Shown piece after piece: positions 1 through 64,000 of a stretch of DNA of 64,000 nucleotides (the first letter of the stretch is position 1; each line of letters starts with the position of its first letter). Source of the DNA: Gemmatimonadota bacterium (GTDB lineage Bacteria; Gemmatimonadota; Gemmatimonadetes; Gemmatimonadales; GWC2-71-9); assembly GCA_039588295.1 (NCBI GenBank), contig JBDHAB010000001.1:96001-160000 (forward strand). Direction: 5' to 3'. The notes beneath the pieces are model-generated. The model made no database searches, was not told where the DNA came from, and saw only the letters and a list, made by a program, of their open reading frames with translations. Position numbers and translations under genes: made by a program.

Positions 1-396
1 TCGATGGTCAAGCGTCTGCTGACGGTGCAGCACAGTGCCCATCCGTGGTCGATCGAACGATTGACGCCCCTGTGCGGAATCCTGCGCGAGCGTCTGCGGT
101 GTGCCCAACGGGGTGCCGTGGACCGTGATACCCTGAGTCTCCGGAGGCGACTGCTGCGACATGCCCGCCTGGTCGCCCGGCAACGAGACGCGGCCCTGAT
201 CGAGACGCTCGACCGCGTGCTGAACCGTGTGACGGCCGGGATCGGTGTCGGTGCGACACGGGAACTGACCGATCTCCTCACCATCCGCCCGCTGCGACCC
301 GGGCTCCACCGGTGGCTCCTGCAGCAGCCGGACAGAACCCGGGTCATCCCCGATTTCCACATCGAAGCGATAGTCCTGACGGAGCAGCCATCGTGA
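1..396 (+). CDS. C-terminal fragment of a hypothetical protein running in from the left edge
   Basis: Open frame from the window start to TGA at 394-396; no recognisable motif. Confidence 0.45.
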   Translation, partial: SMVKRLLTVQHSAHPWSIERLTPLCGILRERLRCAQRGAVDRDTLSLRRRLLRHARLVARQRDAALIETLDRVLNRVTAGIGVGATRELTDLLTIRPLRPGLHRWLLQQPDRTRVIPDFHIEAIVLTEQPS

Positions 397-473
397 CGAC
401 GGACACTTCCGTCGGGGCTGAGGACCCCACATCTTCGTGTCGATACAGCACGGTTCCCACTCGAGGTGCCGCT

Positions 474-1154
474 ATGTCTCTAGGATCGTCGATCGTCAGC
501 GCGCTCAAGCTCGAGCCGCGCGCCCACCGTCCGCCCCTGTCGCGGCGGTTCTGGTTCTATTCTCTCAGTGCATTCTTGATGCCGATCGTGGTGCAGCTCG
601 CCCTGCCCGAGGATCCGGGGCTCACGGACGAGTTGATTTGGCTCGTGACGCTCGTGCCGGCCTTCTTGCTATCGTTGCACTACGGAGTCTGGGGGGCATT
701 CCTCGCCCTGATAATGGGCACCGGGTTGTTCATCGTGGTCCAACTGGTGCTCGCCTTCAAGTTCACGCCGGACGACTGGCGCATTACCGTACCTGCCTAC
801 GTCGCGTTCGGAACGCTGGCGATCAGCGTCGGCTGGCTTTCGGAGCAACTGCACGGGTACTACAAACGAGTGCTCGACAGTGAGCGGATGGTTGCAGTCG
901 GGCAGCTCGCCGTTGCCGTGCAACACGAGCTCAACAATGCACTCACGGTTGTGGTTGCTGAGAGTCAGCTCCTGCGGGTGGAGCAGGCGAACCTGACATC
1001 GGAGCAGCGGGAGTCGATCACTGCGATCTACGAAGCCGCATCACGGATGTCTGAGCATGTCAAGAAGCTCGGCAAGCTGGCCGAGGCTCCCGTGGTGACC
1101 TACGACGGCGACATCAAGATGATCGACGTGAAGGGCGCGAAGGAGAAGGAGTAG
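474..1154 (+). CDS. Membrane protein with a HisKA (H-box) domain but no ATPase domain
   Basis: About 4 TM segments, then VGQLAVAVQHELNNAL H-box; ends ~65 aa later without N/G1/F/G2 boxes; ATG 474 preceded by GAGG. Confidence 0.75.
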   Translation: MSLGSSIVSALKLEPRAHRPPLSRRFWFYSLSAFLMPIVVQLALPEDPGLTDELIWLVTLVPAFLLSLHYGVWGAFLALIMGTGLFIVVQLVLAFKFTPDDWRITVPAYVAFGTLAISVGWLSEQLHGYYKRVLDSERMVAVGQLAVAVQHELNNALTVVVAESQLLRVEQANLTSEQRESITAIYEAASRMSEHVKKLGKLAEAPVVTYDGDIKMIDVKGAKEKE

Positions 1155-1162
1155 CCGCTGAG

Positions 1163-1852
1163 CTACTCTTCTGCCGAGTCTGGGATCTCCCCTTCGTCGT
1201 AGTAGTCCAGTTTGTGCAGTGGCATCACGACACTCGTCAAGATGTTGATGACGTGTGCGCTGATGCGCTTGTAGTACCGCGTTCCGAGCACCGCTGCGGT
1301 GGCGGCACTCGCACTGTAGCCGCTCCGAGCAATGCGATCGACCAACGCCTCGCAGCGGTGCGCCAGGTCGCGACCCTCCTGTATGAGTTCGCCGGCGCGC
1401 TCCCGGTCAGAGGTGGTGAACACCTCAGCCGTAACGGCAAATGCCGCCTCAACGGCCACGCGGATCTCACGGAGCTCGGCCATGATCTCGTCATCGGGCA
1501 GCGACCCGAAATGATACTCCATCACCTCTGAGAGGTTCTTGGCGTAGTCGCCGATTCGCTCGACATCTTTCACCAGGCTCATCAGCAAGAGGCAGTAGGG
1601 AAGCGACGCGGTGTTCCCGGACAGCGAGAGGTGCGCAATCACCTGCTTCCGGATCACCCGTTCCAACTTGTTGACCCGAACGTCGGTCTTGTAGATCGCA
1701 GTCCGCTCTTCCGGTGATGCATCCATGCGGAAGAATATCTCACCAGCCCGCAGCGTGAGATCATACGCGAGGCTCAGCATATCGGCGAAGTTGTCGCCCA
1801 TCTTACTGAGTGGCTCGCCCGAACGGAAAATGCTGAGCAATTCGCGAAGCAT
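1163..1852 (-). CDS. phoU: PhoU-domain protein
   Basis: VNKLERVIRK...KDVERIGDYAKN and second repeat YKRISAHVIN; next to a Na/Pi symporter. Confidence 0.8.
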   Translation of the reverse strand: MLRELLSIFRSGEPLSKMGDNFADMLSLAYDLTLRAGEIFFRMDASPEERTAIYKTDVRVNKLERVIRKQVIAHLSLSGNTASLPYCLLLMSLVKDVERIGDYAKNLSEVMEYHFGSLPDDEIMAELREIRVAVEAAFAVTAEVFTTSDRERAGELIQEGRDLAHRCEALVDRIARSGYSASAATAAVLGTRYYKRISAHVINILTSVVMPLHKLDYYDEGEIPDSAEE

Positions 1853-1865
1853 AGCGCCTCCGCCA

Positions 1866-2978
1866 CTACCTCATGAACTGATGAAGAGCTGCAAACACCG
1901 CCGGCAGCCCGTAGAACAAGACAAGCACGTAAAGCAAGGCCCAGAGACGCGACTTGACCGCCACATCGCCCAGCCACCGCGCTGCACTCAAGGGAAGTTC
2001 ACGTATCGCCCTCACCGGGAAGATGAGCATGGTTGCCGACATGTTGAAGAGGAGGTGCACCAGCGCGATCGTGATTCCCGCTCTCGCATTGGCGCCGGTT
2101 GCCGCCAGCGCCGCCATCAGGGCCGTGACGGTCGTCCCGATATTGGCGCCGACCGTGATGGGAAACGCCTGGTGCAGCGTGAGGAGTCCGGCTCCGGCAA
2201 GTGGCACGAGCAAGGACGTCGTGATCGAGCTGGACTGCACCAGCGTGGTCACCAAGATCCCCACGAGGATCGCGTAGACAGGCGAACGATGAAGCCCGCG
2301 TGACACGATGACCTCGACGCGGCTGCGCATCGCCCTGCGCATCACACGCACGAGCAGCACGAGCGCCGCGAAGATGAGCACGGTGCTCAACAGGATGAGC
2401 ACGACCGCTGCCAGCTGTCCGCTGCCGACGACCCATTCGATGACCTGCTTGATCGGTTTCAGGGCGGCTTTGAGCAATCCCTTGATGGGACTGTCGTACT
2501 CCACTCCGCTCACCTCCGTCAACGCGGAGGAGAGCGCTATCGCCGTCTTGCGGAGGTACCCCGTGAGGAGTTCGAGCGGCAGCAAGGTGACCACCGCGAG
2601 ATAGTTGAAGAAATCGTGACAGGTCGCCACCGAGAATGCTCGCCGGAATTCCTCTTTGCGACCCATATGGGCGAGCGCCACGATCGTATTCGTCACCGTC
2701 GTGCCGATGTTGGCCCCCATGATCATGGGCACGGCGTTCGCAACGGGCAGTGGATTCTCTGGCGCAGCCACCAACCCAACGATCAGCGACGTCGTCACCG
2801 ACGAGCTCTGCATCAGCGTGGTAGCAAGCAGACCGACCATGAGCCCCATAAACGGGTTCTCGGTCGCGGTGAAGAATGAATCGAGCAGATTCTCACCAAG
2901 CGACTTGAACCCGTCACCCAGCCCGTTCACTCCCAGGAGGAAGACGAAGAGCAGCAACACCACCGTCAACACACGCAT
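1866..2978 (-). CDS. Na+/phosphate symporter (NptA/NaPi-II family); start approximate
   Basis: Two QSSS motifs and two GANIGTT motifs; multi-TM. Confidence 0.9.
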   Translation of the reverse strand: MRVLTVVLLLFVFLLGVNGLGDGFKSLGENLLDSFFTATENPFMGLMVGLLATTLMQSSSVTTSLIVGLVAAPENPLPVANAVPMIMGANIGTTVTNTIVALAHMGRKEEFRRAFSVATCHDFFNYLAVVTLLPLELLTGYLRKTAIALSSALTEVSGVEYDSPIKGLLKAALKPIKQVIEWVVGSGQLAAVVLILLSTVLIFAALVLLVRVMRRAMRSRVEVIVSRGLHRSPVYAILVGILVTTLVQSSSITTSLLVPLAGAGLLTLHQAFPITVGANIGTTVTALMAALAATGANARAGITIALVHLLFNMSATMLIFPVRAIRELPLSAARWLGDVAVKSRLWALLYVLVLFYGLPAVFAALHQFMR

Positions 2979-3128
2979 AAAGGGATGCGTGAGAAGAGAC
3001 GGTACGCGCTTGGCAATGGGGGGGATGGTAAGACTCAAAGGAGTTCGATCCGTTCCCAGGTAGTGGAGGAGACCGCACCCAAGCCAAACCGGCAGGCAAT
3101 GTCGTACACCGAACAGCGATAGGCAACC

Positions 3129-3155
3129 GTGACGCGGCGGTGACACGACTGTGAG
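3129..3155 (-). promoter_or_regulatory. Putative Pho box upstream of the symporter-phoU operon
   Basis: Minus strand CTCAC-N6-GTCAC-N6-GTCAC, 11-bp period, resembling the PhoB CTGTCA(T/C) direct repeat. Confidence 0.6.
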
Positions 3156-3224
3156 TGCTCCCGTCTGCTGGGGTCCTCATTTCTCCTGCACACGATGGCT
3201 GTGCAACCGAGGCGCCCCATGGGC

Positions 3225-3281
3225 TTGCGAGCGATAATTTTCGGGGTATATTCGGGTTATATGCCCGAAGATATCCCGAAA
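3225..3281 (+). promoter_or_regulatory. Sigma70-like promoter overlapped by a 4-half-site palindromic operator
   Basis: TTGCGA (3225-3230)-N16-TATATT (3247-3252); TTCGGG at 3240 and 3251, CCCGAA at 3264 and 3275. Confidence 0.65.
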
Positions 3282-3452
3282 GTGGGTCCGGCTCAGAGCT
3301 CGAAAGTGGTTACTACACAAGAGGTTCCGGAGTTCGAGCAGCGGGCCCAACTGGTCAGCCCCTGGTCCGCTTGCCCGGACTGCGGCACCTTGGTGTTTCA
3401 CGCTTCCGCCTGCGCATTCTGCCCGACCTGTGGGTGGGGGAGGTGCGGGTGA
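3261..3452 (+). CDS. Small Zn-ribbon protein (63 aa)
   Basis: CPDCG-x7-C-x2-CPTCGWGRCG; its TGA overlaps the GTG of the next gene (GTGA); ATG lies 8 nt after a -10-like hexamer. Confidence 0.65.
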   Translation: MPEDIPKVGPAQSSKVVTTQEVPEFEQRAQLVSPWSACPDCGTLVFHASACAFCPTCGWGRCG

Positions 3453-4495
3453 CGGGACCGGGTGTCCGGCTGCCCGTCCTCGACGAGCGACGACGTGGTA
3501 CCAAGTTCGTCGAGCTAGCGGTCAAGTCCGTCATCAACGCACCGGAATCCACCGGGATGGGGTTCTGGTCACTCAACCCGTATGTCGGTTGTGAGTTCGG
3601 GTGCTCGTATTGCTATGCCCGATACGCACACCGTTACGTGGTGGAACGAGCACGAGACGCGGGACGTATCGACGAGCGGCAGTTCGTGGACCTCGGTGCG
3701 CCGTATGGGTTGGAGTCGTTCGAGCATCGCATCTTGATCAAGTCACGCACGACGGTTCTCCAGGCGCTCGCGCGCGACCTGCCCCGCATTCAACGACGCG
3801 CCTTGCGTGATGGAACCCAGAATATCGTCATCGGAACCGCGACGGATCCCTATCAGCCAGCTGAGCGTCAGTACCAGATCACCCGCGCCATACTCGCACG
3901 ACTGCGTGAGGAACACGACTTCCGCGTGGGGATCATTACCAAGAGCCCACTCATCTGTCGGGACCTCGATCTGCTACAAGTGCTTGCGCAGCGCCATTTT
4001 CTCTCGGTCTACATCTCGCTGGTCAGCGTGGACATCCAGGTGATCAAGCTCTTTGAGGCCCGCTCACCGCTGCCGCATGCACGGCTGCGCGCACTGCGCC
4101 AACTCTCGGATGCCGGTATCCGCGCCGGTCTCATCGTCGCACCGACCCTCCCCGGCATCACGGATTCCACACAACGGATCCACGCGCTCGTGCGTGCGGG
4201 AAGCGATGCCGGTGCCAGGTTCATCTCTCCGGTGCCGCTGCGGCTCTACCCCGATGTGCAACGACGTTTTCTACCCATCGTCGAACGACACTTTCCCGAC
4301 CTCGCCAAGCGCTACCAGGCAGCATATCAAAACGGTTGGGATGCACCCGAAGCATATCTCCAGGCGGTACGACAGCGCTTCCGTCGCATCGCGCGCGCCT
4401 ACGGGATCCCGGAGACGGACGGTGAGGCAGAACAACCGGTCCGTCAGGAACCGCGTGCCGACACGCAGTTGTGCTTGTTCGCGCGAACGGCTTAG
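3449..4495 (+). CDS. Radical SAM protein, SplB/Rv2578c-like DNA-repair family
   Basis: LNPYVGCEFGCSYCYAR (CxxxCxxC), GTATDPYQPAE, IITKS; GTG at 3449 after GGGAGG; C-terminal QLCLF. Confidence 0.9.
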   Translation: MTGPGVRLPVLDERRRGTKFVELAVKSVINAPESTGMGFWSLNPYVGCEFGCSYCYARYAHRYVVERARDAGRIDERQFVDLGAPYGLESFEHRILIKSRTTVLQALARDLPRIQRRALRDGTQNIVIGTATDPYQPAERQYQITRAILARLREEHDFRVGIITKSPLICRDLDLLQVLAQRHFLSVYISLVSVDIQVIKLFEARSPLPHARLRALRQLSDAGIRAGLIVAPTLPGITDSTQRIHALVRAGSDAGARFISPVPLRLYPDVQRRFLPIVERHFPDLAKRYQAAYQNGWDAPEAYLQAVRQRFRRIARAYGIPETDGEAEQPVRQEPRADTQLCLFARTA

Positions 4496-4510
4496 AAGGG
4501 AATTGATGAG

Positions 4511-5839
4511 GTGACGACGGCGGTGCAGCACACCAGCAAATCACCGCGGCGATCCCGCACGCGAGCGCCGAAGCTCGTACCAGACCATGCTCGGCACGAA
4601 AACGGCCGCAAGGTGCTCAATAGCGAGCGTGCGGTCTGTGTCTGGATTCCGCTCTTTCCACTTCGGTGTGAAGAGCGACGACGACCCGACTTAGGTGGCA
4701 AGCCCACGGCCCTGCTTTCGCCGGACGATACCCGCCGTCTCCAGCTGGTGTCCTCCATCGCACGGCGCGCCGGTGTGCGACCCGGCATGACCGTGAGCCA
4801 GGGCATCGCCCTCTGTCCCTCGCTCGTCCTCTGCGAGCCCGATCCGGTTCATTACGACGAGGAATTCACCCGGCTGCTGCTGCTGTTGGAGAGCGTGAGC
4901 CCCGTGATTGAGCCGGCCGAGTTGGGACGTGTGTACGTAGGCGTCGATGGGCTGGAGGGATTGTACGGAGAACCCGAGAAGCAATGCCGGACAATTCTCG
5001 GAAGACTCGAGAAAGAAGGAAGAAGGGGGAACCCAGCACGGATTGGTTGGGGGCGTGGCAAGTTCGTTTCGTGGGTTGCTGCAACGCGTGCTCGGCCCGG
5101 AGCCGCCGTGGTCATTCGGGACGACGAACGCACCACGTTTCTCGCCACACAACCGGTGGCTGTCCTGCCTCTGAGCTCCGATACCCATCGTCGGTTGTGG
5201 CAGTTGGGACTTCACACCCTTGCTGACATCGCTCGGCTGCCGGAAACAGCAATCATTTCACAGTTCGGGGCAGAGGGACGCCGTGCTTGGCAATTGGCTG
5301 CCGGAGTGGTCACGGATCCGGTCACCGGACGGGAGCGTCCCCAACCGATCGCCATGGCGCTCGATTTCCCCACTCCCGTCGCCGATCGCCAGATGCTCGT
5401 CCACGCCTTGGGCAAACTGCTCGAGCGCGCCCTCGGTCATCCGCGGCGCATCGGATGGCGAGTACAGACAGTACGTGTGCGTGCAACGCTCGAGCACGGT
5501 GCTTCCTGGCTGACCGAGATCACACTTAAAGAACCGTCTGCCGATCGAGTCCGCATCGTTGCCCCCCTCAACGCGCGCTTGGAGCAGGTGCCGCCAACCG
5601 GGGCAGTGGAGCATCTCGCGGTGGAATTCACCGCGTTCGCCCGTGGCACCGATGAGCTGCAGCTCTTTGCACGGGATGCTTCGAGCGCCGCCCGAGCAGG
5701 CCGACGACAGGCACTCCACGCCGCCGCACACGAAATCCAGGGTCGCTTCAAGCGCTCACTCTTATATCACGTCGTCGAGGTGCAACCATGGTCGCGCATT
5801 CCCGAACGCCGCTACGCGTTGATCGACTTCGAGCCCTGA
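4511..5839 (+). CDS. imuB: ImuB-like inactive Y-family polymerase
   Basis: ARRAGVRPGMTVSQG...LCP Y-family signature; catalytic acidic motifs degenerate (VWIPLF, EPAELG); ELQLF; ends SRIPERRYAL. Confidence 0.8.
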   Translation: MTTAVQHTSKSPRRSRTRAPKLVPDHARHENGRKVLNSERAVCVWIPLFPLRCEERRRPDLGGKPTALLSPDDTRRLQLVSSIARRAGVRPGMTVSQGIALCPSLVLCEPDPVHYDEEFTRLLLLLESVSPVIEPAELGRVYVGVDGLEGLYGEPEKQCRTILGRLEKEGRRGNPARIGWGRGKFVSWVAATRARPGAAVVIRDDERTTFLATQPVAVLPLSSDTHRRLWQLGLHTLADIARLPETAIISQFGAEGRRAWQLAAGVVTDPVTGRERPQPIAMALDFPTPVADRQMLVHALGKLLERALGHPRRIGWRVQTVRVRATLEHGASWLTEITLKEPSADRVRIVAPLNARLEQVPPTGAVEHLAVEFTAFARGTDELQLFARDASSAARAGRRQALHAAAHEIQGRFKRSLLYHVVEVQPWSRIPERRYALIDFEP

Positions 5840-6147
5840 ACATTCCTCGACCGGTAACGGTGGAGACGGACGATCGAGGCAGGCCGGTCACGGTCGAGGA
5901 TGCAGCTGATGAAGGACTTCTCGAGGAAGGAGAACTGTTTGAAGAGCGGTCAACAGCGTCCGCACAGCGTCAGTTGCCAGCCCGCACACGGCGGGTTGAC
6001 GAGGTCCTCGAGTTCTGGCGGATCGACGATGAATGGTGGCGCACACCAATCGTCCGCCGATACGTCGAGGTCGTCCTCCAGGGAGGTGGACACGTGGTGT
6101 TGTTTGAAGACCTGACCACCGGGCAATGGTTCTTGCAGCAACCGTAG
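5788..6147 (+). CDS. Small protein typically found between imuB and dnaE2 (DUF6504-like)
   Basis: LNIPRPV...WRIDDEWWR...GQWFLQ; resembles the ImuB C-terminal module encoded separately. Confidence 0.7.
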   Translation: MVAHSRTPLRVDRLRALNIPRPVTVETDDRGRPVTVEDAADEGLLEEGELFEERSTASAQRQLPARTRRVDEVLEFWRIDDEWWRTPIVRRYVEVVLQGGGHVVLFEDLTTGQWFLQQP

Positions 6148-6235
6148 CGGCCGCCCCTCGAGGTGCCACGGCAATCATGCATTCCGCACTACGTGCGTAA
6201 GACACCCGTCACCTCATACAGCCACCGCAAATCCC

Positions 6236-9200
6236 ATGTACGTCGAGCTACACTGTCACTCCGCGTTCTCATTCCTCGATGGCGCCTCGTTACCGGAGCA
6301 ACTCGTGCTCGAGGCGGGGACAAAAGGCTATCCCGCAATCGCGCTCACCGATCATCATGGCCTCTATGGCTCCATGGCATTTGCCCAGGCGGCAAAACAT
6401 ATAGGCCTGCAGGCAATTACCGGCGCGGAGCTCACGCTTCTCAACGGATCCCACGTGACACTCCTCGCAGAAACACCTGAGGGATATGCGAACCTCTGCC
6501 GACTCATCACCGAGGCACACCTCGACCGGGAGGACCGGCGTGATCCGCGGCTCGACCTCGCGTCGGTAGAAGCGCACCACGACGGCCTCCTCGTCCTTTC
6601 CGGATGCCGCAATGGACTTCTTCCCAGAATATTGCGCGACGAAGGATTGACGGCCGCTCGCCGGTTCGCCGAGCGTTGCCGAGCAGTATTCGGGCAGGAT
6701 CGCTTCTTTGTCGAGCTCCAGCGTAACGCGGTACGAGGCGACCAGAGTCTCACCCGCACGCTCGCAGGCATTGCCGATGACCAAGGACTCTCCGTAGTCG
6801 CCACCGGCAACGTCCACTACCACCGCCGGGAGCGGCACCGGTTGCACGATGCGCTCGTTGCTATCCGCCATCGAACGTCCCTGGACGGCTCACATGGCGT
6901 TCGACGGCCCAACAGCGAGTTTCACCTCCGTTTGCCGCGGGAAATGGCAGTACTGTTTCGCGATCGGCCTGACGCTATTGCAAACACGAAAGTCATCGCC
7001 GAGCGGTGTGCGGCCTTCGATTTGACGAAGGATCTGGGCTACAACTTCCCCGATTTTCACGGCGCGCAGCGTCAGGCCGCCCCTCGTGCGCTCGCCGAAT
7101 TGTGTCGCGTGAAGTTGGAGGAGCTCTACCCCACAGGATCGGTCCACCGAACGGAGGCGGAGCAGCGGCTGGAAGAGGAGCTACGACTGGTCGCCCACCA
7201 TGGACTATGTGGCTTCTTCCTCGTTTACCACGATCTCTTCGAACTCGCGCGTGATGTAGCAGCCGATGTGCGTCAGGGGACGCGTCGGGCGATGGGCAAC
7301 ATGCTACCCGGTCGGGGACGTGGCTCTTCGGTCTCGTCCATCATCTGTTACTTCCTCGGCCTGTCCCACATCGATCCCGTGGCCAATCGGCTCTTCCTCG
7401 GAAGATTTCTCAATGAAACCCTGGCGTCGGTCCCCGACATCGACCTCGACTTCCCGCGCGAGATTCGCGAGGAGCTGATCCGGCGGGTCTATCGACGCTA
7501 CGGCGACGAGTATACGGGACTCGTCTGCTCATTCCCGACCTATCGACTTCGGTCGGCCGTACGCGAACTCGGCAAGGCTCTCGATCTGCCAACCGGGGAA
7601 ATCGAGCAAATCGCCCGCCTGGCATCGCACCACTCCGCCGACGCGCTGCGAGAGGAACTGCCCACACTCCCTGGTTTCGCCGATCGCGTGAATGCACCGC
7701 TTTGGCGGGATCTGTGTGATCTCGCCGAGGAAATCGCCGGTCTACCACGACATATTTCACAACACGTCGGCGGTATGATCATTTCGAGCCGCCCGCTCGT
7801 GGAGATCGTTCCTCTCGAACGCTCGGCAATGCCGGATCGCGTCGTCTGCCAGTGGGACAAGGATTCCTGCGACGATGCGCGGTTCATCAAGATCGACTTC
7901 CTAGCACTTGGTATGCTCTCGCTCGTCGAAGAGTGCGTCGAGCTCATTGCACAGAAGAATGATGGAGCAGCGCCCGATCTCAGTCGCATCGATTTCGACG
8001 ACGGGGTGGTGTACGACCAAATCTGCTCGGGCGATACCGTCGGGCTCTTCCAGATCGAAAGTCGTGCGCAGATCCAAATGATCCGTCGTACACGCCCCCG
8101 TAATCTGGAAGATCTCTCCATCGAAGTTGCCATCGTCCGGCCGGGTCCCATCGTCGGTGGTGCGGTGAATCCCTACGTCCGTCGTCGCGAAGCACAACGG
8201 CAAGCACGGGAACGAGGTCTTCCGTACGATCCACCTGTCGACCATCCGCTCCTCAAGGAACCGCTTGGCGAGACGCTGGGCGTCATCGTCTATCAGGATC
8301 AAGTGCTCCAGGTCTGCCAGGCGTTTGCCGGCTTCACGGCCGGACAAGCGGAGGCCTTGCGACGCGCCATGAGCCGGCGCCGCTCGCGCGAGCTCATGGA
8401 AGATTTTTGGGGGGAGTTTCTCGACGGCGCGCGCGCTCGCGGCGCATCAGAAGCGACTGCGCGACGCGTCTTCGAGCAAGTTGTCGCGTTTTCAGAGTTC
8501 GGGTTTCCCAAATCCCATGCAGCGGCTTTCGGGCTTCTGGCATATCAATCGGCGTGGCTTCGATACTACCACCCAGTGGAGTACTACACTGGCCTGTTCA
8601 ACAACCAGCCAATGGGCTTCTACTCATTAGATGCACTGGGACGAGACGCAGCCCGACACGAGGTCGATGTCCATCTCCCGAACATCAACAAGAGCGACGT
8701 CTATTGCGTCGTTGAGGACGGCAGCATTCGAGTTGGACTGGGATTCATCCGCGACTGCGGTTGGGACGTTGCTGAAGAAGTTGTGCGCGAGCGAGCGCGC
8801 AATGGACCATTCCGCAGTCTCGGGAACCTCGTACGGCGGGCACCCTCCAAGCTCTCGCGTGATGTCATCGAAAATCTCGTGTGGGTGGGTGGGTGTGACG
8901 ATTTCGGCCTTACCCGTCGTGAATTGCTGTGGCAAGTCGGACTGTGGTTACCACCGAAAACCCAACGCCCCGAACGGACCCGCGTACGCCGACAGCTCGA
9001 GCTACCACTCACACACCCGTACGAGGATCTGCGTTTCGATACCGTTGCGGCCGACGAGAGATTGGTCGCGGAGTACCAGGTTCTAGGATTCGCGCCGAGT
9101 GGGCATCCGTTCATGGTGTTACGTGACACCTTGCCTTCGGGTGTCGTACGCAGCGATGCACTCGATCGACTGGACCATGGTGCCGAGCTTCAGGTTGCTG

Positions 9201-9556
9201 GACTGGTCGTCGCCCGCCAACGGCCCGAAACCGCTCGTGGCTACACCTTCGTCCTCCTGGAAGATGAGGCCGGAATGATGAACGCGATCGTGCGTCCACA
9301 AGTCTATGAGCGCGATCGTCTCGCGATTCGTGGCGAGCCGTTTCTATGGATTCTCGGCACGCTGGCGAAGGACGATGGAACATTAAACATCATCGCGGAG
9401 GAGGTGCGACCCTTGACACTGACACCACGCAGTGATGGTGCACTTCCTTCCCCCTTCTCCCTTCCCGCTTCCCCCTCACACGCAACCAGTCGCTCTCCGT
9501 ACGGTTTCCTCAAGCAGCTCCGCCGCACTGCACCTGATTCCAAGAACTGGCGCTAG
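6236..9556 (+). CDS. dnaE2: Error-prone DNA polymerase III alpha (DnaE2)
   Basis: PHP domain ELHCHSAFSFLDG, GRGS, PDIDLDF, FGFPKSHA, OB fold; C-terminal DSKNWR is a variant of the DnaE2 SRDF motif. Confidence 0.95.
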   Translation: MYVELHCHSAFSFLDGASLPEQLVLEAGTKGYPAIALTDHHGLYGSMAFAQAAKHIGLQAITGAELTLLNGSHVTLLAETPEGYANLCRLITEAHLDREDRRDPRLDLASVEAHHDGLLVLSGCRNGLLPRILRDEGLTAARRFAERCRAVFGQDRFFVELQRNAVRGDQSLTRTLAGIADDQGLSVVATGNVHYHRRERHRLHDALVAIRHRTSLDGSHGVRRPNSEFHLRLPREMAVLFRDRPDAIANTKVIAERCAAFDLTKDLGYNFPDFHGAQRQAAPRALAELCRVKLEELYPTGSVHRTEAEQRLEEELRLVAHHGLCGFFLVYHDLFELARDVAADVRQGTRRAMGNMLPGRGRGSSVSSIICYFLGLSHIDPVANRLFLGRFLNETLASVPDIDLDFPREIREELIRRVYRRYGDEYTGLVCSFPTYRLRSAVRELGKALDLPTGEIEQIARLASHHSADALREELPTLPGFADRVNAPLWRDLCDLAEEIAGLPRHISQHVGGMIISSRPLVEIVPLERSAMPDRVVCQWDKDSCDDARFIKIDFLALGMLSLVEECVELIAQKNDGAAPDLSRIDFDDGVVYDQICSGDTVGLFQIESRAQIQMIRRTRPRNLEDLSIEVAIVRPGPIVGGAVNPYVRRREAQRQARERGLPYDPPVDHPLLKEPLGETLGVIVYQDQVLQVCQAFAGFTAGQAEALRRAMSRRRSRELMEDFWGEFLDGARARGASEATARRVFEQVVAFSEFGFPKSHAAAFGLLAYQSAWLRYYHPVEYYTGLFNNQPMGFYSLDALGRDAARHEVDVHLPNINKSDVYCVVEDGSIRVGLGFIRDCGWDVAEEVVRERARNGPFRSLGNLVRRAPSKLSRDVIENLVWVGGCDDFGLTRRELLWQVGLWLPPKTQRPERTRVRRQLELPLTHPYEDLRFDTVAADERLVAEYQVLGFAPSGHPFMVLRDTLPSGVVRSDALDRLDHGAELQVAGLVVARQRPETARGYTFVLLEDEAGMMNAIVRPQVYERDRLAIRGEPFLWILGTLAKDDGTLNIIAEEVRPLTLTPRSDGALPSPFSLPASPSHATSRSPYGFLKQLRRTAPDSKNWR
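9447..9474 (+). repeat. Heptamer tandem repeat (CTTCYCS x4) inside dnaE2
   Basis: CTTCCCC CTTCTCC CTTCCCG CTTCCCC. Confidence 0.6.
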
Positions 9557-10182
9557 CCTCGCGGCCGAGCCACCTTCGCATGCTCACGCACATGCGCCCG
9601 TACATCGATGCCAACCTTGAGCACCACCAGCAAGAACAGCCCAAGCACCGGCGAGTTGAGCGCCATGACGAGAAACCCACCGCCGATGATGACGAGATGG
9701 AGCACCACGACTCGACTATACGGACGGTGCATCAGCTGCTGGAGCGTCACACGGCGATACTCCTGTCCGGCCACGTAGTTCGACACGAAGGAAAATCCGT
9801 GACTCGCAGCGAGGGCGAGCGCCGGAAGCACGAGCTTCAGTTGAACGAGCGCGTCGACGACGGTCACGACGGACGGAAAACCCGTTATCGGAAACTGGCC
9901 ACCACCGAACAGCATGAAGACAAATACCCCGTGTCCAGCCGTGAACAGACCGTAGTGCAGAATGAAGAACGGAATCGTGAAGATCTTGAGAATCAACCCA
10001 CCTTCGTCGTCCGGCTGCACCCATACCATTCGCAAGACGTTGAAAACGCCGACGATCACGTTTTCGAGCCAGAACAGCAGCAGGATGGGGAAGACTTCCC
10101 AGCCGAGAAGCACCACACCGCCCAGCGGGATCAGATTGGCCAGCACCAGCGCGACGGCTGACGGGGTGAGCCGCACGGACAC
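9553..10182 (-). CDS. DUF6498-like membrane protein
   Basis: LVLANLIPLGGV...FWLENVIVG...PFFILHYG...PYSRVVVLHL. Confidence 0.75.
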   Translation of the reverse strand: MSVRLTPSAVALVLANLIPLGGVVLLGWEVFPILLLFWLENVIVGVFNVLRMVWVQPDDEGGLILKIFTIPFFILHYGLFTAGHGVFVFMLFGGGQFPITGFPSVVTVVDALVQLKLVLPALALAASHGFSFVSNYVAGQEYRRVTLQQLMHRPYSRVVVLHLVIIGGGFLVMALNSPVLGLFLLVVLKVGIDVRAHVREHAKVARPRG

Positions 10183-10286
10183 GTGCTACGACACCAACAG
10201 GCTGAAGCAATGCGGGCGCAGACTCACCTGGTACGTGCTCATCCGCTCGGCCTGACTGCCATTGCACCTCTCAAGGCGGGGAGAAC

Positions 10287-11483
10287 CTACGCAGGTATGG
10301 TGAGCCCCTTGGTCTGCAGGATCCGCTCGATCGCCTCTCCGATCTTATTGTTCGGCGTGGAGGCTCCTGCGGTAATCCCTATGGCGCACATCTCGGGCGT
10401 GAGCCAATCACTGCGTTCGATCTCGTCGCCCGTATCGACTGGCTTGTAGCGAATCACGCCATGCTCGACGTCGATGCACGACGAATCGGCGATATGGTAG
10501 GTCATGACCTTCTTGGAGCAGATCCTCGCCAGATTGTTCGTGTTCGAGGAGTTGTACCCACCGATTACGATCATCGCATCCAGGGGTTCCTCGATGAGGG
10601 CGAGGATCGCGTCCTGACGCTCCTGCGTCGCAGAGCAAATCGTATCGAAGGTGCGGAAGTGGTCCGCGAGAGCGTCCTGCCCGTAACGTTCCGCCAATGC
10701 CTGGCCGATCCGCATGGCGATGTCCAACGACTCAGAGGCGAGCATGGTCGTTTGGTTGGCGAGTCCCACTCGCAACAAATCACGCTCGAAATCGAATCCT
10801 TCCGACACCTTGTGCCCAAACACCTCCCGCATCGACTCCACCCCGGCCCCACCACGGACAAACCGGCACAGGAGTTCGGCCTCATTCATGTCACGGACGA
10901 TCAAGTATTTCCCATCTTCATACTTCGTGACTTGGCTCGCCGTCGCCTTCGTCTCCTCGTGAAAGTGCTTGCCGTGCACGATCGCCGTATAGCCATCTCT
11001 GGCATAGCTCTCGACACGCTTCCACACGTTGAGCACGGATCCACACGTGGTATCGACCAGTACACATCCCGTTCCGCGCAGCCGCTCAAAATCAGATACG
11101 CGTACGCCGAACGCCGGGATGAGAACGACGTCTTCGGCCCGGATAGCGCTGAAGTCGAACTGCCCTTCTGCACCTGGCCGAAGGATCGTCACATCCATGC
11201 TCTGGAGTTTCTCATTCACGTGGGGATTGTGGATGATCTCCCCCACGAGAAACAGGCGGCGGTCCGGGAATTTCGTTCGACTCTCGTACGCATACTCCAC
11301 GGCGCGGTCGACACCGTAGCAGAACCCGAATTCCTTGGCCAGCCGGAAGGTGAGCTCGCCGACCTGCATGCGGCTTCCCTGCTCACGGATGCGGTCCACC
11401 AATTGGCTGTGGTAGTCCGCCGCCAGGCTGCCCTCAATTTCCCGCTTGAGGCCAAAACCTTTTCGGAAATAGGTCTGGTCCAT
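10287..11483 (-). CDS. ispH: 4-hydroxy-3-methylbut-2-enyl diphosphate reductase
   Basis: FGFCYGVDRA, IIHNP, DTTC, HEET, NQTT, DTICSATQERQ, SSNT, TAGASTP. Confidence 0.95.
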   Translation of the reverse strand: MDQTYFRKGFGLKREIEGSLAADYHSQLVDRIREQGSRMQVGELTFRLAKEFGFCYGVDRAVEYAYESRTKFPDRRLFLVGEIIHNPHVNEKLQSMDVTILRPGAEGQFDFSAIRAEDVVLIPAFGVRVSDFERLRGTGCVLVDTTCGSVLNVWKRVESYARDGYTAIVHGKHFHEETKATASQVTKYEDGKYLIVRDMNEAELLCRFVRGGAGVESMREVFGHKVSEGFDFERDLLRVGLANQTTMLASESLDIAMRIGQALAERYGQDALADHFRTFDTICSATQERQDAILALIEEPLDAMIVIGGYNSSNTNNLARICSKKVMTYHIADSSCIDVEHGVIRYKPVDTGDEIERSDWLTPEMCAIGITAGASTPNNKIGEAIERILQTKGLTIPA

Positions 11484-11506
11484 GGAGCTCGTAGTGTAGC
11501 TGGGCC

Positions 11507-12154
11507 CTAGGATTCGTCAGCGCTTGAGGTCGAATCGACGGCCTCGTACTGCTCCTTGACCGCCTGGCATTGCTCGTCGGGCAATCGCTCGATCCCAACG
11601 GCTTCGAACACGCCAGCCGTCATGGCTCGATCGTCCGAGGAAATCTCGCGAAGCGTAACGGCGTACCGCCCACTGATCCGCTCGCCGAACGCGTACACCT
11701 CCACGTCACCTTCCAACGCTTGGAACGCGTGCGCATTTGACGCTTTGAAGACCTGTACTCCCACTTGCGACGCCGGGGGCTGCGGGGGACCACTCTCCAC
11801 AATGGCCACCGGATACCGAGTCACTCGCTCCTCCGCTGGGGGAAGCTGTAGCAGGACCAGCGTCCCGATGCCAGGCTGCTCGGCAACGAGCTCCAGCATC
11901 GCCGGGTCCTCGCAGATTCCGGCGCGTGCTTCCCACGCGCCGCCAAGTTCGTACAGACCGGCTGAGCGGGCGACCAAGCGCCCCCGTTGCGGATCCGGGT
12001 ATTCCGGCATGACGAGGCTGTCGTTTGCCTGCGGTTCCACCTCCTCGACCACCGGGCGCGGAGCCTCCGAGGTCGAGCCGCTGTCTCGGTCGCTGCAACC
12101 GGTCGCGACAATCGCAATGACGGACAGCGCCGCCGCACTCACCGCTGTTCTCAC
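11507..12154 (-). CDS. Hypothetical lipoprotein
   Basis: AGGAG 7 nt before a GTG at 12154; signal peptide with lipobox-like ATGC. Confidence 0.65.
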   Translation of the reverse strand: MRTAVSAAALSVIAIVATGCSDRDSGSTSEAPRPVVEEVEPQANDSLVMPEYPDPQRGRLVARSAGLYELGGAWEARAGICEDPAMLELVAEQPGIGTLVLLQLPPAEERVTRYPVAIVESGPPQPPASQVGVQVFKASNAHAFQALEGDVEVYAFGERISGRYAVTLREISSDDRAMTAGVFEAVGIERLPDEQCQAVKEQYEAVDSTSSADES

Positions 12155-12262
12155 GATGGGGCTCCTGTCTGAAGGCCGAGATGCTGCCGCCGCGGCTGGG
12201 ATGGCATGGTCAACATCGGACCACCGGACGTATGCATCGATCACGAACGGTTTGGGCTGCAT
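12155..12262 (-). pseudogene. Remnant of a hotdog-fold acyl-CoA thioesterase (YbgC/4HBT-like)
   Basis: MQPKPFVIDAYVRWSDVDHA matches the VRxxDxDxxG N-terminus, then similarity stops; TAGGTT 8 nt upstream of the ATG. Confidence 0.55.
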
Positions 12263-12281
12263 AGCGATGCAACCTAGGTAG

Positions 12282-14474
12282 TTACCGAGGCGCGCGAAAG
12301 AGCAGGTCGAACCGGATGTCGGAGGTGGGACGAACGCCCTTTGCCACGTTGAACCGGAGCAGTCCGTTCAACAGCGAAACACCGCCGCCCACGCCAATGA
12401 GTGGATCGGACGAGAAGGTGTCACCAATGTCGAAGAACACGACTGGCGCGAGGAGCCGTGACCGCACCACGGCTACGTCCAGTTGTGCGGACCAAAACTC
12501 CCGGCCCGTGCGCGTACCGTAGGTGTAGCCTCGGACCGTCTGCGGACCGCCGAGACGGAATCGCGTCTGCGGCAGGTCATCACCGCGCGCGGCACCTGCC
12601 CGCAGCTGTAGTGCACCGCCACGTCCGGCGACAGTGAAGGGCATTTCGATGGAGGCCCAACCGCGGATGCCCGTGAACCCGTCACCCGCCAGCAACTCGG
12701 CTCCTGGCGCAACTCGCACCACTCCGATCCGGTCGTCCCGCCGGACTACGCTGCGGAAGAACCACCCTTCAGCCACCGGAGGGTTCGGCTGGAAATCCCC
12801 ATCGCCCCAGAGATCTGCGATCGCGGCACCGGTCTCAACCCGCAGGCTGTCATGCCACTCATACGCCAACTGCAGCTCGACATTGCGGAGTAGCCCGTAG
12901 TTCCACAGGTGGGAGACCGACGCACCGGAGACGAGGTGGTAGTCTGCATCGTCGTGGCCGACGAAGAGTGCGTTGAGCGAATTCCCTATTCCCTGCCCTT
13001 GGGTCCACGCCTCTGCCTCGCGCACCGTCCGGTACGCCTTGACGTCAAAGCGTCCAACGGGTCCATCACGCCTCCATGTCACCGAGCCCGTCGGCCGCAG
13101 ATCCGACAGCCCAAACCTTCCGGATAGCAGAATGCTGGTGAACTTGATGCCGGGTCGAAGTTGGTACCCCAATCCGGCTGAAAGCCCCTGGACACGATTG
13201 AAGCGCAGGATCTGAGCCGCACTCTCCCAGGCAAGCCCGAAGCGTCTTCGCCCGGTCCACTCAGGCGGTAGCTCCTCCGTGAGCTCGCTCAGCTCAGCGA
13301 AGGTCTCCCGCAGCGTCCGCTCTTCATCCGGGTCGTGCGAGGTGTCGAGCTCCGTGTCCCATTGGAACGCACCAAGGCTGTCCGCCGGCGGTACTTCGAC
13401 CTCCCACCGACCGTCGCGCCACACGCCGGCACGGTAATAGCCGTATTGCCGCTGCTGGTCCCGGTCGATGTCGTCTTCCACGCTCGAACCCGCAGCCCGC
13501 AGGCGCACCTGTGAGCGACTACGTCTGGCGTCTGACAGGCTGTCCTCCAACTCCACGGCAAAGGTGATCTGCGGAGATTCGTTGATCTCGTAGTCGCTGA
13601 AGGTGGTAACAGCCCGCGCAGGAATCGCGAGGTTCACAAACCACGGAACCTCCGCCGTGACGGCGAGAAACTGGCGGTACGGCATCCAGTACAGTCGGTC
13701 GACCAACGCATACTCCACCATGGCCTCGACCGACAGGTAGCGATTCACCTCAGCGGACTCCCTTCGTGCGTCCGCGCTGTCATCGGGTGTCGGATCATCC
13801 GGTGTGTCCCACACGAAATCACCGAGGAATACCATGCTGAAACGGACTACATCCGCGCTCTCGGCGTCGATCCACATATCGCCGGCCACGAGCGACGGCC
13901 CGTACCTCTTGGGCTCAACCCGCATCCTGTAGGCCCGCACCGTACGATTGGGGACAACGATCTGTACCGAATCGGTGATAGCGAACTGGTAGTATTCCAG
14001 CGCCTCGTCAGCCAACGGGTGGAGCGCCGCATGCTCCGGTAACCCCATGACGCGCACACTGTCACCCAGAGCCCTCGGAATGAACCACGGTCGGTCCATG
14101 ACCAGGTGCCCTCGGAACTCGCTCTCCAACTCGCCTTCGACTCCGCGACCGAAACCCTGCAGCAGTCGTACGATCGGCGCTCGGGTTCGAGCGCCGCGGA
14201 CCGAAACCTTCAGATCATTCGGAGCGTGCCAGACGATGTCGGCCACTGACTCGTGTGCGAGGAGCGTCGTGAGACGCGCAAAGCGGCTGCGACCAGCGCT
14301 TGCATCCATTCGCGTCCGAACCGTGGCACGGTAGCTCCGAACGAGGGCATCTTGACGGATATGCCGCACGCGGGCGCGGGCGTAGAGCTCCGCCGTGGCA
14401 GCGTCGCGGAACGTGGTGGTGTCAGTCTGCTGCGGGACGAGAAGGAAGAGCGACGCTAGGAGGACCTGAACCAT
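12282..14474 (-). CDS. Large exported, probably outer-membrane beta-barrel protein
   Basis: Signal peptide; RFNRVQGLSAG; FRLGGPQTVRGY (Omp85-like VRGY); amphipathic C-terminal strands. Confidence 0.7.
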   Translation of the reverse strand: MVQVLLASLFLLVPQQTDTTTFRDAATAELYARARVRHIRQDALVRSYRATVRTRMDASAGRSRFARLTTLLAHESVADIVWHAPNDLKVSVRGARTRAPIVRLLQGFGRGVEGELESEFRGHLVMDRPWFIPRALGDSVRVMGLPEHAALHPLADEALEYYQFAITDSVQIVVPNRTVRAYRMRVEPKRYGPSLVAGDMWIDAESADVVRFSMVFLGDFVWDTPDDPTPDDSADARRESAEVNRYLSVEAMVEYALVDRLYWMPYRQFLAVTAEVPWFVNLAIPARAVTTFSDYEINESPQITFAVELEDSLSDARRSRSQVRLRAAGSSVEDDIDRDQQRQYGYYRAGVWRDGRWEVEVPPADSLGAFQWDTELDTSHDPDEERTLRETFAELSELTEELPPEWTGRRRFGLAWESAAQILRFNRVQGLSAGLGYQLRPGIKFTSILLSGRFGLSDLRPTGSVTWRRDGPVGRFDVKAYRTVREAEAWTQGQGIGNSLNALFVGHDDADYHLVSGASVSHLWNYGLLRNVELQLAYEWHDSLRVETGAAIADLWGDGDFQPNPPVAEGWFFRSVVRRDDRIGVVRVAPGAELLAGDGFTGIRGWASIEMPFTVAGRGGALQLRAGAARGDDLPQTRFRLGGPQTVRGYTYGTRTGREFWSAQLDVAVVRSRLLAPVVFFDIGDTFSSDPLIGVGGGVSLLNGLLRFNVAKGVRPTSDIRFDLLFRAPR

Positions 14475-14905
14475 CGGGCACGGTTGTCTCGGTCGAGGCC
14501 ATACGCGCGAAGTCGCCGCCAAAGCGTCGTGCGTGAGATACCGAGTTTGCGCGCGCTCTCGGTGAGCTTCCAGCCGGTCGATTCGAGGGTCTCGATGATG
14601 GCGTAACGCTCCCGCTCCGCCAGCGTACGGCCGTCGCCGTTTTCCGGAGAAGGCACGCGCACCATTTCGCAGATCTTGGACCCCCCGACCCAGATCGGCG
14701 CGATTCGCCCACCGACCCGCGCGAGTTTCGGGAGGACGGCTTCCGCCGACTTGCCGTCAACACCCGCCTCCTCCATCGCGGCGTGGCCGGCAGCGTTGGC
14801 GTAGACCACCCTCCCGGAAGGGTCAAACAGCACGACCCCCTCCGAAATGGTATCGAGCACCGCCTTGGTGAACGGTGAAAGCAGAGCGTCAACTCGCTGA
14901 GCCAT
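14456..14905 (-). CDS. PAS + Fis-type HTH regulator without an AAA+ domain
   Basis: VLDTISEGVVLFD...YANAA; TLAERERYAI...GWKLTESARKLGISRTTLWRRL. Confidence 0.85.
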   Translation of the reverse strand: MAQRVDALLSPFTKAVLDTISEGVVLFDPSGRVVYANAAGHAAMEEAGVDGKSAEAVLPKLARVGGRIAPIWVGGSKICEMVRVPSPENGDGRTLAERERYAIIETLESTGWKLTESARKLGISRTTLWRRLRAYGLDRDNRARWFRSS

Positions 14906-15038
14906 GGCCTTACAGTGTTCTACGCCGCGATTCGAGTTACAGTTTCAATCCGAACCCCGCCCAGAACCGGCAGGGTCGCTACCTCCCACTGGCCAGCTGG
15001 CCGGCCCGAGGACAATGGCCCTCGCGCAGCACAGCTTG

Positions 15039-15061
15039 TATACTTGGCTGTCTGGACAGTC
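15039..15061 (+). promoter_or_regulatory. -10 box and putative TetR operator
   Basis: TATACT 15039-15044 followed by GGCTGTC-TG-GACAGTC inverted repeat. Confidence 0.5.
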
Positions 15062-15073
15062 GGAGAAAGAGCA

Positions 15074-15664
15074 ATGGCTAAGAAGAGGACCGACCCCACC
15101 AGGTCACGCGAGTGGATTGCCAACGCTGCCCTCGGCCTCGTGCGCCGGCGGGGAGCGTCGGGCGTCACCGTCGGCGACGTAGCCGAGGCCGCTGGGTGCG
15201 CCAAGGGTCTCGTGCACTATCACTTCAAGACGAAGAAAGGGCTGTGGGAAGCGGTAGCGAACCAACTGGCAGACGAGCGTGAAGCAAAGTGGCAGGATGC
15301 GTTCCGTGCCCCGACCCCGCGGGACGCTATTCGCAAGAGCTGGGACTTGCTGGTCACAGAGTCAGCAGACGGGACCATGTTGGCCTGGACCTCGATGTTC
15401 GGCCCCGGTGCTATCTTGCCTGAACAGACAGTCAGCGAACGGATCACGGGGTTCTGCGCCCGGCTCGGCTCCGCAGCACAGGGCATGCTCCAGCAGCTCG
15501 GGATGCACGCCACAATTCCAGCTTCCGAGATCGGCTGGCTACTGGGCACGGTGGTTACGGGAGTCGGTTTCCAGCTGCTCGGCGGGGCCGACCAGGACGA
15601 ACTCGAGGGTGCCTACGCGGCCGCGTGGCTTGGGATCCTCTCGCTTACCGACGCGGCAGCCTAG
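15074..15664 (+). CDS. TetR/AcrR family regulator
   Basis: VTVGDVAEAAGCAKGLVHYHFKTKKGL. Confidence 0.9.
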   Translation: MAKKRTDPTRSREWIANAALGLVRRRGASGVTVGDVAEAAGCAKGLVHYHFKTKKGLWEAVANQLADEREAKWQDAFRAPTPRDAIRKSWDLLVTESADGTMLAWTSMFGPGAILPEQTVSERITGFCARLGSAAQGMLQQLGMHATIPASEIGWLLGTVVTGVGFQLLGGADQDELEGAYAAAWLGILSLTDAAA

Positions 15665-18216
15665 CGGCGCGAGCGCCGACCGCGCCGCTGCCCCCGGCGT
15701 TCAGACGGCAGCGCAAGCAGGGCCCTCTGTAGTTCTTCCAGCGTCGCAGCGCGCACGACCTCGCGCCGGCCGCGGAATACGCTGAAACGAAGTGGTCTGG
15801 GCACCGTTGGGAGGTCCGCCGCTCTAAGACGCCGGGCCTGCTTTTCCCGCAGGCGCAGGCGCGCCACACCGACACCCCGTTCGATGTCGTATGTGAGGGG
15901 CACGCGGTCTCCAAAGATGGCGGCAGAACTCGGCAGGGCATCGAGCCCCTCCCGCGCTCCCTGAGAAAGAATCCCCTCCACCCGGAGCTCGAGCGGCTGC
16001 TCCATGAAGGCGTCCCAGCTCCCCACCGCGGCGAGCTGCTCTTTGACAACGGACGCGACGCTGGCCGGACTCGCCTCCTTGAGGGTGCCCCCGGACCGTT
16101 TCCAATAGTCCACGAGTCGCGCGGCTGCTCTCGCCACGCTCTGCTGGTTCGGGTGGCTCGTCGCTCCCCGGACCAGCGCCTGCGTCAGCGCGTCGCGTGC
16201 CCGATCCGCCATCGTCTCGGGAAACTCCCCAATCAGCGGCTTTCGCTCGGTGTCGAGCACGAATCCGTAATACTCGGTGGCCTTCGCGACGAACAGTCCC
16301 TCCCGCCGACGCGCCACACGATACTCGACGGTAGGCTCACTGCGGCGTGCATAGCGCTTGATGAGCTGGAATGGGATTGTCGTTCCTTCCATCGCGCCAC
16401 GGGCTACCCCGAAGCGATCGGCGAAGTAGCGCACCGACCCCGCGATCGCACCGCGGGGCGTGCACACGGACGAGTCGGAAAGACGCACACGATCACCGTC
16501 GGCTGTCTCACCGTCGATGGTCAGGTCGAACGGCATGTTCCGAGCGAGCAGGTCCTGAAACTCACGCAGTACGGCGCGGTTTGCCTCGGGCAGGGATGCC
16601 GGTATGGGCAGTTCCAACGTGCGATACACAGACGCCATGCCGAGCGCGATGTCTTCGACCGCCTTCACCAATACTCCCCGCTCTTCCGCCCACCGGTCGA
16701 CGCCCTCGTTGAACAGGTGCCGAGGTAGTCCATACACCTCGCCGAGATATCCGCACAGATTCACGGCCTCGGCATACACGTTGTAGGCAGTGAGGTGATC
16801 GCTCTCCCAGACCATGAGGCCCGTGAGCTCGGGTTCGTCCCGAGTCATGCGGTGCAGCGAATCGGTGCTGGCGGCAACCGAGACAAACGGGACGAGTCCG
16901 GTCGGAGCGTGGACGAGCAATTCCGCCCACGGTCGATCGACCGGCATCGCCTCGACGTCACGACCGTATTTCGTCAGTCGCCCGCGTTCGACGATCCCCC
17001 GATCGGTGAGACGTCGCACCGCCGCTCCGTACGCGTGGAGGTCAAGCGGCACGGGCAGCTCCAGGTCGGCGAGATCGACTCCGATGGCAGCGGCTGTCAG
17101 CGCGACGCGCTCACTGTCCCCGGCCAGTTGAAACTCGGGTGGTCCCGGCTCGAGCGAGAAGAAATCGACGTCTCGATCGGAGAGGATGTAGACCTGGCCA
17201 TCGGGGACGCGCCCGTGCACTCGCCCTGCCATCTGCAGAATCTCATTGGGCCCGAGGTATTGCCGGGTGAGGACGTTCCGGCCCCCTTGCACCAGGTTGC
17301 TGTAACAGGCGTCGTAGATCACGACGGTATCCAAGCCGTGGATATTGAGCGCGGATTGCCCCGCCTGGGTCATCGCAAGCACGAACGGTCGCTCGGCAGT
17401 ACCCTCGAGGAACGGGCGGATCGCCCGAATCGGTTCGCCGCCGTGGTAGAACGACGCGTTCAGCCGCGGCCATTGGTCGGTCAGCACCCCCGCCGCCTCC
17501 TCCACCTCGGCCCTCGTCGGGAGAAACACAGCAACACCACGACGCTGCTTCAGCACGCGGCGCACGAACCGGTCATCGAAGAACTCGACCGGGGTCGCCC
17601 GTCTGGTCTCGACCGTTGCGCTGAGTGCCCGATCGAACGCGGTTGTTTCCAGCACCGTGGCCGAGTCCAGGTAGCGTTCGTAGAAACTCGGATCAACGGT
17701 GGCGGAGAGCCACACGAAGCGGCAGCCCACGCGCTTGCCCAACGCGAGACACAGCTCCAGCTCGGCGGATGTCTGGTGTATCTCGTCGACGACGAGCGTA
17801 TCCTGCGGGAGAATCAGATCGTCCTGGAACCAGCGTCGCGCAATGCCTGTGGTGACGATCACGACGTTCCAGCTCGGTGTCTCGGGTGTGGCCTCGCGCT
17901 CACGGTTCACCACGCCGACCTTGAGCGGTGCTCTGACGGTTTCTTCCGCGATCGGCCGGATGGCGAGTGTCTTACCCGTCCCTGTGCCGGCCACGACACC
18001 GAAACCCACGCCGCCAGCGGCCAGCTCGCGGATTTCGTGCCCGTGCTCGCGTTCCAACACCGTTTCGAGGTTGAGTTGGCAGGCTAGCTCGATCGTCTCA
18101 CATGCGGCCCGCGTCGGGGCAATGACCACAACGCGCCCGGTTGCTGGCTCCGCACGGCGATACGCGTCCGGATCCGGCGGGAGATAGTGATCGCGGATGT
18201 GGGCGTGTGGGCTCAT
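15661..18216 (-). CDS. DEAH-box (HrpB-like) helicase
   Basis: AGTGTGKT, DEIH, LSAT, FLPT, QMAGRVHGR; Arg-rich C-terminus. Confidence 0.85.
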   Translation of the reverse strand: MSPHAHIRDHYLPPDPDAYRRAEPATGRVVVIAPTRAACETIELACQLNLETVLEREHGHEIRELAAGGVGFGVVAGTGTGKTLAIRPIAEETVRAPLKVGVVNREREATPETPSWNVVIVTTGIARRWFQDDLILPQDTLVVDEIHQTSAELELCLALGKRVGCRFVWLSATVDPSFYERYLDSATVLETTAFDRALSATVETRRATPVEFFDDRFVRRVLKQRRGVAVFLPTRAEVEEAAGVLTDQWPRLNASFYHGGEPIRAIRPFLEGTAERPFVLAMTQAGQSALNIHGLDTVVIYDACYSNLVQGGRNVLTRQYLGPNEILQMAGRVHGRVPDGQVYILSDRDVDFFSLEPGPPEFQLAGDSERVALTAAAIGVDLADLELPVPLDLHAYGAAVRRLTDRGIVERGRLTKYGRDVEAMPVDRPWAELLVHAPTGLVPFVSVAASTDSLHRMTRDEPELTGLMVWESDHLTAYNVYAEAVNLCGYLGEVYGLPRHLFNEGVDRWAEERGVLVKAVEDIALGMASVYRTLELPIPASLPEANRAVLREFQDLLARNMPFDLTIDGETADGDRVRLSDSSVCTPRGAIAGSVRYFADRFGVARGAMEGTTIPFQLIKRYARRSEPTVEYRVARRREGLFVAKATEYYGFVLDTERKPLIGEFPETMADRARDALTQALVRGATSHPNQQSVARAAARLVDYWKRSGGTLKEASPASVASVVKEQLAAVGSWDAFMEQPLELRVEGILSQGAREGLDALPSSAAIFGDRVPLTYDIERGVGVARLRLREKQARRLRAADLPTVPRPLRFSVFRGRREVVRAATLEELQRALLALPSERRGQRRGRRSRR

Positions 18217-18301
18217 GCGAGGCGGCCGACCCGCACGGGGTCGGGCTGGGAGCTGCAGCGTAAGTGGTCCTCGGCGCCACGAGGCGGGGCGGAGGCAAAC
18301 G

Positions 18302-19381
18302 TCAGTCTCCCAGGCAGATCCCCATCTCCCTGGCGGCGTGCACCGTGTCTGACTCGAGCGGCACTTGATTCGGTTTCCCGGTAATCGCTTCCAGCGCAAC
18401 GGTCTTCATCTCCGGCGGGTCCAGCGCGACCATGTGGCCAAACTGGCCGTCCGCGACGGCCCGAACCGCAGCGGCACCGAACCGGAGTCCGAGCAGGCGG
18501 TCCCACGCCGACGGTGAGCCCCCCCGTAACAGGTGCCCGAGGGTCAGGGATCGCGTTTCCTTGCCCGTGTGTTCGCCAATCGCGGCGGCAACCTCCTCCG
18601 CCACTCCACCCAAACGCTCCACACCGCCGGCCACGCCCTCTGCCTTCACCGTCACCGTGCCATGCTTGGACCGCGCCCCTTCGGCAACCACAACGATGCT
18701 GAAGTGGCGGCCCATTGCCTCGCGTCTACGGATCTTCTGATATACGGACTCCAGGTCGAACGGTACCTCCGGGATCAGAATGACGTCTGCGCCACCACTC
18801 ATGCCCGCATTGAGCGCAATCCACCCGGCGGAGCGACCCATGACCTCAACCACAAGGACCCGGTCGTGCGACTCGGCGGTCGAGTGGAGCCGGTCGAGTG
18901 CGTCCGTCGCCGTCTGAACCGCCGTGTCGAAGCCGAACGTGATCACGGTCCCGGGCACGTCTCGGTCGATCGTCTTCGGCACGCCGACCACTGGAAGCCC
19001 CTTCTTCCACAGACCGTGGGCGATGTGCAGGGTGCCATCACCACCAACGGCGATCAACGCGTCCAGGGCAAGCTGCTTGAACGACTCGAGCACCTCGTCC
19101 GACCGGTCCCGCTCCGTCCATTTGCCATCCGTCTGCAGCTGGGGCCAGCGAAACGGGTTCCCGCGATTCGTGGTGCCGAGGATAGTGCCGCCGAGGTGGA
19201 CGATGCCCCGCACGCTCTCCTGATCCATCGGCACGACGCGGGCACTGCCGAGCAGACCGGCAAAGCCACGCATGATGCCGAACACCTCCCACCCCCGCTG
19301 CCGCGCGGACAACACAATGGCCCGGATGACAGCGTTCAGGCCCGGAGCGTCTCCGCCGCCGGTCGAGATAGCGATGCGCAT
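18302..19381 (-). CDS. pfkA: 6-phosphofructokinase (PfkA family)
   Basis: TGGGDAPGLN, GGTILGT, GGDGT, PKTIDRD, EVMGR, LGHLLRGG. Confidence 0.95.
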   Translation of the reverse strand: MRIAISTGGGDAPGLNAVIRAIVLSARQRGWEVFGIMRGFAGLLGSARVVPMDQESVRGIVHLGGTILGTTNRGNPFRWPQLQTDGKWTERDRSDEVLESFKQLALDALIAVGGDGTLHIAHGLWKKGLPVVGVPKTIDRDVPGTVITFGFDTAVQTATDALDRLHSTAESHDRVLVVEVMGRSAGWIALNAGMSGGADVILIPEVPFDLESVYQKIRRREAMGRHFSIVVVAEGARSKHGTVTVKAEGVAGGVERLGGVAEEVAAAIGEHTGKETRSLTLGHLLRGGSPSAWDRLLGLRFGAAAVRAVADGQFGHMVALDPPEMKTVALEAITGKPNQVPLESDTVHAAREMGICLGD

Positions 19382-19396
19382 TGCTGCCGGAACGGG

Positions 19397-19627
19397 CTAG
19401 GCGAGATGGTCCTGCATGAGCCGCAGGACCTCACCGGGCTCGGCGTGGCGTCCGAGCTCAGCCTTGGAGAACACGAGAGTGCGATCGACGGTGACTTCGA
19501 AGACCCCACCGGACGACTCGATGAGCCGTACCTTCGTGCCCGGGTATGCCTCGCGGATCTCGGCCGCCAGACCGGCAGCCCGCGGTTCGTACCCTCAAAC
19601 TCCGCAATACTGGATCGATACCTTCAC
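19397..19627 (-). CDS. SelW/SelT/SelH (Rdx family) selenoprotein, 76 aa, Sec at codon 11
   Basis: GGAGG then GTG; MKVSIQYCGV-U-GYEPRAAGLAAEIREAYPG...SSGGVFEVTVD...VFSKAELGRHAEPGEV; in-frame TGA at 19595-19597; absent from the ORF track. Confidence 0.9.
19562..19580 (-). promoter_or_regulatory. Putative bacterial SECIS hairpin
   Basis: GGCUGCC-GGUCU-GGCGGCC stem-loop starting 15 nt 3' of the UGA, with G in the loop. Confidence 0.7.
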
Positions 19628-19775
19628 ACACCCTCCGGGATTGGCTCATGTTGTCGTCGTAAGCTAACCCGGGAAGGGACCGCGTGGCCAAACGCAGTGC
19701 CGGCTGGACACCAAAGACCCGTGAGTGACCTGGCTCACTGTGGCAGGACAGGTCCCAAGCACTAGATTTGCCTTC

Positions 19776-21368
19776 ATGCACACGCTCACCGTGAAAGCAC
19801 TTCGATCGGCCGCGGGCTTGCTGCTCTCGACGGTCATGCTCACCGCCTCGCTCAAGGCACAGGTTGCTAACCCGTGGCAGGTCGAGCTCGGCGCGTTCGG
19901 CACCGGCATCAAGTACGATTCCGACAATGCCGCACTCGCGTCCAAGTTCGGGGCGGGAGGGCGGCTCGGGCTCTTCCTGAGCCGGATCTTCTCGCTCGAG
20001 GCGAGCGGAGATTACACGCAGACCGAGGAGTCGGTGTCTGCGGCGAGTGTAAACGTCTCCCGGCTCCGTGGCACACTCTACGCGAACACCCGCCCCACCA
20101 TGCTTGGCCGCGTGTATCTCGGAGCGGGTTACTCCCGTCTGTACTATCGTGGCGCCACGGACGGCGAAGACAACGGTATGCATCTCGTCCTCGGCGACCT
20201 CCTCTCCCTGGGCGGCCGAACGGCCTTTCGCATCGAGGGGCTCATGGAGTTCCTGCCCAGCTCGGTCCGGTCGCTCACTAACAGCACTGCGATCAACTTC
20301 GGTGCAGCCGCTGGCCTTTCCATCTTTGCCTTCGGCGGGCCGCCGCGCGACTCCGATCGAGATCGGGTCGCGAATAAGATCGACGAGTGCCCCGACACGC
20401 CGTACGGCGCCAGTGTCGATCAGCAGGGCTGCCCGTTGGATGGGGATATCGATGGTGTGTTCGACGGCCTCGATCAGTGCCCCGATACGCCATCCGGGGC
20501 ATTTGTGGACGCGCTCGGCTGTCCGAGCGACACCGATGATGACGGGGTGTTCGACGGCGTGGACGTGTGCCCCAACACGCCGGCGGCTGCCGAGGTCGAC
20601 CCGAACGGCTGCCCGACGGACGGAGACGCGGATGGGGTCTTCGACGGACTCGATCAGTGTCCCAACACCCCGCGCGGCGCCACCGTGGACACCGATGGCT
20701 GTCCGTCCGACAGCGACCGTGACGGGGTGTTCGACGGCATCGATCAATGTCCCGCCACACCGTTCGGCATGACGGTTGACGAGCAGGGCTGCCCCACAGA
20801 TGCCGACGGCGATGGGGTCGTCAACGATCTCGATCAGTGCCCCAATACGCCTCCGGGCGCCGAAGTCGACGCCACCGGATGCACCATCGAGCGGGATACC
20901 GACGGTGACGGGATCCCCGACGGCCGCGACCGCTGCCCCAACACGGCACCGGGTCAAAACGTCGACGCCGTGGGTTGCCCGATCCTGTTCCAGATATCCG
21001 ACGAGGGCGTCGCACAACCCTTGGTCCTCCGCGGGGTGAACTTTGAGACGGGCCGGTCCGCCCTGACGCAGGACTCGTATGCGATCCTCAACGAGGTAGC
21101 TGCTTCACTACTTGCCAACGCTGACGTCCGCGTTGAGGTCGCCGGGCACACGGATATCACAGGTCCGATGGCGCTCAACCAGAGACTATCGCTGGAGCGG
21201 GCACAGGCCGTGAAGGCCTACCTTGCACGCCAGGGTGTCGAACCCTCCCGCATGGTGGCACGCGGGTACGGCCCCGATGAACCGATCGCGACCAACGCCA
21301 CAGTAGCTGGCCGTGCCCAAAACCGGCGCGTGGAACTCAAGCTGCTGGAGGAGGCCCCGAGGCAGTAA
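19776..21368 (+). CDS. OmpA-family outer membrane protein with thrombospondin type-3 repeats
   Basis: N-terminal barrel, DxDxDGVxDxxDxCP repeats, C-terminal GHTD...LSLERAQAV...NRRVE. Confidence 0.93.
   Translation: MHTLTVKALRSAAGLLLSTVMLTASLKAQVANPWQVELGAFGTGIKYDSDNAALASKFGAGGRLGLFLSRIFSLEASGDYTQTEESVSAASVNVSRLRGTLYANTRPTMLGRVYLGAGYSRLYYRGATDGEDNGMHLVLGDLLSLGGRTAFRIEGLMEFLPSSVRSLTNSTAINFGAAAGLSIFAFGGPPRDSDRDRVANKIDECPDTPYGASVDQQGCPLDGDIDGVFDGLDQCPDTPSGAFVDALGCPSDTDDDGVFDGVDVCPNTPAAAEVDPNGCPTDGDADGVFDGLDQCPNTPRGATVDTDGCPSDSDRDGVFDGIDQCPATPFGMTVDEQGCPTDADGDGVVNDLDQCPNTPPGAEVDATGCTIERDTDGDGIPDGRDRCPNTAPGQNVDAVGCPILFQISDEGVAQPLVLRGVNFETGRSALTQDSYAILNEVAASLLANADVRVEVAGHTDITGPMALNQRLSLERAQAVKAYLARQGVEPSRMVARGYGPDEPIATNATVAGRAQNRRVELKLLEEAPRQ
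20349..20981 (+). repeat. Seven ~90-bp coding repeats (TSP3 Ca-binding)
   Basis: Seven ~30-aa units DxDxDxVxDxxDxCPxTPxGxxVDxxGC. Confidence 0.9.
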
Positions 21369-21391
21369 GCTGCTTGCAAGCGGACAGATCT

Positions 21392-21444
21392 ACAGGGGAG
21401 ACGGCTCGGGAAGCGGTGACTTCCAGCGTGCCGTCTCTCACTGT
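21392..21444. other. Intergenic stem-loop after ompA
   Basis: GGAGACGGC/GCCGTCTCT outer stem, GGAAG-CGGTGA-CTTCC inner stem; no U-tract. Confidence 0.5.
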
Positions 21445-21492
21445 CTCCGCAGGCCACGCATCCGAGAACCGAAGGGAGACGTCGATAGCATC

Positions 21493-22851
21493 GTGAGTTC
21501 GAACGCGGCTGCGCGCCCGGCGGGTGCGATGTTGACGGCAGCACTGGGCATCGCATGCTTGGGATCCCTCGCCATTGCCCAGCAGGGGAACCTCCCCGGT
21601 TGGCTCCACCCGCCGCACCACGTCGGGCAGGTTCCCGACTACGCCGTTGACATCGCGACGGACGGCCTGCTCTCAATCCGCATGCCGGCACTCCCTGAGG
21701 GCGCCCCTCGCTATCTCTCCCTGTTTCGCGGCGAGCGCACACCAAACTATCTCGCCGCCATGCACCCGCACTCGACCGGCGCGATTCGCATACCGCCACC
21801 GCCAGCAGGTGAAGCGCCTGCTGTCGTCCGGGGCGTCTACATGAACGGGTGGGTGTTTGCATCGAGCCGATTCTTCGAGCTCGTCGAGCTCGCCGATTCG
21901 ACCGAGATCAACGCGTTCGTCATCGATGTGAAAGACGCCACGGGCTTTCTGACGTACCGGTCCAGCGTTCCCACCGCTGAGCAGATCGGGGCAAACCGCC
22001 GGATCCGAACACGGAATGCCGCCGAGCGCCTGGCACTCCTCGAAGCGCACGGCATTCACCCAATCGCTCGCATCGTGGTCGCACGGGACGCATTGCTCGC
22101 CCGGAACAAGCCGAATTGGGCCATTCGAGATTCGAGCGGGAGCTTGTGGTATGACGGGCTCGGAGAGCCGTGGGTCGACGCATTCAACGACTCCGTCTGG
22201 CGTTACGCCGCGGACCTTGCGGCCGAGGCGATACTGACCGGCTTCAGGGAGGTACAGTTCGATTACGTGCGGTTCCCCGACGAGCCGCCGCGCCGGCTGA
22301 ACCGCACCGTCTATCCGGCGCGGAGGCCGGGAGAGAGCAGACGCGCCGGGATCCGACGGAACGTCGGCCTCCTTCGAGATGGAGTTGCTGGTCTTGGCGT
22401 CCCGTTCACGTTGGATGTTTTCGGGCTCACGACAAGCGCCACCGGTGACATGGGAATCGGTCAGGTATGGGAAGATCTCGCCTCGGCTGCGGACGTGATC
22501 CTCCCGATGGTCTACCCAAGTCACTACCGTCGGGGAGCCTACGGATTGCGGCACCCGAACGCGGAGCCGTACACGATCGTGCGGCGTGCGCTCGAGGATG
22601 CTATCCAGCGCTCGCGTGGTCTACCCGAGCCGGTGCGGATTCGGCCGTACCTTCAGGCGTTCAGCATCTACCGCGTGCGCTACACGGCCGCCGAGGTTCG
22701 CGCACAGATCCAGGCGGTGGAAGACGTCGGTCTCACCGAGTGGATATTGTGGAATGCGCGGGGTGTGTACCCCGCGGCAGCTTTCCGGCCGCTGAATCAA
22801 GCCGACCCGCTGCCGGTACCGATCGCTGATAGTGATGGGTCGGCCCGGTAG
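21493..22851 (+). CDS. Putative glycoside hydrolase (DUF4015-like); start approximate
   Basis: VRGVYMN, VIDVKD, GFREVQFDYVRFPD, PMVYPSHY, RPYLQAF. Confidence 0.8.
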   Translation: MSSNAAARPAGAMLTAALGIACLGSLAIAQQGNLPGWLHPPHHVGQVPDYAVDIATDGLLSIRMPALPEGAPRYLSLFRGERTPNYLAAMHPHSTGAIRIPPPPAGEAPAVVRGVYMNGWVFASSRFFELVELADSTEINAFVIDVKDATGFLTYRSSVPTAEQIGANRRIRTRNAAERLALLEAHGIHPIARIVVARDALLARNKPNWAIRDSSGSLWYDGLGEPWVDAFNDSVWRYAADLAAEAILTGFREVQFDYVRFPDEPPRRLNRTVYPARRPGESRRAGIRRNVGLLRDGVAGLGVPFTLDVFGLTTSATGDMGIGQVWEDLASAADVILPMVYPSHYRRGAYGLRHPNAEPYTIVRRALEDAIQRSRGLPEPVRIRPYLQAFSIYRVRYTAAEVRAQIQAVEDVGLTEWILWNARGVYPAAAFRPLNQADPLPVPIADSDGSAR

Positions 22852-22864
22852 CGCGTACGGTACC

Positions 22865-24907
22865 CTACCCTAGCGCGCCCGCCCTGACCGCCGCGGGCTC
22901 CCAAGCCTCGATGTACCCCCTGATCGCACTCGCCGCGGTGGTGTAGGGACTCGCGAGGTAGAGCTGTCCCGGGCCCGAGCGTCCAGGGAAGTTCCGATTG
23001 ATCGCGCTCACGGTCACCGTGTCGCGGTCGTACGACACGCCGGGACCGGCATTGATGCATGCTCCGCACGAGGGTTCGATGAACTCGGCCCCTACGTCGT
23101 GGAACACCTGCAGATACCCGCGTTCGTCACAGTAACGTTTCACGTCCTGCGACCCACATTGGATGAAGCACTTCACGTCGGGGTGTACGCGCAGACCGCG
23201 GTTCAGTGCATCCTGGAAGACCGCAGCGTACATGTCCATGTCCGACTTCTTGCCCGCGGTGCACGAGCCCGCATACGCAATATCGATCTTCACCGAGGTG
23301 CCGAGCTCGTGAATGAACAGGCCGTTGCCAGGATCCCCCGGCAGCGCAACCATCGGCTGCAACTCGGTCGCGTCGATGTCGATGATGGTCTCGAAACTCG
23401 CGTCGGGATCCGAGTACAGCCCATCCAGCAGGCGACGGACTTCGGCAGCGTGTACGCCGCGCTCGCGAACCAGGAAATCCACGGCCTTCTCGTCGGGCTT
23501 GATGATACCCGTAAACGCGCCCACCTCGGCCGCCATGTTGGTCATCGTCGCGCGCTCGTCGACCGACAGGGCCTCCACCGCCTCCCCGGCGTACTCGACG
23601 ATCTTGCCAATCGCGTGCCCGTTCTTGACGTAGGGGTGGCGCAGGATCTGCAGCATAAAGTCCTTTGCCGTCACGTTGTCCGGCGTCCGGCCGCGCACCC
23701 GTACCAATACGCACGGCGGAACACGCATGCGCACGTCTTTTGTCAGCCACGAGTTGAAGATCGCGGTCGTGCCGACGCCGAACGCGACGGCGCCGATGGC
23801 CCCGGCGTGCGGCGTGTGAGAGTCGCTCCCGATGATCAAGTGCCCCGGCAGCGCATGCTGTTCGAGAATCTTCGAGTGGCAAATAGCCTCTGATCCCTGC
23901 ACCATCATGTGAGTCCCAAGTCGCGGGAGCTCACCATACAGCGTGACGCCCTGCTGGGCGGCGAAGGTCTCCTGTTTCGCCTTGAGTTCCAGCGCCACGT
24001 CGAGCAGCCCTTGCGCCTTTCGCTCCTCAGTCATGGCAAGCTCGAGAAACGTCAGGTGGTCCCGAAACAAGAAGACTGATCCGGGATCGACGATCTTCTC
24101 ATCCTCGCCCACGTGATTCCGCCAGAAGATCGCCGCCATCGGAGTCACGTACTCGTGGCTGAAACGGATGTCCGTGCGCACGAACCCTTCGTCGCCCGTC
24201 GCGACAGCCGGCACGCCGACGTCGTTCGTGGCCAGGTCGGTGACCCAGTGTCGCGCGATGATCTTTTCGGCGAGTGTCATCGGCCGTCGCGAGACGGCGA
24301 CAGCCGGAACGGTGACCTTGCCCTGCATCCGCGCGACGTTGTACTGGAAGAGTCCACCGTACTCGATGATGCCTCTGGTGATCTCCCCCTCACCCTCGGT
24401 AAACGCCGTCAGTGGGATCTCCTCTCCCCGTCGCAACCGATCGAGAAGCGAGAAATCCGTACTGGTCAGCATGCCAAGGTTCTGGCAGTTCTCTCGGTAG
24501 ATCCGTTCGATGTTTTCAGCGATCACCAACTGAATGCCGGCACACATCTCCGCGTACGGCGACTGCTCACGAGAGGAGCCCTTACCCCGTCGCTTGCCGC
24601 TCACCGAGCAATCGAATCCGCCACCACGCACGCTACCTGGCGTCACCGGAAAATCGTCCCCGGCCTTGAGACCCAGGTACGGAAAGTCGCCGAGCGTCTC
24701 GTCGTAGTAGTAGCAGATGTATGCGGGGGTGATCTCGTCGGTCGAGATGTCGTCGCGGAGCGGGGCATCCAGCGGCCAGGTTAGGTCCTCACCTTCTAGC
24801 TGCCGCGTCACGAGCGTGGCGTCATCGGCCAGGAACAGTATCCGGCCATCGAGACGCACGAAATCCGGCCGTTTGGTGAGGGGTCGGGTCTTGAGGCTAT
24901 CGATCAT
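22865..24907 (-). CDS. Aconitase-superfamily hydro-lyase, LeuD-like swivel domain fused N-terminal to a LeuC-like domain
   Basis: DDISTDEITP, GKGSSREQSP, then MTLAEKII, GSDSHT, GSCT, PSCGACI, NRNFPGRSG. Confidence 0.9.
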   Translation of the reverse strand: MIDSLKTRPLTKRPDFVRLDGRILFLADDATLVTRQLEGEDLTWPLDAPLRDDISTDEITPAYICYYYDETLGDFPYLGLKAGDDFPVTPGSVRGGGFDCSVSGKRRGKGSSREQSPYAEMCAGIQLVIAENIERIYRENCQNLGMLTSTDFSLLDRLRRGEEIPLTAFTEGEGEITRGIIEYGGLFQYNVARMQGKVTVPAVAVSRRPMTLAEKIIARHWVTDLATNDVGVPAVATGDEGFVRTDIRFSHEYVTPMAAIFWRNHVGEDEKIVDPGSVFLFRDHLTFLELAMTEERKAQGLLDVALELKAKQETFAAQQGVTLYGELPRLGTHMMVQGSEAICHSKILEQHALPGHLIIGSDSHTPHAGAIGAVAFGVGTTAIFNSWLTKDVRMRVPPCVLVRVRGRTPDNVTAKDFMLQILRHPYVKNGHAIGKIVEYAGEAVEALSVDERATMTNMAAEVGAFTGIIKPDEKAVDFLVRERGVHAAEVRRLLDGLYSDPDASFETIIDIDATELQPMVALPGDPGNGLFIHELGTSVKIDIAYAGSCTAGKKSDMDMYAAVFQDALNRGLRVHPDVKCFIQCGSQDVKRYCDERGYLQVFHDVGAEFIEPSCGACINAGPGVSYDRDTVTVSAINRNFPGRSGPGQLYLASPYTTAASAIRGYIEAWEPAAVRAGALG

Positions 24908-24968
24908 AGGGGTCGTAAGTTGCCCGCTCCGTTTCGGTCAGGCAAGCGGCCATGTACAATACGGCATC

Positions 24969-25892
24969 ATGCCGGCCACACGTGTGCACAGGTGCCTGCG
25001 GAGGCTACGGAGCGCGACGCCACTTGCACTCGTCGTGGTCGGATTGCACGAGAGCGCTCGCGCGCAGGTGGCGGAGCCCACGCTGTTTCAAATCACCGGA
25101 GCCTTCTCTTCGCCCAAGCTCACCGAGAGCTCAGGAGTTGCTGTGAGTCGCCGGTTCCCGGGAGTCCTGTGGACGCACAACGACTCCGGCGACGAGCCGA
25201 GAATCTACGCCACGTCGATTACTGGCAACGTGCTCGCCGAGTATCCGGTGGGTGGGGCGCGGGCGATCGATTGGGAGGATATTGCGCTGGGGCCCTGCCC
25301 CGACACACCGGAGGCCTGTCTCTACATCGGCGACATCGGTGACAACTTCGAGCGTCGGGAGCATGTGACGATTTACATCGTCCGAGAGCCGACGTTGCTC
25401 GCTACCAAGGGTCCGCTTCCGGCACGCTCCCTTGTCGTGCGGTACGCCGCCGGGCCGCGGGATTCAGAAGCGCTGGCGGTCACCGCCGCAGGGGATGTCC
25501 TCCTGATATCAAGGGGTCGATCCGGCCCGATCCAGCTCTACCGCATCGCACGTTCGGACACCGTGCGAGACACGGTGGTCGTGCACGATGGGAAGCCCCT
25601 GGGCATTGTGCCGCAACGCGCTGCTGGTCGTTTGGCCACTGGAGCCGCGGTGTCCCCGAGCGGCACGATCCTCGTCGTGCGAACGTACACGCAGCTCTTC
25701 TTCTTCCGGTTGGACGAACCGACGACCCAGATCCATGCCGCCGGAAGCTGCTGGTTGGGGCTCCGCGAGCCGCAGGGGGAGGCCGTCGACTTCTTGGACG
25801 ACAGTACCCTGGTGCTCACCAGCGAGGTGGCGTTCGGGCGCGCCGGCACCATCTCCCGGGTGCGGTGCTCGTTTGGAGACGAGCGTCGCTAG
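24969..25892 (+). CDS. Exported hypothetical protein, probable beta-propeller
   Basis: ESSGVAVS, WTHNDSG, DWEDIA, GDIGDN, VVRTY, QGEAV. Confidence 0.7.
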   Translation: MPATRVHRCLRRLRSATPLALVVVGLHESARAQVAEPTLFQITGAFSSPKLTESSGVAVSRRFPGVLWTHNDSGDEPRIYATSITGNVLAEYPVGGARAIDWEDIALGPCPDTPEACLYIGDIGDNFERREHVTIYIVREPTLLATKGPLPARSLVVRYAAGPRDSEALAVTAAGDVLLISRGRSGPIQLYRIARSDTVRDTVVVHDGKPLGIVPQRAAGRLATGAAVSPSGTILVVRTYTQLFFFRLDEPTTQIHAAGSCWLGLREPQGEAVDFLDDSTLVLTSEVAFGRAGTISRVRCSFGDERR

Positions 25893-25903
25893 GACGGTAG
25901 ACC

Positions 25904-27586
25904 ATGAGACCAGTCACGTTTTGGACGGCGATGGGCGCGGCGCTGCTCGGAGCCCCATCCGCCTGGGCGCAGCAACCGGCGAGCGCCGGCGACGGTCTCA
26001 CCCAGGCCCTATCGCTTGCAAGTTCAACGATGGTGCGCCCCCACCTGCGATTTCTGTCACACGATCTCCTCGAGGGACGCGCGCCGGGGACACGGGGCGG
26101 AGAGTTGGCCGCACAGTACATCGCGGCCCAGTTCGAACGTCTGGGACTCGAACCGGTCGGGCCGGATGGTTCCTTTCTGCTGCCTGTCGAGGGAATCGGT
26201 GTGTCGGCCGATCCGTCGCTCATCGTAGGCGTGCAGGGGCAGACCCTCGCGCTCGAGCCGATGACCGACTTTGTCGCCTGGCCTCTGCGGCCCGACACCA
26301 CTGTGAGCAGCGACGGCGAATTGCTGTTTGCCGGCTTCGGGATACATGCCCCTGAGTGGGACTGGAACGACTTCAAAGACAGCTTCCTCGTCGGCAAGGT
26401 CCTGCTCGTGATGGCAGGTGAACCCACCCTGGAGGACCCCACGAGCTTCGCCGACGGGAGGATGACCTTCTACGGGAGTTGGCGCTACAAGGTCGAGCAA
26501 GCGGCTCGCTCAGGAGCTCTCGGGGTGCTGATCGTATATCCCGACTCGGGGGGCGCCATCTCATGGCGAGCGTTGACCAACGCCTGGAGCTCGGAGCAGT
26601 TCCTCTCGACCGACGCTCCTGAGAGCAACCTCCGGTTCGCCGCGTGGGTCCGCGAGTCCGCTGTCAAACGCCTCGCGGCCGCCTCCGGCCGAGACTTTGA
26701 GCTGCTCGAGCGAAGGGCTGGGTTGCGCACCTTCGAGCCGATTTCCATGGGAGCGCACGCAGTCATCCGGATCCGGAGCACAATCCGGCGAATCCGCGCA
26801 GCCAATGTCGCCGCGCGACTTCGGGGTAGTGATCCCGCAGGAGCGGAGACCGTGATCCTCATGGCCAACTATGACAACATCGGCATTGGCCAACCGATCA
26901 ATGGAGACTCCATCTACAACGGGGCTGTCGACAACGCCTCCGGCGTGAGCCTCCTTCTCGCAGCAGCCGCTGGCCTTTCGGCCAGTACTGGAGTGCCGCG
27001 GCGGGATCTGGTCTTTCTCGCCACAACGGCCTCCCACGGACAGGTCACTGGCGCCGACGCCTATGTGCGTAGGCCGGTCGGACCGATCGAGCTGACCGTG
27101 GCGACCGTCAGCCTCAGTCGCGCCAACCTCAGGGGCAGAACTGCCGACGTGGTTGGGCTGGGTGCCGAGCAGTCGACTCTGTCCAGGTACCTAGCGCAGG
27201 CCGCCGTCGACGAGGGTCTCAAGGCCACGCCCAGTCCGGCACCGGGCGCAGGCGAGTTCTACTGGATGGACCTTCTGCCACTCGCTCGGGCAGGGGTACC
27301 GGCAATGGCGCTCCGACCGGGCCGAGACTTCCCGGACAAGCCCAGGGAGTGGGCCGCCGAGCAGGAGCACAGTTACCTGGACGGACGGTACCTGTCTCCG
27401 TTTGACGAGTTTGACCCAGCGGTCAATTACGAGGGTGTGGTCCAGCAGGTGCGGGTAATCGTCCGTCTCGCATGGCTGCTTGGCAACGCGACCGATTTCC
27501 CCGCTTGGGCCTCCGACTCCGAGTTCAGGCCCGCCGGAGAACAGCTCCGAGTGCGCAGAATCCGGGGCAAGTCGGAGCCGACGTAG
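25904..27586 (+). CDS. M28 peptidase homologue with PA domain, probably catalytically inactive
   Basis: LSHDLLEGRAPGTRG and IYNGAVDNASG present, but most metal-ligand motifs are substituted. Confidence 0.85.
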   Translation: MRPVTFWTAMGAALLGAPSAWAQQPASAGDGLTQALSLASSTMVRPHLRFLSHDLLEGRAPGTRGGELAAQYIAAQFERLGLEPVGPDGSFLLPVEGIGVSADPSLIVGVQGQTLALEPMTDFVAWPLRPDTTVSSDGELLFAGFGIHAPEWDWNDFKDSFLVGKVLLVMAGEPTLEDPTSFADGRMTFYGSWRYKVEQAARSGALGVLIVYPDSGGAISWRALTNAWSSEQFLSTDAPESNLRFAAWVRESAVKRLAAASGRDFELLERRAGLRTFEPISMGAHAVIRIRSTIRRIRAANVAARLRGSDPAGAETVILMANYDNIGIGQPINGDSIYNGAVDNASGVSLLLAAAAGLSASTGVPRRDLVFLATTASHGQVTGADAYVRRPVGPIELTVATVSLSRANLRGRTADVVGLGAEQSTLSRYLAQAAVDEGLKATPSPAPGAGEFYWMDLLPLARAGVPAMALRPGRDFPDKPREWAAEQEHSYLDGRYLSPFDEFDPAVNYEGVVQQVRVIVRLAWLLGNATDFPAWASDSEFRPAGEQLRVRRIRGKSEPT

Positions 27587-27678
27587 AATCCCGCGAAGTA
27601 CTGGCCGAATCGAGCCAAAGTAAGTATGTTCCCGCCCGATTCATCGGCGTTTTTCGCCCATCGTCAGGAGTCGATCCG

Positions 27679-28785
27679 CTGGAATTGCCTACTTCGCACA
27701 AGGTCCCTGTCTACTGGCTCCGGGAGCATGCCTGCGCGCCCATTCGGTGGCGTACGGTCACTGAAATCCTGCCCGCTGGTGCCGCGAGTCCAACCGACAT
27801 TGAGTCCCTCGGGGCCGAAGTTCTACAATACAAGGGCGTTACACAGACAATAAGGAAGCAGAAGTCAAACGGCGTCTGGGCAGCGAATATGCTTGGCCTG
27901 GCACCGGCAAAGGGTCAGGATCTTAAAGATGTCGGCACGGTGTCACAATACCGACACCTTGTAGAGCTCGGAGTACCGACGAGCGAGCGGCCTCTTCGTC
28001 TCGCTGAGCGCATGTTCTTCCGTTTGCTTTCGCGTGACGAGGATCCCGCGTTGCTCTTCGAGTATCGGAAAGCCGCGAAAGCGAATGCGGCGCTTGGGCC
28101 GTGGGCCCGTGAGTTCCTGCGCATGGCAGCGGCTGCGGCGTTAGCACATGGAGGACATTCCGAAGATCCGCGGGTGCGGGGCGCTGCGCACCGGGTCGCC
28201 ACGAGAATCTCCCAGTTTCTGCGGAGTGAGCTTGCTGACAAGCCGATCATTCGCAAGGCGTCACGCAACATTCTCCACCCAGACGCGTCCCCGCCCACCG
28301 TCTTCTCCGTGGCGGTCATCGCCCACATGGCGAGCCTCAAGCGGGAGCGGGCGGGTTTTGTTGAACGGCTGACCAGTTACTTGTCCCGGCCGGCGACGAA
28401 GCGAACGTTCGTCATCCAGGTGGGGCGCAAGGTCATCAAGCCGCAGTTCCACATACTGGGAGACCCGCTCAGGGCCGACAGCTCCGGGAACGCCAAAGAC
28501 CTGCCGTTCGCATTGTACTGGATGGAGTTGCTGGCGCGCCTCGGGATGCTGGCTGGCTCGTCCACCGCCCAACGGATTCTGGCCCGTTTGCTCAAGGATT
28601 GCGATGATCAGGGTGTCTGGAGCCCGAGGAATCTCCGGGCGCTTCCCAAAAGCAGTTCGAAGCTCGCCAACTTCTACTTCCCACTGGAAATCGACAGTGG
28701 GAACCACGACAGCCGGCGGGTCGACGTAACCTTTCGGCTTGCACTGATCGCGAAACTGGCTGGCTGGAACCTCGAGTACGTCTAG
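27679..28785 (+). CDS. Hypothetical alpha-helical protein; start uncertain (CTG 27679 or TTG 27685)
   Basis: Long ORF with coding-like composition; AGGAG at 27666-27670; QxxNGVW and DDQGVW motifs. Confidence 0.7.
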   Translation: MELPTSHKVPVYWLREHACAPIRWRTVTEILPAGAASPTDIESLGAEVLQYKGVTQTIRKQKSNGVWAANMLGLAPAKGQDLKDVGTVSQYRHLVELGVPTSERPLRLAERMFFRLLSRDEDPALLFEYRKAAKANAALGPWAREFLRMAAAAALAHGGHSEDPRVRGAAHRVATRISQFLRSELADKPIIRKASRNILHPDASPPTVFSVAVIAHMASLKRERAGFVERLTSYLSRPATKRTFVIQVGRKVIKPQFHILGDPLRADSSGNAKDLPFALYWMELLARLGMLAGSSTAQRILARLLKDCDDQGVWSPRNLRALPKSSSKLANFYFPLEIDSGNHDSRRVDVTFRLALIAKLAGWNLEYV

Positions 28786-28800
28786 CGCCTGCGCGGGCGT

Positions 28801-28853
28801 TTGCTCCCGATCATCGACGGTGTTACAATAGGAGTAGTTTCTACAACTCCTAT
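28801..28853 (+). promoter_or_regulatory. Sigma70 promoter with overlapping inverted repeat
   Basis: TTGCTC-N17-TACAAT with TG extension; ATAGGAGT-N10-ACTCCTAT at 28828-28853. Confidence 0.7.
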
Positions 28854-29550
28854 GCTAAACCTCGATCTGACGCCGTTTGGGTTCACCTCTACCGAGTCGC
28901 GGGCGTATGTTGACCTGGTCGCTCACGGACCGTCGTCGGGCTACGCCGTTGCCCGACGGTTGGACATTGCCCGAGCTAATTCCTACCAGGCGCTTCGAGG
29001 GCTGGTCGCGAAGAAGGCTGCCGAAGTGGCGGAATCCGAGCCACAGGTCTTCCGCGCCAGCCAGCCAAAGACGCTCCTCGCCCGGATCGCACGGCACGAG
29101 GCCGAGCAACTCGACGTGCTGGAGCAACAAATCGACACTTTGGGCAGCGAAGGAGCGCCAGGCACGGTTGAGTTCACCGGTGAGCGCGAGCTCTACGGTA
29201 TCGCCCTGCGGACCGTTCTGCGTGCCGATCGCGTGCATCTCATCGGGCCTCCGTCGGTCCTCTCGAGTTTGCTCCCCATTTGGCGCAAGCGCGCAGCCGA
29301 TGGGAGAGAGACCCTCGTCTGGTCCGTTGGAGCTGCTCCACAGAAGCTCCCGGTCGAAGTGGCAGGTACCATCAGTCCCGAGGCTCTTCGAGCCAGGGCG
29401 CAGGATCTGGCCATGATGCTCCTGTCCGACGGAGTCGTCGGACTGGGGAGGACGGAGGCCGGGACCCTCACGGGCCTCTGGTCCAGCGATCCGATCATCG
29501 TGGGCGCCGCCGAGGCTGCACTCGGCGGGATTCTCACAGCGGTGGGTTGA
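28852..29550 (+). CDS. TrmB-family HTH transcriptional regulator
   Basis: FGFTSTESRAYVDL...SGYAVARRLDIARANSYQALRGLVAK. Confidence 0.85.
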   Translation: MLNLDLTPFGFTSTESRAYVDLVAHGPSSGYAVARRLDIARANSYQALRGLVAKKAAEVAESEPQVFRASQPKTLLARIARHEAEQLDVLEQQIDTLGSEGAPGTVEFTGERELYGIALRTVLRADRVHLIGPPSVLSSLLPIWRKRAADGRETLVWSVGAAPQKLPVEVAGTISPEALRARAQDLAMMLLSDGVVGLGRTEAGTLTGLWSSDPIIVGAAEAALGGILTAVG

Positions 29551-29585
29551 CCGGCGGCCTCCCGCGGGTCACCTTCCTGAAGTAT

Positions 29586-29597
29586 CCAACCGGTTGG
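29586..29597. promoter_or_regulatory. Putative TetR operator
   Basis: Perfect palindrome CCAACCGGTTGG 6 nt before the tetR start. Confidence 0.55.
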
Positions 29598-29603
29598 TTG
29601 ACG

Positions 29604-30191
29604 GTGCCGACAGCTCAAAGGGACTCGAAACGCCTCATTGCAGAGGCGGCCCGCATCGAGTTCGCCGATTTCGGCTTCGACGGGGCGCGAATCGATCGCA
29701 TTGCCGGTAGGGCAGGCGTCAACAAACAGCTCCTCTACTACTACTTCGGCTCGAAGACGGGTCTGTATCAGGACCTCATCGACATGGCGTTTGCCGATCT
29801 GGCAGCCGACATCGGGGCGTCCGGCCCCATGGCGCATCCGGCGGAGCGATTGCGAACGCTCCTTAGCGAACTCCAGGAACGCCTTCGCACCAGGCCCGAG
29901 CTCGTCCGTCTCCTCGTCGCCAACGCGCAGCGCAAAGGACGCGGTGCCGAGTCGGCCGTGCGCGCGGTTCGCTGGCTCGTCGATCTCTTCGCTCAGGAAG
30001 TTTCGAAGGGGCAGGGGCTCGGCTACTTCCGAGACGACGTCGAGCCCAGTGGGATCGCCGAACTCACTGTCGCTTTCCTGGTGGGATCGACGGCTCTCGA
30101 ACCGGCGGCCCCGGAGACTGCCTCCGAGGTCGCGCACGCACGGTGGGTGCGCGACGCCGGCGACCTCATCGTTCGCGGTCTTTCCTGGTAG
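29604..30191 (+). CDS. TetR/AcrR family regulator
   Basis: EFADFGFDGARIDRIAGRAGVNKQLLYYYFGSK. Confidence 0.9.
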   Translation: MPTAQRDSKRLIAEAARIEFADFGFDGARIDRIAGRAGVNKQLLYYYFGSKTGLYQDLIDMAFADLAADIGASGPMAHPAERLRTLLSELQERLRTRPELVRLLVANAQRKGRGAESAVRAVRWLVDLFAQEVSKGQGLGYFRDDVEPSGIAELTVAFLVGSTALEPAAPETASEVAHARWVRDAGDLIVRGLSW

Positions 30192-30203
30192 CCTCGTCGC
30201 TGT

Positions 30204-32645
30204 CTACGTCGGCGTCGGCGCCAGTTCAGAGGGCGACTGCTCGGCACCCGAGGGAGCTGCGAACGCCGGTCGCCTGAGAGCGATATCCAGAACCTCGTTC
30301 AAACCGTCCACCGCATGCACCGTGATGCGTTGCCGCTCGCTCTCGCTGAGGTCCTCGAGATCGGCTACGTTTTCCTTCGGGAGGATGATATTGCTGATCC
30401 CCGCGCGGCAGGCGCCGAGCACTTTCTCTTTGAGCCCACCGATTGGCAAGACCCGACCGGAGAGCGTGATCTCTCCAGTCATAGCCACGTCGTGCCGTAC
30501 GGGGACGCCCGAGAGCGCACTCACCAGTGCGGTCGACATCGTAACGCCAGCCGAGGGCCCATCCTTGGGGATCGCGCCGGCGGGCACATGAATGTGCACG
30601 TCCTTGTCGGCGAGCGCCTCCTTGGGAATCCCTAGTTCCTTCGCCTTCGATTTCGCATACGTCAGTGCTGCCTGGGCGGACTCCTTCATCACGTCGCCCA
30701 ATTGGCCGGTCAAGACAAGGTGGTCTCGGCCTTCCATCACGGAAACCTCGACGAACATGATGTCGCCGCCGGCAGGCGTGTAGTACATCCCGGTCGCCAC
30801 GCCGATCTGATCTTCTCCCGCCGCACGTTCGGGGTGCACGGTGGGTCGGCCCAGGAGGTCGCCAATACCGTCACCTGCGAGCTCGCCCTGCTCCAGATCA
30901 CCGGCGGCCACTTTCCGCGCCACTTTGCGAGCGATCTTGGCGATCTCTCGCTCAAGCTGGCGGACGCCGGCCTCGCGCGTATAGCCAGCGATCAGTGCGC
31001 GAACCGCGTCGTCGCGCAGCGTCAGTTCCTTCTCACTGAGTCCGGCCTCAACGAGCTGGCGTGGGATGAGATACTGCCGTGCAATCGCCAGTTTCTCATG
31101 CTCGGTGTACCCACTGAACTCCACCGTCTCCATTCGATCGAGCAGCGGCACGGGGATATTCTGCCGGACGTTCGCCGTAGCTATGAAGAGCACCTCCGAC
31201 AGATCGAACGGCACACCGAGGTAGTGGTCAGTGAACGAATCGTTCTGCGCCGGATCCAGCACCTCGAGGAGCGCGGACGCTGGGTCCCCTTGGAATGACA
31301 CGCCGAGTTTGTCGACTTCGTCGAGCAGGAACACCGGGTTCTTGGTGCCCGCCCGCTTCATCCCCCCGATAATGCGACCCGCCATGGCCCCGACATACGT
31401 ACGTCGGTGACCCCGGATGTCGGCTTCATCCCGAGCACCCCCCAGCGAGATGCGAACGTATCGCCTTCCCATCGACCGTGCGATGGACTTGGCGATCGAC
31501 GTCTTTCCGACACCCGGAGGCCCGATGAAGAGCAGGATCGATCCCTTGGTGCCACGATCATCCTCGTTCCCGACCGCCTCGCTCACTCGCTCGCCCGGGC
31601 CTCGGACCTTGAGGAGTTGCCGCACCGCGAGAAACTCGAGCACTCGATCCTTCACGTCCTGAAGGCCGTAGTGATCCTCGTCGAGGATCTTCGCTGCCTC
31701 CTTCAGATCGAGATGGTCTTCACTGCGAATGCTCCATGGCAGCTCGGCAATGGTCTCGAGGAATGTGCGAATGATCTGCGATTCCATCGAGTCGCGCCCC
31801 GATCGCTCGAGCCGTCGCAGTTCTCGGCCCACCTCCTCACGCACGCCCTCCGGAAGATCCAACTTCAGAATCCGCTCGCGGAGTTCCTCCACTTCCGCGG
31901 CCGAATCGTCGTCTCCGAGCTCCTTACGAATCGCTTTGAGCTGTTCCCGCAAGAACATCTCGCGTTGTCGCTCGCCGATCTCTTCCTGAACTTTGGATTT
32001 GATCTCTTCCTGCGCGTCGACCAGGGATAATTGCCGTTGCACGTGAATCAACACGCGACGCAGGCGCTCTTCGATGCCGCGCGTTTCCAGCAGCGCTTGG
32101 CGCTCAGCCGGTGAGATTTCGATATAGCCCGCCACCAGGTCGCCAAAACGTCCCGGCTCCTCGACGCCCTCGAGTACCTGCTCCACCACCTCCTGCGGCA
32201 ACCCCATCTTGAGTCCGAGTTCCGAAGCGCGCTCACGGACTTCCTTGTGGAGCGCGACGAACGCGGCGTCTTCCGAGTCGAGCGGCGGAAGATCGGGAGC
32301 CTCCTGCACCACCGCCTCGATGAAGCCGCTCGACTCGGAGTACTGCAGGACGGCAGCCCGGTACTCTCCATGGAGCAGCAGTTGGATGCCACCGAGTCCC
32401 CGCTGCACCTGCCCCACGCGAGCGACGGTACCGGTCGTATAAAGGACTTCGGGCTGTGCTTGCTCGACGTTGTCCCGCTGCGCAACTGCGAAGATCAGGT
32501 GATCCTCGTTCTTGATCGCCGCTTCGATCGCGCGCAGGGTCGCCGGGCGACCCGCACCGATCGGTGCAGTCACGCCCGGGAACATCACCGTCTCCCGGAG
32601 AGGGAGCACGGGCAAGCGCAAGCGGCTCGATTGCCGGTCAGTCAT
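30204..32645 (-). CDS. lon: ATP-dependent Lon protease
   Basis: LPVLPLR, GPPGVGKTS, LLDEVDK, PKDGPSAG, IGGLKEK. Confidence 0.97.
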   Translation of the reverse strand: MTDRQSSRLRLPVLPLRETVMFPGVTAPIGAGRPATLRAIEAAIKNEDHLIFAVAQRDNVEQAQPEVLYTTGTVARVGQVQRGLGGIQLLLHGEYRAAVLQYSESSGFIEAVVQEAPDLPPLDSEDAAFVALHKEVRERASELGLKMGLPQEVVEQVLEGVEEPGRFGDLVAGYIEISPAERQALLETRGIEERLRRVLIHVQRQLSLVDAQEEIKSKVQEEIGERQREMFLREQLKAIRKELGDDDSAAEVEELRERILKLDLPEGVREEVGRELRRLERSGRDSMESQIIRTFLETIAELPWSIRSEDHLDLKEAAKILDEDHYGLQDVKDRVLEFLAVRQLLKVRGPGERVSEAVGNEDDRGTKGSILLFIGPPGVGKTSIAKSIARSMGRRYVRISLGGARDEADIRGHRRTYVGAMAGRIIGGMKRAGTKNPVFLLDEVDKLGVSFQGDPASALLEVLDPAQNDSFTDHYLGVPFDLSEVLFIATANVRQNIPVPLLDRMETVEFSGYTEHEKLAIARQYLIPRQLVEAGLSEKELTLRDDAVRALIAGYTREAGVRQLEREIAKIARKVARKVAAGDLEQGELAGDGIGDLLGRPTVHPERAAGEDQIGVATGMYYTPAGGDIMFVEVSVMEGRDHLVLTGQLGDVMKESAQAALTYAKSKAKELGIPKEALADKDVHIHVPAGAIPKDGPSAGVTMSTALVSALSGVPVRHDVAMTGEITLSGRVLPIGGLKEKVLGACRAGISNIILPKENVADLEDLSESERQRITVHAVDGLNEVLDIALRRPAFAAPSGAEQSPSELAPTPT

Positions 32646-32703
32646 TCTCACCTCGTCGGCGGGCGCTTGCCCGCCGTGTCGTCTGCGTCGGATTCACCGG
32701 CGC

Positions 32704-32719
32704 GCGAGAAACATGCCAG
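32704..32719 (-). promoter_or_regulatory. Possible sigma54 promoter of lon
   Basis: CTGGCATGTTTCTCGC, GG-N10-GC spacing. Confidence 0.45.
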
Positions 32720-32835
32720 GTGAAACCCGGAAAACGGGTCATTCTAGCGCCTTCAACACCTCGTTTGACGGTCGGGTTCCTGCCGAAACTACCGCGGTGG
32801 AGAGCTGCCTGCCACATTGGCGGAGACAGCAGGTG

Positions 32836-33120
32836 TTACGGTGCGCGCGGGGCGACGTTGAGGAGGGCCCGGAGCTCGGATTCCGTCAGCTGTTCGAACA
32901 AGCCAGCCCGCGCCTGCACTTCACGGGCGGCCTCGGACCCGTCCGACATACACTCAAAACGAATGATATCAGCCGGTTCCGGGAATGCGCGTTTGGATTT
33001 CCCGGTCGGGATCAACCCCGAGGTCCGCCCAACCCGCTCCGCGGACCACCGGCGACCCGTATCGTCCGTCACCCAACGCATCGATGGCCTTTGCTCGGGT
33101 AGCCTCCGGTTGCCCCTCAC
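32836..33120 (-). CDS. Small hypothetical protein (start may be 33081)
   Basis: Fills the gap between lon and the kinase; MRWVTDDTGRRW...LTESELRALL. Confidence 0.55.
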   Translation of the reverse strand: MRGNRRLPEQRPSMRWVTDDTGRRWSAERVGRTSGLIPTGKSKRAFPEPADIIRFECMSDGSEAAREVQARAGLFEQLTESELRALLNVAPRAP

Positions 33121-33163
33121 CTAGGGGTACGTTAATCTATCCCCGGTCTGGAGCTTATGCTAC

Positions 33164-35044
33164 ATGGAAGAGGCGAAACAGGGACCGCTTGCTGCGCGTC
33201 TGGCAGACATTCTTACCGGTGCCTATGAGATCGAGGGCGAGATCGGGCGCGGCGGCATGGGCATCGTCTACAGCGCCCGCGATGTCAAACTGAAACGCCG
33301 CGTTGCGATAAAACTCCTCCCCCCCGAACTCGCATTCCGCCAAGAGATCCGCACACGGTTTACCCGCGAGGCGCAGACCGCCGCCCGTCTTTCGCATCCA
33401 CACATCGTTCCGATCCACAGCGTCGGCGAAGATGCCGGCCTTGTCTACTTCGTGATGGGGTATGTGGACGGCGAATCTCTGGCTGCGCGCCTCCGCCGTC
33501 GGGAGCGGCTGCCGGCCGACGAAGCCCGTCGCATTATGAAGGAAACGGCGGATGCCCTCGGGCTCGCGCACGCGATGGGGGTCGTTCACCGCGACATCAA
33601 GCCGGACAACATTCTGCTTGAAGGCACCCGCCGCCGGGTCATGGTCACCGATTTCGGGATCGCCAAGGCACTTTCCGATGCCAGCGGGGGGACCCTCACC
33701 GGGACCGGCGTTGCCATCGGGACCCCGGCGTACATGAGCCCTGAGCAAGCCGCGGGGGAACGAGAGATCGATGCGCGCAGCGATCTCTACTCGCTCGGCG
33801 TCGTCGCGTACGAGATGCTCACCGGTGAAGTGCCGTTCAAGGCGCCCACCGTGGCCGGGATCCTCCTCAAGCAAGTCACGCAGCCGGTTCCGAACATTCT
33901 CCAGTCCCGCCCTGACTGCCCTGAGGATCTTGCGACCACCGTGCTGCGCTGCCTCGACAAGGAGGCCGACAGGCGCTGGCCCACGGCAGACGCGTTACGC
34001 CGAGCGCTCGAGAGCCGCTCCGTCGCCCCGTACCGCCCGCGCTCGCCCCTGTCACGCCGCCCGGCCCGCCCCCGTCCTGCGCCCGCGAACCGTGACTCTG
34101 ATTGGTGGGAATGGTTCGAGGAGGGCAAGCAGTCTCCCGAACGCCGACGCCACGCGCTACGGGAGCGACGGGCGGAAGCCCGTCAACCCGCAAAAGCAAA
34201 GCCAGAGAAGGGCGGGGAGCCGGGCATCGTCCGGAAATTCCGTGCGAATTTTGCCTCCTATGTCTCGGTGAACGGCGGCCTGCTGCTCCTCAACGTCGTC
34301 ACCGGCATCGAGTCCCCCTGGTTCCTGTTCCCGGCGATCGGCTGGGGCATCGGATTGGCCTCCCAATACGGCCGGCTTTGGTCATCCGGATACAGCATGC
34401 GGGATGTACTCAACCGCCCAGCGGCGGTGGACGCGCTCCCCTCGCCATCAAAGCCGGGCAGCCACGCCCGCGCCGAGCCGCGGCTCCCCGAACCCACCTC
34501 GGGGGAGTTCGGCAGGGCAGCGGGCCAGATCGAACAGATGCGCAAGGATCAAGCGGCGATCGCTCGGCTCGTGGAGCGGCTGCCAGAGTCGGAACGAGAC
34601 ATGCTGCCGGACGTGGGACCCACGGTCGAGGCGCTCTACCAGCGTGCGGTTGAGCTGGCCCGAACGCTTCAGCAGATGGAAGGAACCGTGGACAACGACG
34701 CGCTCGCCGATTTGGATGGGCGCATCGAGGAGATTCAGCGGGAGAGCCAGAGCGCTGAGAAGGATCGACGGCTCGACCTGTTACGCCGCCAGCGCGCGAC
34801 CCTGGCCGAGCTTGTTTCGCGTCGGGATAAGGTCGAAGCGCAGTTCGAATCCTGCGTGCTCGCCATTCAGAACGTCCGCTTCGACCTGTTGCGACTCCGC
34901 TCCGCAGGCGTCGCCGAGGTGCTGAGCGACCTCACCTCCGCCACGCAAGCTGCGCGCGCGCTGCAGATCGACGTTGAGGCAGCCATCGATGCAGCCGGGG
35001 AGATCAAACAGGCCTTGGGGCGGGGCACGACCGCAAAGCCCTGA
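33164..35044 (+). CDS. Hanks-type Ser/Thr kinase with a 2TM domain and coiled-coil tail
   Basis: GRGGMG, VAIK, HRDIKPDN, DFG, GTPAYMSPEQ; PWFLFPAIGWGIGL. Confidence 0.95.
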   Translation: MEEAKQGPLAARLADILTGAYEIEGEIGRGGMGIVYSARDVKLKRRVAIKLLPPELAFRQEIRTRFTREAQTAARLSHPHIVPIHSVGEDAGLVYFVMGYVDGESLAARLRRRERLPADEARRIMKETADALGLAHAMGVVHRDIKPDNILLEGTRRRVMVTDFGIAKALSDASGGTLTGTGVAIGTPAYMSPEQAAGEREIDARSDLYSLGVVAYEMLTGEVPFKAPTVAGILLKQVTQPVPNILQSRPDCPEDLATTVLRCLDKEADRRWPTADALRRALESRSVAPYRPRSPLSRRPARPRPAPANRDSDWWEWFEEGKQSPERRRHALRERRAEARQPAKAKPEKGGEPGIVRKFRANFASYVSVNGGLLLLNVVTGIESPWFLFPAIGWGIGLASQYGRLWSSGYSMRDVLNRPAAVDALPSPSKPGSHARAEPRLPEPTSGEFGRAAGQIEQMRKDQAAIARLVERLPESERDMLPDVGPTVEALYQRAVELARTLQQMEGTVDNDALADLDGRIEEIQRESQSAEKDRRLDLLRRQRATLAELVSRRDKVEAQFESCVLAIQNVRFDLLRLRSAGVAEVLSDLTSATQAARALQIDVEAAIDAAGEIKQALGRGTTAKP

Positions 35045-35119
35045 CAGGTGGCGTAGCAGTGTCACCGAGCACCTGCATGCGCGTGGGTGTCAGCCGCGTC
35101 CGATCTCGCTATCTCGACA

Positions 35120-37270
35120 TCAGAAGCGATGCAATGCCTGAATAGCTGTCTTCAAGTCGCTGACCTGGGGCAGAATCACGTCTTCTAGCTCAGGCGAATA
35201 GGCCACGAACGTATCCATCGACCCCACGCGACGCACCGGCGCATCGAGCCACGTGAACCACTCGTCTGCCACCCGGGCGGCGATCTCCGATCCGTATCCC
35301 CAGGAGAGGTTGTCTTCATACGCGACGAGTACCTTGTTCGTCTTCTGCACCGAGCGACCAATGGTCTCCCAGTCAACGGGGTTGAGTGAGCGAAGGTCGA
35401 GTACCTCGGTGCTGATGCCCTCGGACTCCTCCAGTTCCTTGGCTGCGGTCACCGACCGTTGGACGACCGCACCGTACGTCACCACAGTGAGGTCCGTTCC
35501 CTCCCGCACGACCTTCGCCTTTCCAAACGGGATCATGAAATTCCGTCCGGGATACGGTGCCTTGTTGTAGGTCTGACGGTACAGATGCTTGTGCTCGAGA
35601 AAGACCACCGGATCGTCGCAGCGAATCGCTGTGCGCAACAACCCGTTGGCGTCGAGCGCGGTGGCCGGACACACAACCCGCAGGCCGGGGATGCCGGTAT
35701 ACACCGCGGCACCAGTCTGCGAGTGGTAGATCGCGCCGCCCTTCAGGTAGCCACCGTAGGTGACTCGCACAACGACAGGCGCGCTGAAGGCGTTGTTGCT
35801 TCGCCAGCGCAGCAGCGCCAACTCATTCCGAATTTGGTGATACGCGGGCCAGATGTAATCGAAGAACTGAATCTCGACCACGGGCTTGATGCCTCGGGTG
35901 GCAAGTCCGATGGCACGCCCGACAATGTTCGCCTCGGCGAGCGGTGAGTTGTAGACGCGGTCGCTGCCGAACTGCTTTTGTAACCCCCACGTCACTTTGA
36001 ACACGCCACCCTTGCCTTTGACTTGCTCGAGGTGCTCGTCTCGAGAAACATCCGCAATATCCTCCCCGAACACGACGATCCGGGGGTCACGCTCCATTTC
36101 GTCACGCAGGCACTTGTTGAGCAGGTCCACCATCGTGGTGGGATCGTTCTCGAACTGAGGATCGTCCTCCGTGTCGAACGAGTCAGCGGTGGGATCCACG
36201 TCAGGCGAGTACACATAGAGATGGACCGTGTCCGGCGCCGGTTGCGGCGATGCCAACGCCACCTCGGTCGCCAGCTCAACCTCCTCCTCGACCTGCGCTC
36301 GGATTTCGTCGAGCTCCGGCTCAGTGGCCACCCCCCGCTCGATGAGCTGCGCGGGAAACGTGAGCAGTGGATCGCGGAGTGCTTCCTCGTCGCGTTCCTT
36401 GCTGGACCTGTAGTGAACCTCGTCGTCCGAAAGCGAATGCGAGTACGGTCGAATGACGTCAGCGTGAATCAACGCCGGGCCCTTTCGCGCGCGACAGTGC
36501 GCCACCGCGCCCGCCAACACCTCGTAGGAGAGAATCGGGTCGCACCCGTCCATGTCGTCCACGTAGAGGTTTGGAAAGCAGGAAACCAGACTGCTGATCG
36601 ACCCACCCGCCGTTTGCACCTCCACCGGCACCGAGATGGCGTAACCGTTGTCTTCGACGAGGAACAACACGGGCAACTGCAGGTTACTGGCGGTGTTGAG
36701 CGCCTCCCAAAACTCTCCCTCGCTCGTGGTCCCGTCTCCCGACGTGCACAACACAACCTCGTCACGTTGAATCCGAGTGTCCCGATCCGGAATGCTCTCG
36801 ATGCGATCGTAGCGCAGCCACGCCTCGGCACAGCCTACGGCGTTCAGGAACTGTGTACCGGTGGGGCTCGAGCTGCTGACGATGTTGAACGCGTGGTGCC
36901 CCCAGTGCGACGGCATCTGTCGTCCACCCGAGTTCGGATCGTCCGCGGCGGCGACCGCCGACAGGAGCATCTCGGTGGGAGTCATTCCCAGGGCAAGGCA
37001 CAGCGCACGGTCACGGTAGTACGGGTAGAACCAATCGTACCCGGACTTCAGGATCTTACCGGCCGCAACCAGCACGCCCTCATGTCCGGCTCCGGAGATC
37101 TGGAAGAAGATCTTGTTCTGCCGCTTGAGCTGAATCTCCTTGTCGTCGAGGCGGCGAGACATGACCATGATCCGGTACATGTCGAGGAGCTCTTGCTTCT
37201 CGAACCGCGAAGCGCGGCGTTTCCGTCTGGGGCTCGTGGAGATTCCTTCGGGTGTCGCTCGGGAGGTCAT
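35120..37270 (-). CDS. 2-oxoacid (probably branched-chain) dehydrogenase E1, fused alpha/beta
   Basis: [25 protein letters not shown] (TPP), HSLSDD, GGVFKVT, EIQFFDY. Confidence 0.93.
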
Positions 37271-37289
37271 GGGGCGTAAAGATAGTCCA

Positions 37290-37541
37290 TCATCGACGCT
37301 TCGTCAGCTTACGCAGGCTCTCCAACTTCTCCAGCGTCGACTGCGACGCTGGCTTCTCCCCAGCGGTTGCGAGCGCATCCCGGATGTCCAGCAGAACCTC
37401 CAAGATCAGCTGCTCGCGCTGAAACGACGCATCAAGCTGCGCCATGCGACTCGCGTCACCTACCTCGGAGGCACGCGCGTATTCCTCCCGATAGATAGTC
37501 TCGAGATTGGTCAGGATGCGTTCTCGTGGACGTGGTTCCAT
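37290..37541 (-). CDS. Small hypothetical protein
   Basis: 83-aa helical ORF in operon orientation. Confidence 0.65.
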
Positions 37542-37593
37542 GATCCACCATCATGAATGACGGAGGCTCGCTGTATCAACGATTGACCGAGCG

Positions 37594-38841
37594 TCACGAC
37601 CCATACCGCATCCCAACGATACCCCCGGGGACCTTCGGTGTGAAATAGGTCGACTTCGGTGGCATGGCGGCACCCGCGTCCGCCACCGCAAGGACCTGAT
37701 CGATCGATGTCGGGTTGATGAGCACCCCCGCAGCGGCCCGACCTGCTTCGACCTCCCTGATGACGATATCGACATACGGACTGTAGTCGACGCGCCCGTC
37801 CGATCCCGCAGCTGCAAGAATGTCCTTCACGACCAGAGCGTCGACGCGTGCGACATCCAAGGACGCGACGGTCGGCTCGTTGGCAGACGGCAATTCACCG
37901 AGGCGCGCCGTGCTCTTCAGCAGCAATGCGTACGCCCGCCCGCCCGGGAGCACCACAACGCACGCCGTTCCACGAGTATGGAGCTGGTGTAGTTCGTCCA
38001 GGTAGTCGGACTGGCTCGCGAGCTGGTGCACCTGAAACCGTTCCTGGAGCAGGGCCAATATGGCATCCGGCTCGATCGCCGTGCCGGATATCAGCCGAAA
38101 CGTCGGCAGAGCGACTAGACCAGGATCCTGGCATGAGACCACGAGGGTCGGCACCCGTTCGGCAGCCGGGTTTTCCGCCCCATAGGCGGTCGCTGTCTCG
38201 TAGCGGTGATGTCCATCCCCGATGTAGATCGCATCGCGGCCTGCCACCGCCGCTAACTCCTCGGCGCGCACACCCTCCACTGGCCACACCTCGAGCCCGA
38301 CTCCCTGCAGCTCCGCCCTGGCCGCTGGAACTTCGTCCGTGACGCTCCGAAGCTCCTCCAGCAATCGTCCCTCCTGATCCCGCGAAAACATCAACAGCGC
38401 TTCGAACATCGTGCTTGTTGCTCGCAGCAACGCCAGACGGTTTTTTTTCGGCCCCGCATGGGTCTGCTCGTGCGGTTTCACCCGACCACGGGCGAAGGAC
38501 TCCGCAACGACACCCCCGATCACCCCGGTGCGTTCATGCTGGGTGCCCAGCGGTATGGTGAATGTCTGGCGTAGCACCGTCACCATCGGACCGGGGTCAG
38601 GCACGAGGACCCCCGTCTTCCGCCATTCAGAGAGCAGGCGGGCGGCGGTATCGTAGCAATCGTCACCGGCTTCTGGAAGATTGACGCGAACGACATTGTG
38701 TGGACTCTGCAGGGCCAGTCGTTCCCGCTCCGCGGCATCGATCACGTCGTACGGCGGAGCGATGACCTTGCTCAGCTCCTCGGTCGCCGCGTAGCGCTCG
38801 CCGACAAAGGCGGTAACCAGGGGTCGGATATCAGCGCTCAT
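37594..38841 (-). CDS. DUF1015 family protein
   Basis: APPYDVI, PHEQT, IGDGHHRYETA, MPPKSTYFTPK. Confidence 0.9.
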   Translation of the reverse strand: MSADIRPLVTAFVGERYAATEELSKVIAPPYDVIDAAERERLALQSPHNVVRVNLPEAGDDCYDTAARLLSEWRKTGVLVPDPGPMVTVLRQTFTIPLGTQHERTGVIGGVVAESFARGRVKPHEQTHAGPKKNRLALLRATSTMFEALLMFSRDQEGRLLEELRSVTDEVPAARAELQGVGLEVWPVEGVRAEELAAVAGRDAIYIGDGHHRYETATAYGAENPAAERVPTLVVSCQDPGLVALPTFRLISGTAIEPDAILALLQERFQVHQLASQSDYLDELHQLHTRGTACVVVLPGGRAYALLLKSTARLGELPSANEPTVASLDVARVDALVVKDILAAAGSDGRVDYSPYVDIVIREVEAGRAAAGVLINPTSIDQVLAVADAGAAMPPKSTYFTPKVPGGIVGMRYGS

Positions 38842-38860
38842 CCGCGGTTGATCCCCCCTT

Positions 38861-39769
38861 TCACCGTGTCTTGCCTCGGGCCCATGGACGTGCGGCCTGC
38901 TGAGCTTCACTCAACATCTGTCGATACGATTCGAGCCGACTCGTTGCAAGATCGCCTCGCGTCACCGCTTCGACGATCGCACAGCCTGGCTCCTGGAGAT
39001 GCCGGCAGTTGTCGAAGCGACAATCCGCTGTCCACTGCGCGAATTCGGGAAACGCGGCAGCTACCTCTCGTGGCTCGAGCCCCCATAACCCGATGTCCCG
39101 AAGGCCTGGAGAATCGACGACAAACCCTCCCTGACCGAAGCGGTGCATCTCTGCCGAAACCGTCGTGTGCCGCCCGCTGCGCGCCCGCTTGCTGACCGCC
39201 GCCGTGCGCAGGCGAAGGCCGGGCTGCAGCGCGTTGAGCAGGCTCGACTTTCCTACGCCCGTCGGACCGCTCAGCACGGATGCCTGGTTCTCGAGCAGGC
39301 GTCGCAGATCTTCCATCCCCTGTCTGTTTGGCACCGAAGTGTAGACTACCGGATATCCAGCCTTCTCGTACGGCCGACCGAGGACATCCCACTCGACCAC
39401 GAGATCACACTTGTTGACCACTACCGCCACGGGGAGCCCATTCGCGGCCGCCACAACTGTGAACCGATCGATCAAGCTCGCGTCCCACATGGGGTGCCGT
39501 GCCGAGCCGACGACAACAACCCGGTCGACGTTCGCCGCTATGTGGCGCACCCCTCGCGTGCGCCCAGGAGAGCGGCGCTTGAGCACCGAACGCCGCGGCC
39601 CGACCCGCTCGATCGTCGACGTACCGTCGCTAAGGCGGTGGAGGACGACCTCGTCGCCCACAAGGACCTGCGACCCGGCGCTCTGCTTCAAGCGACCCCG
39701 GAGACTCGCCTCGAGGACGGTGCCCTGGCAGAAGATCCGGTAGCGGCCCCCCGTCTTCGAGAGGACCAC
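38861..39769 (-). CDS. rsgA: Ribosome small subunit-dependent GTPase A
   Basis: NKCD, GPTGVGKSS, GRHTT, DSPG, CRFDNCRHLQEPGC. Confidence 0.95.
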   Translation of the reverse strand: MVLSKTGGRYRIFCQGTVLEASLRGRLKQSAGSQVLVGDEVVLHRLSDGTSTIERVGPRRSVLKRRSPGRTRGVRHIAANVDRVVVVGSARHPMWDASLIDRFTVVAAANGLPVAVVVNKCDLVVEWDVLGRPYEKAGYPVVYTSVPNRQGMEDLRRLLENQASVLSGPTGVGKSSLLNALQPGLRLRTAAVSKRARSGRHTTVSAEMHRFGQGGFVVDSPGLRDIGLWGLEPREVAAAFPEFAQWTADCRFDNCRHLQEPGCAIVEAVTRGDLATSRLESYRQMLSEAQQAARPWARGKTR

Positions 39770-39780
39770 GCCGTGTTGCT

Positions 39781-40101
39781 CTACCAGGCTAGCCCCTCAC
39801 GTTGCGTCACGATTGCCTGGTCGAGGTGGTGCTTCACGGCGTGAAGGCTGAGCTCACGTATCTTCGCCTCAGCCTCCTCAGGTGTGTCACCAAAGACGAG
39901 GTTCGGCGTCTCCACGTGGCCTACGGTCTGCGATCCCGACGGGGACCACCGAACAAAGAGAACCGCTGCACCGAACCGTCCCTCCGCATTTGGTTCGCCA
40001 TCGACGAAGACCGCCGCCGAGTATGCGTGACCATCCGACCCCTCGAACGCCGGAGGACGATCGTGCACGTCGATATAGCCACCCAGCGTCGAATCCCGCA
40101 T
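39781..40101 (-). CDS. Hypothetical protein
   Basis: Abuts both neighbours; HDRPPAFEGSDG. Confidence 0.7.
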   Translation of the reverse strand: MRDSTLGGYIDVHDRPPAFEGSDGHAYSAAVFVDGEPNAEGRFGAAVLFVRWSPSGSQTVGHVETPNLVFGDTPEEAEAKIRELSLHAVKHHLDQAIVTQREGLAW

Positions 40102-41034
40102 CTACCGGAGACGGAACGTCTCTTTGGCAACGCTGCTCGCCATGAAGGCAATGTTGGCGGGGCGCTCAGCCAATCGCCGCATCAAGTAAGGATACCAGTG
40201 GGTACCGAACGGTACATAGACGCGGATGTTATATCCCTGCCCCCGCAGGGAGCTCTGGAGATCACGGCGAACCCCGTAAAGCATCTGGAACTCGAACCGT
40301 TCTGCTGGAATGGCCCGCTCTTTCACGAAAGCGAGCGTTGCGTCGATCAGGGCCTCGTCGTGCGTGGCGATACCCGGATAGTTCCCGTTCTCGAGCAGCT
40401 TGCGCATGAGGTTGATGAAGGAGTCGCTGACTTCCTTGCGTTCCTGAAACGCCACCTCGACGGGTTCGGCATACGCGCCCTTGCACAGCCGCACCTGCGC
40501 CCCGCGGGCGATCAGTTCGTCCACGTCTTGCTCGGACCGTCGCAGGTAGCTTTGGATCACCACGCCAGTTGCCTCTCCGAACGCCGGGTGCAGATCATCG
40601 TAGAAGAGCGCCAGCGTCGCCTCGGTGTACTGGGAACTCTCCATGTCCATCCGAACGAAGACGTTGCTCTCCTTCGCGCGCGTAAGCACGGCATGCATGT
40701 TCTCGGCGCACAGCTGGCCGTCAATGTCGAGCCCGAGTTGCGTGAGTTTCACCGAGACATTCCCGTCCAGGCCAGCCGTTGCCAGGCCGTCGATCGTGCG
40801 CAGCACCTCGTCGCGGGCTGCGTGCGTCTCTTCTGCCGAGGAAACGCTCTCCCCAAGCAGATCCAAGCTCACCGTGATACCGCGGGCTTTCAGCGTCCGT
40901 GCGGCCTCGACAGCGCTCTCGAGCGTTTCGCCAGCGACAAAGCGGGACGCGATTCGCCGGGCCGCATCGTTCCGCTTGATGAAATTGAAGACCCCCGATT
41001 GTTCACTGAGCCAGAGGAACGTGCGTCGCAGCAT
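40102..41034 (-). CDS. Monofunctional proline dehydrogenase
   Basis: RFVAGE, LDLLGE, VKLTQLG, DMESS, RLCKGAY, ATHD, YLMRRLAERPAN. Confidence 0.93.
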   Translation of the reverse strand: MLRRTFLWLSEQSGVFNFIKRNDAARRIASRFVAGETLESAVEAARTLKARGITVSLDLLGESVSSAEETHAARDEVLRTIDGLATAGLDGNVSVKLTQLGLDIDGQLCAENMHAVLTRAKESNVFVRMDMESSQYTEATLALFYDDLHPAFGEATGVVIQSYLRRSEQDVDELIARGAQVRLCKGAYAEPVEVAFQERKEVSDSFINLMRKLLENGNYPGIATHDEALIDATLAFVKERAIPAERFEFQMLYGVRRDLQSSLRGQGYNIRVYVPFGTHWYPYLMRRLAERPANIAFMASSVAKETFRLR

Positions 41035-41049
41035 GCGCTGATCGCCGCC

Positions 41050-43179
41050 TCAGGATGACGGGTGGAACCGCTCGTCGGTGGACACCATACGAACGAGACG
41101 TTCAGTCGGTGCAAAGCGAGCACCGTATTTCTGAGCCAACTCTTCGAGAATGTCTATCGCCTGGGCAGCACCGAGTTCGTCGAGATACCGCAGCGGACCA
41201 CCACGGAACGGCGGAAACCCCATGCCGAAGACTGCACCGATATCCCCGTCCCGAGCCGACCGAAGGACACCCTCATCCAAGGCCCGCACCGCTTCGTTCA
41301 GCATGACGAACACCAAGCGGGATTCGACATCCTCCTTCGGGACCCGTGAGTCGGGCGCCGCACCGATAATCTCGTACGCCGTCTGGTCAACCTCGCGCCG
41401 CTTGTTCCCTTCATAGCTGAAGAAACCTCGCCCGTTCTTGCGCCCCAGGCGACCGTCTTCGGTCATCCGCGCCAGACCCTCCATGGGCCTCAGTCGATCA
41501 CCGAACGCGTCGTGCAGCACGGCGGACGCCTTTTGGGCCACGTCCAACCCGATTTCGTCGAGCAGCGTGATGGGACCCACGGGGAAGCCGAATCTCGTCA
41601 TCGCGCGATCGATGACTTCGACGGTGACACCCTCCTCCAGTAGGCGACCAGCTTCGTTTAGGTACGGTGCCAAGATTCGGTTCACCCAAAACCCTGGGTG
41701 GTCCTGGACCACGATCACCGTCTTGCCCATGCTCCGCCCAAACTCCACAGCCGTCACTGTGGCCCATCGGGCCGTCTGCTTGGTTACGATCACCTCGAGC
41801 AGCGGCATTTTCTCGACCGGTGAGAAGAAGTGCATTCCCAGCATACGTTCCGGTCGAGACAGTCCTTCCGCTACGCGCGCAATGGGAATCGTCGAGGTAT
41901 TTGACGCAAGGAGGCAGTCGTCACGGACGTGACGCTCCAGCTCACCAAAGACCTGGCGCTTAACCTCGAGATCCTCAAACACCGCCTCGACCACGACGTC
42001 AGCGCGGGCAAACCCGCTCCAGCCGGTGCCTCCCGAGAGGAGCTGCTCCAGCTTCTGGTGCTCTTGCCTCGTGATCCGGCCTCGCTTCAGCCGCTCCTTC
42101 AGGATTCGTCGGGACGCCTTCAGGCCCCGGGCGATGCTCTCAAGGTCGCGGTCACGAAACCGAACGTCGACACCCGCTTGCATGACCGCGACGCCCCCAA
42201 TCGACGCGCCCATGAATCCGGCGCCAATGATGCCGAGGTTCGCCACCGTGCGGGGTGCGGGCGCCTCGCCTTCAACCCCTGCGTCTTTCTTCAGTGCCGT
42301 GCTTGCGAAGAAGAGGCGGACCAGGTTGCGCGACACTTCCCCCACGGCCAGCTCGGCAAAGAGCGAGGCTTCCAGGTCGAGGCCGGCCTCGACCCCATGT
42401 TTCATGCCGTGCTCCACGGCTTGGAGCGCCGCAAGCGGCGCCGGGTAGTGGCCGCCAGTCCGTTTAAGGAGCTGCTTCCGCGCGCCCGCATAGACCACGC
42501 GTCGACCAAGGCGGTTCTTGTCGAGGGCAAGACTCCCCAGTGCGAGACGTCGACGGTTCGGACGCCAACCGTCCGCAAGCTTCTTCGCCGCTTCGTGCGC
42601 GACCCGGTCGAGGATCGCGGGGTGCACGAGTTCATCGACAATTCCGGCACGGTGCGCCCGTCGTGCCGGCAGCTGCTTGCCAGGCAGAATCATGTCGAGC
42701 GCCGCACGGACGCCGATCAGGCGTGGCAATCGCTGACACGCCCCTGCCGCCGGAATGATGCCGAGCTGGACCTCTGGGAGGCCGATACGCGTCTTGGGGT
42801 GGTCGGTGGCGATTCGGTAGGTGCAGGCGAGCGCTGCTTCGAGACCGCCTCCGAGACACGTGCCGTGAATCGCCGCCACCACTGGCTTTCCCAGCAACGC
42901 AATTCGATCGATCAACGCCTGGCCGGCGCGAACGAGCGCATGGGCCTCCTGTCGTGATCTGAGTCGGATGAACTCGTCGATGTCAGCCCCCGCAATGAAC
43001 GACTCGGGCTTTCGCGATATGAGGACCAATGCGCGCACATCACTGTCGGAGGCAACGCGTCCCAACAGCGCGTCGAGTTCGTCTCGCACACTCCTGGTGA
43101 ACTTGTTGATCGGCTCACCCGGCAGGTCGAATTCCAGCCAACCGACACCGTGTTGAAACCGCGTCGTGAAGGCGCTCAT
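41050..43179 (-). CDS. fadJ: Fatty-acid oxidation complex alpha subunit
   Basis: FIAGADI, LGGGLE, GLPEV, GAGFMG, EAVFE, SNTS, HFFSP. Confidence 0.9.
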   Translation of the reverse strand: MSAFTTRFQHGVGWLEFDLPGEPINKFTRSVRDELDALLGRVASDSDVRALVLISRKPESFIAGADIDEFIRLRSRQEAHALVRAGQALIDRIALLGKPVVAAIHGTCLGGGLEAALACTYRIATDHPKTRIGLPEVQLGIIPAAGACQRLPRLIGVRAALDMILPGKQLPARRAHRAGIVDELVHPAILDRVAHEAAKKLADGWRPNRRRLALGSLALDKNRLGRRVVYAGARKQLLKRTGGHYPAPLAALQAVEHGMKHGVEAGLDLEASLFAELAVGEVSRNLVRLFFASTALKKDAGVEGEAPAPRTVANLGIIGAGFMGASIGGVAVMQAGVDVRFRDRDLESIARGLKASRRILKERLKRGRITRQEHQKLEQLLSGGTGWSGFARADVVVEAVFEDLEVKRQVFGELERHVRDDCLLASNTSTIPIARVAEGLSRPERMLGMHFFSPVEKMPLLEVIVTKQTARWATVTAVEFGRSMGKTVIVVQDHPGFWVNRILAPYLNEAGRLLEEGVTVEVIDRAMTRFGFPVGPITLLDEIGLDVAQKASAVLHDAFGDRLRPMEGLARMTEDGRLGRKNGRGFFSYEGNKRREVDQTAYEIIGAAPDSRVPKEDVESRLVFVMLNEAVRALDEGVLRSARDGDIGAVFGMGFPPFRGGPLRYLDELGAAQAIDILEELAQKYGARFAPTERLVRMVSTDERFHPSS

Positions 43180-44468
43180 GGGTGCTCCAAGACCATGGCG
43201 AACCCCATGCCCCCCTGCGCACACACCGAGATCAACCCGAACTGCACACCGCGCCGCTGCATCTCATTCGCGAGCGTCGTCGTGATCCGCGCCCCGGTTG
43301 CGCCGAACGGATGGCCAATGGCAATAGAGCCACCCATGACATTGAGCGTCTCCCAATCGACAGTGCCAATCGGCTCGGCGCGGCCCAAGCGTTCGGCAGC
43401 CCACTGCTTCGACTCGAACGCCTGAATGTTCGAGAGCACTTGCGACGCGAACGCCTCGTGCATCTCGACCAAACCGAGGTCGGACCATGTAATGCCCGCC
43501 CGATCGAGCGCCTTCGGCACGGCGTACGCGGGTCCCATGAGCAATTGATCGCCCGGGTCCAGGGCGGCCACGGCGTACGATCGGATGAACGCGAGCGGCT
43601 CGTACCCGAGAGCGCCTGCCGCCTCCTCACTCATGAGGATCACCGCACCGGCTCCGTCAGTCAGTGGGGAGGCGTTGGCCGCAGTCACGGTGCCGTATCG
43701 TCGGTCGAACGCGGGTCGTAGTTTCGCCATCTCCTCGACGCTTGCGTCAGGCCGCACGCCATTGTCTCGAACGATGGCCTTGCCATCCGGCAAGAAGAAC
43801 GGCGCAATCTCAGCGCCGAGTCGGCCGTCTTCGGTACCGGCGTGTGCAAGCTCGTGGCTCCGCAGGGCGAACTCGTCTTGCGCCTGCCGTGTGATGCCGT
43901 TGAGCTTCGCCATCTTCTCGGCCGACTGGCCCATGGTCTCACCCGTCGAGGGCTCGGCGATTGCCGGAGTCAGTGGTACGAGATCCTTCGGACGGAACGC
44001 TGCGAGCAGTTTCATCCGTTGTCGCGTGCTCTTCGCCTTGCTGAGCCCCACCAGGAGTTCCGAGAAGCGCTTTGAGTGCAGAATCGGCACGTTCGACAGC
44101 GACTCGGCCCCACCTGCGAGCACGACATCGGCATGCCCGAGCACGATCTGATCGTGCCCGAGCACGATGGCGCTGTTGGCCGACGCACAGGCACGGTTGA
44201 CGGATGCGGCCGGGATGTTCGCCGGGAACTGCGGAAGGAGGCTGACTTCGCGTGCAACGTTCGGCGTGAGCGGGCTCGGCACAACTTGCCCGAAGTAGAT
44301 TTCGTCGACGTCTTTGCCACTCAGGTCGGCCCGATGAACGAGTTCGACCACGGTGTGTTTGGCGAGGTCCAGCGCAGTCACGTCGTTGAGCAGCGTGCCC
44401 GCTTTACAGAATGGGGAGCGACATCCCGCCACTACCGCGACCCGACGTCGCTGTGCGCGCTGCATCAT
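43176..44468 (-). CDS. fadI: 3-ketoacyl-CoA thiolase
   Basis: RACAS, HEAFA, GHPFGATG, VCAQGGMG. Confidence 0.92.
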   Translation of the reverse strand: MMQRAQRRRVAVVAGCRSPFCKAGTLLNDVTALDLAKHTVVELVHRADLSGKDVDEIYFGQVVPSPLTPNVAREVSLLPQFPANIPAASVNRACASANSAIVLGHDQIVLGHADVVLAGGAESLSNVPILHSKRFSELLVGLSKAKSTRQRMKLLAAFRPKDLVPLTPAIAEPSTGETMGQSAEKMAKLNGITRQAQDEFALRSHELAHAGTEDGRLGAEIAPFFLPDGKAIVRDNGVRPDASVEEMAKLRPAFDRRYGTVTAANASPLTDGAGAVILMSEEAAGALGYEPLAFIRSYAVAALDPGDQLLMGPAYAVPKALDRAGITWSDLGLVEMHEAFASQVLSNIQAFESKQWAAERLGRAEPIGTVDWETLNVMGGSIAIGHPFGATGARITTTLANEMQRRGVQFGLISVCAQGGMGFAMVLEHP

Positions 44469-44540
44469 GATCCCGAAAGCTACCCGGAGGCTGACACCGG
44501 GTCTAGAACGGCTCTTGTGGTATGGTGATCTCTCGACGCA

Positions 44541-45083
44541 TCATTCGGTGGGACGCCGGGCCAGAAGACTTGCGAGCGCTCGAGTGCGTCCGTCGAGAAT
44601 CTCGAGCACCTCGCGAATGAGCACGATCTCGAACGGGGCTGCCAGAGTCCACAGCTCGCCACGCTTGAGGAGGTGCTCGTCCGATGTCGGCCCCCAACCC
44701 AGTTCGCGCTGTTGCTCGAGAAAGGTCTCGGCCTCGAAGTAGCCGCCGGGCTTCACCAATGCCATGAACTCCGAAAGGCGGGTCCGGTCGAGGTAATTGA
44801 ACTGCATCACGAGATCATACGGACCTTGCGGAATGGGATCCCGGGTCAGATCCGCCTCGATCCATTGTACCTTCACGTTGGATCTACGCGCGTCTTCCTC
44901 CGCCTCGCGCAGCCGATCCGGGTCCCGATCCACGGCGACTACGGTGGCTCCATGCTGGGCGGCAGCGATGGCATGGCAGCCACGACCGCAGGCCAGGTCC
45001 AAGACCCGCATTCCGGGCTGAAGCAGCCGGGCATGCCACTGAAACCACGTACTGGGGATGCACCGACCATGCGCGGCTGACAC
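44541..45083 (-). CDS. Class I SAM-dependent methyltransferase (TehB-like)
   Basis: VLDLACGRG, FNYLDR, KPGG. Confidence 0.85.
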   Translation of the reverse strand: MSAAHGRCIPSTWFQWHARLLQPGMRVLDLACGRGCHAIAAAQHGATVVAVDRDPDRLREAEEDARRSNVKVQWIEADLTRDPIPQGPYDLVMQFNYLDRTRLSEFMALVKPGGYFEAETFLEQQRELGWGPTSDEHLLKRGELWTLAAPFEIVLIREVLEILDGRTRALASLLARRPTE

Positions 45084-45086
45084 CTA

Positions 45087-46751
45087 ATGGACGCTCCTTT
45101 TTCTCATCGAACTCGAGCCGAAAACCTCGCGCTGATGACGACCGAACCCGTCGACTTGCTCATCATCGGCGGCGGGGTGACCGGCGCAGGTATTGCCCGA
45201 GACGCTAGCATGCGGGGCCTGCGCACGGCCGTGGTCGACAAGGGCGACTTCGGCTCCGGAACCAGTTCTCGCAGCTCGCGTCTGGTCCACGGCGGACTGC
45301 GCTACTTGGAGCACGGGCACCTGCGGCTCGTCTTCGAGGCCTGCCGCGAACGCCGGATCTTGCTCAAGATCGCACCCCATCTGGTCTGGCCACGCTCGTT
45401 CCTGTTCCCGGTGCATCGGGGAGCCCGGGTGCCGAGGTGGAAGCTCGCGGCCGGACTCTGGCTCTACGACCTCCTCGCCCTCTTCCGGAATGTGCGCCAG
45501 CATCGAATGCTGAGCAAGCGCGCCCTGTTACGGGCAGAGCCCGGGCTGCGCTCACACGATCTCGTCGGGGGTGCGCGCTACTACGACGCTCAATGCGACG
45601 ATGCGCGGCTCGCCCTCGCGAACGTTCGCGACGCCCATCGCCACGGCGCACTCGCGGCCAACTACGCCCGCGTCGACCAGCTTGAGTCGGCCGCCGGCCG
45701 CGTGGGCGGCGCGCGGATCACCGACCTCGTCACCGGTGACACACGTACCGCTCGAGCGCTCGTGGTGGTCAATGCGACGGGTCCTTGGACCGACGGCATC
45801 CGTGCGACCGACGGCGGCGCGCCAGTGCTCCACACCACGAAGGGCATCCATGTCGTGGTGCCTCGGAACCGCGTCGGGAATCATGAGGGGCTCACCATAA
45901 CTTCGCCGATCGACGGCCGGGTCATGTTCCTTGTTCCGTGGGGCGATGTCACCTACATCGGCACCACCGAGACCGAACTCGCTGGATCGCCCGACGACGT
46001 GCATGCGGACGCAGACGGCGTCATCTACCTGCTTCGATCGGCGAACGCCCTGTTTCCCGAAGCTCGCCTCACCCCCGCCGACGTGCTGGCGACGTGGGCC
46101 GGCGTTCGTCCGCTCATCCGGCAGCACGGCGCCGAGGATCCCAACGCAGTCTCTCGAGAGCACACGATACTCGAGAGCGATTCCGGACTGGTGTCGATCG
46201 TCGGCGGAAAACTGACCACGTACCGGTCCATGGCCGCGGAAGTCGTCGATGTCGTTGTCCGACGGCTGCACAACCACGATGGGCGAACCATTCCCCCACG
46301 GCCACCCACCGATCGCGAAGCGTTACCAGGTGGCGAGACCCGCGATCTCGACGTGATGATCGAGTCCGCCGTTGCCGAGGGATTTGCCGAGAATGTGGCG
46401 AGGCATCTGGTGCACACCTATGGCAGTGAGACTCCCGCAGTCCTCCGCCTCGCGCAGTCCGAACCACAGTACGGTGAACCCGTAGTCCCGGATCACCCGA
46501 CACTGTGGGCTGAGCTCGTACACGCGATGCGGCGGGAGATGGCGGTCACCCTCGGGGACCTCTTGGTTCGACGCACCCATCTGTTCTACGTCGCGCCGCG
46601 AAGGATTCTCGACGCACTCCCCGACGTCGCCGCCGTCGCGGCCCGTGAGATGGAGTGGGATGGCGCTCGCCAAGATGCGGAACTGGCTGCCTACCGCTAC
46701 GAAGTCGAGCGAAACAACACGTTCCGCGCTGAATCCCACCAGGAGGATTAG
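45087..46751 (+). CDS. glpD: FAD-dependent glycerol-3-phosphate dehydrogenase
   Basis: IGGGVTGAG, GTSSRSSRLVHGGLRYL, GGKLTTYR. Confidence 0.93.
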   Translation: MDAPFSHRTRAENLALMTTEPVDLLIIGGGVTGAGIARDASMRGLRTAVVDKGDFGSGTSSRSSRLVHGGLRYLEHGHLRLVFEACRERRILLKIAPHLVWPRSFLFPVHRGARVPRWKLAAGLWLYDLLALFRNVRQHRMLSKRALLRAEPGLRSHDLVGGARYYDAQCDDARLALANVRDAHRHGALAANYARVDQLESAAGRVGGARITDLVTGDTRTARALVVVNATGPWTDGIRATDGGAPVLHTTKGIHVVVPRNRVGNHEGLTITSPIDGRVMFLVPWGDVTYIGTTETELAGSPDDVHADADGVIYLLRSANALFPEARLTPADVLATWAGVRPLIRQHGAEDPNAVSREHTILESDSGLVSIVGGKLTTYRSMAAEVVDVVVRRLHNHDGRTIPPRPPTDREALPGGETRDLDVMIESAVAEGFAENVARHLVHTYGSETPAVLRLAQSEPQYGEPVVPDHPTLWAELVHAMRREMAVTLGDLLVRRTHLFYVAPRRILDALPDVAAVAAREMEWDGARQDAELAAYRYEVERNNTFRAESHQED

Positions 46752-46757
46752 CGCCGC

Positions 46758-47903
46758 CTAGCTCTCGACGTCCGGCAGCGCCGACCCGTGCACGCGCGCG
46801 TCCCTGAACGCCCGCGCACCTTGGTACGCCGTTCGCAGGCGCTCCATCATCGCTCCACGCCGGTCGTAGAGACGCTTTGGCTTCCGCGGCTTGCGCTTTG
46901 CGAGCGCGTACCCCGTGAGGATCGGCAGCCCGACCGTCCCGTCGAGGTAGCACACAACGGTGCCCAGCAGCTGATCGGGGTCCACCTTACCCCAACTCAC
47001 AGCTTCGGCGGGGGTTGCTCCAGACAGGCCTCCCGTGTCCACACGAGCATCCGTGATCTGCACGTAGTAGTCGTGCCCGCGCTCCTCGATTCCAAGCACC
47101 TCCTGTATCTGTGGCTCCGTCTGCAGCACGAAATTCTTGGGACTTCCACCGCCGATGATCAACACACCGCTCTTGCCGCCATCCTGCTTTGCGTCCAGCA
47201 CGATAGCCGCCGTTTCGTTCACGTCGGCCGACACATCATAGGCAATGGCGTATCCGTCGAGCGCCAGCTCAGCGACGTTCATTCCAATCGACGAATCCCC
47301 CGGCGACGACGTGTAGATCGGCACACCGTACTCGTGCGCCGCCGCGAGCACCGACTTCTGCTTGAGGCCGAGCTCCCGCTCCCTTTCCGCCATGTACTTA
47401 CCCAGGAGGTAGTGGTGTTCCGCGGAACTCATCGAGCGTTGAAACTCGGGAGCCTGCGAGACGCGACGGAGATACTCATCCGTCTGCAGGAGGACAGCGT
47501 AATCGAAGAAGATGTCGAAGATCCGCACGACACCTTCCTCACGCAGCTTCACATCGTCCGCACGCGGCGTACCCCGATGCATCGAGAAGCCAAGCGCAAA
47601 ATGACAGTCGTGATACAGGTTGGCGCCTGTGGACACGATCCAGTCCACAAAGCCGGCTTCGATCAGCGGGATCACACAGGACATCCCGATGCCCGCCGGA
47701 GTCATCGCACCGGTCAGACTCAGTCCGACGGTGACGTCCTCTTCGAGCATGCGCTGAGCAAAGAGCTGGGCGGCCTCGCGCAGCCGGCCGGCGTTGTAGG
47801 CCAAGAAGGTGTCCTCGACCAATCCGACGACGCTCTCGTCACCCCGAATCGGGCGCGGGCTGATCGACTTGCCCCTCAGGAGTTCTCGCTTCCGACCAGT
47901 CAT
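46758..47903 (-). CDS. Deoxyhypusine-synthase-like protein (probable homospermidine synthase)
   Basis: [33 protein letters not shown] (catalytic Lys). Confidence 0.9.
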
Positions 47904-47928
47904 CACACCTCTCTCCTCAGGAACCCTG

Positions 47929-48681
47929 TCAGGGAATCACATCTTCGGTCCGCAGGTCGCGGGCGGCCACGATTGCTTCCACCGCTGCACCAGGATCGTC
48001 AACCACACGGAAGATGTCGAGATCCTCTGGCGAGATCTTGCGCTCCAACGCCATCGTGTCCTTCATCCACGAAATCAGCCCCGCCCAATAAGCCCTGCTC
48101 ATCAAGATGACAGGCATGTCCCTCACCTTGCCGGTCTGAATCAAGGTCATCGCCTCGAACAGCTCGTCCAAGGTGCCAAAACCACCCGGGAAGATGATGA
48201 ACGCCGTCGAGTACTTCACGAGCATCGTCTTGCGGACGAAGAAGTACCGGAAGTCAATCACGCGATCGAGATACGGATTGGCGTACTGCTCTTCCGGCAG
48301 CTCGATGTTCAGCCCGATCGATGGGGTGCCTGCCTCGCGAGCACCGCGATTGGCCGCCTCCATAATGCCGGGCCCGGCTCCCGTCAGTATCGTGAACCCT
48401 TCGGCCCCGACACGCCGGGCGGTCTCCGTGGCCAGTTGATACATCGGATCTTCGGGCCGCGCCCGAGCCGAACCGAAGATCGTGACCGCGTGACCGACAT
48501 CGGCCAATTCGTCAAAGCCGGCGACAAACTCCCCCATGATGCGCAGAACCCGCCATGGATCGGTCTGCGTAAAGGCACCCCGCTCCACGTGCGGTGCAAC
48601 AAACAGTTGCTCGTCTGCGGTGACGCGATGGCTCGAGCGGTGTGAAGCGTCAGGATCTGAGGATTTCGATCGCTGCGACAT
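47929..48681 (-). CDS. LOG family (TIGR00730-like) nucleotide phosphoribohydrolase
   Basis: [32 protein letters not shown]. Confidence 0.9.
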
Positions 48682-49801
48682 TGTCATCCACAAGGTTATA
48701 GAAGTAAGGGGAGAGGCGCACATGACCGGGCCGCGCGTCGACCACGATCCCGGCTTCAGCCAGCCGTCGTACGTCGCCCGCCGGGTCGGGGCGCGGGACC
48801 ATGACAATCGCCGACCGCACGGTGGCGTCTGATGCGACTCGTGGAGCGAGACCTGCCTGTCGAGCACGCGTAATCAGATCTTCTGTCAGTGCATCGACAA
48901 CCTCGCGAATGCGGGGAACACCGATCTCGCGAATGAGCTCGAGGCCTCCGAGCTGGGTATACACCGCCGCAAGCGCCGGCGTCCCTTGCTCGAAGCGCCT
49001 CGCGTCATCGTGCCAGACGATGCTTCGAGGATCGAACGTGAACTGCTCCGCGTGTGCAAACCACCCGGTCACTGTAGGAGTAAGGCGCTGGATGAGTTCC
49101 GACCGGACGTAGAGGAATACAATGCCAGGTCCGCCCAGCAGCCACTTGAGGCCACCCGCACTCATGAAATCGACACCGAGGTGCCGCACGTCGACGGGGA
49201 TCTGTCCCACGCTCTGGTACGCGTCGATGTAGCACAGAGCACCCTTCGCATGGGCGATCTCGGCCACTGCCCGGACGTCTTGGATCGCTCCTGTGGTGAA
49301 AAACACGTGCGATGTCGCAACGAGCGCCGTACGCTCGTCGACGGCCCGGTCCAAGTCCACGAGATCAATGCCAATCCCGTCTCGACTCTCTACCACCTCG
49401 ACCTCGACGCCGGCACCCTGCTTGGCAATCCATTGGTATGCAACCGTGGGAAAGTCGAGGTCGGTCGTCACGACCTTCGGGCGCCCGGTATGATCCAGTG
49501 CTCCCGCCAGCACCGCCGTCGCGGTCGAGACGGAGGCGTGCAGCGCGATCTCCCCTGGCTGGGCTCCAATGGTCGCTCCGTATTCACTTCTCAGTTGTGC
49601 CAGCGCGTCCCACCACACACCGTACCAGGCTGCGGCCCCGCGATCCGACCACTCGTCGAGAAACTCGGTGAGCTTGCGGCGAGATCGGTGCGAAAGCGCC
49701 CCGAGTGAGCAAGAATTGAGATAGATCTGTCGCTCGAAGATGGGGAACTCAGCGCGATAACCAGCAAGGGAGTGAACGGCGGTGGTCCTTGCGAGCGTCA
49801 T
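48650..49801 (-). CDS. Class V PLP aminotransferase (kynureninase-like)
   Basis: YLNSCSLG, DFPT, DAYQSVG, GGLKWLLGGPG. Confidence 0.85.
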   Translation of the reverse strand: MTLARTTAVHSLAGYRAEFPIFERQIYLNSCSLGALSHRSRRKLTEFLDEWSDRGAAAWYGVWWDALAQLRSEYGATIGAQPGEIALHASVSTATAVLAGALDHTGRPKVVTTDLDFPTVAYQWIAKQGAGVEVEVVESRDGIGIDLVDLDRAVDERTALVATSHVFFTTGAIQDVRAVAEIAHAKGALCYIDAYQSVGQIPVDVRHLGVDFMSAGGLKWLLGGPGIVFLYVRSELIQRLTPTVTGWFAHAEQFTFDPRSIVWHDDARRFEQGTPALAAVYTQLGGLELIREIGVPRIREVVDALTEDLITRARQAGLAPRVASDATVRSAIVMVPRPDPAGDVRRLAEAGIVVDARPGHVRLSPYFYNLVDDNVAAIEILRS

Positions 49802-49834
49802 AGGCGAGCAATATACAAGTATGTTACAACGGGG

Positions 49835-50092
49835 TCAGGTTTCGGGTGCCATTGCACCACGCTGCCGCCGAGCAATAGCCACGAGACTCACGGCGGCCCA
49901 GACGCCCTCGAGGATCACGAAGCCGATGCGCTGATCGAGCACCGCCACAACGGTCAGCGCGAGTGCGCCGATGAAGTTGAACCAGAGATACCCTGAGCCG
50001 GTGCTTGTCCACCAGCGTTGCTGCAGCGCGACGTAGGCACCGAGGACCAACCCGGCTCCCACGAGCGAGACGAATTGCACGATCAGATTCAT
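49835..50092 (-). CDS. Small membrane protein (CBU_0592-like)
   Basis: GAGLVLGAY, YLWFNFIGA, LEGVW. Confidence 0.75.
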   Translation of the reverse strand: MNLIVQFVSLVGAGLVLGAYVALQQRWWTSTGSGYLWFNFIGALALTVVAVLDQRIGFVILEGVWAAVSLVAIARRQRGAMAPET

Positions 50093-50137
50093 GAGCACGC
50101 TTCCGGCCGACGTCCGAGTTGGCTGAGGCTGACACTG

Positions 50138-50368
50138 ATGTTGACTCTTCGCGCGGCGGTTAATCCCCGCCTGGCGATTGACCTCGTGCGCATGGCCTGG
50201 GCGTTCCGCGCCCGAGGCTGGTTCCGGCGCGCACCGTTCCTGCCGCTGCCACCGAGCGACTACATGCGCTGGCGCATGTATACGGCCTACGGCGACGAAC
50301 AGGCGGTTCCACCAGTCGAAGACATCATCCGATTCGCCCGCTGGCGCCGAGAGGTCATGCATCTGTGA
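50138..50368 (+). CDS. Small hypothetical protein; start uncertain
   Basis: PFLPLPPSDYMRWRMYTAYG; stop overlaps the queG start (GTGA). Confidence 0.65.
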   Translation: MLTLRAAVNPRLAIDLVRMAWAFRARGWFRRAPFLPLPPSDYMRWRMYTAYGDEQAVPPVEDIIRFARWRREVMHL

Positions 50369-51342
50369 CACCGGAGCGACAGGCACAGCGGGTGAAAGCC
50401 TATGCTCGCACCCTGGGGTTCGACGTGGTCGGCATCACCCACCTCGAGCCCGTCCCGCATGGTGACGCCCTAACCCGGTGGCTCGAGCACGGCATGGCGG
50501 CCACCATGACCTACATGCACCGTCAAGCGGGGCGCCGCCGCAATCCGGCCACGATCATCCCCGGCGCCACTCGGGCGGTGATGTTAGCCAGAAACTACTT
50601 CCACCCCGACTCCCCACCCGAACCGGGTTCCGGACACGTCGCAAAGTACGCACGCGGGCGCGATTACCATCACGCCCTGCACACACCGCTGACGCAGTTG
50701 GCGTCGTACATCCAGACGCTCGGCGACGAGCAGACGATCGCGCAGGCGTTCGTCGACGCGGGACCGGTACCGGAACGCGAGTTGGCTCAGCGCGCCGGCA
50801 TCGGCTGGATTGGCAAGAACACCATGTTAATCCATCCGCGCCGCGGTTCCTTCTTCTTCCTTGCCGCGATCCTGACCAATCTGAAGCTGACGGTCGACTC
50901 GGCCTTCGACACTGACCACTGCGGCACCTGCCGTCGTTGTCTCGACGCCTGCCCAACAAATGCCTTCGTGGATGAATATGTGCTCGACAGTGCCCGCTGT
51001 ATCTCCTATCTGACCATCGAGCATCGGGACGCCATCGACGCCAGTTTGCACTCGGGGATGGGTACCTGGATCTTCGGCTGCGACGTGTGTCAGGACGTGT
51101 GTCCCTGGAACGTGAAGTTCGCACTCGAGGACGGCGAAACGATGCTCGGCTACACGGCCTCTCTCGAGTGGCTCGCCATCGACGCGCTGCTTACCCTCTC
51201 GGAGGATGACTTCCGACGCCGCTTCGGCTGGACGGCACTCGAACGCACCGGAGTGCGCGGGTTACGCCGCAACGCGCGCATCGCATCTCAGGCGAGGTCC
51301 GTTACCGCACCCGATCCTCCCAGCGCAACTCTGGGCGCTTAG
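50365..51342 (+). CDS. queG: tRNA epoxyqueuosine reductase
   Basis: YARGRDYH, GWIGKN, CGTCRRCLDACPT, CISYLTIE, GCDVCQDVCPWN. Confidence 0.95.
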   Translation: MTPERQAQRVKAYARTLGFDVVGITHLEPVPHGDALTRWLEHGMAATMTYMHRQAGRRRNPATIIPGATRAVMLARNYFHPDSPPEPGSGHVAKYARGRDYHHALHTPLTQLASYIQTLGDEQTIAQAFVDAGPVPERELAQRAGIGWIGKNTMLIHPRRGSFFFLAAILTNLKLTVDSAFDTDHCGTCRRCLDACPTNAFVDEYVLDSARCISYLTIEHRDAIDASLHSGMGTWIFGCDVCQDVCPWNVKFALEDGETMLGYTASLEWLAIDALLTLSEDDFRRRFGWTALERTGVRGLRRNARIASQARSVTAPDPPSATLGA

Positions 51343-52618
51343 CCGAGTCTGGCGGCCTCAGGACCGCCTCGCCAAATACCGCCGGATAGGCGTCCGGAAA
51401 GTCGAGCCGGCTCAACGAGTCAACAAGGAACGCCGCCCGCCCGGTGGGGTCGGCACGAACCACGCCCGGTGGTCGTTGCCAGGTCGAACGCAGCCGGGCG
51501 CTCGTCACCCCGCCGAGCGCGTTCAAGGAGACGCAGGCTACGCCACCGCGGTTGAGCGGCTCTACGAGAGAGAACGGCCCGTAGGTCAGCAGGTTGCCCA
51601 ACGAGTACAGCACCAACCGGCCACGATACCACTCAGCCGCCCGCATCACGTGCGGCCCGTGACCGATCACCGCGGACGCGCCTGCCTCGATCGCCGCGTG
51701 AGCAAAGGCCACCGAGTTACCGCGGTCCTCGCCAAGGTAGCGTTCACGCTCGTCCCGCGTGCGTTGCGCGTCGGTTCCTTCCGCGCCCATATGCATCGTG
51801 ACGATGAGGCGCGGGTATCGCTCCGCCGCTCGAGCCACGTGTCGTCGCACGGCGGCAACGTCGCGCGGGTCAGGACCCGCTTGGGCCGTACTGAACCCGA
51901 GAAACGCGACCGAATCTCCCCCTCGGGTTTGTACCACCGTCGGCAAGGTGTCGGCACCGGTCGCATACACACCAGCGAGTCCCAGATGGCGCAGTGTCGC
52001 CTCGAACCCCGTCCGACCCGCATCCATGGCATGGTTGTTCGCCACGTTCCCGACTACGTCAGCACTGTCACCGAGGCGCCGCAGCGCTGCGGCCGTTTCG
52101 ACCGGCTGTCGGAAGGCGTAGCACGTTCGCGACCCGAGGCGACACTTGGACGGCGCCGAGCCCTCTCCGATCGCGCCTTCGATGTTCAGGAGGACCACAT
52201 CGGCGTCGGCCACCAGGAGCCGAAGTGGGGCAAGCAGCTCGTCTGGGTCGGGGAGTGGCTCGACCGACCGTCCCAGGCGCGCCGCAGCGCGTTGCGACCA
52301 TGCGGAGTCAAGGTTGTTTCCGAGCATGACATCCCCGCCAGCACACACTCGCACATCGCGTGATGCCCGTATCTCCGGCTGCTCGACGACAGAGTCCAGC
52401 ACGCGCTCGATCTCCCACGGCAGCTGCGGCACCACGAGATCGGCGAGCGAGTCCGCTGCCGGGGCGGTGTCCGCTTCGACGGGTCGCACCGACACCGAGT
52501 CGGTCTGCACCGGCGCCGGTTGGGGCGGCGGCTCGAGCGCGGGAGATCCCCCGCACGAACCGAGCGCAGCGACGAGTATCGCGCCGAAGATTGCGGCGGC
52601 GAGGCCCCACGTCGACAT
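51302..52618 (-). CDS. CapA-family metallophosphatase-like lipoprotein
   Basis: LGSC lipobox, GGDVMLG, NIEG, ANNHAMD, HMGAE, GHGPH, YSLGN. Confidence 0.88.
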   Translation of the reverse strand: MSTWGLAAAIFGAILVAALGSCGGSPALEPPPQPAPVQTDSVSVRPVEADTAPAADSLADLVVPQLPWEIERVLDSVVEQPEIRASRDVRVCAGGDVMLGNNLDSAWSQRAAARLGRSVEPLPDPDELLAPLRLLVADADVVLLNIEGAIGEGSAPSKCRLGSRTCYAFRQPVETAAALRRLGDSADVVGNVANNHAMDAGRTGFEATLRHLGLAGVYATGADTLPTVVQTRGGDSVAFLGFSTAQAGPDPRDVAAVRRHVARAAERYPRLIVTMHMGAEGTDAQRTRDERERYLGEDRGNSVAFAHAAIEAGASAVIGHGPHVMRAAEWYRGRLVLYSLGNLLTYGPFSLVEPLNRGGVACVSLNALGGVTSARLRSTWQRPPGVVRADPTGRAAFLVDSLSRLDFPDAYPAVFGEAVLRPPDSAKRPELRWEDRVR

Positions 52619-52620
52619 CG

Positions 52621-53376
52621 TCACAGTCCGGTCGGGTGATCGAGAAACTCCCACGGGAGCCCGAAGCGGAGTGCCAGATGCTCGCCCAGCGTCTTCACAC
52701 CGACCGTCTCCGTGGCGTAGTGGCCCGCGTAGATGACGTTCAGCCCCCACTCCTCGGCGTCGAAGTAACTATGGTGAGGGCCTTCGCCCGTGATGAACGT
52801 ATCGCACCCGGCGTCACGCGCCTGAGCAATCATGTCGCCCGCTGCTCCCGTGACGACCCCGACCCGTTGCACGACCTCGGGGCCGGTGGCAATGAGTCGC
52901 GCCGTTGTCCCGAGCGCGTCCTGTATCTTCGCCACCAGTGTGCCGCGATCCATCGCGAGGCGCCCCGCGACCCCAATGGCCTGACCACGGTAGTCGCCGA
53001 ACCATTCCCAGTCCTCGACGCCCAGCGTTCGGGCCAGGACCGCGTTGTTGCCAATCTCGGGGTGCACGTCCAGTGGCAGGTGTGCCCCATAGAGCGCGAT
53101 GCCATGCTCAATGAGGGATCGGACGCGTCGGCCATGTCGCCCTGTGAGCGGCTGCAGCCCGCCCCAGAACAAACCGTGGTGCACCACCATGAAGTCGGCA
53201 CCACACTTCGCTGCCTGGTCGACGGTTGCCTGGCACGCGTCAACGGCGACGGCGAGCCGCGTGACTTGTCCCGCGTTGGCCACCTGCAGGCCATTCAATG
53301 CTTCCGGGCTGTCGTCGACCTCTGCCACGCGGAGGTAGTGGTCGAGATACTCCGTGAGCTCTTTGAGCGAAGGCAC
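52621..53376 (-). CDS. Nif3-like dinuclear metal protein
   Basis: NGLQV, HHG, HLPLDVH...GNN, GHYATE. Confidence 0.9.
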   Translation of the reverse strand: MPSLKELTEYLDHYLRVAEVDDSPEALNGLQVANAGQVTRLAVAVDACQATVDQAAKCGADFMVVHHGLFWGGLQPLTGRHGRRVRSLIEHGIALYGAHLPLDVHPEIGNNAVLARTLGVEDWEWFGDYRGQAIGVAGRLAMDRGTLVAKIQDALGTTARLIATGPEVVQRVGVVTGAAGDMIAQARDAGCDTFITGEGPHHSYFDAEEWGLNVIYAGHYATETVGVKTLGEHLALRFGLPWEFLDHPTGL

Positions 53377-53384
53377 AACCCGAA

Positions 53385-53795
53385 CTAACGCTCCGGATGC
53401 TGCTGTGCCACGGCACCCTTGGACTTGGGTGGCTGTGCGTCTCCCATGCGGACCTGCCCGTTCACTTCTCCGCCCTCGTGCACCGTCAGTCGTTTCGTCG
53501 CGATATCACCGTGGACCTCTGAGTCCGGCTGAACCTCCACACGCTCCTCCGCGTAGATCGCTCCGATGACTTTTCCCCCGATGATGGCCTGTCTGGTACG
53601 GATATCACCCTGCACCGTGCCGCCCTTCGCAACCAACACTTCTCGTTCAGCGTTGACGCTCCCTTCCACGACGCCCTCGACCTTCACGACACCATCGGTC
53701 GTGAGCTCACCGACAACTCGCATGCCGGGGGCGACGATCGAGAGGCTACCCTCTCGCCCGCTTTGACCGTCCGAATCCGAGGAAAACACAGCCAT
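53385..53795 (-). CDS. Bactofilin
   Basis: SIVAPGMRVVGEL...GDI...GEVNG beta-helix repeats. Confidence 0.9.
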   Translation of the reverse strand: MAVFSSDSDGQSGREGSLSIVAPGMRVVGELTTDGVVKVEGVVEGSVNAEREVLVAKGGTVQGDIRTRQAIIGGKVIGAIYAEERVEVQPDSEVHGDIATKRLTVHEGGEVNGQVRMGDAQPPKSKGAVAQQHPER

Positions 53796-53798
53796 GAC

Positions 53799-54590
53799 TC
53801 AAGTACCCTCCTGCACCAACGTCCGTGGGTCGATCGAACGACCGTCGTGACGAATCTCAAAGTGTAAGTGAGGCGCGGTGGAGCGTCCGGTTGACCCCGA
53901 CAGCGCGACAACCTGACCCGCAGGCACCGTGTCACCGGTGTTCACCAGGAGCCGGGAGGCATGTCCGTACATGCTCTCGTATCCGTCGGGGTGTGACAGC
54001 AGCACGTTGAGACCGTACTCCGGATCTTCGCCCGCTTGCACGACAACGCCGCCGCCGCTCGCCCGAATTGGCGTGCCCGCCGCGACAGCAATGTCCAGCC
54101 CGGTATGCTGTTCGGCGTCTGCCGAGTCACCCACCGTCCCACGCGTGACGATGCCACGCTCGTCGAGCGGCCAATGGCGCGGGACCGACAGATCGGTTTC
54201 GTACCGCTGGACGTCCCCGGGCACCTGAGCCAGCAGCGCCGGGGCAACCGGCGCATCGGTACTCGGGGCACGCGCCGGAACGACATCACCGCCGAGCATC
54301 GTGCGCAACTGATCGTAGCGCTGTTCCATCTGGTCGAGGGCGGCCGCTAGTTCCCGAACCCGACTGTTCTCCTCTCGGAGCCGACCGAGTTCACGGTTGA
54401 GTCCCGGCACTCGGGCCGCTGTGCGAACGATTGGCGCATACAGCACCGCGGAAATTACGAGGAGAACGCCCAGCACGATGCCCGCAACGGTGAGCGCTCG
54501 AAACAGCCACGCGGGCATGCGCACCGCTGGTGACGACACATCGCCGTCACGGTGCACCATGATGGTAACCGTCCGCCTGTTGTGCGTCAT
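53799..54590 (-). CDS. M23 peptidase with TM segment and coiled coil
   Basis: HTGLD, YGH, STAPHLHFE. Confidence 0.9.
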   Translation of the reverse strand: MTHNRRTVTIMVHRDGDVSSPAVRMPAWLFRALTVAGIVLGVLLVISAVLYAPIVRTAARVPGLNRELGRLREENSRVRELAAALDQMEQRYDQLRTMLGGDVVPARAPSTDAPVAPALLAQVPGDVQRYETDLSVPRHWPLDERGIVTRGTVGDSADAEQHTGLDIAVAAGTPIRASGGGVVVQAGEDPEYGLNVLLSHPDGYESMYGHASRLLVNTGDTVPAGQVVALSGSTGRSTAPHLHFEIRHDGRSIDPRTLVQEGT

Positions 54591-55480
54591 CCTTCGAACG
54601 GTTCCCCGAGTATCAGCTCGAGGATGCGTGCGAGGTCGTTGTCTGAATAGAAGTTGATCGTCAGCCTACCACTCGACTTGCCGCGTGCGCTCAGGCGCAC
54701 ATCGGTCTGCAGGCGCCGCCGCAGGGCTTCCTCAACCCTGCGGACCTCGGGATCGCGTGGCTTTTGCCCACGTCTGCTTCGGGGCCGGCGCTGGGCGGCT
54801 GGTCCTCCACGCACCAGGTCTTCGATCTCCCGGACAGACAGCCGCAATTCCACCGCTTTCGCGGCGAGGGTATCGATCCGCCCGCGATCGGCCAGGGCCA
54901 ACAGGGCCCGAGCGTGGCCCGTACTGAGCGCCCCCGTATGGACCAACCCCTGTACCGACTCGGGCAGCTTCAGGAGTCGGAGAGCATTGGAAACGGTTGA
55001 TCGATCGCGACCGGTAAGCGCTGCAATGTCCGCTTGTGAGGTCTGGAAGTCGTCAATCAAGCGCCGATAGCCGCGTGCTTCGTCGATCGGCGACAGCGCG
55101 TCCCGCTGCAGATTCTCGACGAGCGCGAGGGTAAGGAGGGTCCGGTCATCTACGTCGCGCACCACCGCGCCGATCTCGGTCCACCCCAACCGCTGCGCGG
55201 CGCGCCACCGGCGTTCACCGGCGATGAGCTCATACGCGCCGTTCGCGGCACGGCGCACCACGACCGGCTGCAAGAGGCCAGAGGCCTTCATCGAGGCGGC
55301 GAGTTCGGCCAGCGCCGCGTCGTCGATCACGTGGCGTGGCTGATACGGATTCGGTTGGAGCGCCGATACGAGCACCTGCGTGAGCGAACCGTCAGAGCGG
55401 GCGTTCGCGGTCGTCGCGGTAGGACCGAGCAACGCCTCGAGCCCACGTCCCAGCCGTCGCTTCCCACCCGGGGTCGTCAC
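54587..55480 (-). CDS. parB: Chromosome partitioning protein ParB
   Basis: [30 protein letters not shown]. Confidence 0.96.
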
Positions 55481-56310
55481 GGTGATGCCTGCCGAGCGGC
55501 GGACCGGGCCGCCCCTGATGGCCGCTCCTGCCGACGAAGCACGCGGCGCACGAGTTCCTGTGCGAGCGAGAGGTAGCTCTTGGCTCCTGTCGACTGGACG
55601 TCGTACAGCAGGATCGGGCTCCCAAAGCTCGGCGCTTCCGCGAGTCTCACGTTTCGTGGGATGACGGTGCGGTACACTTGGTGTCCGAAGTACTCCTTCG
55701 CCTCGGCGGCCACCTGTTTCGACAAGTTCAGGCGCGGATCAAACATGGTCAGGAGTACACCTTCGATCGCGAGATCGGGATTGTGGTTCTGCTGAACCAG
55801 CCGCACCGTGTTCAGCAGCTTCGACAGACCCTCAAGCGCATAGTATTCGCACTGAATCGGAATCAGTACCGAGTCGGCTGCCGCGAGCATGTTCAGCGTG
55901 AGAAGTCCGAGTGACGGGGGGCAATCCACAATCACGATCTCGTAGGCGTCGCGCAGCCGCGCCAGTTTGCGTCGCATCACGCGTTCGCGGCTCGGCCAGT
56001 TGACAAGCTCGACCTCCGCACCGACGAGATCCTGTGTTGCGGGAACGACGTCCAAGGTGGGAAAACTCACACTGCGTTGCACCGCATCGACTAATGCGAT
56101 GTCGTCGTCCATGAGCGCATCGTACATCGAGACTCGGATTTCGCCGGGATCGATCCCGATGCCGCTGGTGGCATTGGCCTGGGGATCGGCATCGATCAGC
56201 AGGGTGCGACGCTCGGCAGCGGCGAGGGACGCCGCCAGATTCACCGCCGTCGTCGTCTTGCCGACTCCGCCCTTTTGGTTCGCGACCGCAACGACCCTTG
56301 AAAAGTCCAT
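55477..56310 (-). CDS. parA: Chromosome partitioning ATPase ParA/Soj
   Basis: [31 protein letters not shown]. Confidence 0.96.
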
Positions 56311-56422
56311 AAACGGCTGTCTAGTAATAGCTTACGAAGTATTGTCACAGAGTGGGACGCCGTGTCCCGAGCGAGCGGGGCAATATACCGAGCATTGCCT
56401 CCAGCCGCCAGGACATCACGCA

Positions 56423-56438
56423 CGTTTCACGTGAAACA
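56423..56438. other. parS site 1
   Basis: CGTTTCACGTGAAACA, one mismatch to TGTTTCACGTGAAACA. Confidence 0.9.
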
Positions 56439-56478
56439 ACGGCAGTCGCGTATCAGAACCTCGGGCGCGTACGCCCGT

Positions 56479-56494
56479 GTTTTCACGTGAAACT
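56479..56494. other. parS site 2 (degenerate)
   Basis: GTTTTCACGTGAAACT with perfect 12-bp core TTTCACGTGAAA. Confidence 0.75.
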
Positions 56495-56514
56495 GCGAGT
56501 TTAATCGGAGGGAA

Positions 56515-58389
56515 TCAGGCGGCCGAGCGGTTCCGACGGACGACTTCGAGCACGAGGTTCTGGAGATCGCTGGGCGAGACCCCGGGGATTCGCCCCGCCT
56601 GCGCGAGCGAGCCCGGCCGAACCCGGTCGAGTTTCTGCCGCGCCTCGGTACTCAGGCTCTTGAGGTCCAAATACCCGAGATCCGACGGGAGACGAAACCC
56701 AGCCATTTCAGCCAGTTTCTCGGCCGCGCGCCGCTCCCGCTCGAGATACCCATGGTATTTCAGCTCGATCTCCGCCGACATCCAGGATTCCGGCGTGAAC
56801 CCTTCTGGATCGGACCCCGCCCGCCGGAGCAGGTCCTCGAGAGCAAGCCCAGGGCGGCGTACCAACGCCCCGACCCTCTGACGCTCCGTGACTTCCTGCT
56901 GTCCGGCGGCTCGGAGCAGCGCGTTCGCTTCATTCGGCCGGATCGTCGTGCCCTCCGCGAGGCGAACCAGCTGTTCCTCTTGTTCTCTCCGACGATCCAG
57001 AACCGCCAGCTCGTCACTCGTAAGCAAGCCAAGGCGGGACGCCAGCGGCCCCATGCGTTTGAGCGCATTGTCCTGCCGCAGCAAGAGGCGGAACTCCGCC
57101 CGGGACGTGAAGAGCCGGTACGGCTCATCAACCCCCCGCGTAATCAGGTCATCTACCAGGACACCGAGGTACCCGTCGTCGCGACCGAGGACAACGGGTT
57201 CCTCACCCCGCCCACGCCGGATCGCGTTGATGCCAGCGAGCACTCCCTGCCCCGCAGCTTCTTCATACCCCGTGGTTCCGTTAATCTGGCCCGCGAAGAA
57301 GAGGCCGGCGATGGCCTTGACCTCGAGCCACGGCGTGAGTTGCTGTGGTGGGTAGTAGTCGTACTCGATCGCATAGCCCGGACGAGTCATTTTGGCATGC
57401 TCAAGTCCCGTAACTGCTTGTAAGAATTGCAGTTGTATGTCCGCAGGCAGCGACGTGGAGAGGCCGTTGACGTAGAGTTCGGTCGTCTCGAGGCCCTCAG
57501 GTTCGAGGAAGATCTGGTGCCGCTCCGCCTCGGGGAACCTGATCACTTTATCCTCAATCGACGGGCAGTATCGCGGCCCGCGCGCAGCGATTGCCCCGCC
57601 GTAGAGCGCTGACTCATGCAAATGGCGCCGGATAATCCCCTTCACCCCCTCGCCCGCCCACGTGATCCAACACGGTCGCTGCTCCGGAGAGTGCGGCTGC
57701 ACGAAATGCGAGAAGCAAAAGCCCGGGTCGTCCGCATCCTGACGCTCGAGCCTCGCGAAATCGACGGAGCGGCCGTCGACCCGCGGCGGCGTCCCCGTCT
57801 TGAAGCGATCGACTTCCAGCCCTAGCGCTTCCAGCTGCTCGGCAATGTCGACTGCTGCCGGGTCACCGGCGCGCCCTCCGTCCAATCGGGTGGTCGTGCC
57901 GATGTGAATCTTGCCGCGCAGGAACGTTCCCGCTGTGAGAATCACGGACGTTCCGCGAACCAGACGATCGTCGGCAAGTCGCACACCGACGACCGCATCG
58001 CCCTCGAGCGCCAGCGCCTTCACCGTGGCCTGGAGAAGATCGATTCCCCGCTGCTCCTCGAGGAGCGAGCGCACTGCACGCCGGTACAGTCCGCGATCAC
58101 ACTGTGCCCGGGGCGCCCATACCGCAGGTCCCTTCGATCGATTGAGCATGCGGAACTGAATGGTCGCGCGATCGGCCGCCCGCCCCATGACCCCACCCAA
58201 CGCATCGACCTCACGCACGACCGTCCCCTTCGCAACGCCGCCGATCGCGGGATTACAGGACATTTGGCCAATCGTGTCCAAGCTCGACGTGACCAACAGT
58301 GCCCGAGCTCCGAGACGCACCGCCGCGGTGGCCGCCTCGGAGCCGGCGTGACCTCCGCCAATCACGATGACGTCATAGGGTGCGTGCAT
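56515..58389 (-). CDS. mnmG: tRNA U34 carboxymethylaminomethyl modification enzyme
   Basis: GGGHAG, MSCNPAIGG, KTGTPPR, GPRYCPSIEDK, AGQINGTTGYEEAA. Confidence 0.97.
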   Translation of the reverse strand: MHAPYDVIVIGGGHAGSEAATAAVRLGARALLVTSSLDTIGQMSCNPAIGGVAKGTVVREVDALGGVMGRAADRATIQFRMLNRSKGPAVWAPRAQCDRGLYRRAVRSLLEEQRGIDLLQATVKALALEGDAVVGVRLADDRLVRGTSVILTAGTFLRGKIHIGTTTRLDGGRAGDPAAVDIAEQLEALGLEVDRFKTGTPPRVDGRSVDFARLERQDADDPGFCFSHFVQPHSPEQRPCWITWAGEGVKGIIRRHLHESALYGGAIAARGPRYCPSIEDKVIRFPEAERHQIFLEPEGLETTELYVNGLSTSLPADIQLQFLQAVTGLEHAKMTRPGYAIEYDYYPPQQLTPWLEVKAIAGLFFAGQINGTTGYEEAAGQGVLAGINAIRRGRGEEPVVLGRDDGYLGVLVDDLITRGVDEPYRLFTSRAEFRLLLRQDNALKRMGPLASRLGLLTSDELAVLDRRREQEEQLVRLAEGTTIRPNEANALLRAAGQQEVTERQRVGALVRRPGLALEDLLRRAGSDPEGFTPESWMSAEIELKYHGYLERERRAAEKLAEMAGFRLPSDLGYLDLKSLSTEARQKLDRVRPGSLAQAGRIPGVSPSDLQNLVLEVVRRNRSAA

Positions 58390-58481
58390 AAGCGAAGGAA
58401 CATACACCGGGGAGAGCCAATCGGGGACATTGACCCGTCTGAGCGCGCGCAAACCGGGGCGGCGCCCGTACTACAATCCCG

Positions 58482-59407
58482 CGCCGGAGACGGCGCCCAC
58501 AGACCCGGACCATCCGGTGCATGGCACTGTCCGTTCCTTGTTCTGAGACTGTCATTATAGTGTCTCAACTCCAAGCCCTGATCCGGCGCAGAGGTCTGCG
58601 GAGTCGGGGGCGCGTGCCATAGATGAGAATGCCGACCCAAAGTGGATTCGCGCGGCGGCCCGCGTGGCGAGCCGCAACCCAACAGACGAGCAAACGCAAC
58701 TCGAGAGGGCGACCGCCGGAGACGGGGCTCCACTATACCCGGACGCCAACAAGGCAGGCAGTGTCAGTTGTCTGTTCTGAGTCTATCGTGATTACCGTTC
58801 TAGATCCTAGGCCCTGATCCAGCACGGAAGCTCCCGTAGTCGGCGACGCTTGCCGCACATTCAGTATGCCGACCCGGTAGATTCGCGCGGCGACCCACGC
58901 GACGAGTGGCAGCCCAACGACCAGCAACACAATCGAGAGCGCGAGCATCGGAGACGGAACTCCACTCCACCCGAACGACCCCAAGGCCGCGCACTGTCAG
59001 TTGTCTGTATTGAAACTGACGCTACAGCGTCAAAGCCCTAGGCTCTGACCCAGCGCAGCAGCTCGCGTGGCCGGGGACGCTTGCCATACATCAGTATGCC
59101 GACCCGGTAGAGTCGCCGCGGCGCCCTACGTGACGAGCAGCAGCCCAACGACCAGCAACACAATTGAGAGCACGAGCATCGGAAGACGGAACTCCACTCC
59201 ACCCGAACGGCCACAAGGCGCTGCACTGTCGGTTGTCTGTATTGAAACTGACGCTACAGCGTCAAAACCCTAGGCTCTGATCCAGCGCAGCAGCTCGCGT
59301 GGCCGGGGACGCTTGCCATACATCAGTATGCCGACCCGGTAGATTCGCGCGGCGACCCACGTGACGAGCAGCAGCCCAACGACCAGCAACACAATCGAGA
59401 GCGCGAG
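58482..59407. repeat. Tandem array of four ~232-bp units (permease 3' end plus spacer)
   Basis: Stop-codon-equivalent positions at 59270, 59038, 58807, 58571 (periods 232, 231, 236). Confidence 0.95.
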
Positions 59408-60541
59408 TTCCGTGAACGGCACCGTCGCGGCTGCCCAGCGCACTGGCATGGCGATGGGCGAGCAGAAGGGAATCAGTGATAGGGTGATCGCCAGCGCCCC
59501 ATCCGGCTGCTGCAGGATGCCCAGCATCAAGATCACGGGCACAATGAGCAGCATCACCACGGGGGTCTGTGCTTGGCGTGCCTCGGCTTCTGAGTTCGAC
59601 ATCGCCGCGACGGCAGCGAACATCGCCGCATAGAGGAAATAACCCAGCAGGAAGTACGTGAGGACAATGAGTAGGGTGGCCAACGAAACCTCGGGTAGCG
59701 GGAAGCTCTGGCCGACCGCTGCATCCACCCCCGCCAGCTCCATGACCAGATCCCGACGCTTGAATAACACCCAGGCCGATAATCCCCAGATCAGAAACTG
59801 AAACAACCCGACCGCTCCCACACCGATCACCTTGCCCGCCAGGAGTTGGAACGGCCTGAGGCTGGAAACCAGCACCTCGACGATGCGAGACGTCTTCTCC
59901 TCTACTACCGACCCAAGCACCTGTACTCCATACAGCAGGATCCCCACGTACAACAGGATCCATACGGCGTAGGCCAGAATGAACGCGGATTCACCCGACT
60001 CGTCCGTCACCCGACCGCCGCGAATACTCACCGTGCGCATTCGCACGGGAATCTGCGCCTGCGCCACCTGTTCTGGGTCAACTCCGATGCGGCCCAGGCG
60101 CTCAGCAAGCACGGTTTCACGGATCAACCGCTCCAAGAGCTGCATGTCAGCGAACGACGAGACATTGGCCCCGCGATACTCGACGTGCCCATCCTCGACC
60201 GCCTCTCCAGACACGATCAGGTAACCGTCCAGTTGCTTCTCCCCGACGACCGCGTTCAATGAGTCCGTCGTCGACTCCAACGCGGCCACCTCCACCTCGA
60301 GCAGCACGGCACTCAGTGGGGCCGGACCGTTGAACACGTCGACGAGACGGTTGGCGAAGTCATCCCCGGCGACATCGATGACCGTGATCTGGCGGCGGCG
60401 GCCACCGCGCTCCGCCATCAGTATCGGCAGTACGACAATCACTGCCATGAGAACGGGTCCGAGAACGGTCGAAACGATGAACCACTTGTTGCGGACCTTC
60501 TCGACGAACTCGCGCCGGATGACCACCCAGATCTTACGCAT
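59270..60541 (-). CDS. ABC-2 type exporter permease (NatB/YhaP-like)
   Basis: VIRREFVEKVR, VVEEKTSRIVEVL, GKVIG, RIYRVGILMYGKRP. Confidence 0.92.
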   Translation of the reverse strand: MRKIWVVIRREFVEKVRNKWFIVSTVLGPVLMAVIVVLPILMAERGGRRRQITVIDVAGDDFANRLVDVFNGPAPLSAVLLEVEVAALESTTDSLNAVVGEKQLDGYLIVSGEAVEDGHVEYRGANVSSFADMQLLERLIRETVLAERLGRIGVDPEQVAQAQIPVRMRTVSIRGGRVTDESGESAFILAYAVWILLYVGILLYGVQVLGSVVEEKTSRIVEVLVSSLRPFQLLAGKVIGVGAVGLFQFLIWGLSAWVLFKRRDLVMELAGVDAAVGQSFPLPEVSLATLLIVLTYFLLGYFLYAAMFAAVAAMSNSEAEARQAQTPVVMLLIVPVILMLGILQQPDGALAITLSLIPFCSPIAMPVRWAAATVPFTELALSIVLLVVGLLLVTWVAARIYRVGILMYGKRPRPRELLRWIRA

Positions 60542-61496
60542 CGGCACGCTCCTCCTCGGCCCGCGGGGCGAGTGCGTCGGCACCGACCAGGTCAATGAAG
60601 ATCTTGTTCAACGTGGGCTCCGCGACCTCGAACCGGCTCACCCGCGCCCCAGCGCGCACGATCTCCCCAAGCAGTCGCTGTGGGTCGGCGTCATCCGCCA
60701 GCTCCAGCTCGGCATACTGCCCGTAGCTGTCGGACTTCGCGACCAACGCGGGATCGCTCAGCACAAAACCGATCGAGGCGAGGCCATTCTCAACCGCGAT
60801 AATCACATGTTGCCCACCGTGCTCGCGTTTGACGTCCGCCAGGCGTCCGTCGACCACCTTCTCACCACGGGCAATGATGCAGACGGAGTCGCAGAGCTTC
60901 TCTGCTTGCTCCATGATGTGCGTCGAGAACAACACGGTCGTTCCCTGGCGCGCCAGCTCCATGACGACGTCCTTCATGAGCTGTGTGTTAACGGGATCGA
61001 AGCCGGAAAACGGCTCGTCGAGGATCAGCAGTTCCGGTTCGTGAAGCACCGTCGAAATGAACTGCACTTTCTGTTGCATGCCCTTCGAGAGGTCGTCCAC
61101 CCGCTTTGCCGCCCAGTCCATGAGGCCCAACCGATCCAGCCAGTGACGTGACTGACGCTTGGCAGCGCGGCGACGGACCCCCTTCGCCTCCGCCAAAAAC
61201 ACCAGCAGGTCCAGCACTTTCATCTTCCGGTACAGCCCTCGCTCCTCTGGGAGATACCCAATGCGATGGCTCAGGTCGCGACCCGATGCCGGCACACCGA
61301 ACAAGGTGATGCCACCCTCGTCCGGCACGATGATGTTCATGATCATCCGGATCGTGGTCGTCTTTCCCGCTCCGTTGGGACCAAGAAGCCCGTAGACCGC
61401 CCCGCGTGTCACGCCGAGGGTGAGTTCCCGAACAGCGGTGTGTCCGGTATACCGCTTGGTGATGCTGCGAATGTCGATGACGAGGTCGTTGCGCAT
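60534..61496 (-). CDS. ABC exporter ATP-binding protein (NatA/YhaQ-like)
   Basis: GPNGAGKTT, LSKGMQQK, LILDEP. Confidence 0.95.
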   Translation of the reverse strand: MRNDLVIDIRSITKRYTGHTAVRELTLGVTRGAVYGLLGPNGAGKTTTIRMIMNIIVPDEGGITLFGVPASGRDLSHRIGYLPEERGLYRKMKVLDLLVFLAEAKGVRRRAAKRQSRHWLDRLGLMDWAAKRVDDLSKGMQQKVQFISTVLHEPELLILDEPFSGFDPVNTQLMKDVVMELARQGTTVLFSTHIMEQAEKLCDSVCIIARGEKVVDGRLADVKREHGGQHVIIAVENGLASIGFVLSDPALVAKSDSYGQYAELELADDADPQRLLGEIVRAGARVSRFEVAEPTLNKIFIDLVGADALAPRAEEERADA

Positions 61497-61552
61497 GGCC
61501 CAGCCTACGGGAGAACGTGGCGAGCGTACGATAACGGGCACGCCAACGCCTG

Positions 61553-61578
61553 GGAACCCAACCATTGAGCGCCCCGTT
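61553..61578 (+). promoter_or_regulatory. ECF-sigma-type promoter
   Basis: GGAAC-N17-CGTT upstream of the anti-sigma gene. Confidence 0.55.
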
Positions 61579-61678
61579 TACCGTGGTGAGGAGCTACGTC
61601 ACCCACGTCGAAGAGGAGCGTACGGGGTTTCTCGGCGGCGCTGCCTTCGGACATGCCCGCGGGATCACCCTCGTGACT

Positions 61679-62434
61679 ATGAGCTGCAACCACGTTCGAC
61701 AACAACTGTGGCCGGATCCCCATGCGGCTGCTTCCGCGCCCGAGGCAATGGCAGCACTGGCGCATTACCGGGGATGCGTTGCCTGCCAGAGGTTCTTCGC
61801 GCTCGACGGTGACATCGGTCGTCGTCTGCTCTCGCTGCGCGAGTGCGCCCGGGCACCGGCTACACTGCACCGCCGTATCGAGCGCGCCATTGCCGCGGAA
61901 CGCTCCGTCCGTCGACGACCGCGCGTACGGTGGCTCGGGCCCGCGGGTCTCGTGGCCGCGGCCGCGGTCGCCGTTGCGGTGATCGGCCTCCCCCGGTCGT
62001 CTCCGTGGCTCGCCCAGCCCGTCGCCCAAGAGGCCCGGCTCGGCTTGACGGCGGCGAGTGGGTCGTTCACCAACACCGACGCCGGGGTGCTGGCATCCTG
62101 GCTGCAGGAGCGCATGGGGTACTCGGTGGACATTCCGGACATCGCCGGTGCTCGCGTGGTCGGCGCCCGGGTAGCCACGATCGGGGAGGGGCAAGGGGCG
62201 GTTGTGGTTTACGAGTACAGCGGAACGCGTCTCACATACATTGCGCTGCCGACCATCGACGGTCGGGGGACACAGCTGCGCGCAGGGATGGTCACGTCTG
62301 CCGCGGCCGACGGCTATGAAATAGCCCTCTGGACCGAGAACGGGGCGCTCCGCGCCGTCGCCGCACCCCTGTCACGCAGCACACTCATCGGTGTGGCTGA
62401 GGAGTGCCGTCGGAAGGCAACGACAGCGAGCTGA
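61679..62434 (+). CDS. Membrane-anchored zinc-binding anti-sigma factor
   Basis: MSC...HYRGCVAC (HxxxCxxC), one TM helix, extracytoplasmic domain. Confidence 0.8.
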   Translation: MSCNHVRQQLWPDPHAAASAPEAMAALAHYRGCVACQRFFALDGDIGRRLLSLRECARAPATLHRRIERAIAAERSVRRRPRVRWLGPAGLVAAAAVAVAVIGLPRSSPWLAQPVAQEARLGLTAASGSFTNTDAGVLASWLQERMGYSVDIPDIAGARVVGARVATIGEGQGAVVVYEYSGTRLTYIALPTIDGRGTQLRAGMVTSAAADGYEIALWTENGALRAVAAPLSRSTLIGVAEECRRKATTAS

Positions 62435-62490
62435 GCCAAAAACCTGCGCCTACCACCCCCGACGGCCAGCACGACCAGTCCACCGTACTG

Positions 62491-62649
62491 GAAGTCGGCA
62501 TGGGTGCATCGGTCCTGCACGGCGTAGACGTCCCCCTCGACCCGTATCAGGCACACACGCTCTCCGGCTGAGAGCTGCACGCCGAGCGGCATCCCCTCAC
62601 TGAGTTGATCGAGCGTCGCGACACACTCAAACCTTGATTCCTCTCTCAT
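62491..62649 (-). pseudogene. Truncated Rieske (2Fe-2S) ferredoxin
   Basis: VCLIRVEGDVYAVQDRCTHADF has the first CxH box; the second CxxH box is absent and the frame runs into unrelated sequence. Confidence 0.75.
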
Positions 62650-62677
62650 CCCTCCTCACCGATCAGCACAACCCCGA

Positions 62678-63130
62678 TCACTCCGTCGAGACCAATCCAC
62701 GGTCTCCGACGAGGGCCTCGTGGAGCGTGTGCCACGGGAGGGCCGCGCACTTGACGCGGGCCGGGAACTGGCGGACACCCGCGAGCGCAGCCAACTTGCC
62801 CAGCGACTTGGTGTCCGGGGTGGCGTCCGGCCCAGCCGTCACCATCGCGTGGAACGCCCGGAACAGCTCTTCCGCCGCCTCTTTCGTCATTCCCTTGACG
62901 GCCGCCGTCATGAGAGACGCCGACGCCTGAGAGATCGCGCACCCGGACCCTTGGAACCCCACGTCCTCGATCACGTCGTCCTCGAGCCGCACATACAGGG
63001 TGATCTCGTCACCGCAGAGGGGGTTGGTGCCCTCGACGGTACGGTTGGCATCGGAGAGTTGTCGGAAGTTCCGCGGGCTGCGATTGTGGTCGAGGACAAT
63101 TTGCTGGTACAGCTCCCGAAGGTCGGCCAT
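62678..63130 (-). CDS. sufU: SUF system NifU-family sulfur-transfer protein
   Basis: ELYQQIVLDH, NPLCGDE, GCAISQAS, RVKCA. Confidence 0.93.
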   Translation of the reverse strand: MADLRELYQQIVLDHNRSPRNFRQLSDANRTVEGTNPLCGDEITLYVRLEDDVIEDVGFQGSGCAISQASASLMTAAVKGMTKEAAEELFRAFHAMVTAGPDATPDTKSLGKLAALAGVRQFPARVKCAALPWHTLHEALVGDRGLVSTE

Positions 63131-64000
63131 TACCCAAACACCTCACGGACCTTCAACACCCCTCGAACGAGCGCGTCTACTTCGTCCCGGGTATTGTAGA
63201 ACGCCAGTGACGCGCGGGCCGTAGCCGGAACACCCAGTCGCTCCATGACCGGCTGGGTACAGTGGTGACCCGTGCGGATTGCGATCCCCTCCTGGTCCAG
63301 GATCGTCCCGATGTCGTGGGCATGCACACCCTCCATGACAAACGACACCACGCTCGCCTTGTGCTTTGCGGTGCCTACGATGCGCACCCCGCCGACGGCC
63401 GCGAGCGATTCCGTGGCATACCCAAGCAGGTCGTGTTCATGATCCTGGATCCAATCCCACGACAGGTGGCGCAGATAATCCACGGCGGCGCCCAAGCCGA
63501 TGGCACCTGCGATATGCGGTGTGCCGGCCTCGAACTTGGCCGGCAACGGGGCATACGTGGTCTTTTCAAATCGAACGGATCGAATCATCTCGCCACCGCC
63601 TTGATACGGTGGCATGGCGTCGAGCAGTGCGGCTTTCCCGTACAACACGCCGATTCCTGTGGGGCCGAACATCTTGTGGCCGGAGATCGCATAGAAGTCC
63701 GCGTCGAGATCCCGCACATCAATCGGTGTGTGCGGAGCTGCCTGCGCCCCGTCCACCAAGACCGGCACGCCGGCGGCGTGCGCCCGCGCGACGATGTGCT
63801 TGATGGGATTAATCGTCCCCAGGGAGTTGGAGATGTGGACGACCGCAACCAGCTTCGTTCGCTCGGTCAGGAGACGATCGAGGGCATCGATCTCCAGCTC
63901 TCCGGCGTCCGTCATTGGAATCACCCGAAGTGTGGCCCCTGTGGCCTCTGCTATGATTTGCCACGGCACCAGGTTGGAGTGGTGCTCCATCGCCGAGAGA
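63130..64000 (-). CDS. sufS: Cysteine desulfurase, cut off at the right window edge
   Basis: [25 protein letters not shown]. Confidence 0.95.

Follow-up and report, generated by a model that had tools for sequence, protein, structure and literature searches.

In Escherichia coli, the tRNA gene tyrT is followed by 178-bp repeats in which about 19 nt of the gene end plus spacer recur about three times, and which are said to encode a small protein; a literature search for these repeats returned nothing relevant. When integrative elements accumulate in tandem at a target gene's 3' end, att-site remnants are left as direct repeats of the gene end downstream of the gene, a process that needs a recombinase and element DNA between the repeats. 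Behind a live gene, orphan cdiA-CT/cdiI and rhs 3' ends form a polarised row, and they are regarded as ancestral modules that newly introduced ones have displaced (PMC9086364). These orphans are distinct functional toxin domains with immunity genes, often foreign. Finally, bacterial tandem duplications and amplifications consist of head-to-tail units with short founding homology and later exchange between units. A review describes amplification junctions with microhomology or with no homology and, on unequal recombination, lists Anderson & Roth 1981 and Reams et al. 2012 among its references (PMC11721125).

The locus described here shares features with each of these. It lies in a window of 64,000 nt (the whole stretch of DNA that was analysed) from a 4.5-Mb, 160-contig metagenome-assembled genome of the Gemmatimonadota, that of an uncultured bacterium from sediment. 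Four head-to-tail units of 232 bp occupy positions 59407-58482 of the minus strand, just upstream of mnmG, and each is made up of the last 138 nt of an ABC-2 permease gene and about 93 nt of spacer. A prior sequence-only reading had placed the gene's own tail at 59270-59407, displaced copies at 59038, 58807 and 58571, and the end of the last spacer at 58482. All of these coordinates were exactly reproduced by cutting the units anew at the tail start and the stop-codon position, which gives four tails (T1-T4) and four spacers (S1-S4). Tandem Repeats Finder reports the array at 58578-59407 (period 232, 3.6 copies, 83% matches, score 1055). The order on the minus strand is ABC ATPase, permease, array, mnmG and then the parA and parB ORFs, with the following features:

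60534..61565, minus strand: gene for an ABC transporter ATPase, the permease's partner upstream, with a provisional start codon (PF00005, E 2e-27; PF13732)
59270..60541, minus strand: gene for an ABC-2 family permease of 423 aa, with its ATG at 60541 (PF12698, E 5e-45)
59270..59407, minus strand: T1, the gene's own functional tail, 138 nt (46 codons with the stop), in frame and intact
59177..59269, minus strand: S1, spacer 1, 93 nt; directly after the stop comes a perfect 6-bp palindrome, TGACGC-TGTA-GCGTCA
59038..59176, minus strand: T2, dead tail copy, 6 substitutions including W17 to stop, plus a 1-nt insertion
58946..59037, minus strand: S2, spacer 2, 92 nt, 92% identity to S1
58807..58945, minus strand: T3, dead mosaic tail, 13 substitutions and a 1-nt insertion against T1
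58714..58806, minus strand: S3, spacer 3, 93 nt, identity 71% to S1 and 79% to S4
58571..58713, minus strand: T4, the most decayed tail, 24 substitutions, several indels, without a stop codon
58482..58570, minus strand: S4, last spacer, 89 nt, bordering the unique DNA in front of mnmG
56515..58389, minus strand: mnmG (gidA), ATG at 58389 (PF01134, E 1e-152), with which relatives align from residue 1

Realignment gave exactly the differences that had earlier been counted by hand, six substitutions and one indel in the second copy and 13 and one in the third. Against T1, T4 shows its 24 substitutions together with 7 gap columns, and whole units 1 and 4 match at 173 of 239 columns, about 72%, close to the rough 70% first put on the fourth copy. 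S1 and S4 are 69% identical, and the perfect palindrome right behind the stop is common to S1 and S2. The period is constant (231-232 over four units), and the novel junction of a spacer end with a tail start is present three times. Tandem Repeats Finder reported 21 rows with a period of at least 100 in the assembly; in 20 the period is divisible by three, as is typical of repeats inside coding sequence, and this array is the sole exception. The array is far beyond chance. It is a single locus in the genome, where the only other match to the unit is the 73%-identical tail of a 31%-identical paralogue (contig C107), and no further tail copy was found.

Orthologues align to permease residues 1-423, with the tail AARIYRVGILMYGKRP..RW.R conserved. 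In front of mnmG, a -10-like TATGTT, with the whole array upstream of it, lies at 58404-58399, 9-12 nt before the ATG and without a visible ribosome-binding site, and same-genus relatives have a TATGTT, TATCTT or TTATTA box at the same distance of 9-12 nt, again with no visible ribosome-binding site. This suggests that the mnmG mRNA is leaderless or nearly so; the longer TTG start at 58452 is probably not used. The parAB-rsmG-mnmG neighbourhood might also suggest a replication origin, a candidate that we rejected, GC skew being negative throughout the window with no switch.

Set beside the described systems, the array has the unit design of the tyrT repeats, a gene end plus downstream spacer reiterated directly behind the gene. 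The likeness drawn in the sequence-only reading is thus apt as to geometry, but here the gene codes for a protein and not a tRNA, the piece repeated is 138 nt long and all copies are broken. Compared with the cdiA-CT and rhs orphans, the row of gene ends is similarly polarised; here, however, the same membrane-helix tail is found in every copy, the copies are in-lineage and broken, and no gene or ORF partner lies between them. Direct repeats of a gene 3' end downstream of the gene are likewise common to this locus and att-site accretion, yet between the tails there are only 89-93 nt of homologous spacer, and the array contig (C1) has no match to PF00589. The array fails the defining features of both cdiA-CT/rhs arrays and att-site accretion, being without distinct functional modules, foreign DNA or, in the PF00589 family, a recombinase on its contig. 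With tandem amplifications it shares the head-to-tail units and the later exchange between them, and perhaps a short founding homology. Amplifications on record tend to span kilobases and to be young, unstable and under selection for gene dosage, whereas this array has units of 232 bp and contains no whole gene; since its copies differ by 8-30%, it is a fossil and not an active amplification.

The sequence-only reading had proposed comparing the tails with orthologous permeases and looking for copies in related genomes. Orthologous loci were collected from 40 related genomes, 80 metagenome loci and 75 species-representative loci (Gemmatimonadota/Gemmatimonadales MAGs). Records with less than 45% identity, those in which the tail was not reached, those with less than 250 nt downstream and duplicates were dropped, leaving 94 distinct relatives, one of which (L014) comes from an unpublished genome (G021). 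The closest relative has 80% protein identity among metagenome contigs and 75% among genome collections. None of the 94 carries a direct copy (at least 40 nt) of its own tail downstream by blastn and tblastn; the duplication is apparently lineage-specific. Where the gap between permease and mnmG is of the usual kind in these relatives, its median is 91 nt. Over 135 aligned tail positions, the p-distance from T1 is 0.043 for T2, 0.094 for T3 and 0.175 for T4, whereas the nearest of 81 orthologous tails stands at 0.25 from T1, 0.28 from T3 and 0.33 from T4. The displaced tails, at 0.04-0.18, are thus nearer to T1 than any orthologue (at least 0.25), which argues that they arose within this lineage, and these distances mark them as in-lineage paralogues that no sampled relative can have donated. 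For the spacers, neither the other 185 loci fetched nor the rest of the genome gave a match. A mobile repeat family was rejected as a candidate: unit and spacers occur only at this locus in the genome, and in none of the 185 loci.

The permease-mnmG gap of relatives has contents of its own. In 30 of the 94 it holds one small gene of PF05635, the "23S rRNA intervening sequence protein" family (for example L062:3400-3813, on the minus strand of the locus, and L017:938-1315, with 28 further loci), and the gap then has a median of 562 nt against 91 otherwise. The gene is on the same strand as the permease in 10 loci, among them the one from the unpublished genome, and on the opposite strand in 20. 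Inverted repeats composed of TAGACGGC-like octamer runs flank it in the loci read; their left arm begins at the permease stop codon and their right arm ends at the mnmG -10-like box. The insert looks like an invertible or independently inserted IVS-like cassette. The possibility that the array spacers are remnants of these inverted repeats was considered on account of AGAC / CCGTCT motifs picked out by eye, and rejected, blastn-short at E<=1 giving nothing beyond 13-mers. A DUF4136 (PF13590) lipoprotein-like gene occupies the same gap in two closer relatives with permease identity of 69-71% (L080:680-1222 and L048:4290-4862), so the site is variable across the group. In the array-bearing genome (G000), a PF05635 query (from L062) matches C76:4326-4649 (41.7%) and C16:1785-2030 (29.3%); these contigs, and the one with the genome's reverse transcriptase match (C111), are all away from the array.

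Within the array, divergence does rise with distance from the gene, as had been claimed, but the ladder is not clean, because unit 3 is a mosaic of a young 5' and an old 3' part. In the four-unit alignment, 16 sites group units 1 and 2 against 3 and 4, one groups 1 with 3, and none groups 1 with 4; all 16 are at columns of at least 112, which places them in the spacer or within ~30 nt of the tail's end. Of the differences between T3 and T1, three fall in the first 88 nt and 10, plus the 1-nt insertion, in the last 50 (Fisher p 0.002), whereas T4 has no such split (13/88 against 11/50, p 0.35). With 0.14 changes per site in the unit 3 spacer, about 12 would be expected in the first 88 positions of T3, where three are seen (Poisson P 0.002). 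The young block thus comprises T1, S1, T2, S2 and ~90 nt at the start of T3; what remains of unit 3 is old, as is unit 4. A short contig from a separate sediment study (X4, see below) carries five clustered differences at 58978-58990 that turn S2 letters into S1 letters, while two other sites distinguishing S1 from S2 keep the S2 state. We read the T3 mosaic and this patch as marks of exchange or conversion between units. No one unequal crossover could be constructed that gives both a young unit 2 and a young 5' end of T3, so a single-event model was set aside, and the history needs a minimum of one further conversion.

None of the three distal tails is still intact: a stop and a frameshift disable T2, a frameshift disables T3, and indels together with the loss of its stop disable T4. 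In the sequence-only reading they had been taken for older functional tails, on the strength of synonymous third-position changes in copies 3 and 4 and of Leu in both where the gene's KRPRP has Pro. The listed changes are indeed present, but their excess is not significant. Allowing for the observed transitions and transversions, synonymous differences number 6/13 in T3 against 4.4 expected (P 0.25), 10/23 in T4 against 7.3 (P 0.17), and 14/33 against 10.6 in the two together with shared sites counted once (P 0.14). An even spread over codon positions had been named as speaking for plain neutral duplication, together with the lack of a positional gradient. The pooled counts of 8/10/15 do not depart significantly from even (chi-square p 0.31), while the distance gradient is present, and the functional-tail reading finds no statistical support. 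A mild synonymous trend is expected anyway, because some of the differences arose on the selected T1 lineage. The young pair points the same way: S1 and S2, with both copies free, differ by 7.6%, and T1 and T2, with one copy free, by 4.3%, as neutrality predicts. As to the Pro site in KRPRP, both T3 (CTA) and T4 (CTC) have Leu, and eight same-genus genomes have Pro in six cases, Ala in one and Leu in one. Given Pro in six of eight, Leu is more simply derived in a dead ancestor, and this single site hints at a change in the dead ancestor of both copies instead of an older functional state.

Taken together, we think it likely that the array results from local tandem segmental duplication, followed by unequal exchange and gene conversion and by neutral decay, and that it is not a device. 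The recurring duplication that the sequence-only reading had named as its alternative is supported by the constant head-to-tail period and the in-lineage copies. We infer that the array began with one duplication of a 232-bp stretch, which comprised the last 46 permease codons and the adjoining ~93 nt of permease-mnmG spacer. Two similar 11-mers 232 bp apart, GCCGTTCACGG on the gene side and GCCGTCTCCGG on the spacer side, may have given rise to it through slippage or illegitimate recombination. The proposed endpoints are:

59410..59420, minus strand: GCCGTTCACGG in the gene just before T1, proposed upstream founding endpoint, resembling GCCGTCTCCGG
58484..58494, minus strand: GCCGTCTCCGG at the end of S4, proposed downstream founding endpoint, like the GCCGTCTCCGG that ends every spacer

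The two are now 926 nt, or four units, apart. Their match is imperfect (9-10/11 with one indel) and could equally reflect a border of the repeat that has decayed. From the second copy onwards, units would have been added and patched by homologous unequal exchange and gene conversion. Selection would hold only the copy joined to the gene body; the others, being dead, would decay at the neutral rate, and the outer, older copies would therefore be the most diverged. The oldest spacer split is at about 0.29-0.31 per site, that of S3 and S4 at 0.21 and that of S1 and S2 at 0.08. Besides the imperfect endpoint match, several points count against the duplication reading. First, ~700 bp of useless DNA must have survived for long if its dead copies have diverged by 20-30%, which is unusual in bacterial genomes given their deletion bias. 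Second, the T3 mosaic needs a separate conversion event. Third, there is the non-significant trend towards synonymous change.

The explanation put forward in the sequence-only reading was serial replacement of the 3' end. Here imported DNA, in the form of an integrative element or of a fragment that recombines within the conserved tail, would repeatedly lay a new tail and spacer next to the gene and push the old live tail outwards, the distal copies being fossils of ends that once functioned. We regard this as unlikely. It would account for the growth of divergence with distance, for the mild synonymous trend, and for three states that T3 and T4 share against T1 and T2, two of them synonymous and one at a variable residue. 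The T3 chimera, young in 5' and old in 3', is also what a crossover inside the tail would give, and the same intergenic site takes foreign genes in relatives (the PF05635 gene in 30 of 94, DUF4136 genes in two). However, the tails are much closer to T1 than to any of the 81 orthologues, and the spacers are mutually homologous and unique to the locus, so there is nothing foreign between the tails. None of the 30 relatives with an inserted PF05635 gene at the site has a tail duplication. The synonymous excess is not significant, and Leu at the KRPRP site is more simply derived in dead copies. Nor is there machinery at hand in the two families searched: the tyrosine recombinase family PF00589 has 13 matches in the genome and the reverse transcriptase family PF00078 one (C111:2035-2706, E 3e-35), none of them on the array contig, which for these families bears out the earlier statement that no recombinase or reverse transcriptase is present in the window and weighs against the integrative element that had been invoked alongside it. 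Since tandem duplicates are identical at birth, serial replacement predicts nothing beyond plain duplication unless the donor is foreign.

A bolder variant, which we consider distinctly unlikely, would see the array as a stack of "empty" tail-targeted insertions. The tail would be a landing pad for an integrase-independent, homology-driven process, and the units would record successive imports and not internal duplications. If true, the same process would place single foreign genes (PF05635 in either orientation, DUF4136) at the site in relatives, re-laying the gene end and displacing the previous one each round.

It is also quite improbable, in our view, that the array is kept because it is functional, whether as terminators or insulators between the transporter operon and mnmG, as a 3'UTR-derived RNA or as a source of small membrane peptides. 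Its long persistence despite 20-30% divergence would fit such a role, as would the perfect palindromes of S1 and S2 right after the stop. So would the S1-to-T2 and S2-to-T3 junctions, which read GATG followed by CTC; the ATG shares the tail's frame, and a GGAG stands 11 nt upstream. If intact, such a unit (unit 2 at 58946-59176, unit 3 at 58714-58945) would encode a 46-residue single-helix peptide equal to the permease C-terminus, and both copies are broken. The junction ORFs amount to 17 aa in unit 2, are frameshifted in unit 3 and have no ATG in unit 4. A known RNA family was rejected, Rfam giving no match at E<=1 in 57500-60500, and so were promoters and terminators, with zero promoter-like and zero terminator-like sites scored in the array; the consensus fold of the four spacers has a covariation term of 0.06 kcal, essentially none. 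The array is, moreover, present in none of the 94 relatives.

That an assembler concatenated strain variants of one tail and spacer is highly improbable, even though the genome is metagenome-assembled in 160 contigs. Contigs that a different assembler had built from public sediment runs, marine and other, were aligned to 58000-60000, two of the runs (X1 and X2) belonging to one study and the third (X4) to another. X1 and X2 may be the source sample, and are then not independent of the assembly. Their contigs match at 100% while bridging T1 to S1, T3 to S3, S3 to T4, T4 to S4 and S4 to unique DNA, with at least 31 nt on both sides; they cross from S1 into T2 by 23 nt with T2-specific letters, and from S2 into T3 by 30 nt. 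In X4, a 231-nt contig bridges S2 to T3 with at least 31 nt on each side, carrying six other letters and one inserted A. The question whether reads support the array, raised with the sequence-only reading, is thus answered at the level of contigs from three runs and two studies, which carry all junctions save T2 to S2; none spans the array, so copy number is not fixed independently. Copy-number variation is a hallmark of recombination-driven arrays, and no joint of a deletion form occurs among the contigs at 58000-60000, which are short. Against an artefact there is also the novel spacer-to-tail junction in three diverged versions, the position of the array deep within a contig of more than 470 kb, and the mosaic units, which concatenated strain bubbles are not expected to give. 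The structure of the array is supported by the contigs from three runs.

Remains of a diversity-generating retroelement, with the gene 3' end as variable repeat and template repeats downstream, have practically no chance of being the explanation: the 3' end is similarly repeated just downstream, and in relatives the site often holds a gene of PF05635, a family that DGR Avd proteins may resemble, but the differences are not adenine-specific (A at 2/6 T1/T2 differing sites on either side), the sole PF00078 match is on another contig, the genome has no further tail copy except the paralogue's own tail, and the repeat includes non-coding spacer and its copies are frame-broken, so that we rejected it on mutation spectrum and on the location of the reverse transcriptase.

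If local duplication is the correct reading, the mechanism is an ordinary one, and the locus adds little beyond natural history. It would nevertheless provide a clean, datable example of how a short gene-end duplication ages, with one copy selected, the others decaying and conversion patching them. That ~700 bp of DNA with no apparent use should have lasted until 20-30% divergence is mildly surprising in a bacterium. The array would also show that a polarised row of tail copies can arise without a cassette, without import and without a recombinase.
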